The notes beneath the pieces were generated by a model. The model searched no databases. It worked only from the letters and a program-made list of their open reading frames with translations, and had not been told where the DNA came from. A stretch of DNA of 64,000 nucleotides from Acidobacteriota bacterium. Its GTDB lineage: Bacteria; Acidobacteriota; Thermoanaerobaculia; Gp7-AA8. The stretch lies in contig JAFATB010000022.1 of NCBI GenBank assembly GCA_019244185.1, positions 389,586-453,585 of the forward strand, written 5' to 3'. Every line of letters starts with the position of its first letter. Positions within the stretch are counted from its first letter, which is position 1. Shown one piece after another: positions 1 to 64,000 of this stretch. Position numbers and translations under genes: made by a program.

Positions 1-6
1 ACACTG

Positions 7-2442
7 ATGCAACGCCGCTTCGCGTTGAACAACGCTGTCCCCGATACGCCTGCGGTCGAGAGCAGCGTTTCTGAAAATCAGTGGCAGCGGATTTTCGGAT
101 CGCTTGGGTTGGGACTCGGGGACCCGGGCACATTCGACCGCTTTCTTGTGCAGCTGGACGAGGAAACCAATCCGAGCCTACGCATCAATCATCGTTACCT
201 TGGCGAGCTTTTGCCGCACGACAACATGATCAGTTACCTGTCGTCGATGCTCGCGACGTTTCTCAATGAGAATGCGATCATCGGCAAGGCGTCGCCTTGC
301 GTGACGCATATGGAGATGGCGGCCGTGCGCTGGCTGCTCAATCTCGTCGGCTGGGATGGCCAGTTCCGCATCAACGGGCAGGCAACGCAGATTCCGCTGC
401 AGCGTCTGCCGATTGCTCCGTCGCCGAATCAACATTTCCAACGCTGGGATGCGGAAGAGCCGACCGGCGCCATTGTGGCCGGCGGCACCATCGCGAACAT
501 CAGCGCGCTACTCGTCGCGCGGAACGCTGTCTTCGACTATCTCCTCGGCTTGCAGGGCGCCGTCCAGACGCTCGGTCCGGGCGTGGCCTGGGAGGCGATT
601 CAAAAGGCGTGGGGCTACCGTCGGATGGTCGTCCTCACCTCGCTGGGAACGCATTACTCGGTCAAGAAAGCAGCATTGCAAGCTGGCATTCCGCCTGCCA
701 ATGTTATCGAAATCGCAGGCTCGCAAAACCCCTGGGTGCTGGATGTCGGCGCGTTCCGCGCCAAGATCGAAACCCTGCAGCCCAGCGATCTCGTGGTGGC
801 CGTGGTGCTCATCGCCGGCAAGACCGAGACCGGCTATGTCGACGAGATTGGTGCGATTGCGAACGCGCTCGATGCCTATGCGGAACAGGACGAAAGCAGC
901 CGAACCTTGCCGGCGTATCACACGATCGCGCCGCGTCTGCAGGAGCATTGGGACGCGATTTGCGGCCTGATTCAGGCCAATCTTTTGGACTCGGAAAAAG
1001 CCCTTCAGCAGATCACAACGCTGCGGCAGGCGAATGCTGCCGCAAAATCGACCGCGACGCTCTATGCTGATCTGGCACTCGGCGGTCAGAACGAAGTGGT
1101 AGGGTCCCGGCACAATCGCCTGTTTCTGCACGTTGATGCCGCTCATGGTGGTGGCTATCTGACCGTGCCGGAATTGCGCCATTCGGTGTTTTCCGGCATC
1201 GAGCATGCGGACACGATTACGATCGACGGTCACAAGTCGTTTTATTGCTATTACCCGTGCGGCGGAGTATTGATCCGAACGACGCGATGGGCGCAGACGC
1301 TTACGACCGGTCACAGCGACTATATCAGCGAGGAAACGAATTACGAGGCGTATCCGGAAACAGCCGCGGTGTTCGAGCGGCTGCGCGGCGAGCAAAAGCA
1401 ATTCGAGCAGGGAAAATTGCGTCCGCTCAACCTTCAGATCCGGCAACGTCATCTCGACGAAATCGCCGCATGGCATTCGCTGGCGCGGCGTTCGCTCGGC
1501 GAAAGCCGATCGGAACTGACGCATCAGCCCTTCAATCAGTACCTGGAGGGTTCCCGCGGCGCGCAGGGGATCATGCAGTTGTATTTCAATCTCGCGACGC
1601 TCGGATTGCGCGGCTATCAGTCCATTCTCGAATGGACCTGTTTATTGCGCAGTCGATGCGAAGAAGCGATCTCTCTGGGAATGTCCGATCTCCGCCCAGT
1701 GACAGATCTTCCACTCCCGGCGAGCTTGTATGCGACGGACAAGAGTTGGGCGATTGCGACGGCGACGCTGCAGCCGGAAGACATCGGGCGGGACGTGCCG
1801 GAGGCGGTCGTGCCGATCGCCGGTGGACGGTTTTTGCGACTGAGCGCGGGAAATTGTAACCAGGTGTTGCTCACGTACATCCCTGCGCATGAGGCCAAGC
1901 TGATCGTCTCCGCTGACACGCAGTATTGGAGCGAGGAGATCGGTGGCCAGTCACGAATCCGAACCACAATGGAGTACCTGTGGCGGGTGAACGAACAGCT
2001 CTGGAATGAGCACGTCTATGCGAATCCGAATTTCACGTATTACGTGGGGCACACCGCACTCGAAATGAAGCTTCCGTATGCGTTGGTCAAAGATGACGAT
2101 GAGCCGCGCAAGAAGGAGTTCGTGAAGATGCTGGCGGCGTGGAATGCATGGAGTCGTTGGCCGGAAGCACGTGAAACAGGTTTCTTCCGCGCGCTTGCGG
2201 AGGCGGTGAAGGCGGATGAACCGGTGCAAAAGCGAAAGAATGAACCGGAGAACTCGCACAGTCGAAAGCGCGTCCAGAGCGTCTTGAAGTTCTTCTGCCA
2301 CAAGATCATCCTCATGCATCCGTTCACCGACGAATCACTGGTTGGCGACATGCTGCGGCGAATGGCCTTCTGGGGAGAAATCAGCGTCCGCGATGTCCGC
2401 ACAGCGGACGCGGCGGCGAAGGTGCTCCGCGGACTTCAGTGA
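7..2442 (+). CDS. Group II pyridoxal-dependent decarboxylase with unusually long N- and C-terminal extensions (811 aa); may continue upstream of window start
   Basis: PLP-lysine motif ...HVDAAHGGGY...IDGHKSFYCYYPCGG..., typical small-domain motif QGIMQLYFNLATLGLRGY; ATG at 7 but upstream unknown. Confidence 0.7.
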   Translation: MQRRFALNNAVPDTPAVESSVSENQWQRIFGSLGLGLGDPGTFDRFLVQLDEETNPSLRINHRYLGELLPHDNMISYLSSMLATFLNENAIIGKASPCVTHMEMAAVRWLLNLVGWDGQFRINGQATQIPLQRLPIAPSPNQHFQRWDAEEPTGAIVAGGTIANISALLVARNAVFDYLLGLQGAVQTLGPGVAWEAIQKAWGYRRMVVLTSLGTHYSVKKAALQAGIPPANVIEIAGSQNPWVLDVGAFRAKIETLQPSDLVVAVVLIAGKTETGYVDEIGAIANALDAYAEQDESSRTLPAYHTIAPRLQEHWDAICGLIQANLLDSEKALQQITTLRQANAAAKSTATLYADLALGGQNEVVGSRHNRLFLHVDAAHGGGYLTVPELRHSVFSGIEHADTITIDGHKSFYCYYPCGGVLIRTTRWAQTLTTGHSDYISEETNYEAYPETAAVFERLRGEQKQFEQGKLRPLNLQIRQRHLDEIAAWHSLARRSLGESRSELTHQPFNQYLEGSRGAQGIMQLYFNLATLGLRGYQSILEWTCLLRSRCEEAISLGMSDLRPVTDLPLPASLYATDKSWAIATATLQPEDIGRDVPEAVVPIAGGRFLRLSAGNCNQVLLTYIPAHEAKLIVSADTQYWSEEIGGQSRIRTTMEYLWRVNEQLWNEHVYANPNFTYYVGHTALEMKLPYALVKDDDEPRKKEFVKMLAAWNAWSRWPEARETGFFRALAEAVKADEPVQKRKNEPENSHSRKRVQSVLKFFCHKIILMHPFTDESLVGDMLRRMAFWGEISVRDVRTADAAAKVLRGLQ

Positions 2443-2469
2443 CTTCGGTCGCTGTGGCAACTCGTCCGC

Positions 2470-3969
2470 TCACTCACCGGCCGCTTGCTCCTCTTCCGGC
2501 GTGAGCGGTTTCATCAGCGGGAACCACACCACGTCGCGCAGGTTCGGCGCGTCGGTGAGGAGCGCGACAAAGCGGTCGATGCCCATGCCCCAGCCGGAGA
2601 TCGGCGGCATGCCGAATTCCATCGCGGTGAGGTAGTCCTCGTCGACCGGCATCGCTTCATCATCTCCTTTTTTCCGCAGTTCCGCCTGATCCTCGAAGCG
2701 GCGGCGCTGGTCGAGCGGGTCGACGAGCTCGGAGTAGGCGTTGATGACTTCCCACGTGTCGACGACGAGCTGGAAGCGGTCGACGGCGGCGGGGTTCGCG
2801 TCGTTGCGGCGCGCGAGCGGGGAGAGGTCGACGGGATGGCCGACGATGAACGTCGGCTGGATGAGTTTCGGACGCGCGGTGCGCTTGTAGAGCTGGTCGA
2901 TGAGACTGCCGCGGCCCGCGGTCGGATTGTCGAGGTCGACCTTCGCGGCGAAGATCGCGGCGCGGAGCGAGTCGGCGTCGGCGTGCGCGTCGATGTCGAT
3001 GCCGCTGTTCTCGAGGATGACGTCGGCGAGCCGTTTGCGCGGCCACGGCTGCGCGAAGTCGATCGTGTGGCCGCCGCGCTCGATCTGCAGCGTGCCGACG
3101 GCTTCCTGGATGGCGTGACGGAGGAGGTCCTCCGTGAACGTCATGTTGTCCTCGTAGTTCCAGTACGCGGCGTAGTACTCCAGCATCGTGAATTCCTGGA
3201 GGTGCGACGCGGCGAGTCCCTCGTTGCGGAAGCAGCGCGCGAACTCGTAGACGCGGTCGTAGCCGCCGACGACGAGGCGCTTGAGGTACGTCTCCGGCGC
3301 GATGCGGAGGACGACGTCCATGTCGAGGGCGTTGTGGTGCGAGAAGAACGGCCGCGCCAGCGCGCCCGACTGCTGCGTGTTGAGGATCGGCGTTTCGACC
3401 TCGACGAAGCCGCTGCGGTTGAGGAAGTCGCGGATCGCGTTGACGCTCTTCGTGCGGATGCGGAAGCGCTCGCGCGTCTCCTCGTTCGAGACGAGGTCGA
3501 GGTAGCGCTTGCGCCAGTTCGTCTCGACGTCCTTGACGCCCTGGTATTTGTTCGGCGGCGGCTGGAGCGTCTTGCCGAGCATGACCCAGTCGTGGACGCG
3601 GATGGTCAGCTCGCCTTTGTCGGTGTGGTACATCTCACCGTCGACGCCGAGGAAATCCCAGCGGTCGACGTACTTCGTGAAGAGCTCGTACTTGTGGCGG
3701 CTCTTTTCGGGATCGGCGTCGAGCTGATCGCGGATGAGCGCGAGCTGGATGTGCCCGTCGAAGTCTTCGAGCGTGGCGAAGGTGAGCTTGCCGAAGCGGC
3801 GGAGCTGACCGACGCGGCCGGCGGCGCGGACGTGCGTGCCGTCGGGGAGCGCCATGATCTCGCGGAGCGTATGCGTGCGCGCGAAGCGGTCGGGATGCAC
3901 TTGCAGGCCTTCGCGCTCGAGGGCCGCGCGCTTCTCGATCCTGACCTCGCGTAAGGACTGTTCGGCCAT
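2470..3969 (-). CDS. lysS: Lysine--tRNA ligase (class II)
   Basis: 499 aa starting MAEQSLREVRIEKRAALEREG; class II motifs (FRNEG..., GMGIDR), OB anticodon-binding N-term; ORF track 2470..5055 extended upstream by antisense read-through of neighbouring gene, true ATG at 3969. Confidence 0.9.
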   Translation of the reverse strand: MAEQSLREVRIEKRAALEREGLQVHPDRFARTHTLREIMALPDGTHVRAAGRVGQLRRFGKLTFATLEDFDGHIQLALIRDQLDADPEKSRHKYELFTKYVDRWDFLGVDGEMYHTDKGELTIRVHDWVMLGKTLQPPPNKYQGVKDVETNWRKRYLDLVSNEETRERFRIRTKSVNAIRDFLNRSGFVEVETPILNTQQSGALARPFFSHHNALDMDVVLRIAPETYLKRLVVGGYDRVYEFARCFRNEGLAASHLQEFTMLEYYAAYWNYEDNMTFTEDLLRHAIQEAVGTLQIERGGHTIDFAQPWPRKRLADVILENSGIDIDAHADADSLRAAIFAAKVDLDNPTAGRGSLIDQLYKRTARPKLIQPTFIVGHPVDLSPLARRNDANPAAVDRFQLVVDTWEVINAYSELVDPLDQRRRFEDQAELRKKGDDEAMPVDEDYLTAMEFGMPPISGWGMGIDRFVALLTDAPNLRDVVWFPLMKPLTPEEEQAAGE

Positions 3970-3993
3970 TGCGGTGCCGGAGGATAGCAGAGC

Positions 3994-5238
3994 GTGAATA
4001 ATGGCGCGCGCATGAACATCGAGGCCATTCGAGCTGCCTTTCCCGCGCTGCAGCGCGTCCACAACGGCCAGCCGGTCGCGTACTTCGACGCGCCCGGCGG
4101 AACGCAGGTGCCGCGCGCGGTCGCCGAGGCGATGACGGACTATCTCTTTCATCACAACGCGAACACGCACTGGTCGTATCCGACGAGCGCGGAGACCGAC
4201 GCGATCATCGCGAACGCGCGCGCGGCGATGGCGGACCTGCTGAACGCGCGGCCGGACGAGATCGCGTTCGGCGCGAACATGACCACGCTTACGTTTCACC
4301 TCGCGCGGGCGCTGGGGCGGACGTGGGACGACGGGGACGAGGTCATCGTCACCGAGCTCGATCATCACGCGAACGTCGCGCCGTGGCGCGCGCTGTCGAT
4401 CGACCGCGGGATCGTGGTGAAGATGGCGCGGCTGATTCCGGAGACGATGCAGCTCGACTACGAGCATCTCGCCTCGCTGGTGACGGAGCGGACGAAGCTC
4501 ATCGCGGCCGGCGGCGCGTCGAACGCGATCGGCACGATCAACGACCTGCAGCGCATCGCGAAGCTGGCGCGCGATGCGAACGCGCTCTTCTTCGTCGATG
4601 CCGTGCACTTGACGCCGCACGAGCTCGTCGATGTCGAGGCCATCGGCTGCGATTTTCTGGCGTGCTCGTCGTACAAGTTCTACGGTCCGCACGCGGGGAT
4701 TCTCTTCGGACGTTTCGGCTTGCTCGACGTGCTGCCGTTCCCGAAGCTCGCGCCCGCGCCGGACCGCGCGCCGGAGCGCGTCGAGACGGGGACGCAGAAT
4801 CACGAGGGGATCGCGGGGATCGCGGCGACGGTCGACTTTCTCGCGTCGCTTGGTGGTGACGGCGGGGACAATGCCTGTACAAGGCGCGAGCGGCTGACGC
4901 GCGCGTACGCGTCGCTGCACGAGAGCGGCCTGCGGCTGACGCGGATGTTGTGGGATGCGCTGACGTCGATGAAGCACGTGCGCGTGTTCGGTCCGCCGCC
5001 GACGCAGCCGCGCACGCCGACGCTGTCGTTCACGATCGAAGGCGCCGACTGCCACGACGTCGCGCGGGTGCTCGCAGAACGTGCGCTCTTCGCGAGCAGC
5101 GGCGACTTTTACGCGACGACGGTCTGCGAGCGGCTGGCGCTCGAGTCGCTCGTGCGCGTCGGCTGCGGCTGCTACACGACGGCGGACGAAGTGCAGCGGC
5201 TCATCGACGCGGTCGAACGGCTCCGGATCTTGCAGTAG
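3994..5238 (+). CDS. Class V aminotransferase-fold PLP enzyme, cysteine desulfurase / selenocysteine lyase-like
   Basis: SSYKFYGPHAGILFGR PLP-lysine region, HHNANTHW..., overall SufS/CsdA-like architecture; alternative start ATG 4012. Confidence 0.8.
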   Translation: MNNGARMNIEAIRAAFPALQRVHNGQPVAYFDAPGGTQVPRAVAEAMTDYLFHHNANTHWSYPTSAETDAIIANARAAMADLLNARPDEIAFGANMTTLTFHLARALGRTWDDGDEVIVTELDHHANVAPWRALSIDRGIVVKMARLIPETMQLDYEHLASLVTERTKLIAAGGASNAIGTINDLQRIAKLARDANALFFVDAVHLTPHELVDVEAIGCDFLACSSYKFYGPHAGILFGRFGLLDVLPFPKLAPAPDRAPERVETGTQNHEGIAGIAATVDFLASLGGDGGDNACTRRERLTRAYASLHESGLRLTRMLWDALTSMKHVRVFGPPPTQPRTPTLSFTIEGADCHDVARVLAERALFASSGDFYATTVCERLALESLVRVGCGCYTTADEVQRLIDAVERLRILQ

Positions 5239-5250
5239 GATGCGTCTCGT

Positions 5251-5883
5251 ATGGCGAAGCGACCCACGAACGAGCCCGAGCCGCAGTCATCCCGCACGAG
5301 TCTGATCATCCTCTCCGCCGGCGCGATCGTCGTCATGGCCATCGTCGGCTGGGCGCTGACGCGCAGCGTGACGCCGTCGGTGCCCGATGCGCCGACGCTG
5401 ACGGGCACGACGGTCGATTCGTCGACGTCCGTCGCGACGACGGCGCCCTCATCCACCGCGACGTCACCGACCGGCACGCTGCCGCCGCTCACCACGGCCG
5501 CGAACACGCCGACGGCGGACGAGCGGGTCATGGATACCGAGGAAGATAAGCGGAACGTGCCGCGCATCGCGGTCGAGGATCTGATTGGCAAAGTCAAACG
5601 CGGCGAGGTGACGGTGATCGACGTGCGCGATGAGGCGTCGTTCTTCCGCGGGCACATTCCGGGCGCGCTGCACATTCCGCTCGCCAGCGTCGAGAGCCAG
5701 CTCGCGGCCATTCCGCGCGGGAAGCCGATCGTCACGTACTGTACGTGACCCAACGAAGAATCGAGCGCCGGTGCGGCGCTCATCCTGCAGCACAACGGCG
5801 TCCAGAACGTTTCCGCGCTGGCCGGCGGCTTCCACGCCTGGCAGAACATGGGGCAGACGGTGGCCACCGGAACGGCGCAGTAA
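5251..5883 (+). CDS. Membrane-anchored single-domain rhodanese sulfurtransferase interrupted by in-frame TGA at 5746-5748 (candidate selenocysteine, or nonsense/pseudogene)
   Basis: N-terminal TM helix, Thr/Ser/Pro-rich linker, rhodanese fold (VIDVRDEASFFRGHIPGALHIP...PIVTYCT-TGA-PNEESSAGAALILQHNGVQNVSALAGGFHAWQNMGQ); the 44 codons after TGA are in frame and supply the conserved C-terminal GGxxAW helix of rhodanese; ORF track stops at 5748. Confidence 0.55.
5763..5781 (+). promoter_or_regulatory. GC-rich hairpin GAGCGCC-GGUGC-GGCGCUC 14 nt downstream of the in-frame UGA; candidate bacterial SECIS-like element
   Basis: perfect 7-8 bp stem, apical loop GGUGC with G at first positions, UGA-to-loop distance ~24 nt (within range reported for bacterial SECIS). 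Confidence 0.3.
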
Positions 5884-5901
5884 TCGCAGCGCAGTGGCGG
5901 C

Positions 5902-6309
5902 GTGTTTACGCTCGTTCCGCACATCGCTGACGTTCGCGTGCTCTTGCGCGCGGCGACGCTGGAAGCGCTCTTCGCCGACGCCGTCTTCGGCATGTACGCG
6001 GTGATGCGCGACGAGGAGACGACCAGCAACACGTCGCCGGTGACGCGCACGATCGCCGTCGACGACTCCGCCGATACGACCGCGCTCCTCGTCGATTTCC
6101 TCAATGAAGTCCTGCACCGCGCGCACGTCGCGCGCGAGCGCTTCACGCATGTCGCGTTCACGCGCTTCGAGGAGCGCTCGCTCACCGCGGAGCTCACCGG
6201 CATCGCACCCGCATCGTTCGAAGAGGACGTGAAGGCGGTGACGTATCACGAGGCCGACGTGCGCCGCGACGGCGACGACTGGACGACGATGCTCGTGTTC
6301 GACCTATGA
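5902..6309 (+). CDS. Archease (RtcB activator)
   Basis: GTG start; VFTLVPHIADVRVL...YHEADVRRDGDDWTTMLVFDL matches archease family; stop overlaps rtcB start (ATGA). Confidence 0.8.
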   Translation: MFTLVPHIADVRVLLRAATLEALFADAVFGMYAVMRDEETTSNTSPVTRTIAVDDSADTTALLVDFLNEVLHRAHVARERFTHVAFTRFEERSLTAELTGIAPASFEEDVKAVTYHEADVRRDGDDWTTMLVFDL

Positions 6310-7691
6310 AGAAATCGGATTTCGAAAAGCTCGACGAGTTCCTGTGGGAGATCCCGCAGACCCACCGCGGCGACATGCGCGTGCCGGCGCGCGTCTACGC
6401 GACCGAGGAGATGCTCGACTCGATCGTGCGCGACCGGTCGCTCGAGCAGCTGGTCAACGTGGCCACGCTGCCGGGCATTCAGAAGTACGCCATCGCGATG
6501 CCGGACGTGCACGAGGGCTACGGCTTTCCGATCGGCGGCGTGGCCGCGGTCGATGCGCGCGACGGCGTCGTGTCGCCCGGCGGCATCGGCTACGACATCA
6601 ACTGCGGCGTGCGCCTGCTGCGCGCGTCGACGTCGTTCTCCGAAGTCGAGCCGCGCCTCGGGAAGCTCGCGCATTCGATCGCGCGCGAGGTGCCGTCCGG
6701 CGTCGGCCGCGGCGGCGCGCTGAAACTCAACGCGACCGACTTCGAGCTCGTGCTGCGCGACGGCGCGTCGCGCGCGATCGAGATGGGCTACGGCACTGCC
6801 GATGACGTCGCGCACATCGAGTCGAACGGGAAACTCGACGGCGCGGAGCCGCATCTCGTCTCCGGCGCGGCGCGCGAGCGCGGACACGACCAGCTCGGCA
6901 CCATCGGCTCCGGCAACCATTTCGTCGAGATCGATCGCGTCGACACCGTCTACGACGCCGACGAAGCGTCGCGCCTCGGCATCGCTTTCAACTCCCTCGT
7001 CGTGCAGATCCACACCGGTTCCCGCGGGCTCGGCCACCAGGTCGCCACCGACTCGCTGCGCGTCATGACCAAGGTGATGGCGCAGTACGGCATCGAGGTC
7101 GCGGATCGCGAGCTCGCCTGCGCGCCGCTGTCGTCGAGGGAAGGGCAGAAGTACCTCGCCGCGATGGCCGCCGCCGCGAACTTCGCGTTCGCGAATCGGC
7201 AGGTGATCACCGCCGGCATCCGCCGCGCGTGGCAGCGCGAGTTTCCCGACGACCCGGTCGCAATCGTCTACGACGTCGCGCACAACGTCGCGAAGGTCGA
7301 GCGCTACGGCGACGCGGACGTCGTCGTGCACCGCAAGGGCGCCACGCGCGCGTTTCCGGGACAGCCGGTGCTGATCCCCGGCAGCATGGGCACGGCGTCG
7401 TACCTGCTCGTCGGGCAGGACGCGTCGATGACGCAGACGTTCGGCTCGAGCTGCCACGGGGCGGGACGGATGATGTCGCGCACGCGCGCGCGAAACGAGA
7501 TCAACGCCGAAGAGCTGCGCGGGCGGTTGCGCAAGCTCGGCATCGTCGCCGAGGCGGGATCGTCGAAGGGGCTCGTTGAAGAAGCACCGGAGGCGTACAA
7601 GGACATCGACGCGGTGGTCGATGTCGTCGCGCGCGCGGGCATCGCGAAGAAAGTCGCGCGCTTCGTGCCGATTGCGGTGATCAAGGGCTGA
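6306..7691 (+). CDS. rtcB: RNA 3'-phosphate/5'-OH ligase RtcB
   Basis: 461 aa, motifs PDVHEGYGFPIGGV, GSGNHFVEI, SCHGAGR typical of RtcB. Confidence 0.9.
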   Translation: MKKSDFEKLDEFLWEIPQTHRGDMRVPARVYATEEMLDSIVRDRSLEQLVNVATLPGIQKYAIAMPDVHEGYGFPIGGVAAVDARDGVVSPGGIGYDINCGVRLLRASTSFSEVEPRLGKLAHSIAREVPSGVGRGGALKLNATDFELVLRDGASRAIEMGYGTADDVAHIESNGKLDGAEPHLVSGAARERGHDQLGTIGSGNHFVEIDRVDTVYDADEASRLGIAFNSLVVQIHTGSRGLGHQVATDSLRVMTKVMAQYGIEVADRELACAPLSSREGQKYLAAMAAAANFAFANRQVITAGIRRAWQREFPDDPVAIVYDVAHNVAKVERYGDADVVVHRKGATRAFPGQPVLIPGSMGTASYLLVGQDASMTQTFGSSCHGAGRMMSRTRARNEINAEELRGRLRKLGIVAEAGSSKGLVEEAPEAYKDIDAVVDVVARAGIAKKVARFVPIAVIKG

Positions 7692-7816
7692 CGCCGACGC
7701 GTCGCGGCGCGTTTGCGCGCATCGCAAAAGTTGCTGTCACCCCTTGCGCATCGGGCTTTCCGGCCTTATGTCTGTACCACTCGCCTTAATTGGGTCCAGA
7801 CAAACGGGAGGCTTCG

Positions 7817-9679
7817 ATGCGCTCAAGGGGATTCCTGTTCACGTTGGGATTGGTGTCTTTGTGCGCGGCACTGTCCGCGCAGCCGGTGCGGCCGCGGATT
7901 CCGGTGCTCGACGGGCCGGCCAGCGGGCAACGCACGATCAACCTGCCCGGAGGCGTGCCGCTCGTGCTCGAACGCGCGACGACCGCGTGCGCGGGCGGCG
8001 GGACGTGCTGGGTCGCGCGCGATCCGCTGACTTATCGGCAATGGTTCGCGATCATGGGCACGTCGCGCTTTCCCGACGTGGCGCCGCAGGAGCTCGATCG
8101 TCCGATCGAGTCGCTGACGCCGGCCGACGTCTCGGGCGACAAAGGCTTTCTCGCCGCGCTGGCGGCGTATCAGGAGAAGTTCCCCGGCGACGCGCCGATG
8201 AAGTTCGGCGGACCGGTCACACCGCTGCCGCAGGCACAGGCAAATAGCACCGGCGTGCACATCACCGCGACGATGGCCTCGAACAAGTCGCTGCAGCCGA
8301 TCACCGACGCCGCGTGCACGTTCGGCGGCGCGAGCGGCATCTCGTGCGGCCAGACGCGCTCCGGCTCGCTGTCCGTCTCCGACTGCACGCTCGGCGACGG
8401 CTCGTACGCGGACGTCTACTCCTTCAGCGGCACGTCCGGTGAGCAGGTGACGATCAACCTCTCGTCGACGGCCTTCGATACCTATCTCCTGCTCTACGAC
8501 CCGTCGGGAAGTCTGGCCATGACCGACGACGACAGCGGACCGGGTCTGAACTCGCAGATCGCGTACACGCTGACGGCGACCGGCACGTGGTACATCGTCG
8601 CGAACTCGCTGCACGCCGGCGACACCGGCGCGTACGACGTGCTGCTGAGCTGCGACAACGGCAACACGAACTGCAACGTCGGCACGACCTCGTGCGGCGC
8701 CACCGTCTCCGGCGCGCTGTCGACGTCCGACTGCCAGCTCAGCGATGGTTCGTATGTTGACTTCTATCAGTTCTCCGGCACGGCCGGCACGACGGTGACG
8801 ATCGATCTCTCGTCGAGCGCGTTCGACACCTACCTCGTGCTGCTCGATCCCAACGCCAACCTGGCCGCGTTCGACGACGACAGCGGCGGCGCGCTCAACT
8901 CGCGAATCGTCTACACGTTGACCAGTTCGGGGAACTGGGTCATCGGCGCGAACTCGCTGCACGGCGGCGCGACCGGCGGCTATTCGCTGCACACGAGTTG
9001 CGGCAACCCGACCTCGTCGTGCACATACACGCTCGGCAGCTCGTCGGCGTCGTACGGCTCGGGCGGCGGCAGCGGCAGCGTGCAGGTGAGCGGCTCGCCG
9101 TCGAACTGCACCGGCAGCTGGAGCAGCATCAGCAACGCCTCGTGGCTGGGCATCACCAGCGGCTCCGGCGGCTCCGGCGCGGGACCGTTCACGCTGAACT
9201 ACTCGGTCGGCTCGAACAGCTCGTCGTCGTCGCGCAACGGCTCGATGACCGTCGCCGGCCACACGTTCACGGTCACGCAGTCGGGGCAGTCGACCGGCGT
9301 CTGCACGCCGAGCTCGACGCGCGCGTGCCTGCTCAACGGACGCTTCGCCGCGACGGTGCGCTTCCGCGGCGGCTTCGACAACGGCTCGGCCGACACGAAC
9401 GCGTTCGTCAAATCGGTGAGCGGCTTCGCCAGCCCCAACTTCGAGACCGCGTTCTTCTACTTCAACAGCGACAACAACATCGAGATGCTGCTCAAGATGC
9501 TCGATCAGGGGAACACCGATGGCGCCGGACATCCGACCATCGCGGTGCTGTTCGGCACGGCAACGCCGCTGCGCATCGAGCTGTCGATCACCGATACGCA
9601 GACCGGCATCACGCGCACGTATTCGAGCGACTTCAGCGCGATGCGCGGCGTGACCGACTTCACCGCTTTCCTCAAGTGA
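7817..9679 (+). CDS. Secreted protein with two tandem pre-peptidase C-terminal (PPC) domains, a BACON/Ig-like domain and a C-terminal beta domain
   Basis: GGGAGG RBS before ATG 7817, signal peptide MRSRGFLFTLGLVSLCAALSAQP; two ~100-aa Cys-bounded repeats (CGQTRSGSLSVSDCTLGDGSY... and CGATVSGALSTSDCQLSDGSY...). Confidence 0.7.
   Translation: MRSRGFLFTLGLVSLCAALSAQPVRPRIPVLDGPASGQRTINLPGGVPLVLERATTACAGGGTCWVARDPLTYRQWFAIMGTSRFPDVAPQELDRPIESLTPADVSGDKGFLAALAAYQEKFPGDAPMKFGGPVTPLPQAQANSTGVHITATMASNKSLQPITDAACTFGGASGISCGQTRSGSLSVSDCTLGDGSYADVYSFSGTSGEQVTINLSSTAFDTYLLLYDPSGSLAMTDDDSGPGLNSQIAYTLTATGTWYIVANSLHAGDTGAYDVLLSCDNGNTNCNVGTTSCGATVSGALSTSDCQLSDGSYVDFYQFSGTAGTTVTIDLSSSAFDTYLVLLDPNANLAAFDDDSGGALNSRIVYTLTSSGNWVIGANSLHGGATGGYSLHTSCGNPTSSCTYTLGSSSASYGSGGGSGSVQVSGSPSNCTGSWSSISNASWLGITSGSGGSGAGPFTLNYSVGSNSSSSSRNGSMTVAGHTFTVTQSGQSTGVCTPSSTRACLLNGRFAATVRFRGGFDNGSADTNAFVKSVSGFASPNFETAFFYFNSDNNIEMLLKMLDQGNTDGAGHPTIAVLFGTATPLRIELSITDTQTGITRTYSSDFSAMRGVTDFTAFLK
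8345..9001 (+). repeat. Intragenic tandem duplication (~310 bp units, 8345-8653 and 8692-9001) encoding two PPC domains
   Basis: protein-level repeat with ~60% identity read directly from translation. Confidence 0.6.
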
Positions 9680-9697
9680 CCGATTTCGCGCATGACG

Positions 9698-9735
9698 TGG
9701 TCCCTCCGTTGCACTTACGTGCAGCGGAGGGACCA
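9698..9735 (+). promoter_or_regulatory. 17-bp stem / 4-nt loop hairpin (TGGTCCCTCCGTTGCAC-TTAC-GTGCAGCGGAGGGACCA) 19 nt after stop of upstream gene; 3' arm contains the GGAGGG Shine-Dalgarno and abuts the ATG of the next gene
   Basis: hand-paired, one G-U wobble, no U-tract. Confidence 0.45.
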
Positions 9736-10229
9736 TGGAAAGCAGAGCGAAACTCCTTGGACATCCCATTCACCAGATGCTGGTCGTGTTTCCGCTGGGG
9801 CTGCTGGCAACGTCGATCGTGTTCGACGTCATCGCGCTGCTGACGCATCACGCGGGCCTCGCGCTCGCGGCGTTCTACATGATCGCGGCGGGCGTCATCG
9901 GCGCTCTCGCCGCGGCGGTCTTCGGCCTCATCGACTTTCTCGCGATCCCGCACGGCACGCGCGCGCGTCGCGTCGGCACGCTGCACGGCATCGGCAACGT
10001 GATCGTCGTCGTGTTCTTCGCGGCGAGCTGGTTCATCCGCCGTCCCGATCCGTCGCATCCCGCGATTCTCGCGATCGTGTTGTCGGCCCTCGGCGCGGCG
10101 CTCAGCGGCGCGACGGCGTGGCTCGGCGGCGAGTTGGTCGATCGTCTCGGTGTCGGCGTCGACGACGGCGCGCACCTCGACGCTCCGAGCTCGCTGCGGC
10201 ACGAGACGGTGCACGCCCGCGAACGGTAA
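9735..10229 (+). CDS. Small integral membrane protein (DUF2231-like, 4 TM)
   Basis: hydrophobic helices LVVFPLGLLATSIVFDVIALL..., AAFYMIAAGVIGALAAAVFGLIDF. Confidence 0.55.
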   Translation: MESRAKLLGHPIHQMLVVFPLGLLATSIVFDVIALLTHHAGLALAAFYMIAAGVIGALAAAVFGLIDFLAIPHGTRARRVGTLHGIGNVIVVVFFAASWFIRRPDPSHPAILAIVLSALGAALSGATAWLGGELVDRLGVGVDDGAHLDAPSSLRHETVHARER

Positions 10230-10247
10230 CGGCGTATAAAGAGCGGG

Positions 10248-10991
10248 ATGCGTCCGCGTCCCGCTCTGCTCGTCCTCCTTCTGCTGCTCGCATGGCCGCT
10301 GCACGCGCAGACGCCCGGTGACGATCTCCTCGCGATCCAGGACAACAGCTTTCTCGCCGAGGAGGCGTACAACCAGGATCCGGGGGTCGTGCAGCACATC
10401 AGCCTCTTCACGCGCGATCGCGACAGCGGCGACTGGGTCTACACGTTCACGCAGGAATGGCCGGCGCCGTCGCTGCGGCATCAGCTGAGCTACTCGATTC
10501 CGTACGCGCATCCCGCCGGCACGGGCAACATCGCCCTCAACTACCGCTACCAACTCCTCGGCGACAGCAAGTCGACGCTGGCCATCGCACCGCGTCTCAC
10601 GCTGCTGCTGCCGAACGGCGACAACGAGCGCGGCGTGCAGGTGATGCTGCCGATCAGCCGCGTGCTCACGTCGCGCGCGATCGCGCATACCGACGTCGGC
10701 GCGACGTGGATCGCGCACGGCGGCGGAATGCAGCTCAATCTCGCGCAGAGCTTCATCTACGCGATCCACCATCGCGCACAGCTGATGCTCGAAGCGGCGT
10801 ACTCGGGCGGCGGCAACGGCGGCGACTCGTTCGTCGTCAGTCCCGGTGTGCGTTGGTCGTATGACTTCACGAGCGGCCTGCAGATCGTGCCCGGTGTCGG
10901 CGTCCCGATCGGCGTCGGTCCGAGCCACGGCAGCGACGCTGTGCTGCTGTATCTCAGCTTCGAGCATCCGTTCCGGCACACGGGGTCGTGA
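10248..10991 (+). CDS. Signal-peptide protein, probable outer-membrane beta-barrel (MetA-pathway-like OMP)
   Basis: MRPRPALLVLLLLLAWPLHAQ signal peptide; alternating amphipathic strands, C-terminal aromatic residue region. Confidence 0.5.
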   Translation: MRPRPALLVLLLLLAWPLHAQTPGDDLLAIQDNSFLAEEAYNQDPGVVQHISLFTRDRDSGDWVYTFTQEWPAPSLRHQLSYSIPYAHPAGTGNIALNYRYQLLGDSKSTLAIAPRLTLLLPNGDNERGVQVMLPISRVLTSRAIAHTDVGATWIAHGGGMQLNLAQSFIYAIHHRAQLMLEAAYSGGGNGGDSFVVSPGVRWSYDFTSGLQIVPGVGVPIGVGPSHGSDAVLLYLSFEHPFRHTGS

Positions 10992-11018
10992 CGCGCTGGC
11001 GATGCTGCGCGAGCGGGC

Positions 11019-11618
11019 GTGCTAGATTCGCCGGCGGTGAGAATCGCCGTCTCGGGCAGCCATTGCTCAGGAAAGAGCACCCTGATCGAGGACTTTGTCG
11101 CCGTTCACCGCGAATACGTTCACGAGCCGGAACCGTGCGAGTGGCTGGAGGACTTGTACGGTGAGCCGCTCCCCGCGGAACCCACGGCCGCCGACTTCCG
11201 CCGGCAACTGGAGATCTCGGTCGAGCGTCTGCAGCAATATGCGTCGAACACAGAGGTCATCTTCGAGCGAAGCGCTGTCGATTTCGTCGCGTACCTGCTC
11301 GCGCTGAACGATCTGGGCCGCTCCGCTCGCGATTGCGAGCTAATCGAGTCGTCGGCCGATCTCGCCGCGGCAGGCATGGCCCACATCGATCTGCTCGTCG
11401 TCCTGCCGCTGGACGACAGAGACGGAATCGTGGTGCCGGAATCGGAAGACCCGGAGCTCCGCGAAGCGATGAATCAGCGGCTCCTGGAGCTCGTCACGGA
11501 AGACCAGCATGCACTGTTCGGGAGCGGCCGTACGCGCATCCTCGAGGTCCGCGGCACACGAAGCGAGCGTCTCCGCACGCTTGAAAAAGCGCTTCGCGCA
11601 CGCGCGGGCGCGGCCTAG
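11019..11618 (+). CDS. P-loop NTPase (AAA_28-like ATPase)
   Basis: GTG start; Walker A VSGSHCSGKSTL, Walker B-like IDLLVVLPLDD. Confidence 0.6.
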   Translation: MLDSPAVRIAVSGSHCSGKSTLIEDFVAVHREYVHEPEPCEWLEDLYGEPLPAEPTAADFRRQLEISVERLQQYASNTEVIFERSAVDFVAYLLALNDLGRSARDCELIESSADLAAAGMAHIDLLVVLPLDDRDGIVVPESEDPELREAMNQRLLELVTEDQHALFGSGRTRILEVRGTRSERLRTLEKALRARAGAA

Positions 11619-12271
11619 CCGCGGTGGCGCGTCTCGAACAACCGCCGCCCCGCCACGACCGAGTCGTTCGGGAGCGGCACCGGGTCGCCGACGCGTAGTG
11701 CCTCGATGTACACGCGGGCGCACGACTCCATCACGATGGCCAAGTGCAGCGCTTCGTCGAGCGTGCGGCCGACGCAGACGTTGCCGTGGTTCGCGAGCAG
11801 CACGGCCGTCCGGTCGCGCAGCGTCCGCACGACGTTCGTGCCGACGGCGTCCGTGCCGGTGAGGGCGTAGTCGGCCACTTCGACCGGGCCGCCGAAGTAC
11901 ACCATCATCTCGTCGATGATCGGCGGGAGCGGGCGGCGGAGCACGGAGAGCGTGGTGACGTACGGCGCGTGCGTGTGCACGATGGCGTGGATGTCGGGGC
12001 GCGAGCGGTAGACGGCGAGATGCATCGGCAGCTCGTACGACGGCGCGTGTGAGGCCTCGACGGTTTCGCCGGTGTGCAGGTCCACGATGCTCACCGCATC
12101 TTCGTGCAGGATGTTGTACGCGACGGAGGTCGGCGTGATGGCGAGGTGATCGGCGCCGATGCGGCGGCTGACGTTGCCGGCCGACCCGACGACGAGTCCG
12201 GCCTCGTGCATCTTCTTCGCGTGCAGGCAGACGTCGCGGCGCGCTTCGTTCCAGCTGTCGTTGCGGTCCAT
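11615..12271 (-). CDS. Class II aldolase/adducin-family protein (L-fuculose-phosphate aldolase-like)
   Basis: GLVVGSAGNVSRR, metal-binding His motifs HTHAPY..., LLANHGNVCVG; ORF track start extended, ATG at 12271. Confidence 0.8.
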   Translation of the reverse strand: MDRNDSWNEARRDVCLHAKKMHEAGLVVGSAGNVSRRIGADHLAITPTSVAYNILHEDAVSIVDLHTGETVEASHAPSYELPMHLAVYRSRPDIHAIVHTHAPYVTTLSVLRRPLPPIIDEMMVYFGGPVEVADYALTGTDAVGTNVVRTLRDRTAVLLANHGNVCVGRTLDEALHLAIVMESCARVYIEALRVGDPVPLPNDSVVAGRRLFETRHRG

Positions 12272-13691
12272 GCTCCGGAGTGTATCGCTCGGGCTAGACT
12301 GTCGCGTGCATCTGCTGCATCTCTTCGACCTCTCGCTCGTCGCGCGGGCGGACGAGCCGGCGCTGGAGTGGGCGGGGGCCACGTACACGTTCGGCGAGCT
12401 CGAGGCGCGCAGCAATCGCGTCGCGCACGCGCTTGCGGCGCGCGGCTTGGTCGCCGGTGACCGGCTCTGCGTCTACCTCGCGAACCGCATCGAGCTGATC
12501 GATCTCTACCTCGCGTGCGTCAAGCTCGGCGTGCTGTTCGTGCCGATCAACATCCTCTACCGCGAGCGTGAGATCGCGCACATCACCGGCGACGCGGAGC
12601 CGCGCGCGACGTTCACCGCGGACGAGCTACCCGCGCTGTACGCGGAAGCGGAGAGGCAGTCGACCACGCGACCGTCGACGCCGCTCGATCGCGACACGCC
12701 CGCGGCGATCGTTTACACGTCGGGCACGACCGGCGCTTCGAAGGGCGCGATCCTCACGCACGGCAACTTCGTGGTGAACGCCGTCAACCTCACGACGCTG
12801 TGGCAGATCACCGCGCGCGACCGCTTCCTTCTCGCGCTCCCGCTCTTCCACATCCACGCCCTCGGCAACGGCCTCCATACGTGGCTCGCCAGCGGCTGCC
12901 GCATGCGTCTCCTGGAACGCTTCGACCACCGCATCGCGATCGACGAATTTCTCGACTTCGCGCCGACGCTCTTCTTCGGCGTGCCCACGGTCTACGTCCG
13001 GCTGCTCGAGACGACACCGGAGGTCGCGCGGACCATCGGCGCGCGCATGCGTCTCTTCGTCTCCGGCTCCGCGCCGCTGCCGGCGCAAACGCTCGAAGAC
13101 TTTCGCGCGCGCTTCGGCCACACGATCCTCGAACGCTACGGCATGACCGAGACGTTCATGAACTGCAGCAATCCGTACGCGGGGGAGCGGCGCGCGGGCA
13201 CGGTCGGCGTACCGCTGCCCGGCGTCGCGACGCGCATCGAAGACGGCGAGCTCCTCGTGCGCGGCCCGAACGTCTTCGCCGGCTACTGGCGGCGTCCCGA
13301 AGCCACCGCCGCCGCGTTCACGAGTGACGGCTTTTTCCGCACCGGCGATCTCGCCACCGTTTCCTCCGACGGCTACGTCACGCTCCTCGGCCGCAGGTCC
13401 GATCTCATCATCTCCGGCGGCTTCAACATCTATCCGCGCGAGATCGAAGAGCTGCTGCTCGAACAGGCGGGCGTGCGCGAGGCCGCGGTCTGCGCGCGGC
13501 CGGACGCATTGCGCGGCGAGGTGCCGGCGGCGTATCTCGTCGGCGACTTCGATCCGGACGCGCTCGAACGCGTCTGCCGCGAACAGCTCGCGTCGTTCAA
13601 GGTGCCGCGGGCGTTCGTGCGAGTCGATGCGATTCCGCGGACGGCGCTCGGGAAGGTGCAGAAGCACTTGCTCGCCGCGGATGCCAAGTGA
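12270..13691 (+). CDS. AMP-dependent synthetase/ligase (acyl-CoA synthetase family)
   Basis: IVYTSGTTGASKGA AMP-binding motif, YGMTET, C-terminal IPRTALGKVQK; start uncertain (ATG 12270 or GTG 12306). Confidence 0.8.
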   Translation: MLRSVSLGLDCRVHLLHLFDLSLVARADEPALEWAGATYTFGELEARSNRVAHALAARGLVAGDRLCVYLANRIELIDLYLACVKLGVLFVPINILYREREIAHITGDAEPRATFTADELPALYAEAERQSTTRPSTPLDRDTPAAIVYTSGTTGASKGAILTHGNFVVNAVNLTTLWQITARDRFLLALPLFHIHALGNGLHTWLASGCRMRLLERFDHRIAIDEFLDFAPTLFFGVPTVYVRLLETTPEVARTIGARMRLFVSGSAPLPAQTLEDFRARFGHTILERYGMTETFMNCSNPYAGERRAGTVGVPLPGVATRIEDGELLVRGPNVFAGYWRRPEATAAAFTSDGFFRTGDLATVSSDGYVTLLGRRSDLIISGGFNIYPREIEELLLEQAGVREAAVCARPDALRGEVPAAYLVGDFDPDALERVCREQLASFKVPRAFVRVDAIPRTALGKVQKHLLAADAK

Positions 13692-14376
13692 CGAGAATCC
13701 CGCCGCCGCCGCGCACGACGACCGGCGACACCGCGAACGCGACGTTCGTCTTCGCGACCGTATGCCCGACGAACGTGCCGATCGCGGCGCCCGCGACGAC
13801 GTCCGACGTCCAGTGCGCGTCGTGGTAGACGCGCGCGAACGCGACTCCGCCGGCGATGCCGTACGCCGCGCGTTTCATCCACGGCCGCGACGCGTGCTCC
13901 GCGACGACCGACGCGAGCGTGAACGCTTCGGCCGCGTGATTCGACGGGAACGACTGGTCGCCGCCGTTTGGCCGCGTACGGTCGGTCAACTGCTTGACCA
14001 CCGGGACGATCGCGTGTGACGCGAGGAGACTGGCCACGAACGCGTCGAAGGCGATCGACTTCGCCGTCGCGTTTTTCGCCGCGAGGCCGTAGAGCAGAAC
14101 GCCGGCGATGACTTTGTCGGAGTCGCCGCCGCCGAGCGGTTCGACCGCGTCCGCAATGCGGTCGAGCGCCCGCGATTGGTTGTTGCGCGCGATCCGTGCG
14201 ACCTCGTCGTCGACGAGCAATGCCGCGCCGGTCGCGGCGACGGCGATCGCGGCGCTCTTCAGCCGCGGGCCGTGCGCGACGGCGACGACGTCGTGCGCCG
14301 CGCGTTTCGTGTAGAGCTTCGCGCTGGCGCAGCCGAAGGTGAGAGAGGCGAGGAGGACGACGGCGAGCGCGCGCAC
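13597..14376 (-). CDS. PAP2-family phosphatase, lipoprotein-type signal
   Basis: KQLTDRTRP, PSNHA, YHDAHWTSDV tripartite PAP2 motifs; 95-nt convergent overlap with upstream ligase gene. Confidence 0.7.
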   Translation of the reverse strand: MRALAVVLLASLTFGCASAKLYTKRAAHDVVAVAHGPRLKSAAIAVAATGAALLVDDEVARIARNNQSRALDRIADAVEPLGGGDSDKVIAGVLLYGLAAKNATAKSIAFDAFVASLLASHAIVPVVKQLTDRTRPNGGDQSFPSNHAAEAFTLASVVAEHASRPWMKRAAYGIAGGVAFARVYHDAHWTSDVVAGAAIGTFVGHTVAKTNVAFAVSPVVVRGGGGILVTWHPRRASASAPSRAPSAESHRLARTPAAP

Positions 14377-14385
14377 GTCCGTAGT

Positions 14386-14919
14386 CTACGGCTCCGCGAA
14401 CGCGGCGCGGATGCGCTCTTTCGGCGGCAGCGGTGGCCACATGCGGAAGACCCGCAGGAGGCGGTGGCCGGTGATCCGCTCGCGGAAGTAGCGCTCGTGC
14501 TCCCACTCGACCTCCGCCATCATCAGCAGCGGCTCGAGCATCGACTCGCGTCCGGCCGCGCGCGCGAGCCGGGCCGCGTCTTCGTACTCGTTCACGTTCC
14601 AGCGCTCGAGCCGTCCCGCGCCGTACATCGGGATGAACCAGCCTCCGATGTGGCAGAGCAGGCCGATCGTGCGGCCGATGCACCAGAACGCGATCTCGCG
14701 GCGCATGCTCGGCTTCGCGCCGAGCTCCGCGAGCAGCCCGCGCACGAGCGCGCGGTGATGCCATTCCTCCGCCTCGATCGTGCGGATGCGCTCGCGCTCA
14801 TCGGCGCGGCGGACGCTCTTCCAGTGGCCGCGATAGGCGAAGCCGGCGGCGAGCTCGCCGGAGCAGGCGCTGCGCAGCACGCGAACGAGCTCGGTCGCCG
14901 GATCGGGTGCGTTCGCCAT
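14386..14919 (-). CDS. Ferritin-like di-iron carboxylate domain protein
   Basis: two ExxH motifs (EAEEWHH, EVEWEHERYF). Confidence 0.55.
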   Translation of the reverse strand: MANAPDPATELVRVLRSACSGELAAGFAYRGHWKSVRRADERERIRTIEAEEWHHRALVRGLLAELGAKPSMRREIAFWCIGRTIGLLCHIGGWFIPMYGAGRLERWNVNEYEDAARLARAAGRESMLEPLLMMAEVEWEHERYFRERITGHRLLRVFRMWPPLPPKERIRAAFAEP

Positions 14920-14975
14920 GCGCCGGTAGTGTACGCGCGGTGAAACTCCTCCCGCGCCGCGACGTAGTGACGCGC

Positions 14976-16211
14976 ATGGTCACGCGCCTGCGTCGTCTGC
15001 TCGTGGTGTGCTCGCTCGTCGTGTCGCTCGCCGCTCCCGTCTTCGCGGACGAGCGCGCGGATCTCTGGAACGCCGATCTGCGCGCGTTGCAGACGCAGCT
15101 CGAGGACGTGCATCCGCGCTTCAGCGGCTGCGGCCTGCCGGCGGAACTACGGCAGGAGTTCGCGGCCGTCGCGGCGAAGGTCAACACGTTGACCGACGCG
15201 CAAATCGTGGTCGAGCTGCAGCGGCTCCTCGCGCGCGTGGGCGACGGGCACACGCTGGTGTGGCCGTTCGGCATGCAACGCGGCGCCTTGCAGCGGCTTC
15301 CGCTCGGGCTGTGGCAGTTCGAGGAAGGTCTCTACGTCGTCCGCGCGGACGACGCGGCGCTCGTCGGGCATCGCGTGACGCGCATCGGCGCGCTCTCCGC
15401 CGACGACGCGCTCGCGAAGCTCGAGCCGTTCATCAGCCACGACAACGAGCAGCAGTTCCGCTGGGCAGCGCCGCTCTATCTGACGTTCACCGACTTCCTC
15501 GTCGCCATCGGCGCGACCTCCGATCGCAACGCCGTCGCGCTGCAGCTCGACGACGGACGCGACGTGCAACTGGCGTCGGTGCCCGTCCGCGCGCAGGATC
15601 TCGAGACGAAGCTCACCGCTCCGCCCGCGCCGTTCGTCGCGGCGCCGTATCTCGCGCGTCGCGACGAGAAGTTCCGCAGCCAGACGCTCGCGTCGGGCGC
15701 GCTGTACGTGCAGGTCAACGCGATCGACGACGACGGCCCGCGCACGCTCGACGCCTTCGCGCGCGAGCTGCGGCCGCTGCTCGCGAAAACGGATCGCGCG
15801 ATCCTCGACCTGCGTCTCGACAACGGCGGAGAGGCGAGCAAGGCCAACGAGCTGCTCGAGTCGCTCATCGCGTTCGACGTTCGCGGCGGACATATCGCGG
15901 TGCTCACGAGCCGCATGACCTTCTCCGCCGCGCAGACGCTCGCCACGCGGCTCGACGAATGGACGAACGCGATCTTCATCGGCGAGGCCACCGGCTCGCG
16001 GCCGAATCACTACGGCAACGAGCGGCCGTTTCGTCTGCCGGGTTCCGGCGTGCGCGGCACGATCTCGTCAGGCTTCAACCAGCCCGTCACCGCGCGCGAC
16101 GAGCGGACCACGATCGCGCCCGACGTGGCGGTCCCGATGCGCGCGGCCGATTACTTCCGCGGCGCCGATCCGGTGCTCGCCGCGGCGTCGCACGCATTAA
16201 GCCGGCGCTAA
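14976..16211 (+). CDS. Secreted peptidase S41-family protein (tail-specific protease-like)
   Basis: signal peptide MVTRLRRLLVVCSLVVSLAAPVFA; LTSRMTFSAAQTL catalytic Ser region. Confidence 0.6.
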   Translation: MVTRLRRLLVVCSLVVSLAAPVFADERADLWNADLRALQTQLEDVHPRFSGCGLPAELRQEFAAVAAKVNTLTDAQIVVELQRLLARVGDGHTLVWPFGMQRGALQRLPLGLWQFEEGLYVVRADDAALVGHRVTRIGALSADDALAKLEPFISHDNEQQFRWAAPLYLTFTDFLVAIGATSDRNAVALQLDDGRDVQLASVPVRAQDLETKLTAPPAPFVAAPYLARRDEKFRSQTLASGALYVQVNAIDDDGPRTLDAFARELRPLLAKTDRAILDLRLDNGGEASKANELLESLIAFDVRGGHIAVLTSRMTFSAAQTLATRLDEWTNAIFIGEATGSRPNHYGNERPFRLPGSGVRGTISSGFNQPVTARDERTTIAPDVAVPMRAADYFRGADPVLAAASHALSRR

Positions 16212-16900
16212 GCCGCTTCCTCGTTCCGCTGATCGCTGGTGATGCGGCCGTCGCGGATCTCGACGATGCGGCTGGCGCGTTTCGCGAGCGCGGGATCGTG
16301 CGTGATGATCACGAGCGTGCGTCCCGCTTTCCAGAGGTCCGTGAAGATCGACATGATGTCCGTGCCGGAGCTCGTGTCGAGGTTTCCGGTCGGCTCGTCG
16401 GCGAGGATGATGTCGGGATTCATCGCCAGCGCGCGCGCGATGGCGACGCGCTGCATCTGGCCGCCGGAGAGCTCGGTCGGCTTGTGATCGAGGCGCTCGC
16501 CGAGGCCGACGCGCGTCAGCAGCTCGACGGCGCGGTCGCGGCGCTCGCGCACGGCGACGCCGCCGAAGAGCATCGGCAGCTCCACGTTCTCGACGATGGT
16601 GATGTGCGGCAGCAGGTTGAAGTTCTGGAAGACGAATCCGACGCGGCGGTTGCGGATCTCGGCGAGCTGGTCGCGCGTGACGCCGGCCACGTTATCGCCG
16701 CCGATCTCGTAGATCCCTTCGCTCGGCGTGTCGAGGCAGCCGATGAGGTTCATCAGCGTCGATTTGCCGGAGCCGGACGGGCCGACGATGGCCACGAGCT
16801 CGCCGGCATCGACGTCGAGGTCGATGCCTTTGAGTGCTTCCACCTTCACCTTGCCGGTGTCGTAGATCTTGCGGATGCCTTCCATGCGGATGATGGACAT
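16208..16900 (-). CDS. ABC transporter ATP-binding protein (MacB/LolD/DevA type)
   Basis: Walker A GPSGSGKST, signature LSGGQMQRVAIARAL, Walker B ILADEPTG; 230 aa from MSIIRMEG. Confidence 0.9.
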   Translation of the reverse strand: MSIIRMEGIRKIYDTGKVKVEALKGIDLDVDAGELVAIVGPSGSGKSTLMNLIGCLDTPSEGIYEIGGDNVAGVTRDQLAEIRNRRVGFVFQNFNLLPHITIVENVELPMLFGGVAVRERRDRAVELLTRVGLGERLDHKPTELSGGQMQRVAIARALAMNPDIILADEPTGNLDTSSGTDIMSIFTDLWKAGRTLVIITHDPALAKRASRIVEIRDGRITSDQRNEEAA

Positions 16901-16908
16901 CGGTTCTC

Positions 16909-18165
16909 CTATTCGTACCGCAGGGTCGCGGCGGGATCGATGCGCGCGGCGCGGCGGGCGGGGAAGTAGCCGGCCAGCAGGCCGATCACGCCGAGGATCG
17001 CCGACGTGGCGACGCCGATCTCCGGCGAGAGGGTCGGACGTCCGAGGAACGACATGACCTCGTTCTTCTCGATCGGCAGGAACGTCGCGGCGGCGACGAG
17101 CAGCGTGGCGATGCAGATGCCGAGCGCGCCGCCGATGAACGTGTAGACCACGCCTTCGAGCACGAACGGCCAGATGATCCAGCGCGCTTTCGCGCCAAGG
17201 GCCATCTTCACGCCGATCTCGCGCGTGCGTTCCTTCACCACGGCGTACATGATGTTCGCCACGCCGACGCCGCCGATGACGAGCGTGAGCGCGCCGACGA
17301 TGCCGAGGAACATCTGGATGCCGACGAGGATCATCATGGTCTGCTTCGAGCTCTTGACCATGTCCCACGTGCCGAAGGCGCGGTCGTCGGTCGGATCGTA
17401 GCCGTACTTCTTGCCGAGGATCTCGTTGAGGCGTTTCAGCGCGCCGGCCATCTCTTCCGGCTTGTACGTCTCGATGACGAGCACGTTGACCTTGTCGCGG
17501 CCGAACTGCGCCTTCCAGGTCGTGTACGGAATGAGGGCCGAGTTTTTATCCGGACCGCCGTAAACGCCCATCTGCGTCTTTTTCTGCATGACGCCGATGA
17601 CGACGTACGGCGCGTTGTTGACGAGAATGGTCTTGCCGACCGGATCTTCCTTGCCGAAGAGGTCCTGCGCCATCTCGTCGCCGAGGAAGATCACGCGGCG
17701 GCGCTGCTCCTCGTCCGCGGCGTTGATCCAGCGTCCGCCGCGCATCGGATAGTGCACGCGGCTCTCGCCGTACGAGCGCTGCGCGCCGATGACGCGGCCG
17801 TTGATGGTCTTGCGGCCGTACTGCAGCGCGGTGCGCCACGAGGTGAGCTCGCCGTGCGCGCTCTTGAGCTCCGGCATCTGCGCGCGGATGAGATCGACGT
17901 CGTCGATGCGCGGGCGGATCGGGCGTCCCGGCGGCATGCCCTGCCACGACTTCGACGTCTCGCCCGGCCACATCACGGCGAGATTCTCGCCGGTCGAGCG
18001 GCGGTTCTTGTCCATCTGCCGCTTCAGTCCTTCGCCGAACGCGAGGAGGAGCAGGATCGCGACCGTGCCCCACGCGATCGCGGCGATGGTGAGGAAGGCG
18101 CGCTTCTTCTGCAGCTGGCTGGCGCTGGCGAAGAGCGTGGCGATGACGTGCAGGTCGTTGTTCAT
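16909..18165 (-). CDS. ABC transporter permease, FtsX/MacB-like
   Basis: N-terminal TM then large periplasmic domain, C-terminal FtsX 4-TM (…ERTREIGVKMALGA…). Confidence 0.85.
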   Translation of the reverse strand: MNNDLHVIATLFASASQLQKKRAFLTIAAIAWGTVAILLLLAFGEGLKRQMDKNRRSTGENLAVMWPGETSKSWQGMPPGRPIRPRIDDVDLIRAQMPELKSAHGELTSWRTALQYGRKTINGRVIGAQRSYGESRVHYPMRGGRWINAADEEQRRRVIFLGDEMAQDLFGKEDPVGKTILVNNAPYVVIGVMQKKTQMGVYGGPDKNSALIPYTTWKAQFGRDKVNVLVIETYKPEEMAGALKRLNEILGKKYGYDPTDDRAFGTWDMVKSSKQTMMILVGIQMFLGIVGALTLVIGGVGVANIMYAVVKERTREIGVKMALGAKARWIIWPFVLEGVVYTFIGGALGICIATLLVAAATFLPIEKNEVMSFLGRPTLSPEIGVATSAILGVIGLLAGYFPARRAARIDPAATLRYE

Positions 18166-18177
18166 GGTGGCGGCGCC

Positions 18178-19407
18178 TCAGAGTTTCATGGCAACAACCG
18201 GATCGAGACGCGACGCTTCTTTCGCGGGGAAGTATCCCGCGACGAGGCCGACGATGCCGAGCGCGAGCGCGGTGAAGAGTGCGACGACCGGCGAGACTTC
18301 CGGCTTGCCGACGTATTCGTAGAGCTGCGCCGGGAACACCGCGCAGACGCCGAGCGAGATGGCGAAGCCGATCGCGCCGCCGAAGATCGTGACCAGCAGC
18401 GTCTCGATGAGGAACTGCGTGAGGATCCAGCGCGACTTCGCGCCGAGGGCCATCTTGATGCCGATCTCGCGCGTGCGCTCCTCGACCACGACGTTCATGA
18501 TGTTCGACACGCCGATGCCGCCGACGATCAGCGTGAGCACGCCGACCAATCCGAGGAAGCCGTTGAAGGCGAGCATGAAGATGTCGAAGAAGTGGAACTG
18601 CTCGGTCGTGTCCCACATCGACAGCGCTTCCTTGTCCTCGGGGTCGAAGCGCAGGCGCTTGCCGAACGCCGCGCTGATGTCCTTGATCACCTGCTTCGTC
18701 TCGCCCGAGCTCGCGGCCTGGAAGATCATGTTGTCGACGTACTTGTCGCCGTTGAGCGCGCGGAACGTCGATGACGGGATGAACGCCTTCTCCGCGTCGG
18801 GTCCGCTGTAGTTCGAGTCCTGCGGCTTCTTGATGAGAACGCCGATCACCTGGAACGGCGACTGGTTGAGGAGCACCGTTTTGCCGATCGGGTCGGCGTC
18901 GCCGAAGATGTTCGTCTTGAGGCGGTCGCCGAGGAACATGACGCGGCGCTGGTCGTGGTCGTCGAGCTCGTTGATGAAGCGGCCGCCCGACTGCGGGATC
19001 TCGTTGCGCATCGCGCCGAATTCGGCGGTGACGCCGGAGATGTCGACCGACATCGTCTTCGCGGCGTAGTCGAGCTTCATGTTCGTCTCGTACTCGCCGG
19101 AGATCGCCTTGAGGCCGCGCACCTGCGTGCGCACCGCGGCGATGTCGTCTTCGTTGATGCGCAGCCGCCGTCCCTTGCCGAGGCCCTCGTACGGAATCGA
19201 GGTGAGGCCCGGCCAGGCGATCACGATGCGGTCGCCGAGTCCCGCGGTCTGCTTGATGAGGTTCTTGTGCAGACCGGTGCCGAAGGCGAGCATCAGGCTG
19301 ATGGCGACGGTGCCCCACACGATCCCGAAGATGGTGAGGAACGTGCGCAACTTCTCGTTGCGCACGTCGCGGATCAGCTGGCGGAAGACGTCTTTGAAGG
19401 TGACCAT
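18178..19407 (-). CDS. ABC transporter permease, FtsX/MacB-like (second copy)
   Basis: paralogous to 16909-18165 (…ERTREIGIKMALGA…). Confidence 0.85.
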   Translation of the reverse strand: MVTFKDVFRQLIRDVRNEKLRTFLTIFGIVWGTVAISLMLAFGTGLHKNLIKQTAGLGDRIVIAWPGLTSIPYEGLGKGRRLRINEDDIAAVRTQVRGLKAISGEYETNMKLDYAAKTMSVDISGVTAEFGAMRNEIPQSGGRFINELDDHDQRRVMFLGDRLKTNIFGDADPIGKTVLLNQSPFQVIGVLIKKPQDSNYSGPDAEKAFIPSSTFRALNGDKYVDNMIFQAASSGETKQVIKDISAAFGKRLRFDPEDKEALSMWDTTEQFHFFDIFMLAFNGFLGLVGVLTLIVGGIGVSNIMNVVVEERTREIGIKMALGAKSRWILTQFLIETLLVTIFGGAIGFAISLGVCAVFPAQLYEYVGKPEVSPVVALFTALALGIVGLVAGYFPAKEASRLDPVVAMKL

Positions 19408-19411
19408 GGTC

Positions 19412-20515
19412 CTACGAGATTTCTTTCGGCGGACGCTCGACGACCTTGTCGCCTTTCTTGAGACCGGAGAGGATCTCGATGTTCAGACCGTCGGAGATAC
19501 CGGTCTTGATCTCGACCTTCTTCGGCTCGATCTTCGGATCGCCGCTCGGCAGCTCGACGAATGCCTTCTTGCCGCCGTCGTCGAACGAGACCAGGCGTTC
19601 CGGCAGCACGAGCACGTCTTTCTTCTCGCGGATGATGACGTCGGCGTTCGCGGAGTAGCCGGCGCGCAGCGTGATCTTCTGGCCCGCATCGAGCTCGATC
19701 TCGACGTCGAAGAGCGTGGCGCCTTCCTTCTGCTGCGCCTGCGGCGCGATGCGCGAGACCCTGCCGGTGACGACGTCGGTCGGCAGCGCGCCGACTTTGA
19801 TGCGCGTGGTCATGCCCACCGAGAGCTTGCCGACGTCGATCTCGTCGACGGTGCCTTTGAAGATGAGGTCGGACATATCGGCGATGGTGGCCATCTCGGT
19901 GCCCGGTTGGTACGAGGTGAGCGGGACGATCGGATCGCCTTCGTTGACCGAGCGGCTGAGCACCGTGCCGGCGGCCGGCGCGCGGATGATGGATTCCTGT
20001 CCGCCGGTGGAGGCGAGGCGTCCTTTGCGCGTGAGCTCGCGGTTCTGCTGCGCGCGCGTCAGCGCCACGCGCGCGAGCTCGTACGCTTCTTTCTTCTGAT
20101 CGACGTCCGACTTCGGCAGGACGCCGTTGCGCGAGAGCTCCGTCGCCCGCTGATAGTCGCTCTCCGCGCGCCGGAACGACGCCTCGGCCGAATCGACCGA
20201 GCGATCGACTTCCGTCACCTCGAGCGGCGTCGGATCGGCCGCGATCTCGAACAGCGCATCGCCGGCTTTCACCGTGTCGCCGACCTGGACGAGCGTGCGC
20301 CGCACGATCCCCGAGATCTTCGACTTCACCTGGAACTTCTGCCGCGGCTGGATCTGTCCGACGGCGACCGCCTTCTCGACGATCGTTCCCTGCGTGACCT
20401 CGACCTGCTTGAGGCCGCCGTCTTTCTTCTGGCTGCTGCGGACGTACGCGTACGCGCCGGCGCTGAGCGCCGCGAGGATGATCAGCAGCAGCAGGATCTT
20501 CCAAAGTCTCGACAT
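19412..20515 (-). CDS. HlyD-family periplasmic adaptor (membrane fusion protein)
   Basis: N-terminal TM, coiled-coil, beta-barrel/lipoyl-like motifs; first gene of efflux operon. Confidence 0.85.
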   Translation of the reverse strand: MSRLWKILLLLIILAALSAGAYAYVRSSQKKDGGLKQVEVTQGTIVEKAVAVGQIQPRQKFQVKSKISGIVRRTLVQVGDTVKAGDALFEIAADPTPLEVTEVDRSVDSAEASFRRAESDYQRATELSRNGVLPKSDVDQKKEAYELARVALTRAQQNRELTRKGRLASTGGQESIIRAPAAGTVLSRSVNEGDPIVPLTSYQPGTEMATIADMSDLIFKGTVDEIDVGKLSVGMTTRIKVGALPTDVVTGRVSRIAPQAQQKEGATLFDVEIELDAGQKITLRAGYSANADVIIREKKDVLVLPERLVSFDDGGKKAFVELPSGDPKIEPKKVEIKTGISDGLNIEILSGLKKGDKVVERPPKEIS

Positions 20516-20593
20516 GACGTAGCTCTCCTGATGATGTGGAGTTACGCCAGTTGAGACGAAAGGTTGCAGCAGAAGGTTAGGAGGCGCAGGCCG

Positions 20594-21328
20594 TCATGCG
20601 CCTTTCACCCCAAACCTCTCGAGGTTCGCGCGGCACCGGCGGCTCACCGGCAATTCCGCGCCGCCGCGCAGGATGACCTGCGCGCGTCCGAAGAAGTCGC
20701 GGATCTCGCGGATGGCGTCGATCTGCACGAGCGCGCGGCGGTGGATGCGCACGAAGCGGCGCGGATCGAGACGTTGCTCGAAGGACTGCAGCGTCCCGCG
20801 ATGGACGTACTTTGCGCCGCCGGCGTGCACGGCGACGTAATTGCCGATCGACTCGACCCAGTCGATGGCGGCGGTGCGGATGAAGAGCGCGCGCTCGTCG
20901 TGGCGGACGAGGAGGCGATCTGCAAACGGGGCAGGCCGGCTCGGCGCGGCGCCGGTTTCGTCCGCGCGCCGCAAGTTGCGGCGGATGCGCGCGAGCGTCT
21001 CGGCGAAGCGGCGGTCGTCGATCGGCTTGAGGACGTAGTCGAGCGCCGCGCGATCGAAGGCGTCGATCGCGTACGCGTCGTACGCGGTGACGAAGACGGT
21101 GAGCGGCATCTCGTCGATCCCGACGGCCTCCACGACTTCGAGGCCGCTCATCTCCGGCATCTGCACGTCGAGGAACACGACGTCGGGTTGCACGCGCTCG
21201 ATCGCCGTCACGGCCTCGCGTCCGTCGCTGCATTCGCCGGCGATCAAGACGTCGTTCTCGCGGGAGAGCAGCTGCACGAGGCGCAGGCGCGCGAGCGGCT
21301 CGTCGTCGACGATGAGGACGCGCATCAT
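20594..21328 (-). CDS. LytTR-family two-component response regulator
   Basis: REC domain VLIVDDEPLAR...DVVFLDVQMP plus C-terminal LytTR DNA-binding domain. Confidence 0.85.
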   Translation of the reverse strand: MMRVLIVDDEPLARLRLVQLLSRENDVLIAGECSDGREAVTAIERVQPDVVFLDVQMPEMSGLEVVEAVGIDEMPLTVFVTAYDAYAIDAFDRAALDYVLKPIDDRRFAETLARIRRNLRRADETGAAPSRPAPFADRLLVRHDERALFIRTAAIDWVESIGNYVAVHAGGAKYVHRGTLQSFEQRLDPRRFVRIHRRALVQIDAIREIRDFFGRAQVILRGGAELPVSRRCRANLERFGVKGA

Positions 21329-22401
21329 CCGCGCTCCTTCGCGAAGTGCAGCGGCACTTCAATCCGCGCCACGACGCCGCTCGGCTCGCGGTTGCGCAGC
21401 TCGAACGCGTACGCGTCGCCGTAGAGATGCTCGAGACGCGCGACGGTGTTGCGGATGCCGATGCCGCCGCGCCGCGGCTCGTCGCGCAGGCCGCGCCCGT
21501 CGTCTTCGACGCGGATCGCGAGCCGCTCGCCGTGCGGCGCGACGGAAACGTGCACCGAGCCGCCGCCGCGCGCCGCGGCGATGCCGTGGCGGATCGCGTT
21601 CTCGACGAGCGGCTGCAGGATGAAGCGCGGCACGAGCGCGCGGCGGACGACGGCGTCGATGTCGATGTCGACGCGCAGGCGCTCGCCGAGGCGCGCCTGT
21701 TCGACGGCGAGGTAATCGCGCAGCAGCTCCTCCTCGCGCGCGACCGTCGTCTCCGCGGCGCCGCTGTCGTCGAGAAACGCGCGCAGGAGATTGGCGAGGC
21801 CGAGGAGCATGCGATGCGCGGCGTCGACGTCCTGATGCATCAGCGCGGAGATCCCGTTGAGCGCGTTGAAGAGGAAATGCGGCTGCATCTGGTTCTGCAA
21901 CGCGAGCAGCCGCGCCTCGCCGAGCTGGCGTTCGCGCTCGGCCGCGGCCTCGCGCTGCGCGCGCTCGCGTACGGTGACCTCGTGGACGATGACCAGCGCG
22001 AAGTAGGTGATGACGTTCGCGAAGAACGTGCGGCCGATCAGCGAGGAGATCCCCTCGGCGACCGCCGCGAGCGTCCACTGGCCGTGAATGAGCGGCTGAT
22101 CGAGCGTCGCGCGCACGACGATCTGGATGAGCGCGACGGCGACCGCCGCCGGCACGTGCACGGCGTACGACGACGCGCGACCGAGGCGGAAGCGCTGCGC
22201 GAGCGCGAAAACCGGCGCGAGCAGGAGCAGCCACGGTGCCCAGTGCGCGGTCGACTCCGCGAGCTCGGTGAGCCACGGCGCGCGGTCGCCGCGACTGTGG
22301 AGGAAGACGACGAGGTGGACGGCATACAGAACGGTTGCCGCCGCGAAGATCGTCGCGATCAGCGTGGCGGACGGGCCGCCGCGTCGCCGAGGTAGCGGCA
22401 T
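21325..22401 (-). CDS. Sensor histidine kinase, LytS/His_kinase (PF06580) type
   Basis: multi-TM N-term, QMQPHFLFNALNGISAL motif, HATPase_c; start 22401 (MPLPRRRGG) or 22437. Confidence 0.8.
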   Translation of the reverse strand: MPLPRRRGGPSATLIATIFAAATVLYAVHLVVFLHSRGDRAPWLTELAESTAHWAPWLLLLAPVFALAQRFRLGRASSYAVHVPAAVAVALIQIVVRATLDQPLIHGQWTLAAVAEGISSLIGRTFFANVITYFALVIVHEVTVRERAQREAAAERERQLGEARLLALQNQMQPHFLFNALNGISALMHQDVDAAHRMLLGLANLLRAFLDDSGAAETTVAREEELLRDYLAVEQARLGERLRVDIDIDAVVRRALVPRFILQPLVENAIRHGIAAARGGGSVHVSVAPHGERLAIRVEDDGRGLRDEPRRGGIGIRNTVARLEHLYGDAYAFELRNREPSGVVARIEVPLHFAKERG

Positions 22402-22464
22402 GCGCTCACTATGCCGCGCGGCGGGGGAGACGTCCATGTGGCGGTGATGAGCGGTCGTGACGCA

Positions 22465-22490
22465 TGACGAACGGCGCGCGCCGTTCGTCA
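22465..22490. promoter_or_regulatory. 26-nt perfect palindrome TGACGAACGGCGCG|CGCCGTTCGTCA in divergent promoter region, with two further direct copies of CCGTTCG(T/C) at 22521-22540
   Basis: read directly; lies between divergent LytS-like HK gene and DUF5916 gene. Confidence 0.45.
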
Positions 22491-22574
22491 CGCGCTTTCG
22501 CCGCTCGTTGCGCGATCGGACCGTTCGTCACCGTTCGCGCGACGCGTGCGCGGCTGCCGCGTACGTTGGTGCCG

Positions 22575-24728
22575 ATGCGTCGTCCGGTCCTCGCCGCGCT
22601 GTTCTCGCTCTTCATCTGCACGCGCGCGTTCGCGCTCGACATCGCGCGGCTGACGGCGGCGCCGGTCATCGACGGCGCGTTGGACGATGCGGCGTGGAGC
22701 AACGTGCCGGTCGCCGCGTCGTGGTACGACTTCGATCCCGGCGACAACGTCGCGCCGCCGGTGCGCACCGAAGCGCGCGTCGCCATCGACGGCGCGAACC
22801 TCTACGTCGCGTTCCGCTGCTTCGATCCGCATCCGGGCGAGATCCGCGCCCCGTTCTCCGCGCGCGATGCGATCGCGAGCGACGTCGACTACGCCGGCAT
22901 CTTCGTCGACTCGCACGGCGACGGACGCAGCGCGCAGTTCTTCCTCGGAAACGCGCGCGGCGTGCAGCGCGACGGCATCCGCAACGACGCCACCGGCGAC
23001 GAGACCATCGATCCCGATTTTCTTTGGGACGCCGCCGCGCGCATCGACGCGGAAGGATGGACGCTCGAGCTGCGCATCCCGCTGGCGTCGCTGCGCTATT
23101 CGTCCGATGCGCCGCGCTGGCGCGTGCTGCTCGTGCGCAACTGGACGCGCGGGCAGCGGCATCGCATCGCGTCGACGCCCATCCCGCGCGGGTCGAGCTG
23201 CATCGTCTGCCACGCGGACGTCGTCGGGGGACTCGAGCTGCCGCGCGCCGCGCACGTGACGGCGGTGCCGTACGTCGCCGCGAGCAGGGAAGGCGGGCGG
23301 ATGAAGTCGGAGGCCGGCGGCGATCTGCAGTACGCGCCGACGCCGAACGTCATCGTCGATGCGACGCTCAATCCCGATTTCTCGCAGGTCGAGTCGGACA
23401 CGCCGGAGGTGTCGGCGAATCAGCGCTTCGCGATTTTCTATCCCGAGAAGCGGCCGTTATTTCTCGAAGGATTGCAACTCTTCGACACGCCGCTGCCGGT
23501 CGTCTCCACGCGCACGATCACGTCGCCGCGCTGGGGCGCGCGCGTCACGCGCACGTCCGACCGCGGCGGTTTCACGTTGCTCGTCGCGCAGGACCGCGGC
23601 GGCGGAACGGTGATCATCCCCGGACGTCTCTCGTCGTCGTTCGCGCCGCAGGCGTTCCGCTCGCTCGACTGGATCGCGCGCGGCTCGTCGAACTTCGGCT
23701 CCGTGAAGCTCGGCGCGGTGGCCACGGATCGCGAAGTCTCCGGCGGCGGCAACAATCGCGTCGTCGGCGCGGACGTGCAGTGGACGCGCCGCGACGTCGA
23801 CGTCGTCACCGCCGAGCTCCTCGGCAGCCGCAGCAAGACGCCCGTGCGTCCCGACCTCGCCGCGGAGTGGGACGGACGCACCCCGAGCGGCACCGCCGCG
23901 AACGTGATCTGGAAACACGCCACGGCGCGCTGGGATTGGTACGACCAGTACATCGGCTTCAGCGACGGCTTCCGCGCCGATCACGGCTTCGTCCCGCAGG
24001 TCGGCTTCCACGAGCTGTACACGAATACGGGCTACACCGTTCGTCCGCGCGGATTTCTGAACAACATTCGCTTCTACGTCACGACCGACTATGAGGCCGA
24101 TCCCGAGGGCGACGTCATCTACCACGTCGACACGACCGGCGCGGACATGCTCGGCGCGCACAACTCGATGTTCCGCGCGCGCTTCGCCGCCGGCGAGCTG
24201 CGCGCGGGCTCGAAGACGATCCGCCGCAATCAATTGCTCTTCATCGCGCAGGCGAGTCCGTCGAAACGCTGGACGCTCGTCGGCGCCGAGGGCTCGATCG
24301 GACAGCAGATCGACTTCGACGCGGAGCGTCGCGGCACCGGCGCGGCGATCCACTACTACGCCGCGATTCAGCCGCTCGACCGGCTCGAGGTCGCGCTCGA
24401 CGGAAATCTCAATTGGGCCGGCCGCAACGGCGAAGGGCGCTTCTTCACCGCGCAGACCGAGCGGCTGCGCACGACGTGGGCGTTCGACGTGCGCTCGTCG
24501 TTGCGCGCAATCGTGCAGAACGAGCGGACCGTCCGCGCGGCAACGCCGGACGCCGCCGGCCGCGACGGCTCGCTCACCGCGTCGCTGCTCTTCCAGTACC
24601 GCCTCACGTACGCGACCGGACTCTTCATCGGCGCGGGCGACAGCCGCGTGCTCGATCCGGCGAACGCCGCGTGGCGTGCGCGGGACCGCTCGCTGTTCGT
24701 GAAAGTGTCGTACGGGGTGGGGCGATGA
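22575..24728 (+). CDS. DUF5916 / carbohydrate-binding family 9-like secreted protein (paralog 1)
   Basis: signal peptide MRRPVLAALFSLFICTRAFA; CBM9-like N-domain (WYDFDPGDN..., GWTLELRIPLASLRY) followed by long beta-rich region. Confidence 0.75.
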   Translation: MRRPVLAALFSLFICTRAFALDIARLTAAPVIDGALDDAAWSNVPVAASWYDFDPGDNVAPPVRTEARVAIDGANLYVAFRCFDPHPGEIRAPFSARDAIASDVDYAGIFVDSHGDGRSAQFFLGNARGVQRDGIRNDATGDETIDPDFLWDAAARIDAEGWTLELRIPLASLRYSSDAPRWRVLLVRNWTRGQRHRIASTPIPRGSSCIVCHADVVGGLELPRAAHVTAVPYVAASREGGRMKSEAGGDLQYAPTPNVIVDATLNPDFSQVESDTPEVSANQRFAIFYPEKRPLFLEGLQLFDTPLPVVSTRTITSPRWGARVTRTSDRGGFTLLVAQDRGGGTVIIPGRLSSSFAPQAFRSLDWIARGSSNFGSVKLGAVATDREVSGGGNNRVVGADVQWTRRDVDVVTAELLGSRSKTPVRPDLAAEWDGRTPSGTAANVIWKHATARWDWYDQYIGFSDGFRADHGFVPQVGFHELYTNTGYTVRPRGFLNNIRFYVTTDYEADPEGDVIYHVDTTGADMLGAHNSMFRARFAAGELRAGSKTIRRNQLLFIAQASPSKRWTLVGAEGSIGQQIDFDAERRGTGAAIHYYAAIQPLDRLEVALDGNLNWAGRNGEGRFFTAQTERLRTTWAFDVRSSLRAIVQNERTVRAATPDAAGRDGSLTASLLFQYRLTYATGLFIGAGDSRVLDPANAAWRARDRSLFVKVSYGVGR

Positions 24729-24744
24729 CGTGTTCCAGCCCGAG

Positions 24745-25305
24745 TCACGTGCCCGATTCATGCGTCTGATGGATCGACGCGTGATCGAGATGCCATACGC
24801 GATCTTGCGGCGATGCGCCGTCGACGACGGATCGTCTCAGCGTGTAGCTTCCGACGAAGCGTTGCACCGTACCGGACTTCGCCGTCGATGTAATCGCGAT
24901 CGGCACCTCGATGTAGCGCGATCCCGCGGCGCCCTCGATGCGCGACGGCGTGCCGGTCGTCGCGTTTACGGACGCGGTATCGGCGAATCCCTGGATGAAT
25001 TTTGCTCGCGTTTGGCCCGGCGGTCCTGACGAGCCCCACGATGCATAGGCTCGGTCATAGTCATGCGATGCAATCGCTCGATAGTAGTCACGAACGACGG
25101 CGACGGCCTTCTGCGCATCGGTTTCGACCGCGGCACCTTCCACGACGCCCTCGGGTGCAAGCTCGCTCGCTGCACTATGCGAAACGCGATTCGTGGGAGC
25201 GGCGCCGACGCTCGTTCCGCTTGCGCCAGGATCGCCTGCGCGCCTGCAGGACGACACGAAGCACATGACGACGAAAGCGGAGCCGAGGATGCGCGCACGA
25301 CGCAT
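24745..25305 (-). CDS. Lipoprotein, hypothetical
   Basis: signal peptide + Cys (VVMCFVSSC), no recognisable domain. Confidence 0.5.
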   Translation of the reverse strand: MRRARILGSAFVVMCFVSSCRRAGDPGASGTSVGAAPTNRVSHSAASELAPEGVVEGAAVETDAQKAVAVVRDYYRAIASHDYDRAYASWGSSGPPGQTRAKFIQGFADTASVNATTGTPSRIEGAAGSRYIEVPIAITSTAKSGTVQRFVGSYTLRRSVVDGASPQDRVWHLDHASIHQTHESGT

Positions 25306-25352
25306 ACCCGACTCGATGCAGAAGTCGCACCGTGGCGGACGTCACGCCCGCC

Positions 25353-25580
25353 CTAGTCCGGCAGGGCGATCTCCGACCACGGCAGCTTCCGAACCGCGAG
25401 GACGCGCGCGTCCAACTCGTCCTGAGTGGCCGTGTTGCCGAGGACGCGCTGAACGTACGAAACCTCGGTCGAAACCAGCTTCGCGTTCAAGAGGCGTGTG
25501 GCAGCCTTCCTGACGTTCAACTCGGAGACTGCAACTTTCGGGACTCTCAGAGACGGTTGAACTTTCGTAATCTTCTTCAT
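25353..25580 (-). CDS. Small hypothetical protein (75 aa)
   Basis: AAGGA RBS 7 nt before ATG (MKKITKVQPS...), lower-GC region. Confidence 0.45.
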   Translation of the reverse strand: MKKITKVQPSLRVPKVAVSELNVRKAATRLLNAKLVSTEVSYVQRVLGNTATQDELDARVLAVRKLPWSEIALPD

Positions 25581-25636
25581 TGCGATCCTTTTCGACGAAG
25601 TGCGTGAAGCGTCGGATTGACCTGTGACGATCACTC

Positions 25637-25915
25637 TCAGTTGCCGGCGACCGGGGGAGTCGGGGTCGGGCCGTTTTTGCGCGCGCGTGCTTCGCTGACT
25701 TTCAGCGGCTGTCCGTTGAACTCTTTGCCGTCGAGTCCCGTGACGGCCGCGCGAGCGTGGTCGTCATTGGCGTATTCGGCGAATCCAAACCCCTTCGATG
25801 CGCCATCGCGATCCTGCGCCAGCTCGACCGACGTGGTTTCGCCGAAGGGCTTGACGAGGTCCGCGAGCTGGCTTTGGGTGATTTCCTTCGAGAGATTTCC
25901 GATGTGCAGTTTCAT
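25637..25915 (-). CDS. RRM-type RNA-binding protein (RNP-1/RNP-2)
   Basis: MKLHIGNLS (RNP-2) and KGFGFAEY (RNP-1) motifs, 92 aa. Confidence 0.85.
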   Translation of the reverse strand: MKLHIGNLSKEITQSQLADLVKPFGETTSVELAQDRDGASKGFGFAEYANDDHARAAVTGLDGKEFNGQPLKVSEARARKNGPTPTPPVAGN

Positions 25916-26193
25916 GGATGCTCCTGGCCGGTTTGGCCGTTCCGCTACCTCTCCGGGCGCACGTCGGGTGCTGGCGCAGAAGCCGGTATCGAATGTGGGG
26001 GGATCTAAGAGGCTGGGTTCAGAATCGCTGACTTAGTTCAACTGATCTGAGGGCGAGGAAGTTTCCTCGACTCGTTCACTCTACACGGTTTCTCCCGGTA
26101 AGTCGACGCGCGACTGCGCGCGCGGGCTGCGCCGCCCATGCTCCATTCTTCAATCGCGCTGCAAGCGCGCGCGTCTTCACGCGCCGCCGTTTC

Positions 26194-28623
26194 TCAGATC
26201 GGCGGTCCCGGCGGCACCGTCGGAATCGCGCTCGGCTTCCACGCCTCCGCGGGTCGCGCGAGGAAGCGCGCGATGTCGTCGCGCGTGAGACGTCGATGCG
26301 CGGCTTCCGCCGGATCGCTCGACGTCGCCGCGAGACGATCGGAGAGTCGGCGCAGCGCGTCGGTTGCATCGGCGCGGACCTGCGCGTCGTTGTCGGCGCC
26401 CGCCGCGAGCCCGGCGAGGCGCACCATCAGCAGCGTGCGCGTGGCGCGCGGAATCGGACCGGATTTCACCGCGGCGTCGATGAGCGCGTTCGTGATCTCG
26501 CGCATCGTCACGTTGTCGGTCTGCTGCGTGACGCGCGCGCAGCGCGCGGGGTCGAGCAGCGCGGAGATCGTGACGTCGGCGCTGGTCATCGCCGCGCTGA
26601 TCGGATCGAACGCGGGATCGGTCCTGCGCGGGAAGAGCTCCGTGTTCGCGTCGCCGTGACCGTACGCCGGCGGCGGCAGCAGATCGAGCACGCGCTGCGG
26701 CAGCGCGAGGAACGCGGGATCGAGCGTGGTCATGATCGCGCGCAGCGCGTCGCGCTGCTGCGCCGCCGGCACCACTTTGCGCACGACGTCCGGCCACACG
26801 CCCTCGGCATCCTTGACCGCGTACGTGTAATAGATGCCGCCGATCGACTTCGCCGCCGCTTCGAGCTGATAGCGGTGATGGAGGTACAGCGGGACGAGCT
26901 TCTCTTCGAGCGCGGAGACCGGCTCGCCGACGCTGAGGTTGTTCAGGCCGAACTGATCGAGCGCGATACGCCGCACGTCGATCTCGTGACGCAGCATCGC
27001 GATCGGATCGGCGCCGTTGTCCCACACCGCGCCGAGGGGATGCGCGCTGCTCACGGGACGCGAGTGCGGATCGGAGACGAACAGCGGCGTCGCGCGCGCG
27101 AGCTTCGTCAGCTCCGCGTCTTCATTCGCGCCCGGCGCGAACTGCGCGTACGCGTACTTGATCGCCGCGATGTCGTATGCCGCCACGCCCGTCGCATACG
27201 CCTCGGAGAAATCGAGCTTGCCGTTCGTGATCTTGATGTACGGCGCCGGATAGTCCATCACCGACGCGCGGCCGTATGTCGACGCGGCGAAGTTGTGATC
27301 GAGGCCGAGCGTGTGCCCGGTCTCGTGCGCGGAGAGTTGGCGGATGCGCGCGAGCGCCATCATCGACGGGCTGGTCGTCGGATCCATGTCGTCGAACGTG
27401 GCCGCCATTCCGCGCGCGATCATCGCGTCCTGCCGGATGCGCAGCGACCCGAGGAGCACGTTGCCTTTGATGATCTCGCCGGTGCGCGGATCGACCACGC
27501 TCGCGCCGTACGACCAGCCGCGCGTGGAGCGATGCACCCAGTTGATGATGTTGTAGCGGATGTCGAGCGGGTCGGCGTCGGGCGGGAGCACCTTCACCTG
27601 AAAGGCGTTGTGGAAGCCGGCCGCTTCGAACGCGGCATTCCACCACGACGCGCCTTCCAGCAGCGCGCTGCGGATCGGCTCGGGCACGCCGTTGTCGACG
27701 TAGTAGACGATCGGCTGCACGGGATCGGAGACCGCGGCGTTCGGGTCTTTCTTGATGAGGCGGTGGCGCGCGATCCAGTGCTTCGAGATCGACGTCGTGA
27801 ACGGCGACGCGTAGTCGTAGAAGTCGATGCCGAAGATGCCGACGCGCGGGTCGGCGCGCCGCGGCGTGAAGCCCGGCTCCGGCAGCGCGACCAGCGAGTG
27901 ATGTTCGCGCACCGTCAGCGCCTCGGCCGTCGGTGTCACGCCGCGCACGAGCTCTCCCGGATCGCTCGACGCAAACGTGAGCGTCGCCTCGACTTCCGTG
28001 TTGCGCGGGAACGCCTTCGTGCGCGGCAAATAGATCGCGCTGCGGTTTTTGTCGAGCGAGAACGAGCCCTGCTGCGCGCGCCTCAGCCGCGCCGCGACGC
28101 CGTGCGCGTCGCTGAGGAAAAAGTCGGTGGCGTCGACGAGCACGTGGCCGTTCGGCAGCGTCGACTCGACGGTGAAGCCGGCGAGCACCGACTGCGCGAA
28201 TGACTGCTCGACGCTGCGCTGCTCCGCCGCGTCGTTGCTGAGCGCGCGGAAGCCGTAGTTCGGCTCCGTCATCAGCACGCGCGGACCGACGCGGTCGAAG
28301 CGGACGATGTGCGTCGCGCCGAGCTGGCTGCGATCGAGTCCGATCGGATTCGAGCCGACGCCGCTCGCGAGCGAGACCTGGTAGAGCAGCTCCTCGCCGA
28401 GGCGCGGGATCTCCATCAGCAGGCGGCCTTTCGGCGCGTCCCAGTACAGCGGGATGAAGCCGTCGAACTTCTCGAAGCCGGCGACGGGATCCGCCGGCGT
28501 TTGCGATGGCTGCGGCTGTTGTTGTTGCGACGACGTCGTGGTGGCAGCCGGCGTCGCTTGCGGTGCCGGCTTCGCGACGGTGCAGGCGGTGAGGGCGAGG
28601 GCGACGATCAGTGCGCGGCGCAT
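26194..28623 (-). CDS. Secreted zinc-dependent metalloprotease (DUF5117/DUF4953-type), lipoprotein signal
   Basis: HETGHTLGLDHNF zinc-binding motif, signal MRRALIVALALTAC. Confidence 0.8.
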   Translation of the reverse strand: MRRALIVALALTACTVAKPAPQATPAATTTSSQQQQPQPSQTPADPVAGFEKFDGFIPLYWDAPKGRLLMEIPRLGEELLYQVSLASGVGSNPIGLDRSQLGATHIVRFDRVGPRVLMTEPNYGFRALSNDAAEQRSVEQSFAQSVLAGFTVESTLPNGHVLVDATDFFLSDAHGVAARLRRAQQGSFSLDKNRSAIYLPRTKAFPRNTEVEATLTFASSDPGELVRGVTPTAEALTVREHHSLVALPEPGFTPRRADPRVGIFGIDFYDYASPFTTSISKHWIARHRLIKKDPNAAVSDPVQPIVYYVDNGVPEPIRSALLEGASWWNAAFEAAGFHNAFQVKVLPPDADPLDIRYNIINWVHRSTRGWSYGASVVDPRTGEIIKGNVLLGSLRIRQDAMIARGMAATFDDMDPTTSPSMMALARIRQLSAHETGHTLGLDHNFAASTYGRASVMDYPAPYIKITNGKLDFSEAYATGVAAYDIAAIKYAYAQFAPGANEDAELTKLARATPLFVSDPHSRPVSSAHPLGAVWDNGADPIAMLRHEIDVRRIALDQFGLNNLSVGEPVSALEEKLVPLYLHHRYQLEAAAKSIGGIYYTYAVKDAEGVWPDVVRKVVPAAQQRDALRAIMTTLDPAFLALPQRVLDLLPPPAYGHGDANTELFPRRTDPAFDPISAAMTSADVTISALLDPARCARVTQQTDNVTMREITNALIDAAVKSGPIPRATRTLLMVRLAGLAAGADNDAQVRADATDALRRLSDRLAATSSDPAEAAHRRLTRDDIARFLARPAEAWKPSAIPTVPPGPPI

Positions 28624-28660
28624 GGCGCCGCGCAGTCTATCGCTCGATCGAAACGATGCG

Positions 28661-30430
28661 CTACTCGCCCAACGCCGCGTACTTCACGATCCGGAACCGC
28701 GCGCCCTGCGCGTCGCGCACGCGCGCGGCGAGCTTCTCGTGCAGCTCGGGCGTCCACTGCGTCCAGCGCGCGTAGAACGCGGCCGCGGCGGCCTTGTCGC
28801 CGTTCGCCTGCAGCGCGAGCACCTCGTGCAGCAGCGAGGTCACGGCGTCCGCGTAACGGTCGTAGTGAATCGTGAGCCGCGCGGTTTTCGGATCGGCGGT
28901 GAGCAGCCCTTTGTCGAGGAACCAGTTGAACTGCACGAGCTCCATGAACTGGTAAGGCTGATCGGCGCGCGGCCGAATGTTGAGCAGCACGCGGCGGATG
29001 CCGGCCGCCTGGATCGCGCGCAGGTCGGGGACGTTCATCCGCTGCAGCGCATACAGCGACACGAGATCCGCTTTCATCTCCTCGGTCGCGTCGGAGAACT
29101 CCTCGAGCGCGGCGTCGATCGTGCGGCCGGACTTGTCTCGATCCGGCCCGAGGTAGTGACCGATCTCGTGCCAGAGCGTGCGCTGCGCGTCGCCGTTGGG
29201 GCCGAGGTCGTTCGCGTTCGCGTCGACGACGGCGGCGCGGAAGATGCGCTGGCTCGCGGCGACGATCGACGGATTCGTGAGGATGTTCCGGCGCAAGAGG
29301 ATGATGCGGCCGTAGCGGCGCGACATCAGCGGATCGTTCGGCAGGTTCGTGGCGCTGTTCGTGCCGCGCGCCTGGCCGAAGTCGGCGATGACGTCGTAGA
29401 CGCCGACCGGGATGTCCTCGCGCACGCGCTTGTGCTGCTCGTACGGCAGCGCGTCTTCGATGGCCTGGATGCCGCCGAGCTGGCGCCGCACTTCGCCGGT
29501 CGCTTTCTCGTCTTCGAGGAGAAGGCTGAACGAGTGGAACGCCTTCACGCCGTACAGCGCGTCGTCGTACGTCTCGTAGCTGCCGATCTGCGCGTTGAGA
29601 TGCTTGAAGCGGCCGGTGATCCACGACGCGTCGCCCGATTCGTAGTCGTTCGTGATGAGGTCGCGGGCGCGGTTGCGGAGGTAGCGCGCGAACTCCGCGT
29701 CGCTCGGCTCGAGCGTGCTCGCCGCGCGCGTGAGCAGGCGAAACGCGCTGACGAGATCGTCCGCGTACGCGATCGCATACGGCACCGCGTAGAACGTCGT
29801 GCCGTCGGCCGTGTACTGCATCGGCTTCCACTTCGCGAGCAGCATCGGATGCAGCTCGCGCAGCACGGCGAACGTGTTGAGCACCTGGATGTCGCGGTCG
29901 AGATTCGACTTCGTCGCGCGGCGGACGAGCGTGCGCGGGTCGAGCAGCTCGTCGCGCTGATCCGGATGCGCCGCGAGGTACTTGTCGAGCTCCTCGCGCG
30001 TGACGTCGGTAGGGTAGACGTTGCGTCCCGGCGCCTGCGCCGCGACGGGGAGGAACGGCTCGCGTTTGTTGTCGAGCGTCTGCGCGATGGGACCCTGATT
30101 GAGGCGATAGAGCTGCAGCAGATTGTCCGCCTGCTTCGAGCCGCCGGTCTCGGAGTAGAGCTTGCGCAGCTCCTGATACGCGGGCAGCGCGTCGGGATGG
30201 CGCGAGACCTCGTAGAGCTTCTGCATGATCGCGCCGGCGGCGAGGAGATCCTTCAGCGCGGCGCGTTCGGGATCGGTGAGGCGGGAGAGGTCGGCGTCGA
30301 GACGGATGGTCTCCGTCTTCGCCAGCACGGCGTTCGACTGCGCCTCCGTCCAGTAGCCGTCGGGAAGCGATTTCTGCTGCGCGGATGCGGTGACCGACAC
30401 GGCGAGCGTGATCGCAAAAAGCGTTCTCAT
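28661..30430 (-). CDS. Secreted Zn-dependent peptidase (HExxGH; dipeptidyl-peptidase III/M49-like)
   Basis: signal peptide; WHEIGHYLG and downstream EEMKAD second zinc ligand region. Confidence 0.6.
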   Translation of the reverse strand: MRTLFAITLAVSVTASAQQKSLPDGYWTEAQSNAVLAKTETIRLDADLSRLTDPERAALKDLLAAGAIMQKLYEVSRHPDALPAYQELRKLYSETGGSKQADNLLQLYRLNQGPIAQTLDNKREPFLPVAAQAPGRNVYPTDVTREELDKYLAAHPDQRDELLDPRTLVRRATKSNLDRDIQVLNTFAVLRELHPMLLAKWKPMQYTADGTTFYAVPYAIAYADDLVSAFRLLTRAASTLEPSDAEFARYLRNRARDLITNDYESGDASWITGRFKHLNAQIGSYETYDDALYGVKAFHSFSLLLEDEKATGEVRRQLGGIQAIEDALPYEQHKRVREDIPVGVYDVIADFGQARGTNSATNLPNDPLMSRRYGRIILLRRNILTNPSIVAASQRIFRAAVVDANANDLGPNGDAQRTLWHEIGHYLGPDRDKSGRTIDAALEEFSDATEEMKADLVSLYALQRMNVPDLRAIQAAGIRRVLLNIRPRADQPYQFMELVQFNWFLDKGLLTADPKTARLTIHYDRYADAVTSLLHEVLALQANGDKAAAAAFYARWTQWTPELHEKLAARVRDAQGARFRIVKYAALGE

Positions 30431-30475
30431 GGCGCGGCGGACGTTATCAGATGCGTCGGTGTTCGCGCGCGCGGC

Positions 30476-30997
30476 TCAACGGCTGCCGTAGAGCGCGACG
30501 ACGGTCGGTCCGCGATAGCCGGACGTCCGCAGCGGCGAGCCGTCGGCGACCGCGATGCCGACTTCCGTGTAGTCGGCGCCGAGGACGTTGCGGCGGTGTC
30601 CCGGGGAATGCATCCAGCCGTCGACGACGGACGTGCCGCTGTAGCCGGTGGCGAGATTCTCACCGGCGAAGAGATAGCGGTAGCCGTGCTGGATGACCCA
30701 CGAGAACGGATCGATGCCGTCGGGCGACTGATGCGCGAAGTAGCGCTTGGCGAACATGTCGTCGATACGGTCGCGCGCGGCGGCGCAGAGGCGCTCGTTG
30801 AGGCGGAGCGGCGCGAGTCCGCGCGCCGCGCGCTCGCGGTTCATCGCCGCGAGGATGGCCGCGACGGCGGCGGAGGTGGGCGTCGCGACAGGGCCGTCGG
30901 TGTCGAAGGCGACGAGCGAGAGCGGGACACAGCATGCGACGAGGACGGCGACCGCGAGGACGCGCTGCAACGGTTTCGATATGCGTAGCTCGGACAT
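30476..30997 (-). CDS. CAP (SCP/PR-1-like) domain protein
   Basis: GHYTQ-like motif region YFAHQSP..., HSPGHRRNVL..., C-terminal GENLA motifs. Confidence 0.7.
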   Translation of the reverse strand: MSELRISKPLQRVLAVAVLVACCVPLSLVAFDTDGPVATPTSAAVAAILAAMNRERAARGLAPLRLNERLCAAARDRIDDMFAKRYFAHQSPDGIDPFSWVIQHGYRYLFAGENLATGYSGTSVVDGWMHSPGHRRNVLGADYTEVGIAVADGSPLRTSGYRGPTVVALYGSR

Positions 30998-31031
30998 GCC
31001 TGGCTCCGGGACGACCTATACTGCGCGCGCG

Positions 31032-31742
31032 ATGTGTCTCATCGCGATCGCGCACCGCGTTTCGGACAGGTTCCCGCTGATTCTCGCCGCGAATCGTGAC
31101 GAGGATCACGCCCGCGCGACGATCGCCGCCGATTTCTGGCCCGACGCGCCCCACGTCCTCGGCGGCCGCGACGCGCTCCTCCGCGGCTCCTGGCTGGCCG
31201 TGACGCCGTCACGATTCGCCGCGGTCACGAATCTGCGCGGGGCGCGCACGCGTTCCCGCTCGCGCGGCGCGCTCGTGCGCGCGTTCGTCATCGGTGAAGA
31301 CGAGCCGCGTGCGTACGGCGAGCAAATCGCGTGCGACGCCGCCGACTACGCGGGCTTTCATCTGCTCGCCGGCATCATCGGCGGCGACGTGCTCTACGCG
31401 ACGCCGGAGCAGCAGACGCTCCTCGCGCCCGGCATCTACGGCATCAGCAACGCGCCGGCAGGGGAGGCGTGGCCGAAGACCCAGCTCGCCGTCGACGCGA
31501 TGCGCGCGGCGATGACGCACGACGACGCGGCGACGATCGCCGACGAGCTGCTCGCGTTTCTCGCCGCGCCGCGACACAGCGGCCGCGTCGAGAGCGAGGT
31601 GTTCATCGCCGGCGATCGCTACGGCACGCGCGCGTCGACGGTGGTCGTCGCGTCGCCGGACGCGGTGTCGTTCGTCGAACAGAACTTCGCGGCCGGCGGC
31701 GCGACGCTGGGCGGGCGGCGCGAGTTCGTGATTCAGCGCTGA
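31032..31742 (+). CDS. NRDE-family (TANGO2/DUF833) protein
   Basis: MCLIAIAHRVSDRFPLILAANRDE... canonical N-terminal Cys and NRDE motif. Confidence 0.65.
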   Translation: MCLIAIAHRVSDRFPLILAANRDEDHARATIAADFWPDAPHVLGGRDALLRGSWLAVTPSRFAAVTNLRGARTRSRSRGALVRAFVIGEDEPRAYGEQIACDAADYAGFHLLAGIIGGDVLYATPEQQTLLAPGIYGISNAPAGEAWPKTQLAVDAMRAAMTHDDAATIADELLAFLAAPRHSGRVESEVFIAGDRYGTRASTVVVASPDAVSFVEQNFAAGGATLGGRREFVIQR

Positions 31743-31803
31743 CGCGCGGCCGCAATCGTTTCCCTTGCATCCTGCGAGGCTTCCGCGTTTAATACTGAAC
31801 CGG

Positions 31804-32169
31804 ATGGTTCAGCTTTCACGAGCCCGCCTGGATGCGTCATTCGCCGCGCTTGCGGATGCGACGCGGCGCGGCGTGCTGGAGCAGCTCGGACGTTCCGACG
31901 CGTCGATCACGACGCTCGCCGAGAAGTTCCACATGACGCTCACGGGCATGAAGAAACACGTGGCCATCCTCGAGCAGGCGGGACTCGTCCGTACGGAGAA
32001 GGTCGGGCGCGTGCGGACCTGCAAGTTGGGCGCGCGGCGTCTGGAACAAGAGACAGCATGGCTCGACAGCTATCACCAGCTCTGGGCGGCACGGTTCGAC
32101 GAGTTGGACAAGGTGGTCGAGCAACTGAAACGCGAGGAGAAGGTCAATGGACGGAAAAACAGAGAGTGA
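31804..32169 (+). CDS. ArsR/SmtB-family transcriptional regulator
   Basis: HTH LADATRRGVLEQL...ITTLAEKFHMTLTGMKKHVAILEQAGLV; palindrome CTGAACC-N4-GGTTCAG spans the ATG. Confidence 0.75.
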   Translation: MVQLSRARLDASFAALADATRRGVLEQLGRSDASITTLAEKFHMTLTGMKKHVAILEQAGLVRTEKVGRVRTCKLGARRLEQETAWLDSYHQLWAARFDELDKVVEQLKREEKVNGRKNRE

Positions 32170-32659
32170 GACCGCGGCGCAGAGCCGGACGAAGGTGGAA
32201 CGGAAGTCCGATCGCGAGCTGGTGGTCACGCGAGTCGTCGACGCGCCGGCGCGCATCGTGTACGACGCGTGGACGAAAGCCGAGATCTTCAGGCAATGGT
32301 GGGTACCGAAGTCGTTCGGCCTGACGCTGCTCTCGTGCGAGCTCGATGTCCGCGTCGGCGGCGGTTACCGCTTGGTCTTCCGCCACGGCGACTCGGAGAT
32401 GGCGTTCTTCGGCAGGTACCTCGAAGTGGTGCCGCCTTCGCGCATCGTCTGGACGAACGAAGAAGGCGAAGACGAGGGACCGGTCACGACCGTGACCTTC
32501 GAAGAACAAGGAGGCAAGACGCTGATCGTCCTGCACGAGCTCTATCCCTCGAAGGAGTCCCTCGAGGCCGCCTCGGGTGACAAGAGCGGCATGGACGAGA
32601 CCTTCGCGCAGCTGGACGAGCTCCTCGCCGGCAGCGCGAACTCGGGGGACAGGAGTTGA
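32147..32659 (+). CDS. SRPBCC / AHSA1-like (activator of Hsp90 ATPase homolog) domain protein
   Basis: typical pairing with ArsR regulator; RVVDAPARIVYDAWT...WWVPKSF. Confidence 0.75.
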   Translation: MDGKTESETAAQSRTKVERKSDRELVVTRVVDAPARIVYDAWTKAEIFRQWWVPKSFGLTLLSCELDVRVGGGYRLVFRHGDSEMAFFGRYLEVVPPSRIVWTNEEGEDEGPVTTVTFEEQGGKTLIVLHELYPSKESLEAASGDKSGMDETFAQLDELLAGSANSGDRS

Positions 32660-32711
32660 ACCTGCGAACGTGAGTTCGCGTGAATCAGCGGAGCTCCCGT
32701 TGGCGTCGTTT

Positions 32712-34419
32712 CTACCCGTGCGCGCGCCCGGACTCTTCCTGGGAGCGCGCCGGCGGTCGTACGAGACTTCGGACCGCCGCGACGAGCTCCGCTGGTTCGA
32801 CCGGTTTGCTCATGTGGGTCTGAAAGCCAGCGGCCACTGCTCGCACGCGATCCACACTGCGCGTGTACGCCGTAAGGGCGATCGCCGGGATGTGAACGGA
32901 CGGCGGCTCCTGGAGCCGGATCTTCCGAATGAACGAGTAGCCGTCTTCGCCCGCCATCTCGATGTCGCTGATGATGATGTCCGGCCAGCTTCCGGCCACG
33001 ATGTTCATCGCCGTCGCGACATTTTCCGCGGCGTCGACGCGTGCGCCCGCACGGGAGAGGATCGTCGCAGCAGCCTCCGCGAATCGTCGTTGTCCTCGAC
33101 CACGAGCACGGAGACGCCGGTGAGATCGGCGAACTCCTGCGCGGCATCACGCGCGGCGGACAGCTCGATGTGCTGCACCTCACGCTCACCGGGACGATCG
33201 TGCGCGATGAGCAGCGGCAGCCGCACCACGAACGTTGCGCCGCACCCGATGCCGGGACTGAAGGCCTGCACGGTCCCGCCATGCAATTCCACGAGGTGCC
33301 GCACAATGCCCAACCCGAGTCCAAGCCGGCATGAGAACGCGTCGAACTGCTGTCCGCCTGGCTGAAACGGTCGAAGACGAACGGGAGAAAGCTCGGCGCG
33401 ATTCCTTCACCGGTATCGCTCACCGCCAGCTCACAGTGCGAGTTGACGCGTTCGAGCCGCACCTGCACTTTCCCTCCGCGAGGCGTGAACTTGACCGCAT
33501 TAGAGAGCAGGTTCCAGATGACCTGCTGGAGCCGGTCGTGATCGCCGGAGACTTGTCCGGCTTCCGAGTCGAGCATTCGCTCGATGCGAATCTCCTTCGC
33601 ATCCGCGGCAGGTCGAACGACATCGATGGCGGCTTCGATGACGTCCGCGAGCTCGATCGACTGGACGTTGATGCGCAGCTTCCCGGCATTGATGCGCGAG
33701 AAGTCGAGGATGTCCTCGATGAGCCGGCTCTGTGCACGCGCGTTGCGGTCGATCGTCTCCAGCCCTTCGGCGAGTGATGCCGGATCCTGTTCGAGGTGAA
33801 GCAACTGAACCCAGCCGATGATGCTCGTCAACGGCGTTCGCAGCTCGTGTGACACGGTGGCGAGGAACTCGTCACGCGCGCGCGACGCGGTTTCGGCGAC
33901 GCCGAGCGCGCGCTGCAGTTCGGCGCGCGTGGCGTCGAGTTTCGCGGCCAGCGAGTTGGCTTGCGCGGCGGCGTGGCGGGCCATCTCCGCTTCGACGGCT
34001 GCGCGAGCTGCCACAGACTCGCTGCGAAACAGCGCTCCGAACAGCGGCAGGATCTCTCGCAGCAACGGCCACGGCAGCGCAGCGACCGTTTCGCCGACCA
34101 GCACGGCCGCGGTGCCGTCAGGCAGTCCCACGGCATAGGCGTGTCGCGGCTGGCCTTGCGCGTCCACGACCGCTCCCTCCGACGAGCCGCTTTCAATCGC
34201 CGCATCGACGAGCCGCCGCCATGCACGCGTGCCGGGGAGCGTCTGGGGAAACCCAGGCGCCGGGAGCGAACAGCCGACCGCCTCATCACGAATGAAAATG
34301 ACGAGATCATCGGCGCCCCAACAATGGGCGAACGCTCTCGCCGCGCGGGTACGGCCGGAACGCTCCGCGAGCGCAACCGCTGCCCTCACCGCCTCGATGG
34401 TTTCATCGAGCACGTCCAC
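32712..34419 (-). pseudogene. Hybrid sensor histidine kinase (sensor-HisKA-HATPase_c-REC) disrupted by two single-nucleotide frameshifts (~33325 and ~33065)
   Basis: VSHELRTPLTSI H-box and N/G boxes in ORF 32542..34419, G2 box/[12 protein letters not shown] in ORF 33005..33313, receiver C-terminus in ORF 32712..33008; each junction restored by adding one nucleotide. Confidence 0.6.
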
Positions 34420-34421
34420 GG

Positions 34422-35475
34422 TTAGTCCGGCAGCAGCGCCACCGTCGCCGTGCAGTTATGAAATCCGCTGAACTGCCCTCCGACCGTGCGATCTGCCCGT
34501 ACGTGTTGCATCCGGCGTAGGGCACTTTGCCGAGAGCATGCTGGAGCGCGTCCATCTCGATGCCGAACTCGCCGCCCATGCGCAGCCGCATGGCGACGCA
34601 GTCGAAAAAGAGCGCCACCTCGGGCTCCGTGCCCTGCATGTCGCCGAGGGCGGAACGAACAGCACGAGCCGGCGCCTCCGCTGCGGACTTTGCGGTCGTC
34701 TTCATGATGTGCACGGTCGCCCCGGCGGGAACGTCCGAGGCGCAGGAGATGGCGCCGTTCTCGAGCCGCGAGCGGAACGCGAAGTTTGAAACCCGAGCCG
34801 GTGTCGATGCCGAGCACGTTGTGCAGGAAGAACGGAATCGGGTCGTTCCGGTCGAAGCGCTGCCCGGTCTTCTCCGCATGCTCTTCGAACGCTTCAGCGG
34901 CCGGTGCTGCGTTGAGGCTGACGACCGTCGAGCCGTCTGCTTCGGTGACCCGCAGCGGCTCGCTGGCCGACTCCCAGCCATGGCTCACCCCGACGCCAAT
35001 CGGTTTCGTGGAGAGAATCTCGAGTGCGACGGCAGCGTCCGTGAAGACCGACGTCCCGCAGAAGACGTGCGTCTTCGCGAACTGCGCGTCATCGCGTGCA
35101 CCGCCGCCGAAGAAGCGGTAGTTGCCGAGCGTCGCGACGCTGAGCTGCTCGATGAAGTCGTCCGTGTATCCGGCCAGAGCGTCGGCCAGCACCAGGGCGG
35201 CGCGATACGGATACTGATGCGTGGTCAGGCCGGGAAACGATCCAGCGATCTCCGCCGCTGCCGCCCGCCGATCCTGTCGCAGATTGCGGCCGACTCCTGC
35301 CGCGAAGCGCATGACGTCCGAGCGAATCGCAACGGCCGATGCGGAGCCTTCGCCGCGGTCGCCGCTGACGAACTCTCCGGCAGAGGAAGCCGATGAGCAC
35401 GCCAGGCGTGCTCGTCGCATCGATCGCCTGCAGCATCGCCTCATAGTCGTGCCTGGAGGACGCAAAGACGATCAC
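34422..35475 (-). pseudogene. FIST-domain sensor protein (FIST_N+FIST_C) disrupted by three frameshifts (~35385, ~34755, ~34478)
   Basis: MIVFASSRHDYEAMLQAIDATSTPGVLIG | SSAGEFVSGD...FKLRVPLAARE | DGAISCASDVPAGATVHIM...CNTYGQIARSEG | QFSGFHNCTATVALLPD spread over three reading frames. Confidence 0.5.
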
Positions 35476-35584
35476 GAGATCGGTGCTTCGCGCGTGCGCA
35501 GGATGCGGTGGATTTCCGCAGCGTCGACTTCGACGTAGGCGTCGCGTCTGCTGGCCGCCGGGCGAATCCCGTTGCGCCTACCCG

Positions 35585-35968
35585 TCAGGCAGCATCCGGC
35601 TGCGCGCACTCTTTCGCGATCAGCACGAGTTGATCGATGTCGAAGGGCTTCGCGAGCAGACGGCAGATGCGCTGCAGAAACTCGCAGCTCATCCGTCCCG
35701 GTGACGCCGTGGTCACGACGACGCGGCGCAAATACTTCGGCTGTGTCTGTTCCAGATACCCCAGCAACTGCTCACCGCCGACGTCCGGTAGCATCAGATC
35801 GAGGATCAGCAGGTCGTACGCGATCGCATCCAGCAGTTCGATCGCGGCGGCCCCGCTCTTTACGCCTTCGACCGTGAAGTTCTCGCGCTCCAGGACCACC
35901 TTGACGAGATTGAGGATGGCTCCGTCGTCTTCCACGACCAAGGCACGGTAGGATGATCGGCGCTCCAT
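35585..35968 (-). CDS. Single-domain response regulator (CheY-like receiver)
   Basis: ALVVEDDGAILNLV...LLILDLMLPDVGG...KP. Confidence 0.8.
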   Translation of the reverse strand: MERRSSYRALVVEDDGAILNLVKVVLERENFTVEGVKSGAAAIELLDAIAYDLLILDLMLPDVGGEQLLGYLEQTQPKYLRRVVVTTASPGRMSCEFLQRICRLLAKPFDIDQLVLIAKECAQPDAA

Positions 35969-36060
35969 GCGTGTGGATGCAGCAAGACCGTTGCCGCCGT
36001 GCGTCGGAGAGGGTGACCAACATCCAATGAAACGCCGCCCGCCTCGGCGCGTGCAGAGCG

Positions 36061-36417
36061 TCAGCCGCCGGCGGCCGTGCGCAGGACTTCTTCGATGCGG
36101 TCGAGATCGAACGGCTTCTGCAGCACGACGGTGTCGCCGGGAAATCGATCCGTGAAGTAGCGCGCGATCGCGGAAAAGACGATGACCTTCGGCAATCGGT
36201 CGAGGCTCCGGATGGCCTCCGCAACAGCGAAGCCGTTGGCCTTCGGAAGCATCAGGTCCAGCAGCACGACGTCATACGAGCCAGCACGAACCATCTCGAT
36301 CGCAGCTTCACCGTCTCCGGCGACATCGACCGAGCTGCAGTGTTTGCGCAGAACCGCCTGTAGCAATCGCTGAACGCTGTCATCGTCCTCGACGATCAGC
36401 GCCGCACATTTCGTCAT
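36061..36417 (-). CDS. Single-domain response regulator (CheY-like receiver)
   Basis: ALIVEDDDSVQRLL...VVLLDLMLPKANG...KPFDL. Confidence 0.8.
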   Translation of the reverse strand: MTKCAALIVEDDDSVQRLLQAVLRKHCSSVDVAGDGEAAIEMVRAGSYDVVLLDLMLPKANGFAVAEAIRSLDRLPKVIVFSAIARYFTDRFPGDTVVLQKPFDLDRIEEVLRTAAGG

Positions 36418-36565
36418 CCACCCCTCCGCCCGGCGGGGACCCGGACCCGCTGAAGCTGGCGTTCACCATTGCAGGATGCGTGTCACCACGCTTCGATCTG
36501 AGCGGCTCGGTCCTCAGCTACGACTGGCGGCGCGACAAAGTCGCGCCGCCAGTGCGCCGATTGCT

Positions 36566-37402
36566 CTACTCGCTCGCTTTGCCGACTTGCGTTTCGCGGT
36601 CGCTCACCTTGAGGCGGTTGTGCACGTCGTGCACGCCGCCGCACGAATGGGCGATGTCGTCGGCGAGGCGCTTCTCCCAGCGGCTGCCGACGTGACCGGT
36701 GAGCGTGACCTCGCCGTTCTCCACGCTGACTTCGATGTCGGTGGCGTCGATGCCGTCGTGCTCGGTGAGGAGCTCGTTCACGATCTCGCGGATGCGCTCG
36801 TCGGAGCGGCGCCAGTTCTTCGGTCCGCGTCCGCGATAGCTCTCTCTCGCGGCGCCGCGGTCGCCGCGGTCACCGCCGTAGGCTGCCGCGCTGCCGCCGA
36901 GGCTGTCGTCGCCGTAGGTGCTGCGGGTCTGAGCGGGACCGTAGCCGACGCTGGCGACGCCGCGTCCACGCGAGCCGCTGCCCGCCCAGTCGCCGGACGC
37001 GCCGGTGCCGCCCCAGCGATCGTTCGCGTTGCCGCGGCCGGAATCGCCGCCGCGGTTGTAGTCGTCGCGGTTGGTGTCGTTGCGTGACGTTCCGCCGCGC
37101 GAGAAGAACGCGTCGCGATCGTAGTCGTTGCGTCCGAAATCCTCGCGGCCGGAATCGCCGCGCGTGTCGTAGTTGCCGCGGCCGCCGCCATCGCCGCGCG
37201 TGAACTCGTCGCGCGCGTAGTCATCGCGCGAACCGCCGCCGCTCCAGCCGCCCTCGCGGCCGTAGTCGTCGCGTGAGCCGCCGCCGCTCCAGCCGCCGTC
37301 GCGGGCGTAATCACCGCCGAAGTTGCTGCGCGTGCCGAACGGGCCGCCTGAAAATTCTCCGCGATCGCGCTCGTCACGGTCGCGGTCGTATCGATTGGGC
37401 AT
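36566..37402 (-). CDS. BON-domain protein with long disordered Arg/Asp/Gly/Tyr-rich N-terminal region
   Basis: C-terminal BON domain ([45 protein letters not shown]); N-term RDDY/RGG low complexity. Confidence 0.7.
37217..37306. repeat. Two tandem 45-nt repeats inside BON-protein gene encoding ([15 protein letters not shown]) x2
   Basis: gtagtc(a/g)tcgcg(c/t)ga(a/g)ccgccgccgctccagccgcc(c/g)tcgcgg(c/g)c read twice in tandem. Confidence 0.6.
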
Positions 37403-37432
37403 AACTCCTCCTTCTGCACGATCTGCTGTGCA

Positions 37433-37720
37433 ATGAGCGTGCATCGATCGCGGTTGCGAAACGGCGTGACCGAATGCCGCGCCGGCTGCGGAGCCTGCTG
37501 CACCGCGCCCTCGATCTCGTCGCCGATTCCGGGCATGCCGCACGGCAAACCGGCGGGCGTGCGCTGCATCCACTTGACGGCGGAGCTCCGCTGCGCGATC
37601 TTCGCGCATCCCGAGCGTCCTGCCGTCTGCGCGAGCCTGCAGCCGTCGCGCGAGATGTGCGGGTCGGACGCGCGGGAGGCGTACGCGTATCTCGCGCGTC
37701 TCGAACGCAGCACGCGATGA
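37433..37720 (+). CDS. YkgJ/UPF0153-family putative Fe-S or zinc-chelating protein (CxxCGxCC)
   Basis: [17 protein letters not shown]...[16 protein letters not shown]...PAVCASLQP cysteine pattern; 4-nt overlap with GNAT gene. Confidence 0.55.
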
Positions 37721-38253
37721 ACATCCGCCGCGCGACGACCGACGATGCCGCGACGCTCGCCGAGCTCGGGCGGCGGACGTTCATCGACGCCTTCGGCGCG
37801 GACAATCATCCCGACGATCTCGCGCTCTACCTCGCGCGCACGTACGGCGAGCCGCAGCAGCAACGCGAGCTCGCCGATCCCGACATCCTCACGCTCGTCG
37901 CCGAGCAAGACGGACGCGCGATCGCGTTCGTACAAATGCGCCGCGGAGGCGAGCCGCCGCCGTGCGTCGACGGGCCCGCGCCCGTCGAGATCGCGCGCTT
38001 CTACGTCGACCGCGCGTTTCATGGACGCGGCGTCGCGCAGGCGCTGATGCGCGCCGCCTGCGACGCCGCAATCACGCACCTCGGCGGCGCGACGATCTGG
38101 CTCGGCGTCTGGGAGCGCAACCCGCGCGCGATCGCGTTCTACGGCAAGTGCGGCTTCGTCGACGTAGGCTCGCACCTGTTTCTCCTCGGCAACGACCTGC
38201 AGACGGACCGGCTCATGGTGCGCTCCGCGTCGCAGCCGTGGAGTACGATCTGA
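37717..38253 (+). CDS. GNAT-family N-acetyltransferase
   Basis: [23 protein letters not shown] acetyl-CoA binding motif (R/QxxGxG/A). Confidence 0.8.
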
Positions 38254-38263
38254 CGCGACACCG

Positions 38264-38575
38264 ATGACCCTCTACCTCGAAGCGACGCTGCTCCTGCTTC
38301 CGACCGACACGGGCGGCCGCGCGGCCGCGGTGGAGCCGCGCGCCGGTTCGTACCTGCCGTATCTGCGCGCCGGCGGCCGCACGACGCGCGCGCGGCTGAT
38401 CGAAGGTCCGCCGCGACTCGCGCCGGGCGACGCCGCGCAGGTCGTCTTCGAGATCGAAGAGCACGCCGCCGCGGACGTGCATCCCGGCGCGGAGCTCGCG
38501 CTCCTCGAGCGCGACGCACGCGTCGTCGGCAGCGTCACCGTTTTGCGCGTCTGGGGGCGCGCTCTCGCCGTATGA
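38264..38575 (+). CDS. Small stand-alone protein resembling elongation factor Tu domain III beta-barrel
   Basis: LLPTDTGGRAAAVEPRAGSYLPYLRAGGRTTRARLIEG...PGDAAQVVFEIEEHAAADVHPGAELALLERDARVVGSVTV pattern parallels EF-Tu domain 3 (…EGGRHTPFF.GYRPQFYFRTTDVTG…REGGRTVGAG). Confidence 0.4.
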   Translation: MTLYLEATLLLLPTDTGGRAAAVEPRAGSYLPYLRAGGRTTRARLIEGPPRLAPGDAAQVVFEIEEHAAADVHPGAELALLERDARVVGSVTVLRVWGRALAV

Positions 38576-39051
38576 AAACGCTCGCGTTCTGTTCGCTTCT
38601 CCTCCTCGCCATCGGCTGCTCCTCATCGTCGAACACCGATCTCCTCGACCATCGCACGCTGCAGTGCGAAGCTGGCGACGACCTCGCCATCCAGGCCGGT
38701 CTTGAAGCGCCGACGCAGTCGACGAACGAGGCGTTCACCGGCTCGCTGACGATGCTCGTCAACGTCACGAACAACTCCCATCAGGACTACACGATCACCG
38801 CGATCCGCATCGATCCGGCGCAGAGCAGCAACGACAGCACCTACGACCTCATCAGCGCGTACCAGAAGGTGAATCAGGTGATCCCCGAAAACGAGGAGCA
38901 CCTGTTCCGCCTGCCGGTGAGCGGCCGTTCGCGCGGGTCTGCGTTCAGTCGGGAGCATGGCCGCCAGGGCGTGCCGTTCGTGCTGACCGTGCTCGCGTCG
39001 AACGGGGACCAGTACCGCTGCCAGTTCTCCGTGCCGGATCCTTCGTTCTAG
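38572..39051 (+). CDS. Lipoprotein, hypothetical
   Basis: MKTLAFCSLLLLAIGCSSS lipobox. Confidence 0.55.
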   Translation: MKTLAFCSLLLLAIGCSSSSNTDLLDHRTLQCEAGDDLAIQAGLEAPTQSTNEAFTGSLTMLVNVTNNSHQDYTITAIRIDPAQSSNDSTYDLISAYQKVNQVIPENEEHLFRLPVSGRSRGSAFSREHGRQGVPFVLTVLASNGDQYRCQFSVPDPSF

Positions 39052-39451
39052 GGTCCGCGCGGCGGGCGGTGGGGATCAGGTCGCCGAGGTAGGTGACGGC
39101 GAGCGTGTGATCGGGCTCGATGCCGGCGAGCGTCGCGCGCGCGTAGCCGCGCAGCACGAGCTCGCGGTTGATGAACAGCGCGTCGGGCGAGCGGTAGACG
39201 AGGAACGTGCCGTCGCCGGCGGGCTCGACGAGCACCCAAGACGACGGCTGCAGCGTCCAGCGCAACAGCTCGTGCGCGCGCAGCTCGTCGGAGATCGCGA
39301 CGCCGCCGATGTGGATCGACTCGCGCGCGCCGTTGCGCTCGATCGTGATCGTCCGCGCATCATCGACGGACACGACGCGCACCATGGCAGCCTCGGCGGA
39401 AACGGAAGCGAAGAGAAACAGGATGAAATACGTGCTCAGAAGTTTGTGCAT
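38945..39451 (-). CDS. Secreted SNase-like (thermonuclease-fold) domain protein, possibly degenerate
   Basis: signal peptide MHKLLSTYFILFLFASVSAEA; VRVVSVDDARTITIE...IHIGGVAISDE...VLVEPAGDGTFLVYRSPDALFINRELVLRGYARA follows SNase spacing; C-terminal 35 aa overlap convergent gene. Confidence 0.4.
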   Translation of the reverse strand: MHKLLSTYFILFLFASVSAEAAMVRVVSVDDARTITIERNGARESIHIGGVAISDELRAHELLRWTLQPSSWVLVEPAGDGTFLVYRSPDALFINRELVLRGYARATLAGIEPDHTLAVTYLGDLIPTARRADPRTKDPARRTGSGTGPRSTRARSARTARPGGHAPD

Positions 39452-39618
39452 GGACTCGTTGCGGGTCGCGGAGACGAGCATCGAGTGCGCGCGGAAAGGC
39501 GCGGATCGGAGGGAACGCGCGAGAGGATAGCACGACTTTACACGTTTCTCGCTAATTCGTTGATACGGCAGAGTTTCAGTGGCACTTTCCTCGCAAAATA
39601 GAAGCGTGGGAGGACACA

Positions 39619-39986
39619 TGGAAACCATCACAATGCCCAGCGGCAGCGAAGTCGAATCGGCGGCGTTTCATCCCGCGGTTCACGGCGTTGCAGCTTGTCC
39701 GACCGCGCATGCTCCCGGCATCCGCGGCCGTGTCGAACACCTCGAAGAACAAGGAATGGCGCGCGTGCGCGGCTGGAAACGTTCGCTCGCGACGCGCGGC
39801 AGCATGCTGAAGATCGATGCGAACGAGCGCGTGGCCACCATGCAGCGTTCGATGGGAACCAAACCGATGTTCTGGGCCGGCATCGCCGCCGGCGCGGGCT
39901 TCGGCGTCGGACTCGTCGGCCGCATCCTGCATGTGCGGCGGACCCGCCCCATGCCGGAGCTGATCGTCATCGACGCCACCTGCTGA
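39619..39986 (+). CDS. Small hypothetical membrane protein
   Basis: GGGAGGA RBS before ATG; C-terminal TM helix FWAGIAAGAGFGVGLVGRIL. Confidence 0.5.
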
Positions 39987-40219
39987 TTGCGCGCGTGCTG
40001 CGCGGCCTTGACGCCGCGCAGCGCGCTTCCTGCCACCGCGCGTCCTCGCCGCGCCTAACCTTTCCCACTTCATCGCGTCTGCGAAGCCGATGCGCGTGAC
40101 GGTTCCGCCACAGCTTTCCGTTGACGAAGAGGAGTTCGCTCGGCACGATGTGCGTGCACGCCGCGACGACGAACCGCCGCGCGGCGACGCGGGGTCGGTT
40201 GACGCCGTAAACAGCACGC

Positions 40220-40765
40220 ATGCGAAACACGAGCGAACGCATTCTCGACATCGCCGAGGAGATCTATCGGGCGGAGGGAGCGGAGACGCTCTCGATGCGC
40301 GGCGTGGCGGACCAGCTGGGGCTCTCCGCGACGGCGCTCTATCGCCACTACGACTCGAAGGAAGCGCTGCTCGACGCGGTGGCCGAGCGCGGCTTCCTCG
40401 AGCTCGCGGGCGCGTTCCAGCGCAGCAGCAGCCGCGAGCCGCGCGAGCGGCTGCGCGCGATCTTCGACGCCTTCCGCAACTTCGCCGTGAAGAAGCCGGC
40501 GCTTTTCGATCTCATGTTCTTCAGCCGCCGCAGCGGCGCGCGGCTGTTTCCGTCCGCGCTTCGCGCCGGTGCCTCGCCGAGCGGCTCGGTGCTGACGGAC
40601 GTGCTCACGGAGATGGGCGTCGACGACCCGGTCGAAATCGGCCTGCTCTTCTGGTCGACCGCGCAGGGACTGATCTCGCTCTATCGCGCCGGACGCTTCG
40701 AGAGCGAGCGGGCGTTCCGCCGCTCGTGGGACGGCTGCTTCCAGCGATTGCTGGCCACTGTCTGA
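40220..40765 (+). CDS. TetR/AcrR-family transcriptional regulator
   Basis: ILDIAEEIYRAEGAETLSMRGVADQLGLSATALYRHYDSKEALL HTH. Confidence 0.85.
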   Translation: MRNTSERILDIAEEIYRAEGAETLSMRGVADQLGLSATALYRHYDSKEALLDAVAERGFLELAGAFQRSSSREPRERLRAIFDAFRNFAVKKPALFDLMFFSRRSGARLFPSALRAGASPSGSVLTDVLTEMGVDDPVEIGLLFWSTAQGLISLYRAGRFESERAFRRSWDGCFQRLLATV

Positions 40766-40812
40766 AAGCGGGCGATCTGAAACCTTTTTTCGCCATTTAC
40801 GAACTGCTTCGT

Positions 40813-43038
40813 ATGCGACGAATGGGGTTGATGTTGTGGGCTCTTCTTCTGCTCGTGCGAACCGCCGCGGCGGCCGATGCGCCGGTGGCGCTCGTGAAGA
40901 CGACCGGCGCGATCACGATCGACGGCGATCTCTCCGATCCCGCGTGGAAGAACGCCACGAAGTTCGAGACGTGGTACGAGACGAACGTCGGCGACAACGT
41001 CACGCCCGACGTGCGCACCGTCGGCTACGTCACCTACGACAGCCACTTCCTCTACATCGCCATCGACATGGAAGATCCGCGTCCGGCGGACATCCGCGCG
41101 CCGTTCGGCGATCACGATCAGATCAGCGGCAACAGCGACGACTTCGCCGGCGTCATCATCGACACGCGCAACGACGGCAAGACCGGCTACGAGTTCTTCG
41201 TCACCGCGCGCGGCGTGCAATACGACGCGGTGCAGGACGACTCGAGCGGCAACGAGGATTCGTCGCCCGACTTCTTCTGGGACGCGGTGAGCCGCATCGA
41301 CGCGCGCGGCTGGACCACCGAGATCCGCATCCCGTTCTCGTCGCTGCGCTACGACAGCGCGAACCCGACGCAGTGGGGTTTCGATCTCTATCGCAACCGG
41401 CCGCGCGATCGCCGCTATCAGATCTTCACGAGCCGCAATCCGCGCAACGCGAACTGCTTCGTCTGCAACTTCAACAAGGTCACGGGACTCACCGATCTCC
41501 CGACCGGCAATCATCTCGTCGCCGCGCCGTACGTCACCGCGCAGCAGATCGGTGACCGCCCCAACGGTCTCATCACCGATCGCTTCGTGAACCACGACGT
41601 CGGCGGTGAGGCGGGCCTCGATCTGAAGTGGAGCCCCACGGCGGACATGGCCGTCGACGCGACCATCAATCCCGATTTCTCGCAGATCGAATCGGACGTC
41701 GCGGTGATCTCGACGAACGAGCGCTTCGCGATCTTCGTCCCCGAAAAGCGGCCATTTTTCCTCGAGGGCGTGGAGCTCTTTACGACGCCGATCCAGGCCG
41801 TCTACACGCGCACGATCACGTCGCCGCGCTGGGGCGCGCGCACGACCGGACGCAAGGGCGATTACGCGTACACCGTGCTCGTGACGGAAGACCGCGGCGG
41901 CGGCGACGTCATCGTGCCGTCGGCCTTCGGCTCCGATTTCGGGCAGCAGGATTTCTCGTCGCTCGTCGGCATCGCCCGCGTGCGCCGCGATTTCGGCAAG
42001 TCCTTCATCTCGTTCCTCGGCACGACGCGCAATGAAGAAGGGGGCGCGTACAACCGCGTCTTCGGCCCCGACTTCCAATGGCGTGTCAGCGAAGGCGACG
42101 TCGTCACCGGCCAGCTGCTCTTCAGCCAGAGCCAGACGCCCGATCGTCCGGACCTCAACGCGGAATGGGACGGCCGCAGTCTCGGCGGACACGCCGCGTA
42201 CGCCGTCTTCAATCACACGCGCGCGAAGTGGGATTACTACATCAACTATCACGACTACAGCGACGACTTCCGCGCCGATAACGGCTTCGTGCCGCAGGTC
42301 GGCTGGCGCGGCAGCTATACCGAAGGCGGACGCACGTTCCGTCCGACCGGCTTCTTCAACCGCATCCGCACGTATGCATTCGGCGAGTATCAGGAGACGC
42401 AGGACGGCCATCTGCTGTACCGCCAGGCGTCGACCGGCTTCGGCGCCGACGGCCGCTGGCGCTCGTTCACGCGCCTGCGCTACGCGCGCGAGTCCGTCGC
42501 CGTCGAGCGCGGCAAGGTGCTGGACATGGACCGCCTCTACTACACGCTGCAGTTCGGCCTGAGCAACATCCTCAGCCAGCTGACGCTCGACGGCTGGCTC
42601 GGCGACGACATCGACTTCACGAACCAGCGTCTCGGCCGCGGCGCGAACGTGACTCTCGAAGCGTCCGTGCGTCCGTCGCTGCATCTGCAGCTCGCGTTCA
42701 CGAACCAGGTGCGCTGGCTCAACGTCGCCGGCGACCGCCTCTTCACCGCGCAGGTCGAGCGCGTGCGCGCGACGTACACGTTCAATCCGCGCATGTTTCT
42801 CCGCACGATCGTCCAGAACGACCGCACGCACCGCGACGTCGCGCTCTACGGCTTCACCGACGACGACCGCTTCACCGGTTCGCTCGCCGCACAAATGCTC
42901 TTCGCCTACAAACTGAACTGGCAGACCGTCGCCTACATCGGCTTCGGCAACCTGCAGGACGCCGTCGGCTCGAGCGGAGACCTCATTCGCGGCAGCCGCC
43001 AGGTCTTCGCGAAGCTGAGCTACGCGTTTCAGCGGTAG
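40813..43038 (+). CDS. DUF5916 / carbohydrate-binding family 9-like secreted protein (paralog 2)
   Basis: signal peptide MRRMGLMLWALLLLVRTAAA; same domain order and many shared motifs with 22575-24728 (e.g. GWT.E.RIPFSSLRYDS, NPDFSQ.ESD, ERFAIF.PEKRPFFLEG). Confidence 0.75.
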   Translation: MRRMGLMLWALLLLVRTAAAADAPVALVKTTGAITIDGDLSDPAWKNATKFETWYETNVGDNVTPDVRTVGYVTYDSHFLYIAIDMEDPRPADIRAPFGDHDQISGNSDDFAGVIIDTRNDGKTGYEFFVTARGVQYDAVQDDSSGNEDSSPDFFWDAVSRIDARGWTTEIRIPFSSLRYDSANPTQWGFDLYRNRPRDRRYQIFTSRNPRNANCFVCNFNKVTGLTDLPTGNHLVAAPYVTAQQIGDRPNGLITDRFVNHDVGGEAGLDLKWSPTADMAVDATINPDFSQIESDVAVISTNERFAIFVPEKRPFFLEGVELFTTPIQAVYTRTITSPRWGARTTGRKGDYAYTVLVTEDRGGGDVIVPSAFGSDFGQQDFSSLVGIARVRRDFGKSFISFLGTTRNEEGGAYNRVFGPDFQWRVSEGDVVTGQLLFSQSQTPDRPDLNAEWDGRSLGGHAAYAVFNHTRAKWDYYINYHDYSDDFRADNGFVPQVGWRGSYTEGGRTFRPTGFFNRIRTYAFGEYQETQDGHLLYRQASTGFGADGRWRSFTRLRYARESVAVERGKVLDMDRLYYTLQFGLSNILSQLTLDGWLGDDIDFTNQRLGRGANVTLEASVRPSLHLQLAFTNQVRWLNVAGDRLFTAQVERVRATYTFNPRMFLRTIVQNDRTHRDVALYGFTDDDRFTGSLAAQMLFAYKLNWQTVAYIGFGNLQDAVGSSGDLIRGSRQVFAKLSYAFQR

Positions 43039-43094
43039 GGAAAGTCGCGCCGCGTCGCGGTATCCTTCGCCGAAAATTCGGTTCAGGAGCTCGC

Positions 43095-43619
43095 ATGAGA
43101 AAGTCAGTGGTCTCGATGGTGGTCGTGTTCACGCTCGGCATTGCGATCGGCGCGTTCGCGGCGAAGAAGGGCATCGACTCGTCGCTGTATCGTTCGAAGT
43201 CGAAGAAGGAAGCGGCGCAGGCGCTGCTCGAAGTGGCGAAGAAGCAGGCGGGGAAGGGCAGCTGGGAGCGCATCGGCGTCGGCCGCGTGTACTACCTCGG
43301 CGGCATGAAGGCCGAGGGGCAGGCGATCTTCGATGATGTGACCTCGCACAAGCCCGAGCCGACGGACTGGTGGCGCATCGGCCGCGTGTACTGGGAAGCG
43401 GGGGAGTGGGACAAGGCGCGCGATGCGTTCGAGCGTTCGCTCAAGGCCAACCCGAAAGACGACAAGGGACTCGCGGAGCTCGGCTCGTATTACCTGCTCA
43501 AGGGCGATCGCGCGAAAGCGGAGGAGCTGTTCGACAAGTCGTTCGACCTCGAGTCGGGCGAAGTGTGGAACACCGGCATGATCGCCGGCGCGTACCTCGG
43601 CGTGCATCCGCAGGAATGA
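43095..43619 (+). CDS. Secreted TPR-repeat protein
   Basis: signal/TM MRKSVVSMVVVFTLGIAIGAFA; TPR-like WWRIGRVYWEAGEWDKARDAFERSLKANP. Confidence 0.7.
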   Translation: MRKSVVSMVVVFTLGIAIGAFAAKKGIDSSLYRSKSKKEAAQALLEVAKKQAGKGSWERIGVGRVYYLGGMKAEGQAIFDDVTSHKPEPTDWWRIGRVYWEAGEWDKARDAFERSLKANPKDDKGLAELGSYYLLKGDRAKAEELFDKSFDLESGEVWNTGMIAGAYLGVHPQE

Positions 43620-43623
43620 CGCA

Positions 43624-45339
43624 CTAGGGCGCGCCGATGGCGCGCCGCACCGCACGAATGTCGCCGTCCAGCGGCCGGTCGTAAAAGACCGGCCGCGCGG
43701 CGCTGCGGATCGTGAGGTACAACGCGCGCGTTCCTTCGCCGAGCTGCGCGGCGATCTCATTCGCGCGATCGCGCACCGCGGCTTCGAACTGCTGCGCCTG
43801 CGCGTTCGCCTCGGCTTCGTTCGCGAGCTTCGTCGGCTTGTTCGGATCGATGTCGAACGCCGCGCGCCATTCGACGGCTTGCGCCGCCGCGAGCAGCTCG
43901 ATCGCGAGCACCGACTGCACGTTCGACAGCACCGTGCGCAGTTTGCGCGCGGCGTGCGTCGACATCGACACGTGGTCTTCCGTGTTCGCGCCGGTCGGGA
44001 TCGAGTCGACCGACGCGGGATGCGCGAGGACTTTATTCTCGGAGACGATCGACGCCGCGGTGTACTGCAGGATCATCAGCCCCGAATTCACGCCCGGTCG
44101 CGTGGTGAGGTTCTGCGGCAACCCGCGATTGTGATGGCCGTCGAGCATCAACTGCGTGCGGCGCTCGCTGATGTTCCCGAGTTCGTGAATGGCGATGGTG
44201 AGGAAGTCCGCCGCGAGCGCGAGCGGCTGACCGTGGAAGTTGCCGGCGGAGTACGCGAGCCGGCGATCGCCGTGATACCACTCCGGCCAGTTCGCGCGGA
44301 ACTGCAGGTCGAAGGGGTCGCCTTCGTCGGGGAAGAACAGCGGATTGTCGGTCGCCGCGTTGAGCTCGCGCTCCGCGGTCGCGCGCACGAAGCGCAACGT
44401 GTCGCGCGTCGCGCCGTGCACCTGCGGCGCGCAGCGCAGCGAATACGGATCCTGCACCGCGCCCGCGCGCTCGACGAGCCGGCTGCCGGCGAGCAGCGCG
44501 CCGATGCGTTGCGCGCTCTCGATCTGTCCCGGATGTCCGCGCTCCGCGTGCACTTTCGGATCGAGCGCGCGCGTGCAGCCGGCGAGCGCTTCGAGCGACA
44601 GCGCGGCCGCGGCGTCGGCATGATCGGCGAGCCGCTCCGCGTCGTACACCGCGAGCGCGAGCATCGCCGCGGAGAAGTTTGCACCGTTGACGAGGCCGAG
44701 TCCTTCCTTGAAGGTCGGCTTCAGTTCATCCGCGGAGAACCCGAGCACCTCGGGCAGCTCGCGCGCGGAACGGAGCGTGCGGTCGGAGGTCGTGTAGAAG
44801 CGGCCTTCTCCAAGCAGCGTGGCGAAGAGATGCGATAGCGGACAGAGATCGCCGCTCGCCCCGACCGAACCGCGCAGCGGGACGAGCGGAATCACGCCGC
44901 GGTTGAGCATCGCCCGCACGATCTCGACGAGCCGCATGCGCACGCCGCTGCGACCTTTGAGAAACGCGTTGAGCCGCGTGGCGAGCGCGCCGCGGACGAC
45001 TTCGGCGGGGTAGTAGTTTGCGAGATCGTCGGGATCGGAGTTGTCGCCGACGCCGACGGAATGCGAGAGCAGCAGGTTGCGCTGCAGCTGTTCGAGATCG
45101 TCCGGCGCGATCGGCTTGTCTTTGAATTCGCCGAAGCCGGTCGTGACGCCGTATTCGGAGATCTTGCCGCCCTGCGCGTATGCCTCGCGATGCTGCGCGA
45201 CGACGCGCGCGATCGCGGCTTCGCTGCGGCGCACGGCGGGCTCGGTCTTCGGATCGATGTCGACCGTGACCGACGGATCGCGGGCGATCGATGCGAGCTG
45301 CTCGATCGTCAGCGACGCGCCGTCGAGCACGACGTTCAT
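43624..45339 (-). CDS. hutH: Histidine ammonia-lyase (aromatic amino-acid lyase family, MIO cofactor)
   Basis: GSVGASGDLCPLSH (Ala-Ser-Gly MIO triad), 571 aa; start ATG overlaps hisS stop (ATGA). Confidence 0.85.
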   Translation of the reverse strand: MNVVLDGASLTIEQLASIARDPSVTVDIDPKTEPAVRRSEAAIARVVAQHREAYAQGGKISEYGVTTGFGEFKDKPIAPDDLEQLQRNLLLSHSVGVGDNSDPDDLANYYPAEVVRGALATRLNAFLKGRSGVRMRLVEIVRAMLNRGVIPLVPLRGSVGASGDLCPLSHLFATLLGEGRFYTTSDRTLRSARELPEVLGFSADELKPTFKEGLGLVNGANFSAAMLALAVYDAERLADHADAAAALSLEALAGCTRALDPKVHAERGHPGQIESAQRIGALLAGSRLVERAGAVQDPYSLRCAPQVHGATRDTLRFVRATAERELNAATDNPLFFPDEGDPFDLQFRANWPEWYHGDRRLAYSAGNFHGQPLALAADFLTIAIHELGNISERRTQLMLDGHHNRGLPQNLTTRPGVNSGLMILQYTAASIVSENKVLAHPASVDSIPTGANTEDHVSMSTHAARKLRTVLSNVQSVLAIELLAAAQAVEWRAAFDIDPNKPTKLANEAEANAQAQQFEAAVRDRANEIAAQLGEGTRALYLTIRSAARPVFYDRPLDGDIRAVRRAIGAP

Positions 45340-46760
45340 TCGAGCTCCGCGAGCATCCGGCGGATGCCGTCGACGAGCTCCGCGCGCGGCATCGTGACCT
45401 GCCCGGCGCGTTGCGCGAGGTACTCCTTGCGATCGGCGACCGGCTTCGCGCGCTCGCGTCCCGCGACCATGTCCTTCACGGTGACGATGCCTTCCGCGTG
45501 CTCGTTGCCGCCGTACAGCAGCGCGAGCGGGATGTCGTACTGGTCGGCGTACTTGAGCTGCTTGCCGACGCCTTTCGCGGTGCCGAGGTAGAGCTCCGTC
45601 GGAATGCCGGCGCGGCGCAGCTCCCACGTCATGGCGAGATACTCCTGTTCGAGCGACTCGTCCATGCGCGCGACGAGCACGCGCGCGGTCGCTTTGCGCT
45701 TGCCGATTTTTCCGAGCTGCGTGAGCGCGGCGAGGAGACGATCGACGCCGATCGACGCACCGACGGCAGGGATCGATTGCCCGAGGAAGCGCATCACGAG
45801 ATCGTCGTAACGGCCGCCGCCGAAGACGGAGCCGAACTGCGGCGCTTCCGTGAGAATCGCTTCGAACACCGGACCGGTGTAGTACGCGAGTCCGCGAGCG
45901 ATCGAGAGATCGAGCGAGACGCGATCGTCGCCGTAGCCCAAAACGTAGAGGTTCGAGGAGATGCGCTCGATGACGTCGATCTGCGCGGGCGCGTTCTCGA
46001 CGTGCGCGAACAACTCGCGCAGGCTGGTGAGCACTTCGCGGCGCGATTCGGATTTGATGGCGAGGAACTGTTCGATGCGATCGACCTGCTCGGACGTGAG
46101 GCCGACGCCGCGGATGGTGTCTCCCGATTCGTCGACGTAGCCGTTCATCAGCTCGCGCCGCACTTTTTCGACTCCGACTTTGTCGAGCTTGTCGAGCACG
46201 CGGAAGACGTCGACGCCCTGCTCGGCGGAGATGCCCGCGAACGCGAGCAGGAGATTCAGCACCGCGCGGCTGGAGAAGCGGACGAGATAGCCGCCGACGT
46301 CGAGCGCGCCGAGGGTGTCGCACATGCCCGCGATGATCTCGGTGTCCGCGATCTCGCTCACGACGCCGACGGAGTCGAGATCGAACTGGATGAACTCGCG
46401 GTAACGCCCTTTGTCCGGCTTGTCCGCGCGCCACACCGGCGCAACCTGATAGCGGCGGAACGGCCGTGGCAACTCGCGCTCGCTGTACTGCGCGATGACG
46501 CGCGCGAGCGGCACGGTCAGATCGAAGCGCAATCCCAATTCCTCGTGCTCCGGATTCGTGACGCGAAAGATCGACTGCTGCGCCTCGGCGCCCGCGCTGC
46601 CCGACAGGACGTCCAGAAACTCGACCGCCGGCGTCGACAACGGCACGAAGCCGTAGTTCTCGTACACCCCGCGAATGGTGTCGATCATCTGCTGCCGCGC
46701 CAGCATCTGGTCGGGAAGCAGATCGCGAAGGCCGCGGGAAAGGCGGGGAGAGGTGGTCAT
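45336..46760 (-). CDS. hisS: Histidine--tRNA ligase
   Basis: class II motifs (RYQVAPVWRADKPDKGRYREFIQFD, GGGRYD), C-terminal anticodon-binding domain; 474 aa. Confidence 0.9.
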   Translation of the reverse strand: MTTSPRLSRGLRDLLPDQMLARQQMIDTIRGVYENYGFVPLSTPAVEFLDVLSGSAGAEAQQSIFRVTNPEHEELGLRFDLTVPLARVIAQYSERELPRPFRRYQVAPVWRADKPDKGRYREFIQFDLDSVGVVSEIADTEIIAGMCDTLGALDVGGYLVRFSSRAVLNLLLAFAGISAEQGVDVFRVLDKLDKVGVEKVRRELMNGYVDESGDTIRGVGLTSEQVDRIEQFLAIKSESRREVLTSLRELFAHVENAPAQIDVIERISSNLYVLGYGDDRVSLDLSIARGLAYYTGPVFEAILTEAPQFGSVFGGGRYDDLVMRFLGQSIPAVGASIGVDRLLAALTQLGKIGKRKATARVLVARMDESLEQEYLAMTWELRRAGIPTELYLGTAKGVGKQLKYADQYDIPLALLYGGNEHAEGIVTVKDMVAGRERAKPVADRKEYLAQRAGQVTMPRAELVDGIRRMLAELE

Positions 46761-46772
46761 GAGAAGCGGAAT

Positions 46773-46898
46773 GTAGAACGCAGAACGCAGAACGCAGAAT
46801 GAAGAAAGGGGAACGATGCGCAGTCGCGGGGCGACGGCATTTCTACGTTCTTACTTCTGCGTTCTGCGTTCTTCATTCCGCCGCCGCCAGGCGGCGGC
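46773..46898. repeat. Composite element between tRNA-His and hisS: (GAACGCA)x3 + GAATGAAGAA on one side, inverted copies TTCTTCATTC + (TGCGTTC)x2 on the other, plus an 8-bp GC hairpin (46880-46898) abutting the tRNA 3' end; lower GC than surroundings
   Basis: read directly; elements A/B/A'/B' arranged so that A:A' and B:B' pairings are mutually exclusive. Confidence 0.5.
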
Positions 46899-46899
46899 T

Positions 46900-46976
46900 T
46901 GGTACCGGGGGCCGGTCTCGAACCGGCGACCCCCAGATCCACAATCTGGTGCTCTGACCAACTGAGCTACCCCGGC
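46900..46976 (-). tRNA. tRNA-His (anticodon GTG) with encoded CCA, G1-U72, A73 and no encoded G-1
   Basis: hand-folded cloverleaf: acceptor GCCGGGG/CCCCGGU, D-arm GCUC-AGUUGGUCA-GAGC, anticodon arm CCAGA-UUGUGGA-UCUGG, variable GGGUC, T-arm GCCGG-UUCGAGA-CCGGC, A73, CCA; nucleotide at -1 is U. Confidence 0.85.
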
Positions 46977-47071
46977 ACTCGGGCGGGCATGATACTCGGG
47001 CACGCAGACGAGGGGAAGAGGCGCGCTCCGTGCCGTCCGCGCGTGAGAACGCCGCATCCCGCGAACGCATT

Positions 47072-47332
47072 TCAGACGAAGACGTATTCGTCCGCGGCCG
47101 CGCCACGCCCCGCGAACGTGACCATCGCGTACTGGCGCCGCCGCCCGATGCCGTCGATCGCGGCGATGGTGTACGTGCTGCGCGCGCCCTCCAACAGGCC
47201 GGGGGGCGGATCGCCGGAGCCCACGACGACGATCCGTCCCGAAGAAATGCGCGCCCGCCGCGTACGCCATTGCACCGCGCTCTGGTCGTTGACGACCAGC
47301 ACATCGCACAACCGGACGGCGGGCTCGCTCAT
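47072..47332 (-). CDS. Small hypothetical protein
   Basis: ORF only (MSEPAVRLCDVLVVNDQSAVQW...), no recognisable motif. Confidence 0.3.
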   Translation of the reverse strand: MSEPAVRLCDVLVVNDQSAVQWRTRRARISSGRIVVVGSGDPPPGLLEGARSTYTIAAIDGIGRRRQYAMVTFAGRGAAADEYVFV

Positions 47333-47419
47333 GGTGAAGGCGACAATCTCCGAAGCGTGAGTCCTGCGCCCGCGATGATAGATCAACTTCTATCCGTCAA
47401 AATGTCCAAAATTGCACAA

Positions 47420-48091
47420 TCAGTCACTATCCAGCAGCTGCAGCGCTTTCCGCCGATGCACGGCGATCGAGCGTCCCGCCGTCACGACGATGCCGCGTTT
47501 GCGGAAGCGCTGCATGAATACGGTGATGCGCGGCCGCGTGGTGCCGACGATCTGCGAGAGCTCTTCCTGCGAGATGCGCAGGTCGACGCGCGCGTAGTCG
47601 CCGTCGATGCTGCCGAGTTTCTCCGCGATGCCGAGCAACACTTTCGCGAGCCGCTTCTCGGCGTCCATCGTGACGAGGTCGAACACCGCCACCTGCCGCT
47701 CGGCGAGCCGCAGCGCGAGGTGCCGCAACAGCATCTCCATCGCGGAGGCTTTCTCGACTTCCACGAGATAATCGCGCCGCAACACTTTGCGCACGAAGGT
47801 GCGCTGCATCGCGGACGCGGTCTCGTTCCTGCGGCCGCTGTCGAGAAAACACGATTCGCCGAAGACATCGCCGGCGGCGTAAATCGCGAGCACGCAATCC
47901 TTGCCGCTGGCGGAAGACATGGACAGCTTCACCTGTCCCGACTCGATCAGGTACATGGCGTCGTCTTCGTCCCCCGTGGCATAGATCGCTTGCTGGGCAT
48001 CAGCGCGCAAGCGCGCCACCGGCAACGACTCGCGATCGAAAATGTCGCGAAGGGACGGTAGCGAATGGGCGCGGCCGTCTTTGGAAGGCAT
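47420..48091 (-). CDS. Crp/FNR-family transcriptional regulator
   Basis: cNMP-binding beta-roll (YLIESGQVKL...GDVFGE) + C-terminal HTH (SQEELSQIVGTTRPRITVFMQRFRKRG). Confidence 0.85.
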   Translation of the reverse strand: MPSKDGRAHSLPSLRDIFDRESLPVARLRADAQQAIYATGDEDDAMYLIESGQVKLSMSSASGKDCVLAIYAAGDVFGESCFLDSGRRNETASAMQRTFVRKVLRRDYLVEVEKASAMEMLLRHLALRLAERQVAVFDLVTMDAEKRLAKVLLGIAEKLGSIDGDYARVDLRISQEELSQIVGTTRPRITVFMQRFRKRGIVVTAGRSIAVHRRKALQLLDSD

Positions 48092-48386
48092 CTGGAAAAA
48101 TGCGTCGCGATCGTAGGCACCACCGAACGCTTCGTCTGTTCAGTATTGGACATGCCTTTCATGCCGTTGCGCATCACGGCTACGCCGCGGAGAAACTCGC
48201 GCAAGTTCGTGCGCAGTACGCATGCGCACTGAATCGACCGCGCCACGCGGCCGACGCGCACACCCGGAGCGGCATCGTGCACCATCACCAGACGGAGTGC
48301 CGCAACCCGCGCCGATGCGGCTCACGATCCTGCGCACGCTCTGGCGTCGTGGCGCGCTTCGTGTGGTCTACGCGAGGGAGATACGA

Positions 48387-48544
48387 CCGGGAGCGCCTCC
48401 GGCGGGCCGGCGCGGCCGGCAGCGCTGAGGGCTTAGCCAGTACGCACGTGCGGCTGCTGTCACCACGCTCGCCGCGACCGCACGTGCGGATAGGCTAGGC
48501 CCTCAGCGCTGTCGGCCGTGCCGGCCCGCCGGAGGCGCTCTGGG
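48387..48544. repeat. 158-bp imperfect inverted repeat (two 67-nt arms, ~88% complementary, 24-nt spacer) in intergenic region
   Basis: arms 48387-48453 and 48478-48544 aligned by hand; 5 of 8 mismatches are G-U/U-G pairs when folded as plus-strand RNA. Confidence 0.5.
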
Positions 48545-48555
48545 TCGTCCTCTCC

Positions 48556-49563
48556 CTATGAAGCCACGAAGAGCGCGTCGGCGAACCACGCGCGGGCGTC
48601 GGTCCAGAGGTGCGCGATCGTGAAGCCGGAGGATTGGGCGAGGGCGGCGAGGGTGGACTCGTCGTGTTTGTAGGAGCTCTCGGTGTGGATCGTTTCGGCT
48701 TCGGCGAAATCGACGCTCAGATCGAGGGCGGCGAGGTGGACGCGTTGCGGTTGCGTGCTCACGAGGTGCATCTCGATGCGGCCGAGGGGCTCGTTGTAGA
48801 AGGCGCGGTGGGTGAAGCGGTCGAGCGCGAAGTCGGCGTTGAGTTCGCGGTTCATGCGCACGAGGAGATTCTTGTTGAAGGCGGCGGTGACGCCGAGGGG
48901 GTCGTCGTAGGCGGGTTCGAGAACGTTGCGCGGCTTGCGGAGATCGGCGCCGAGGAGCAGCGCGTCGCCGCGGGAGAGTGCGGAGCGGAGATCGCGGAGC
49001 ATCGCGATCGCGGCGTCGGGATCGAGATTGCCGATGGTCGAGCCGAGGAAAAGGACCACGTTGCGGCCGCGATGGGGGCCAAGCATCGCGAGCGACGACG
49101 ACGGCGACGCGAAGTCGGCGCGGACGGCGGTGATGCGGAGGTGCGGATAGTCGGCGAGCAGCTCGCGCGCGGAGCGTTCGAGCATCGACGCGTCGACGTC
49201 GACGGGAACGTATTCGAGCTCACGCTGGCGTTCCGTCAGGACGTCGAGGAGGATGCGCGTCTTGCGCGCGGCGCCGCTGCCGAGCTCCACGAGGCGCACC
49301 TGGGCGCCGAACGCATCGCAGATTTCGCTCGCGTGCGCGTGCAGCACCTCGGCTTCCGCGCGCATCACGTAGTACTCGGGCAGAAAACAGATCGCGTCGA
49401 AGAGCGAGGATCCGAGCTCGTCGTAGAACCAGCGCGGCGGGAGCGACTTGCGGGACGCGGTGAGACCGCGGCGGACGTCGTCCGCGAAATCGCCGGCCGC
49501 GACGGCGCCGTGGCGCAGCGTGAACCGTGACGTGGGCGAGACCGGGACGGCGGCTGCGCACAT
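48556..49563 (-). CDS. egtD: L-histidine N(alpha)-methyltransferase (EgtD-like, ergothioneine pathway first step)
   Basis: KSLPPRWFYDELGSSLFDAICFLPEYY, LVELGSGAARKTRILLD SAM motif, LFLGSTIGNL, strong collinearity with mycobacterial EgtD. Confidence 0.85.
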   Translation of the reverse strand: MCAAAVPVSPTSRFTLRHGAVAAGDFADDVRRGLTASRKSLPPRWFYDELGSSLFDAICFLPEYYVMRAEAEVLHAHASEICDAFGAQVRLVELGSGAARKTRILLDVLTERQRELEYVPVDVDASMLERSARELLADYPHLRITAVRADFASPSSSLAMLGPHRGRNVVLFLGSTIGNLDPDAAIAMLRDLRSALSRGDALLLGADLRKPRNVLEPAYDDPLGVTAAFNKNLLVRMNRELNADFALDRFTHRAFYNEPLGRIEMHLVSTQPQRVHLAALDLSVDFAEAETIHTESSYKHDESTLAALAQSSGFTIAHLWTDARAWFADALFVAS

Positions 49564-49631
49564 GGGCGACGTGAATTGTAGCCGGAAGTCCGGCTGGCTA
49601 ACTTTTCGGCCGCGGCGGCGTAGAACGCAGC

Positions 49632-50210
49632 ATGAGACGACTCGCCGCCGTTGTGCTCTTCGCGCTCGCCGCCGTCACGCTCGCTGCCGCCGATGATTTC
49701 ACGCGGATCATCATCCGCGACGGCGACAGCACCTACATGATGGGCGACTTCTCCAGCAACTCGTCCGCGCGGTACGACACGGCCGCGGGCACGCGGCACT
49801 ACGCGTGGTTCGAGCGCGACGGAGAGGCGTGGCTCATCACCGATCCGGCGGTGCTCGCGCGGTTGGACGAGGCGACGCGCGCGCAACGCAGCGTCGGAGG
49901 CGAGCAGGGTGCGCTCGGTACGCGCCAGGCGGAGCTCGGGCGCAAACAGGCCAAACTGGGACGCAAGCAGGCGGAGCTCGGGCGGCGTCAGGCCGCGTAT
50001 GCAACCGACTCCGCGCGGCAGCGCGAGCTCGGCGAACAGCAGCGCGAGCTGAGCGAACAGCAGCGGGCGCTCTCCGGCAAACAGCGCGAGCTGTCGGAAA
50101 AGCAGCGGCAGCTTTCGGAGAAGCAGCGCCAGGTCTCGATCGATGTGCATCGCAACGTCGCCAGGATTTTCGAAGACGCCATACGCAGCGGCGCGGCGAA
50201 GCGGCGATAA
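49632..50210 (+). CDS. Secreted coiled-coil protein with heptad-like repeats (QxELGxKQ / QRELSEKQ)
   Basis: signal peptide MRRLAAVVLFALAAVTLAAA; repeat block RQAELGRKQAKLGRKQAELGRRQA...QQRELSEQQRALSGKQRELSEKQRQLSEKQRQ. Confidence 0.55.
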   Translation: MRRLAAVVLFALAAVTLAAADDFTRIIIRDGDSTYMMGDFSSNSSARYDTAAGTRHYAWFERDGEAWLITDPAVLARLDEATRAQRSVGGEQGALGTRQAELGRKQAKLGRKQAELGRRQAAYATDSARQRELGEQQRELSEQQRALSGKQRELSEKQRQLSEKQRQVSIDVHRNVARIFEDAIRSGAAKRR

Positions 50211-50219
50211 TCCGCCGCG

Positions 50220-51584
50220 ATGCGCAGACGACTCTCGCTTCCGCTCCTTCTCCATCTCTCTTTTGTCGTATCGCTCGCGCTCTCGGCATCGGCCGCGACC
50301 ACCATCGCGCCGATCCCGTACAAGCAGCGCGTCCTGCCGAACGGCCTCACGGTCTACAGCGTGCAGGATCGCTCGACGCCGACCGTGGCCGTCCACGTCT
50401 GGTACCACGTCGGCTCGAAAGACGATCCGCCCGGACGCAGCGGCTTCGCGCACCTCTTCGAGCACATGATGTTCAAGAGCACGAAGCACATGAAGTCGGA
50501 GATGCTCGACCGGCTCACGGAAGACGTGGGCGGATCCAACAACGCGACCACGATGGACGACGTGACGGTGTACTTCGAAGTCGTGCCGTCGAACTATCTC
50601 GAGTCGCTGCTGTGGGCGGAAGCGGATCGTCTGGGCACGCTCAACGTCGACGACGCGAACTTCAAGTCCGAGCGCGACGTCGTGAAAGAGGAGTACCGCC
50701 GCGGCGTGCTCGCCTCGCCATACGGGCGGCTCTTCAACGCCATCCCGAAAGACTCGTACGCGCGGCATCCGTACAAGCGTCCCGGCATCGGCAGCATCGA
50801 GGAGCTCGACGCCGCGACCATCGACGACGTCCGCGCCTTTCACACGACGTTCTATCGTCCCGACAACGCGTACCTCTTCGTCATCGGCGACTTCGATCAG
50901 CAGCAGCTCGACGGCTGGATCGATCGGTACTTCATGACCGTCGCGAAGCCGGCCGCGGACATCCCGCGCGTGCACGTCGACGAGCCGGAGCGCGACGTCG
51001 AACGCCGTTACGACGAATACGCGCCGAACGTGCCGCTGCCCGCGACGGTCCTGACGTGGCTCACGCCGAACGCGGGCTCGCCCGACGCGGCGGCGCTCAA
51101 CGTGGCCATGGCGCTGCTGACGCAGGGCGAGTCGTCACGGCTCGAAGAGAAGCTCGTGCGCGCGCAGATCGCGCAGGAGCTCCTCAGCGAAACCGAGCTT
51201 CTCGAAGACCGCGGCATCTTCGTCCTCGGCGCGATCCTCAGCAGCGAGCACGCTCCCGCCGATGCGGAACACGTCATCAAGACGGAAGTCCGCGCGCTGG
51301 CGGAGACGCCGGTCGGCGCGGCGGAGCTCGAGAAGGCGAAGAACCTCCTCGTCACCGATCTCCTCCGGCAGCGCGAGACCAACGACGGTAAGGCCTTCGT
51401 GCTCGCGGAGGCGGTGCTCATCGACCACGATGCGGCGGACGCGAACAACGGCATCGCGCGCGTGCAGGCGGTGACGCCGGCCGACATCCAGCGCGTGGCG
51501 AAGCAGTATCTCGTCGACGCGAAGGCGGTGGTCATCAACTATCTCGACGAGTCGACCAAGAAGCCGGTCGGAGGTGTGCGATGA
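50220..51584 (+). CDS. M16-family zinc peptidase (insulinase/pitrilysin-like), active subunit
   Basis: inverted zinc motif HLFEHMMFKST (HxxEH), signal peptide. Confidence 0.85.
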   Translation: MRRRLSLPLLLHLSFVVSLALSASAATTIAPIPYKQRVLPNGLTVYSVQDRSTPTVAVHVWYHVGSKDDPPGRSGFAHLFEHMMFKSTKHMKSEMLDRLTEDVGGSNNATTMDDVTVYFEVVPSNYLESLLWAEADRLGTLNVDDANFKSERDVVKEEYRRGVLASPYGRLFNAIPKDSYARHPYKRPGIGSIEELDAATIDDVRAFHTTFYRPDNAYLFVIGDFDQQQLDGWIDRYFMTVAKPAADIPRVHVDEPERDVERRYDEYAPNVPLPATVLTWLTPNAGSPDAAALNVAMALLTQGESSRLEEKLVRAQIAQELLSETELLEDRGIFVLGAILSSEHAPADAEHVIKTEVRALAETPVGAAELEKAKNLLVTDLLRQRETNDGKAFVLAEAVLIDHDAADANNGIARVQAVTPADIQRVAKQYLVDAKAVVINYLDESTKKPVGGVR

Positions 51585-53047
51585 AGCGCGCGCTGCTCGC
51601 ATTACTGTTCGCGCTGCCTTTGGTCGCGCAGGAACCGACCGCGACGACGGCGGACACGTATCCCGCGACGCCGCCCGCGCCGCTCGCGCCGCGTGAGGCG
51701 ACGATCCCGCAGCCGTCGGAGAAGACGCTCGCGAACGGCCTGCGCGTCATCGTCGTCGAGAAGCATAGCCTCCCGCTCGTCGCGGCGCGGCTGCTCGTGA
51801 AGACCGGCGGCGCGGCCGATCCGGCCTCGCGCGCGGGACTCGCGTCGCTCACCGCCGGCGTGCTGACGAAAGGTACGAAGACGCGCAGTGCCGAGGAGAT
51901 CGCGCGCGGCGTCGAATCCCTCGGCGCGACGCTGGAGAGCGACGCGACGTGGGACAGCTCGCTGATCGACGTCTCGATGATGGCGCCGAATCTTGCGAAG
52001 ACGATGGAGTACGTCGCCGACGTCGCGCGCAACGCCACGTTCGCGAAGGACGAGCTCGAGCGCGAGCGCGCGCAAGCCATCGACTCGCTGCAGGTCGAGC
52101 TGAGCGAGCCGCGCACAGTCGCGAACATCGTCGCGTCGCGGCTCGTCTTCGGCACGTCGGCGTACGGACACAACCTCTCCGGCACGCCCGCGTCGCTCGG
52201 CCGCATCACGCGCGACGATCTCGTGCAGTTCCACAAGCACTACTACCGCCCCGACAACGCGGTGCTGCTCTTCGCCGGCGACGTGCGTCCCAGCGACGCG
52301 TTCGCGCTCGCGGAGAAGCTCTTCGGGTCTTGGTCGCGCGGCAGCGGCGCGCCTCCGTCCGCGGCGACGAAGTTTGCGCCGCAGGCGCCGCGCGCGGTCG
52401 TCATCGACATGCCGGCTGCCGGCCAGGCGGCGGTCGTGCTCGCGCGTCCCGGCATTCGCCGCGTCGATCCGCAGTACATGCCCGCCGCGGTGCTGAACTC
52501 GATCCTCGGCGGCGGCTTCTCTTCACGGCTGAATCAGGAGATCCGCATCAAGCGCGGTCTCAGCTACGGCGCGGGCAGCTCGTTCGAAGCGCGCGCCGAC
52601 GTGGGACCGTTCACCGCGCGCGCGGAGACGAAGAACGAATCCGCGGCGGAAGTGGCGGGACTCATCGGCGGCGAGCTGTCTCGGCTCGCGACGACGGACG
52701 TCGAGGCGGGCGAGCTCACGCCGCGCAAGGCCGCGCTCATCGGCGACTTCGCGGAATCGCTGGAGACGACGCGCGGCCTCGTGAACCGGCTCGGCGCGCT
52801 TGCGCGCTACGGCCTGCCGCTCGCGGATATCAACCGATACATCGGCGGCGTGCAGGCGGTGACGGCGCAGGACGTGCGCAAGTTCGCGAATGCGAGTCTG
52901 GCCGGATCGTCGACGCTGGTGATCGTCGGCGACGCGAAACAGTTCATCGAGCCGCTGCGCGCGCAGACGAAGGACGTCGAGGTGATTCCGCTCGCCGAGC
53001 TCGATCTCGACTCGCCGACGTTGCGGGTGCGCAAGAAGAAGGATTGA
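51581..53047 (+). CDS. M16-family peptidase, non-catalytic partner subunit
   Basis: M16 fold without HxxEH; 4-nt overlap (ATGA) with upstream M16 gene. Confidence 0.8.
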   Translation: MKRALLALLFALPLVAQEPTATTADTYPATPPAPLAPREATIPQPSEKTLANGLRVIVVEKHSLPLVAARLLVKTGGAADPASRAGLASLTAGVLTKGTKTRSAEEIARGVESLGATLESDATWDSSLIDVSMMAPNLAKTMEYVADVARNATFAKDELERERAQAIDSLQVELSEPRTVANIVASRLVFGTSAYGHNLSGTPASLGRITRDDLVQFHKHYYRPDNAVLLFAGDVRPSDAFALAEKLFGSWSRGSGAPPSAATKFAPQAPRAVVIDMPAAGQAAVVLARPGIRRVDPQYMPAAVLNSILGGGFSSRLNQEIRIKRGLSYGAGSSFEARADVGPFTARAETKNESAAEVAGLIGGELSRLATTDVEAGELTPRKAALIGDFAESLETTRGLVNRLGALARYGLPLADINRYIGGVQAVTAQDVRKFANASLAGSSTLVIVGDAKQFIEPLRAQTKDVEVIPLAELDLDSPTLRVRKKKD

Positions 53048-53055
53048 TATGCAAG

Positions 53056-53092
53056 CAAAAAGGGCGGGCCTCGCGCCCGCCCTTTTCGTTTT
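53056..53092. terminator. Bidirectional Rho-independent terminator between convergent genes (AAAAA GGGCGGGC-CUCGC-GCCCGCCC UUUUCGUUUU)
   Basis: 8-bp GC stem, 5-nt loop, U-tract downstream and A-tract upstream. Confidence 0.65.
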
Positions 53093-53107
53093 GCATCGCG
53101 TTTTGCG

Positions 53108-56100
53108 TCAGGGCTGAATGGGCTCGTAGTCCGGCAGCAGCACGACGTTCTGCTTGCGCACCGCGTCGCGGAACTGCGCGACGTCGGACGCGTACAGCTG
53201 GTTCAGATCGGCGAGCACGCTGCGCAGCAGCAGCTCCGCGTTCGCGAGATACGTCAGCTGCGCGGGCGTCGGCGCGTCCCACGACGACTGCATGGCGTTG
53301 ATCGGATAGCCGATGCGGGACAGCACGTCGTTCTCGGCGACGAGGCCTTTCGTCTTCGGCGGCGTCCAGAGGCGGCGTTCGATGGCGTCGAGCTTCGCCT
53401 TCAGTTCCGTGGCCTGCTTCGTCAGCGGATCGGGCGGCGCGTTCGTCGCGGCGGCGTCGCGGTCGTCGTCCTTCTTCAGCTTCGCCGTGATCGCATCGAG
53501 ATCGGCGCGCGTCTTCTGGATGCGCTCGACCGCGGCGGTCGCGGTTTCCTGCAGCGCGCCAGCGCGCACGATCGCGTCGTACTTTGCCTGCCGCACCGAC
53601 TGCGCGATCGTCTCGCGCGGATCGGCGACGACGGTCACCTGCTGCTTCGCCTCGTTGCCGCGGAAGCGGATCGTGACGGTGTAGACGCCCGGCACGACTT
53701 CCGGACCTCCGCGCCGGCGGAACGATTCTTCTTCGCCCTCGCCGCGCTTCGGCTGCTTGAAGGCGTCGCGCGTGAGATCCCACGACGCGCGGTTCACGCC
53801 GAGGATCGCGGGACCTTTGAACTTGCGAATGACCTTGCCGGCGGCGTCGGCGACTTCGATGTCGACTTGCGGCGGCTTGTCGTCGCCGGCGCGTGTCGCC
53901 TGCGTTTGGCCTTGCGGCTTCTGCGCTTCCTTCTGTTCCTGCTTCGCCTTCTGCGCCTCCGGCTCCTTCGGCACGTCGCTCACGACCTGCGGCACGCCTT
54001 CGTCGGTCACGATCGCCTGCCGCGCGGCGTCGCGTTCCTTCTCCTTGCGCTCGCGTTCGCGTTCTTCCGTCGGATGCGGGATGCCGGCGACGTTGAGCGA
54101 GTAGGTGAGGAGCGCGCCGTACGGCTCGTTCTCGCCGCGGAATTCGGAGTCGCCGACGAAGCGCGAGCCTTCCTTCTGCCGCACGGTGTACTGCTGCGCG
54201 TCGGGCACGCTGAAGAAGTGCAGCGGCTCGGCGAGCACGGCTTTCGACATCGTGCGCAGCGGGCGGATGTCGTCGAGGATGTACGCGGCGCGCCCGTGCG
54301 TGGCGATGGCGAGATCGTGATCGCGCGGATGGATCTTCAGTCCCTGCACGGACACCGTCGGGAAGCCGTGCTTCCACTTCGACCACGACTTGCCGCCGTC
54401 GAGGCTCGTCCAGAGACCGAACTCCGTGCCGAGGAAGAGGAGATCGGCGTCGACCGGATCCTGTTCGATCGAGAGCGCGTAGCCCCAGAGGTCTTTCGTC
54501 GCCAGCGACGTCCACGTCTTGCCGTAGTCGTTCGTGCGGAAGACGTACGGCGTCCAGTTCGAGCGGCGGTGATCGTCGAGGACGATGAACGCGGTGCCGG
54601 CGTCGTACGTCGAGGCCTTGATCTCCGGCACCCACGTGTTCGCGGGAACGCCTTTGAGATTCGCCTCGACGCTCGTCCAGTGCGCGCCGCCGTCGCGCGT
54701 CACCTGCACGCGGCCGTCGTCGGTGCCGGCCCAGACGACGTTGCGGTCGACGGGACTCGGCGCGAGCGCGATGATCGTCGTGAAGTTCTCCGCGCCGCTC
54801 GCGTCGAGCGTGAGGCCGCCGCTCTTGTCCTGCTGCTGCCACTCCTTGCGATTCGTCGTGAGATCGGGGCTGATCGTCTTCCACGTCTCGCCGCGATCGC
54901 TCGAGTGATGCACGTACTGGCTGCCGAAGTAGACGCCGTTCGGATCGAACGGATCGACGGCGATGGCGGCGTTCCAGTTGAAGCGGATGGGCGTGTTCGG
55001 ATCGAGTGGCGCGGGGCGGATGTCCTTCCGCTCGCCGGTGCGCAGGTTCCAGCGGACGATGTGCCCTTCCTGGCTCATCGCGTAGCCGACCATCGGATCG
55101 GTGGGAATCGGCGCGGTGCCGAAGCCGTCGCCGAACCCGATCTCCTGCCAGTCCCAGTTGCGCACGCCGGCGGTCTCCCACGTCGTGTTCGGCCCTTTCC
55201 ACGAGCCGTTGTCCTGCATGCCGCCGTAGATGTTGTACGGCATCTCGTTGTCGACGGCGATGTGGTAGTACTGGCCGAGCGGCAGCGACGCGACGAAGCG
55301 CCAGCTCGTGCCACGGTCGCGCGATTCCGAGACGCCGCCGTCGTTGCCTTCGAGGATGTGGCCGCCGTCGTTCGGATCGATCCACATCGCGTGATGGTCG
55401 GGATGCACTTTCGAGTACGGCACGAGCGTCTTGAACGTGCGCCCGCCGTCGTTCGACACGCTGATCACCGAGTAGATGTTGTAGACGCGATTCGCGTCCT
55501 GCGGATCGACGCGGAGAAACGTGTAGTAGAACGGGCGATTGGCGATGTCGGTCTCCGTGTTGACCGCGGTCCATTTGCGACCGCCATCGTCGGAGCGCAG
55601 CAGCGCGCTCTTGTCGGCTTCGACGAGCGCGTAGACGATGCTCGGGTTCGAGCGCGCGATGGCGACGCCGATGCGCCCCAGCACACCTTTCGGCATGCCG
55701 TCGTCTTCGGTATAGCGCTTCCACGTTTCGCCGCCGTCGTACGAGACGTAGAGTCCCGAGCCGGGGCCGCCGGAGTTGAAGTACCACGGCCAGCGCCGGT
55801 ACTCCCACATCGACGCGAAGAGCTTGTTCGGATTCGACGGATCGATGACCAGATCGGCGGCGCCGGTGCGGTCGTTCACGAAGAGCACTTTGCGCCAGCT
55901 CTTGCCGCCGTCGACGGTCTTGAAGACGCCGCGGTCGGCGTTCGGCGACCACTCCTGGCCGAGCGCGGCGACCCAGGCGACGTTTGGATCGCGCGGATGC
56001 ACGACGATGCGCGGAATGCGCTCGGTCTTGTCGAGGCCGAGGTGCTGCCAGGTCTTGCCGCCGTCGAGCGTCCGGTAGACGCCGTTGCCGACGGAGACGG

Positions 56101-56452
56101 AGTTGCGCACGTTGCCTTCGCCGGTACCGACCCACACGATGTCGGGACTCGGCTGGAAGATGGCGATGGCGCCGATGGCGGCGACCGGCTGGTCGTCGAA
56201 GATGGGCGTGAAGCTCAGCGCGGCGTTCGTCGACTTCCAGAGGCCGCCGGTGGCGGCGCCGACGTAGACGATGTTCGGATTCGACTCGACCGCTTCGATC
56301 GCGGCGACGCGTCCGCTCATCGCGGCCGGACCGATCGAGCGCGCCTTCATGCCGGCGAGCAGCTCGGGATCGACCTGCGCGTGAAGAACGACGGGGAGAA
56401 GGAGAAGATGAAGGAGGGAGAGGAGGAGAACGGCAGTTCGACTCTTCTGCAT
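53108..56452 (-). CDS. Secreted Vps10/sortilin-like BNR (Asp-box) repeat protein, 1114 aa
   Basis: signal peptide; many S/T-x-D-x-G-x-T-W Asp-box repeats (DGGKTW, DGGETW, DDGGRKW, SNDGGRTF, SDRGETW, TRDGGAHW, NDYGKTW, SLDGGKSW); charged low-complexity linker KEKERDAARQ...QEQKEAQKPQGQ. Confidence 0.8.
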   Translation of the reverse strand: MQKSRTAVLLLSLLHLLLLPVVLHAQVDPELLAGMKARSIGPAAMSGRVAAIEAVESNPNIVYVGAATGGLWKSTNAALSFTPIFDDQPVAAIGAIAIFQPSPDIVWVGTGEGNVRNSVSVGNGVYRTLDGGKTWQHLGLDKTERIPRIVVHPRDPNVAWVAALGQEWSPNADRGVFKTVDGGKSWRKVLFVNDRTGAADLVIDPSNPNKLFASMWEYRRWPWYFNSGGPGSGLYVSYDGGETWKRYTEDDGMPKGVLGRIGVAIARSNPSIVYALVEADKSALLRSDDGGRKWTAVNTETDIANRPFYYTFLRVDPQDANRVYNIYSVISVSNDGGRTFKTLVPYSKVHPDHHAMWIDPNDGGHILEGNDGGVSESRDRGTSWRFVASLPLGQYYHIAVDNEMPYNIYGGMQDNGSWKGPNTTWETAGVRNWDWQEIGFGDGFGTAPIPTDPMVGYAMSQEGHIVRWNLRTGERKDIRPAPLDPNTPIRFNWNAAIAVDPFDPNGVYFGSQYVHHSSDRGETWKTISPDLTTNRKEWQQQDKSGGLTLDASGAENFTTIIALAPSPVDRNVVWAGTDDGRVQVTRDGGAHWTSVEANLKGVPANTWVPEIKASTYDAGTAFIVLDDHRRSNWTPYVFRTNDYGKTWTSLATKDLWGYALSIEQDPVDADLLFLGTEFGLWTSLDGGKSWSKWKHGFPTVSVQGLKIHPRDHDLAIATHGRAAYILDDIRPLRTMSKAVLAEPLHFFSVPDAQQYTVRQKEGSRFVGDSEFRGENEPYGALLTYSLNVAGIPHPTEERERERKEKERDAARQAIVTDEGVPQVVSDVPKEPEAQKAKQEQKEAQKPQGQTQATRAGDDKPPQVDIEVADAAGKVIRKFKGPAILGVNRASWDLTRDAFKQPKRGEGEEESFRRRGGPEVVPGVYTVTIRFRGNEAKQQVTVVADPRETIAQSVRQAKYDAIVRAGALQETATAAVERIQKTRADLDAITAKLKKDDDRDAAATNAPPDPLTKQATELKAKLDAIERRLWTPPKTKGLVAENDVLSRIGYPINAMQSSWDAPTPAQLTYLANAELLLRSVLADLNQLYASDVAQFRDAVRKQNVVLLPDYEPIQP

Positions 56453-56495
56453 GGAGGCGGATTCTACTCGCGCGCCTCCTCCGCTCCCGGGTGTT

Positions 56496-56747
56496 CTACA
56501 GCAGCGGCTGAGGCTGCGTGCGACCGTGAAGGTGACGCTGCACTTTCTTCACTTCCCACGTGACGACGCCCGTGCCGATGCCGAGGAGAATCGTGCCGAC
56601 GGCGAGCTTCACGAGGCCGCTGGCCGCCTTCGCCGCGAGTCCGAAGACCCACGCGCCGATGACGAGCGCGGCAACCGAGAGAATGCCCGCGCGCACGGCA
56701 ACGCCTTTTGCCGTATCGCGAAGAGAGAGTTCATGAGGTTCGTTCAT
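56496..56747 (-). CDS. Small membrane protein, hypothetical
   Basis: two predicted TM helices. Confidence 0.4.
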   Translation of the reverse strand: MNEPHELSLRDTAKGVAVRAGILSVAALVIGAWVFGLAAKAASGLVKLAVGTILLGIGTGVVTWEVKKVQRHLHGRTQPQPLL

Positions 56748-56783
56748 GCGAACGAGTAGGGCAAACAGCGCGCCGGTTTGATG

Positions 56784-57545
56784 TCAACCGCCGAGCTTCG
56801 TCAGCACGAATGCCACCAGAAAGCCAACCACGCTGATGATCCCCGTGAAGTCGTGCGCGACCTCGAACGCCTCGGGGATCATCGTATCGGACAGCATCGT
56901 CAGGATCGCGCCGGCCGCGGTCGCCGTCGTCGCCGCGATGACGTTCGCGCTCGCGTGGGCGAAGACGAGGTAGCCGAGGAGCGCGGCGAAGCCGCTGATG
57001 AGCGCGATGCCGCCCCAGACCGAGAAGACGTAGCGCGCGCTGCGATGCGCCGTGCGCATGCCGGCCGAGCTCGAGAGTCCTTCCGGAACGTTGGAGAGAA
57101 AAACCGCGACCACGGCGACGAGACTGACCTTTCCGCCGCCGAGGAGCGAGACGCCGATGACGATCGACTCGGGGATGCCGTCGAGGAGCGCGCCGACCGC
57201 GATGGCGAGCCCGCTGCCCGGATGGTCGCTCTCGGTCGGCTGCCGGTCGCCGGAACGCTTGCGGTGCTTCGCGCCGCGATGCACGCGCGTGAGCAGCAGG
57301 TTCGCCGCCGTGTAGACGATCGAGCCGCCGATGAACCCCGCGGCCGCGGAGACGAAGCCGCCGCGGTGATACGCCTCGTCCATCAGATCGAACGCGAGCG
57401 CGGAGATCAGCACGCCCGCGCCGAAGGCCATGATCGCCGCGACGAGCCGCTGCGGCACCCGCGTGAAGTAGCCGACGCCGGCGCCGAGCAGCAACGCCGA
57501 GCCTGCGAGGAGACCCCAGAATCCGGCGACGAGGGATTGCGGCAT
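56784..57545 (-). CDS. ZIP-family divalent metal transporter (ZupT-like)
   Basis: 8 TM pattern, HxxxE-type motifs (LLDGIPESIVIG, NVPEGLSSS). Confidence 0.8.
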   Translation of the reverse strand: MPQSLVAGFWGLLAGSALLLGAGVGYFTRVPQRLVAAIMAFGAGVLISALAFDLMDEAYHRGGFVSAAAGFIGGSIVYTAANLLLTRVHRGAKHRKRSGDRQPTESDHPGSGLAIAVGALLDGIPESIVIGVSLLGGGKVSLVAVVAVFLSNVPEGLSSSAGMRTAHRSARYVFSVWGGIALISGFAALLGYLVFAHASANVIAATTATAAGAILTMLSDTMIPEAFEVAHDFTGIISVVGFLVAFVLTKLGG

Positions 57546-57592
57546 CGTCGCGAGAGCATACCGCCTGCTACTCTCTCCCTCGGAGGGATTGA

Positions 57593-58357
57593 ATGACCGT
57601 TGCCGTCGTGGTGATCATCGTCGTTGCCGTCATCGCCGTCGTTGCGATCGCGTATGCCGCGAGCCGTGGCGGCGGAATCTCGCATGACGCGGGGATCCGC
57701 TTCACGTCGGTGGCGTCGTCGACGCCCGTGCTCGCGCTGACCGTGCCGAAGCCGGCCGATGTGGGGCAGTGGGGGAGCTACGTCGTCGTCATCGCGGCGA
57801 GCGCGCCGGGAACGAACATCGCGCCGCCGATGGCACCGACCGGCTGGACGCTCGTGCGCTCGACCGTCGCCGCCGGCAACGGCTTCCGCGTCGACACCTT
57901 CACCGCACTCGGCAACGACGTCAGCAACGCCAGTCCGTTCCGCTTCTCGCTCAACGGCAGCGGGCCGGCCACGACCGGCGGCATCGCGCCGGTGATGGCG
58001 AGCGCGTCGATCGTCTGGATAAAAAACGGCGGCGACGTGCGCGGCAGCGCGGACAGTCCGTCGAGCCTCGCCGCGCCGGCGCTCCCGAGCGCGGAGACGA
58101 GCTATCTGCTGCGCGTCTTCGGCGGACAGACGTTCGCGGCGATCTCGATTCCGACCGTTCCGGCGCCGGGGCCGCAGCATTGGGTGCTGACGAATCCGAA
58201 AGCGGGAGACGAACAGGACGGCCACACGCACGTCGTCGTGCTCGACACCGTGTCCGCGTCGCCGTCGAATCCGCCGCTCACCGCGACGCGGCCCGCGAGC
58301 GCGTCCGGCTCGACGGTCGCGCAATCGGTGCTCGTGCAGATCTTCGAGTACCTGTAG
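57593..58357 (+). CDS. Membrane-anchored hypothetical protein
   Basis: GGAGGGA RBS, N-terminal TM MTVAVVVIIVVAVIAVVAIAYAA, no known domain. Confidence 0.5.
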   Translation: MTVAVVVIIVVAVIAVVAIAYAASRGGGISHDAGIRFTSVASSTPVLALTVPKPADVGQWGSYVVVIAASAPGTNIAPPMAPTGWTLVRSTVAAGNGFRVDTFTALGNDVSNASPFRFSLNGSGPATTGGIAPVMASASIVWIKNGGDVRGSADSPSSLAAPALPSAETSYLLRVFGGQTFAAISIPTVPAPGPQHWVLTNPKAGDEQDGHTHVVVLDTVSASPSNPPLTATRPASASGSTVAQSVLVQIFEYL

Positions 58358-58372
58358 CGCGCGCGACGCGCG

Positions 58373-61300
58373 TCACGCCGTCTGCCGCTGCATCGTCTGG
58401 TGCATCACGCTGCCGATCGTCTCGAGGAGCGTCGAGACCTCGTACGGCTTGAGCAGGTAGGCGAGATGCGGCTTGTTCAGCAGCTCGTCGAGCTTCGAGC
58501 GATCGCCGTGGCCGGTCGAGAAGATGACGGGCAGCGTCGGATGCGTGACCGCGATGCGGTCGTAGACGGCCACGCCGTCCATGTCCGGCAGTCCGACGTC
58601 GAGCACGACGACGTCAGGCGTGCGCCGTGCGAGCGCCGCGATCGCGGCGGCGCCGCTCTCCGCGAGATCGACGATCATTCCCTCGCATTCGAGCAGCGCC
58701 GCGAGCCCGGTCGAGACGGCGCGGTCGTCTTCGACGAGCAGCACGCGCCGCGCGCCGGTCGCCGTCGGCGCGGCGTCGTTCTGGTCGTCGACCAGCTCGA
58801 GCGCGGGACGCTCGGCCATCGGAATGAAGATGTGGAACGTCGTGCCGATGCCGACGGTGCTCTCCGCGAAGATGTCGCCGCCGTGCCGCTGCACGACCTG
58901 GTGCGTCACCGAGAGGCCGAGTCCCGTGCCCGATTTCTTCGTGGTGAAGAGCGGCTCGAAGATGTGGCGCAGCGTCTCCGGCGGCATGCCGCTGCCGTTG
59001 TCGCTGACGATGAAGTGCACGAAGCGCTCGGGCTGATCGACAGCGAACGGCAGTCTCGCGCCCGGTTGCTCGCGGCACGCGGCGATGTTGATCGCGCCGG
59101 AGCCGACCATCGCGTCGCGCGCGTTGAGAATGAGGTTCGTGAACATCTGCTGCAGCTGATTCGGATCGCCGTCGATGCGCAGCCCCGGCTCCGTGATCGC
59201 CACTTCGATCGAGCATGACGGCGGCAGCAGCGTGCGCGCCTCGACGCAGATGTTCTGCAGCCAGCCGTCGACTTCGAACGTGGTGCGCGCCGGCTCGGCG
59301 GGCTGTGAGAAGCGGAGGATGTCTTCGGTGATGCGGCGTCCGCGTTTGACGGCGCGGGCGATGTGCTCGAGCGAGACCTCGACGTTCTTGCCGCGGCGCA
59401 CGAGCTCGACGAACGGCGCGATGCCCATGAGCACGTTGTTGAACTCGTGCGCGACGGTGGCGGCGAGGCGGCCGAGGCTCGAGACGCGGTTCGCCTGTTC
59501 GAGCTTCGCCTCGAGCTTCTGCCGCTCGCTGATGTCGGTGAAGCTGACGACGATGCCGACCGGCACGCCTTCATCGACGATCGGCGCGGCCGAGTATTCG
59601 ACCGGCACCGCGGTGCCGTCGGGACGCCAGAAGACGTCGAGCGCGAGCTCGCAGATCTCGCCGGTGCGGCCGACGGCGAACATCGGGCTCTCCGCCGAAC
59701 GCACGCCGGGCTTCTCGTACAGCAGCCCGTGCATGTCGGCGCCGAGGAGCTCGTCCTGCGAGCGTCCGACGAGGCGCGCCGCCGCGGCGTTGCACATCGT
59801 GCAGATGCCGTCGAGATCCGTCGTGATGATGCCTTCGACGGTCGATTCGAGCAGCAACTGCAGGTTGCGCGTGAGGTTCTGCCGCTCTTTCTCCGCGCGC
59901 AGCGTGTCGGTGACGTCGCGCGCGAAGCCGTAGATCGCGGTGGTGCGGCCGTTCTCGACTTTCGGGAACGACGTCAGCTCGACGGTCACCGGCCCGTTCT
60001 TGCCGAGGATCGGCAGCACGTCCGACACCGACTCGTGATCCTCGACGACTTTCCGGAACACGCCGCCGGAGTGGCCGCGGTGGTCGGGATGCACGAGCTC
60101 GATGTAGCGGCGTCCGATCCATTCGCTGGCGGGAAAGCCGGTCACTTTCTCGAACGCCGCGTTGATCGACGTGAACGTGCCCTGCATCGAGATCGTGAAG
60201 ATGACTTCCGACGCGCCTTCGACGACGTCGCGGTAGCGTTCCTCGGAAGCCACGAGCGCGCGGCTGGCGCGCTCCCGCTCCATCGCTTCGGACATGAGGT
60301 TCGCCAGAGACTCGATGAAGTGAACGTCCGACTCGCTGAAGCGCTTGTCGTGCCGCGACTGCGCGACGAGCACGCCGAAGATCGACGTGGGGCTCGACAC
60401 CGGAACGGTGACGCCGCTGCGGATGCCCGCTTCGATGAAGAGCGGCGCGGTGCCGAAGTGCGCGGCGGTGTAGTCGTCGACGACGACTGGATGGTTGTTC
60501 AGCAGCGAGACGCCCGACTGCGACCGCTCGTCGACCGGCACGACCGGATACGGCTCCGCCGCCCAGTGCGTGCCGGCGCGGTAGCGCAGCACGCCCGACT
60601 CGACGTCGAGCTCGTAGTACATCGCATGCTCGACGCCGAGGCGCTCCTGGATGAGCGTGCACGCGCGGTCGAGCGTGGCCGTGCCAACGGACTTCACGGC
60701 GAGCCGGCTGAGCTCCGCGATCGCGCTCTGCTGCAGCGCGCGTACGCGCAGCTCGCTTTCGACCGACTGCCGTTCGATCGCCTGCGCGAGCACGGCCGCG
60801 ATCGAGCGGAGGAAGTCGACGTCGGCGGTGGAGAAGACCCGCCGCGTACGCGAGTACGCGTTGAGCAGGCCCCACGTCTCCTGCTTGCCGGTGACGATCG
60901 GGATGCCGAGGCCGCTGACGACGCCGGTGCGCACGAAGCGCGGCGGAATCTCGAAGCGCGTCTCCGTCTGCAGGTCGTCGACGACGACGGGCGCGTCCTG
61001 CGAGATGACGAAGCTCGAGTACGCGGTGTTGTCGAGCATCTCGCCGGGTGTGAGCTCACCGTCCCATCCGTGGCCCGCGGCGTAGCGGAAGCCGCCGGCG
61101 GTTTTCTCGATGATGCTGGAGAACTCGACGCCGAGGACGCGCGTGGCCGTCTCCGCGGCCTCGGCGAGCAGCGCATCGATCGAGTCGCCGCGCAGTCCGA
61201 TCGCGCCGAGGTCCGCAACGGCCGCGTGCTGCATCGCGCGGCGCTGCAGCTCTTCCTGATGCATGCGCAGCTCGGTGACGTCCTGCAGCACGCCGATGAC

Positions 61301-62728
61301 TTTCACCGGCTTGCCGGCGTCGTTGTTGATGACGCGGCCGCGGCCCTGCACCCAGCGCACTTCGCCGTCGGGCATGAGCAGGCGCGCCGTGTCGTCGAAC
61401 GGACCGCCCTTCTCCGCCATCTCGAACCGGCGCGCCTGCACGGCCGGCAGATCGTCGGGGTGATAGCGCGACTCGATCAGCGCGACGTCGGGCTGTTTCC
61501 GCGGCTCGAAGCCGAAGATGCGATAGAACTCGTCCGACCACGCGCGGCGGCCGGTCTCGAGGTCGAGCTCCCAGCTGCCCATGCGCGCGATGCGTTGCGC
61601 GTCGGCGAGCAGCTCGCGGCTCGAGCGCAGCTCTTCCTCGGCGCGCCGGCGTTCGGTGATGTCGTGCGACACAGCGACGACGCCGGCGAGGTTGCCCGCG
61701 GCATCGTGCAGCGCGCCGCCGAGCACCCACGCGGGGAAGAGCGTGCCGTTGCGCCGCTGCAGCGTGAGCTCGCCCGACCAGTGCCCGCCGGCGATGAGAC
61801 GGCGCAGGATGTTCGTGCCGTCCTCGCGCGTCTGCGGAGGAATCATCTCCAGCAGCAGCCGGCCCATCACGCGCTCGGCGCGCCAGCCGTACAGCTCTTC
61901 GGCGAATCGGTTCCAGTAGATGATGCGGCCGGTCTTGTCGGCGGCGACGACCGCTTCCTGCACGGAGTCGAGCAGGCGCGCCTGCATCGACAGCTGTTCC
62001 TGCGTCTGTTTGCGCGCGGTGATGTCTTCGATGAGCCAGACGATCTGTTCGATGTCGCCGTTGTCGCTGGCGATCGCGGAGACGGTGACGCTGCCCCAGA
62101 CGATCGCGCCGTCGCGGCGGAGGAAGCGCGCCTCGTACGTGGTGGCGTCGCCGGGGCGGCGGTCGAGCGCGAAGTCGGCGAGGTGGCGGCCGACGATGGC
62201 CTCGCGCGGATAGCCGAGCGTCGTCACCACGCGGTCGTTGATCTTGAGGAAGCGGCCGTCGGGCGTGCTGACGGCGACGCCGATCGGCGCGTGCTCGAAG
62301 ATGCGACGGTAGCGTTCCTCGGAACGGCGGAACGCGTCGAACAGACTGCTGCGCTCCGCGCGCAGCTGCTGGTCGCGCAGCTCGCGCTCGATCGCCGGAC
62401 CGAGCCGGCCGAGGCGATCCTTCATCACGTAGTCGTTCGCGCCGGCGCGGATGATGTCCACCGCGCGCTCCTCGCCGACCATGCCGGAGACGATGATGAA
62501 CGGCACGCGCGCGTCGACGGCGCGCACCATCGCCAGCGCCTCGCCGCCGCCGAAGCCCGGGAGGTTGTAGTCGCACAGAATCAGCGACCACGGTCCTTCA
62601 TCGAGCGCCTCGGCGAGTGCCGCGCGCGTATCGACGCGCCGCGGCTCGAAGTCGAGGCCGAAACGCCGCAGTTCCGCGGTGACCAGCTCCGCGTCGTACG
62701 GGTTGTCCTCGATCATCAACAGCTTCAT
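58373..62728 (-). CDS. Large hybrid sensor histidine kinase: N-terminal receiver, multiple PAS and GAF domains, HisKA, HATPase_c, C-terminal receiver (1451 aa)
   Basis: REC MKLLMIEDNPYDAELV...DYNLPGFGG; H-box AHEFNNVLMGI; G-boxes GTGLGLSV; C-terminal RVLLVEDDRAV...VVLDVGLPDMDG. Confidence 0.85.
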   Translation of the reverse strand: MKLLMIEDNPYDAELVTAELRRFGLDFEPRRVDTRAALAEALDEGPWSLILCDYNLPGFGGGEALAMVRAVDARVPFIIVSGMVGEERAVDIIRAGANDYVMKDRLGRLGPAIERELRDQQLRAERSSLFDAFRRSEERYRRIFEHAPIGVAVSTPDGRFLKINDRVVTTLGYPREAIVGRHLADFALDRRPGDATTYEARFLRRDGAIVWGSVTVSAIASDNGDIEQIVWLIEDITARKQTQEQLSMQARLLDSVQEAVVAADKTGRIIYWNRFAEELYGWRAERVMGRLLLEMIPPQTREDGTNILRRLIAGGHWSGELTLQRRNGTLFPAWVLGGALHDAAGNLAGVVAVSHDITERRRAEEELRSSRELLADAQRIARMGSWELDLETGRRAWSDEFYRIFGFEPRKQPDVALIESRYHPDDLPAVQARRFEMAEKGGPFDDTARLLMPDGEVRWVQGRGRVINNDAGKPVKVIGVLQDVTELRMHQEELQRRAMQHAAVADLGAIGLRGDSIDALLAEAAETATRVLGVEFSSIIEKTAGGFRYAAGHGWDGELTPGEMLDNTAYSSFVISQDAPVVVDDLQTETRFEIPPRFVRTGVVSGLGIPIVTGKQETWGLLNAYSRTRRVFSTADVDFLRSIAAVLAQAIERQSVESELRVRALQQSAIAELSRLAVKSVGTATLDRACTLIQERLGVEHAMYYELDVESGVLRYRAGTHWAAEPYPVVPVDERSQSGVSLLNNHPVVVDDYTAAHFGTAPLFIEAGIRSGVTVPVSSPTSIFGVLVAQSRHDKRFSESDVHFIESLANLMSEAMERERASRALVASEERYRDVVEGASEVIFTISMQGTFTSINAAFEKVTGFPASEWIGRRYIELVHPDHRGHSGGVFRKVVEDHESVSDVLPILGKNGPVTVELTSFPKVENGRTTAIYGFARDVTDTLRAEKERQNLTRNLQLLLESTVEGIITTDLDGICTMCNAAAARLVGRSQDELLGADMHGLLYEKPGVRSAESPMFAVGRTGEICELALDVFWRPDGTAVPVEYSAAPIVDEGVPVGIVVSFTDISERQKLEAKLEQANRVSSLGRLAATVAHEFNNVLMGIAPFVELVRRGKNVEVSLEHIARAVKRGRRITEDILRFSQPAEPARTTFEVDGWLQNICVEARTLLPPSCSIEVAITEPGLRIDGDPNQLQQMFTNLILNARDAMVGSGAINIAACREQPGARLPFAVDQPERFVHFIVSDNGSGMPPETLRHIFEPLFTTKKSGTGLGLSVTHQVVQRHGGDIFAESTVGIGTTFHIFIPMAERPALELVDDQNDAAPTATGARRVLLVEDDRAVSTGLAALLECEGMIVDLAESGAAAIAALARRTPDVVVLDVGLPDMDGVAVYDRIAVTHPTLPVIFSTGHGDRSKLDELLNKPHLAYLLKPYEVSTLLETIGSVMHQTMQRQTA

Positions 62729-63861
62729 GAGGTCTCGCTTCCGAGCGTGAAGAAGAACGTCGTGCCGCGGCCCGGCTCCGTCTCCACGCGCACCGTGCCG
62801 CCGTGGCGGCGGACGATGCGCTGCACGATGGCGAGCCCGAGGCCGTGACCGTCGTACTGCGAAACGGGATTGAGGCGCTGGAACGGCGCGAAGACGGCCG
62901 TCGCGTACGCCGGGTCGAAGCCGATGCCGTTGTCGCGGACGAAGAGCTCCGCGCCGTCGCGGCCGACGATCACGTGCGCGTCTTCGCGCTTCGTGCTGAA
63001 CTTCACGGCGTTGCCGATCAGGTTCTCGAGCGTGATGCGCAGGAGCTGCGGATCGGCGGAAACGCGCAGGTCCTTTTCAATGTCGATGCGGATGGCGTGA
63101 TCGCCGGAACGCGCGCGCACGTCGCCGACGACCGCGCGGGCGAGCACCGTGAAATCGAGGTCCTGCCTGCGCAGCGGACTGCGCGAGAGGCGCACCATGC
63201 CGAGGATGTCGTCGAGAAGGAGCGCCATGCGTCCGACGGCGGTGCGGATGCGCTGGATACTGCCGCGCGCGGGCTCGTCGAGCGTCGCCGCGTGATCGAG
63301 CTCGAGCTGCGTGCTGAAGCCGTCGATGGCGCGGAGCGGCGCGCGCAGATCGTGCGCGACCGAGTACGAGAAGGTCTCCGTCTCCTCGCGGAGCTCCGCC
63401 AGCTCGCGCGTGAGCCGTGCCACCTCGGAGTTCTGCCGCTCCAGCTCGTGCCACGCCGAGACGTCGCAGACGAACGAGACGTACTGCTGCGTGTCCGCGT
63501 CGGCGAGGACGGTCGTGACGTGCGTGACGACGAGCGTGCCGTCGGGACGCGTCCAGCGCTTCTCGTACGTCGCGCAGCGTCCCTCCTCGCGCAATTCGTC
63601 GTGCGCGCGCGCCTCGGCCACTCGCGACTCGCGCGCGGTCAGCGTTTCCCACTGCAGCGACGCGAGCAGCGTTTCGTCGATGCCGGCCAGCTCGAGGAAC
63701 TTCGCGTTCGCGGAGGTGAGGGAGCCGCCGGCGGTCCACTGGACGACGCCGATGAGGTTCGATTCGGAGAGCGCGTGTAAGAGGCCGGCAGGTTCGCCGG
63801 GACCGGCAGAAAAGAGGGCGTGAGCCCCGAAGCCCTTCAGGGCAAGAGGAAGTGTGGTCAT
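62725..63861 (-). CDS. PAS-domain sensor histidine kinase
   Basis: H-box SYSVAHDLRAPLRAI, HATPase_c LIGNAVKFS...DNGIGFD...GHGLGLAIV; start ATG 63861 (MTTLPLALKG), 4-nt overlap with downstream HK. Confidence 0.8.
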   Translation of the reverse strand: MTTLPLALKGFGAHALFSAGPGEPAGLLHALSESNLIGVVQWTAGGSLTSANAKFLELAGIDETLLASLQWETLTARESRVAEARAHDELREEGRCATYEKRWTRPDGTLVVTHVTTVLADADTQQYVSFVCDVSAWHELERQNSEVARLTRELAELREETETFSYSVAHDLRAPLRAIDGFSTQLELDHAATLDEPARGSIQRIRTAVGRMALLLDDILGMVRLSRSPLRRQDLDFTVLARAVVGDVRARSGDHAIRIDIEKDLRVSADPQLLRITLENLIGNAVKFSTKREDAHVIVGRDGAELFVRDNGIGFDPAYATAVFAPFQRLNPVSQYDGHGLGLAIVQRIVRRHGGTVRVETEPGRGTTFFFTLGSETS

Positions 63862-64000
63862 CGGCTTTCGAGGGACGCGGACGAGGGAAGTGGCTACCGT
63901 CCCACAAAATAAATACGTAGTGACGGCAATACCATCAGACGACAAGAAATTCGCACGTAGGAGGGCTCCTACACCATCGAGTTACGAACCGCGTACGCCA

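Follow-up and report, generated by a model that had tools for sequence, protein, structure and literature searches.

A 181-nt palindrome that abuts the stop codon of an egtD-like gene is, at a probability of roughly 85%, one copy of a dispersed family of non-coding palindromic repeats carried by a clade of uncultured soil Thermoanaerobaculia (Acidobacteriota). We file the element as REPIN-like, meaning a REP/REPIN/MITE-like repeat rather than a proven REPIN, because it is without the GT[AG]G/CGTC tag and a search of the window and 170 loci turned up no cognate transposase. The copy lies in a 64-kb stretch of DNA, the whole of which was analysed and is called the window below.

Structure of the hairpin behind egtD

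An inverted-repeat search returned two 71-nt arms (48383-48453 and 48478-48548) that are 89% complementary around a 24-nt spacer. The inverted repeat claimed in an earlier, sequence-only reading of this DNA is genuine, its 67-nt arms falling inside those found here, and a base-by-base count reproduced its eight mismatches, five of them transitions compatible with G-U pairing on the plus strand. The resulting G-U or U-G pairs are 48390/48541, 48412/48519, 48419/48512, 48433/48498 and 48440/48491; the remaining three mismatches (48389/48542, 48439/48492 and 48442/48489) are transversions. A 1-nt shift extends the pairing of the arms to 48376-48556, giving a full hairpin of 181 nt, larger than first noted, whose outermost pair uses the G of the egtD-like TAG stop codon. 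Of the two sequences put forward as palindromic cores, CGCACGTGCG is a true palindrome and AGCGCTGAGGGC is not, AGCGCT being the only palindromic part of it. The parts of the window copy and its neighboring genes are as follows.

48376-48556, no strand assigned: whole palindromic element, 181 nt (repeat search, folds and base-by-base pairing)
48384-48426, plus strand: left conserved end, a REP-like module, 90-100% conserved across the family (stacked ends, 65-arm alignment); it runs from CGAC (48384-48387) through the invariant GAGCGCCTCCGGCGGG (48391-48406) on to ...GGCAGCGCT
48406-48420, plus strand: left intra-arm mini stem-loop, GCCGGC-GCG-GCCGGC, with a 6-bp stem and a 3-nt loop (within-arm covariation)
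48427-48504, plus strand: subfamily-specific interior, itself palindromic (signature from the metagenome scan; 17-copy alignment with compensatory changes), the CGCACGTGCG cores being 48443-48452 and 48479-48488, the internal loop 4 nt long and the apical spacer 24 nt (48454-48477)
48505-48547, minus strand: right conserved end, a REP-like module, with the invariant motif at 48525-48540 and a terminal GTCG at 48544-48547
48511-48525, plus strand: right intra-arm mini stem-loop, GTCGGC-CGT-GCCGGC (base count, arm covariation)
48556-48558, minus strand: stop codon (TAG) that ends the egtD-like gene; the outermost paired base of the hairpin is the last of this codon
48556-49563, minus strand: egtD-like gene for an L-histidine N-alpha-methyltransferase (Pfam PF10017 Methyltransf_33, E = 3e-110; names of homologues)
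47420-48091, minus strand: crp-like regulator gene (Pfam PF00027 cNMP_binding and PF13545 HTH_Crp_2)

Folded as RNA, the plus strand of the element has a minimum free energy (MFE) of -176.1 kcal/mol and the minus strand one of -163.1 kcal/mol. Against dinucleotide shuffles these folds have z-scores of -17.2 and -16.7, far beyond chance on either strand; the G+C content of the window is 67%. The asymmetric apex of the subfamily defines an intrinsic forward orientation, which for the window copy is the window plus strand (read this way it has 92.5% identity to the consensus of the subfamily, and 84.3% in reverse). In the right mini stem-loop, a private C>T change at 48512 leaves a T-G pair when the plus strand is read and C-A when the minus strand is. 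Across 65 arms, just one other departure is likewise confined to one side of the stem.

The Pfam matches bear out the earlier placement of the hairpin between an egtD-like and a crp-like gene, both on the minus strand; the crp-like gene starts 284 nt past the element on that strand. The same hairpin also directly follows the egtD stop codon in the two closest orthologues examined, L004 (85% EgtD identity) and L005 (83%). A relative with 76% EgtD identity (L006-L009) keeps the egtD-crp gene order and has no hairpin, its egtD-crp spacer being 259 nt, 205 nt shorter than the 464 nt in the window. EgtD is 335 amino acids long in relatives both with and without the element, so the TAG here is the native stop codon and the element starts exactly at it. 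The orientation of the element in the window is opposite to that in L004 and L005, which suggests either an inversion in situ by recombination between the arms or an independent insertion at the same spot.

A dispersed family in Thermoanaerobaculia

To look for further copies, we scanned one genome per prokaryotic species for GAGCGCCTCCGGCGGGSCGGC, a 21-nt block identical in all six arms compared first. At least 92 stretches matched, and among the matches listed more than 55 were on separate contigs of Thermoanaerobaculia/Acidobacteriota MAGs; within the same matches listed, five genomes contributed at least 12, 9, 9, 7 and 5 contigs and several others one or two. The arm motif occurs in at least 12 Thermoanaerobaculia/Acidobacteriota genomes, and a genome carries many copies of the family. 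Matches in other phyla were single chance occurrences that lacked the remainder of the element. Many matches came as plus/minus pairs about 120 nt apart, the same geometry as in the hairpin, and many lay less than 100 nt from a contig end, the pattern that a repeat would leave by breaking short-read assemblies. A scan of viral contigs gave no match to the arm motif, and a literature search found no published description of this family in Thermoanaerobaculia.

BLAST recovered about 30 full-length copies of the family in Thermoanaerobaculia/Acidobacteriota MAGs. Members of this wider family have their ends in common with the window copy and mostly not their interior. An interior signature specific to the window copy and to those of L004 and L005 (GCGCTRAGGGC-N9-13-GCASGTGCGG) identified 69 loci in metagenome contigs, with about 23 sites on the 1.66-Mb contig Ga0213873_10000001 and about 15 on the 1.30-Mb contig Ga0213882_10000002. 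The window holds one copy and no second one, which fits a density of about one per 70 kb. By BLAST and extraction we obtained 16 unique full-length paralogues of this subfamily, 85-91% identical to the window copy and none of them at an egtD locus; these come from contigs of close relatives, the source genome being counted through its 64-kb window only. The hairpin had earlier been taken, as the preferred reading, for a structured RNA, with the proviso that multiple dispersed, near-identical copies would speak against this, and many dispersed, closely related copies are what we found.

The window has another strong hairpin at 46766-46881, between the tRNA-His gene and hisS, formed by inverted runs of the heptamer GAACGCA. 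It recurs as plus/minus pairs in eight loci from the same genome group. Together with the REPIN-like family, this repeat means that the lineage carries at least two palindromic repeat families.

Architecture and covariation

Each element of the family is an inverted doublet, with two conserved modules of about 50 nt flanking a variable spacer that usually forms a hairpin. The ends are 90-100% conserved across species-level genomes, compared with about 72-77% over the whole element. When about 80 family ends were stacked, the consensus at the start of conservation read ...RGGGRRACGAC-SRG-GAGCGCCTCCGGCGGGCCGGC-RCG-GCCGGCAGCGCT. The interior of about 75 nt varies between subfamilies, is not palindromic in most of them and is present in both orientations. 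The span from motif to motif is about 103-152 nt, mostly 125-150 nt, and all full-length copies are inverted doublets; decayed half-copies (solo arms) also exist. An ORF spanning the element and supported by third-position G+C (GC3) is absent in 26 of 28 family copies. REPINs are likewise defined by a pair of inverted, highly conserved ends that each overlap with a REP palindrome; the spacer between them is less conserved, yet its length and pairing are important, and compensatory changes are common (PMC3116915).

Inside each arm lies a mini stem-loop, GCCGGC-NNN-GCCGGC, whose variants are overwhelmingly compensated within the same arm. Examples are GCCGCC-ACG-GGCGGC, GCCGAC-GCG-GTCGGC, GCCGGT-GCG-ACCGGC and GGCGGC-ACG-GCCGCC, along with one whose stem is 7 bp long. 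In the other arm of such an element the standard stem-loop sequence is often retained; the compensation is not between arms. In the 65-arm alignment the intra-arm helix is paired in 99.5% of cells, with double changes at three of its six pairs. None of 500 shuffles matched the observed covariation on four of five measures (6 of 500 did for further pair types), and controls in which the helix was slid along the alignment collapsed. The long hairpin is also well kept in the window subfamily, where the 17-copy alignment has double changes at 9 of 64 inter-arm pairs. The conserved structural unit is thus the stem-loop in each arm, and two of these units, inverted relative to each other, make up the 180-nt hairpin.

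Placement at the 3' ends of genes

In the wider family, almost all full-length copies directly adjoin one or more gene stop codons, and six of them occupy the space between genes that converge; for this analysis genes were called by third-position G+C. Within the subfamily, an ORF ends 4-35 nt from the arm motif, at or inside the element terminus, in 15 of 17 well-assembled copies, and 6 of the 17 lie between convergent ORFs. At one such locus (L140) both ORFs stop at a TGA within the terminal motif. We compared the observed placement with a conservative null in which the element was deleted and then put at random into the non-ORF space of the same loci: stop adjacency was 7.6% in the null and 10 of 17 observed (P = 8e-8), the observed figure being an undercount, since deletion of the element removes some overlapping stop codons. 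With respect to the gene next to them, copies may point either way (5:4 in the subfamily). We also considered whether stop-like triplets might be a fixed part of the element, and ruled this out: anything from 1 to 28 nt separates the stop codon and the invariant CGAC. Published REP and TIR repeats sit downstream of ORFs and between convergent ORFs as well (PMC3733652).

Strand bias and the possibility of an RNA gene

The sequence-only reading preferred the gene for a structured, non-coding RNA, about 160 nt long and transcribed from the plus strand, antisense to its neighbors, with its hairpin kept by selection at the RNA level. We consider this very unlikely. What speaks for it is that all five transition mismatches pair as G-U on the plus strand, that the plus-strand MFE is 13 kcal/mol below that of the minus strand, and that the 17-copy alignment, in the window-plus-like orientation, has 44 G-U cells against 11 A-C cells (20 against 11 without the two consensus U-G positions). 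However, three of the five G-U pairs in the window copy are shared subfamily states and not independent events. U-G at 48433/48498 is the subfamily consensus, present in 13 of 17 copies; G-U at 48412/48519 falls in the loop of the mini stem-loop, reflects a family-wide A/G polymorphism and is common to four paralogues; and the pair at 48390/48541 is common to three. Only 48419/48512 and 48440/48491 are private to the window copy. Two such events are too few to count statistically, given that p would be only 0.06 even for five that were independent. The bias once read as the mark of RNA selection is accounted for by subfamily inheritance plus these two private changes.

Nor is a strand favored consistently. 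When the asymmetric apex is used to orient the 16 paralogues, the more stable strand is the window-plus-like one in 6 and the opposite one in 10; in the wider family it is gene-sense in 8 copies and antisense in 7. The orientation of the element relative to the adjacent gene is random, that at the egtD site itself is reversed in L004 and L005, and the copies are dispersed in their dozens. A comparison with Rfam, which had been suggested alongside the RNA proposal, gave sub-threshold miRNA and snoRNA matches only, hairpin look-alikes from plant and viral miRNAs, of which the best was the plant miRNA precursor MIR8788 (45 bits against a gathering threshold of 124). Neither the element nor its surroundings showed any signal resembling a promoter or a terminator. 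Dispersed copies, inherited G-U states, an inconsistent strand and the lack of Rfam or promoter matches together lead us to set the RNA gene aside. The residual excess of 20 G-U over 11 A-C cells comes from cells that are not independent, and the energy comparison does not follow it; we take it as no more than a weak hint. If real, a strand-specific single-stranded DNA intermediate would explain it more naturally than an RNA gene.

How the element may have spread

The spread of the family would be non-autonomous and of the REP/REPIN type: a HuH-Y1 tyrosine transposase acting in trans would recognize the folded stem-loop of an arm, cut the element out and insert it again in the form of single-stranded DNA. 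That this enzyme is a single-copy HuH-Y1 transposase of the RAYT, TIRYT or class-3 type, recognizing the intra-arm stem-loops, is a tentative proposal that we place somewhat below even odds. We infer it from the selected stem-loop within each arm, the lack of target duplication and the REPIN-like doublet, and from the enzymes present in the phylum: RAYT-like TIRYT genes occur in Acidobacteria (PMC3733652), as do class-3 Y1 genes with high-copy secondary structures on either side (PMC6006769). A tblastn search and a six-frame scan for HuH and Y motifs, covering the window and 170 loci (1.2 Mb), found no RAYT, TIRYT or Y1 gene; the search had low power, as such genes are usually single-copy; the tblastn query was an approximate E. 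coli RayT sequence and serves as a lead only. We saw no solo arms adjoining a Y1-type gene. Next to the intra-arm stem-loop there is neither GTAG nor CGTC; the terminal tetranucleotide that is invariant, CGAC, lies about 20 nt from it. GTA[GA] is found at the outer foot of about one third of ends, where it overlaps host stop codons and may simply be those.

The sequence-only reading had named a miniature inverted-repeat element as its alternative, and for the kind of element this was essentially right, although the lack of a target-site duplication and the REP-doublet anatomy make the REPIN-like description the better fit. A classical MITE, a deletion derivative of a DDE-type IS moved in trans as double-stranded DNA by cut-and-paste through its terminal inverted repeats (TIRs), would also have long terminal inverted repeats, a non-coding body of 150-180 nt, many dispersed copies, presence/absence polymorphism as at the egtD site and interiors that differ among subfamilies. 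We nevertheless think it improbable. No direct-repeat target-site duplication was seen at the boundaries of about 45 full-length copies, where flank similarity, if present, is inverted, and more than 160 loci, an incomplete sample, held neither an IS with the same ends nor a pair of ends enclosing a gene. The conserved feature within each end is a covarying stem-loop, which points to recognition of folded single strands and not to binding of duplex TIRs, and the conserved ends of about 50 nt exceed the 15-30-bp TIRs typical of bacterial MITEs (PMC3733652). There is next to no chance that the palindrome is an assembly artefact, a fold-back chimera that gives a false palindrome. Such chimeras do exist among the collected loci: in L015 and L081, both left out of the analysis, local alignment showed the palindrome continuing to the contig end, and short-read contigs break within the hairpin. 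In the window, however, the flanks are different genes that are not complementary, the two arms differ at eight positions and each is independently backed by Logan contigs entering from its own side (L001/L002 and L003); 16 similar intact copies lie on long contigs.

Comparison with known repeat families

REPINs and REP-BIMEs are mobilized by RAYT (TnpA_REP) Y1 transposases. The family described here resembles them (Pseudomonas fluorescens GI-GIII; E. coli) in being an inverted doublet of palindromic modules that forms one long hairpin, with ends far more conserved than the spacer and compensatory changes that preserve the hairpin. It also shares with REPINs and REPs its extragenic, high-copy and lineage-restricted occurrence, its sites downstream of ORFs or between convergent ones, its decayed singlets and its lack of target-site duplication. 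It differs in size, being 150-180 nt long with ends of about 50 nt, compared with 71-110 nt for classical REPINs. In place of the GT[AG]G tag of REPs it has an invariant CGAC, no cognate RAYT turned up for it in the 1.2 Mb searched, and its module is a 6-bp stem with a 3-nt loop set inside a longer conserved block.

From the same phylum are the TIR repeats of TIRYTs (Di Nocera et al., 2013) and the atypical secondary structures that flank class-3 HuH-Y1 genes (Quentin et al., 2018), both described in Acidobacteria. Like the present family they have long inverted-repeat ends that are often self-complementary, form dimers and reach moderate to high copy numbers (about 600 in Solibacter usitatus). 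The terminal G-run motif of TIRYTs, GGGGWSAS, has a counterpart in the GGGGAGAC, GGGGACAC or GGGRRACGAC of the family, whereas the CnGA foot of class 3 is not clearly present; the comparison of CnGA and GGGGWSAS with the termini was made by eye from the published motifs only, and we note a partial resemblance and claim no membership. The TIRYT and class-3 families were described in Terriglobia/Bryobacteria-type genomes and not in Thermoanaerobaculia.

The Correia/NEMIS, ERIC, RUP and SMAG elements, bacterial MITEs whose RNA hairpins act beside genes, are similar in size, terminal inverted repeats, insertion near genes, co-transcription and strong secondary structure. MITEs differ in their 15-30-bp TIRs, in target-site duplications such as TA and in having a related IS; we found none of the three for this family. 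E. coli REPs adjacent to stop codons are alike in that a stable extragenic hairpin begins where the gene upstream stops, or no more than a few nucleotides later.

A possible role at the 3' ends of host genes

On the minus strand the element would be transcribed as the first part of the egtD 3' UTR, forming a very stable hairpin (about -160 kcal/mol). Such a hairpin would be likely to protect the 3' end of the transcript, to limit read-through toward the crp-like gene, or both. It could also, by analogy with E. coli REPs, impede terminating ribosomes, since the element begins at the stop codon. According to Liang, Rudd and Deutscher in 2015, E. coli REPs within 15 nt of a stop codon reportedly cause ribosome stalling and reduced expression, an effect seen in experiments in E. 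coli only. The chances that the hairpin has some cis effect on the egtD 3' end, whether stabilizing it or acting on read-through or termination, seem to us evenly balanced.

One may go further and suppose that the whole family exists for the host, as factor-independent bidirectional terminators or 3'-end stabilizers kept by selection and not by selfish spread. The extreme bias toward sites just after stop codons and between convergent genes would follow from this, as would the very stable hairpins on both strands, the independence of orientation and the retention of the element at the egtD site in lineages 15-17% apart in EgtD. There is no U-tract or T-run on either side or strand, although termination by a hairpin only would be compatible with that. 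Also against a host-function origin, which we regard as unlikely, the ends share their sequence across unrelated loci and species-level genomes, a sign of copying and not of convergent evolution; decayed half-copies exist, and the relative without the element keeps the same gene order. A host role is compatible with the preferred reading of a dispersed REPIN-like repeat, as a secondary, exapted function.

More speculatively, and as something of a long shot, the family could represent an undescribed REPIN-type replicator that inserts as single-stranded DNA immediately 3' of stop codons and has been co-opted by its hosts as an orientation-independent terminator or 3'-end insulator without a U-tract. 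If this were true, the slight forward-strand excess of G-T-tolerant mismatches would mark the strand that is excised and folded in transposition.

Implications

What is known of egtD or crp function is unchanged, beyond the suggestion of a strong 3' UTR hairpin between the two genes. For genome annotation, a false ncRNA candidate is removed and a repeat family with a consensus is defined for an uncultured acidobacterial class. The family breaks short-read assemblies at reproducible points and gives rise to chimeric contigs that fold back on themselves; MAG quality is affected by both. Its existence is useful for annotation and for the study of site choice, and would not surprise a specialist. 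With dozens of copies, two orientations, stop adjacency and covariation within single arms, it provides a clean data set for questions of site choice and of a role as terminator, and it extends REPIN-like elements to the Thermoanaerobaculia.

Orientation of the element at the egtD site

The 181-nt palindromic element lies directly 3' of the egtD stop codon in the window (48376-48556), as do its counterparts at two orthologous egtD loci, L004 (4890-5057) and L005 (2524-2655). The asymmetric apex and loop of the window copy face the opposite way from those of L004 and L005: relative to egtD, the forward strand of the subfamily is the antisense strand in the window copy and the sense strand in the other two. 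Because of this reversal, we attribute the arrangement either to in-situ inversion by recombination between the arms or to separate insertions at one spot.

Assembly breaks and partial copies

The interior of the hairpin is a reproducible break point of short-read assemblies, occurring in contigs that cover the two sides of the window element (L001:11082, L002:1992 and L003:1) and in both egtD orthologue loci (L004:5057 and L005:2655). Two Logan contigs terminate within the CGCACGTGCG core, at the identical base; the contig on the crp side begins inside the hairpin, at window position 48412. Two MEGAHIT contigs, L015 and L081, are fold-back chimeras: beyond the element, and up to the contig end, they carry the preceding sequence again in reverse-complement form.

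Decayed half-copies consisting of a single arm were found mid-contig in two loci (L010:3611-3700 and L110:1719-1790); after one comes a small, unrelated GC-rich hairpin, and immediately after the other come the ribosome-binding site and start codon of the following gene.

Termini and outer flanks

A subset of copies (L018, L043, L054, L063, L078, L097 and others, SMAG_U14298 and SMAG_U13825) carries on both sides an extra outer module, TCGCTKNCGCT, upstream of the G-run and usually starting 0-2 nt past a stop codon. At three loci (L062, L063 and L076), the palindrome continues for 37-58 nt into flanking sequence particular to each copy and stops short of the contig end, which may reflect insertion into an already existing hairpin.

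In the subfamily copy at L140 (680-900), two convergent flanking ORFs both enter the palindrome. Since each stops at a TGA within the terminal CTGAC motif, two separate proteins have their final amino acids encoded by the complementary arms of one element.

Gene neighbourhood and a second palindromic repeat

The genes at window positions 43627-49563 share a histidine theme and all lie on the minus strand; no egtB-like gene was found among the five neighbours scanned. The features are:

within 43627-49563, minus strand: aromatic amino-acid (histidine-type) ammonia-lyase (PF00221, E = 2e-164)
46760, minus strand: start of hisS
46766-46881: second strong hairpin
46900-46976, minus strand: tRNA-His(GTG)
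within 43627-49563, minus strand: crp-like regulator and egtD-like histidine methyltransferase

The second hairpin, flanked by tRNA-His and the hisS start, has an RNA MFE of -77 kcal/mol (z = -9), is built from the heptamer GAACGCA in inverted runs, and matches no Rfam family. A 17-mer from it recurs in eight fetched loci (L024, L041, L051, L109, L114, L120, L127 and L128), mostly as +/- pairs separated by 60-75 nt; the hairpin is therefore a member of a second dispersed palindromic repeat family, present in the same genomes as the egtD-side element.
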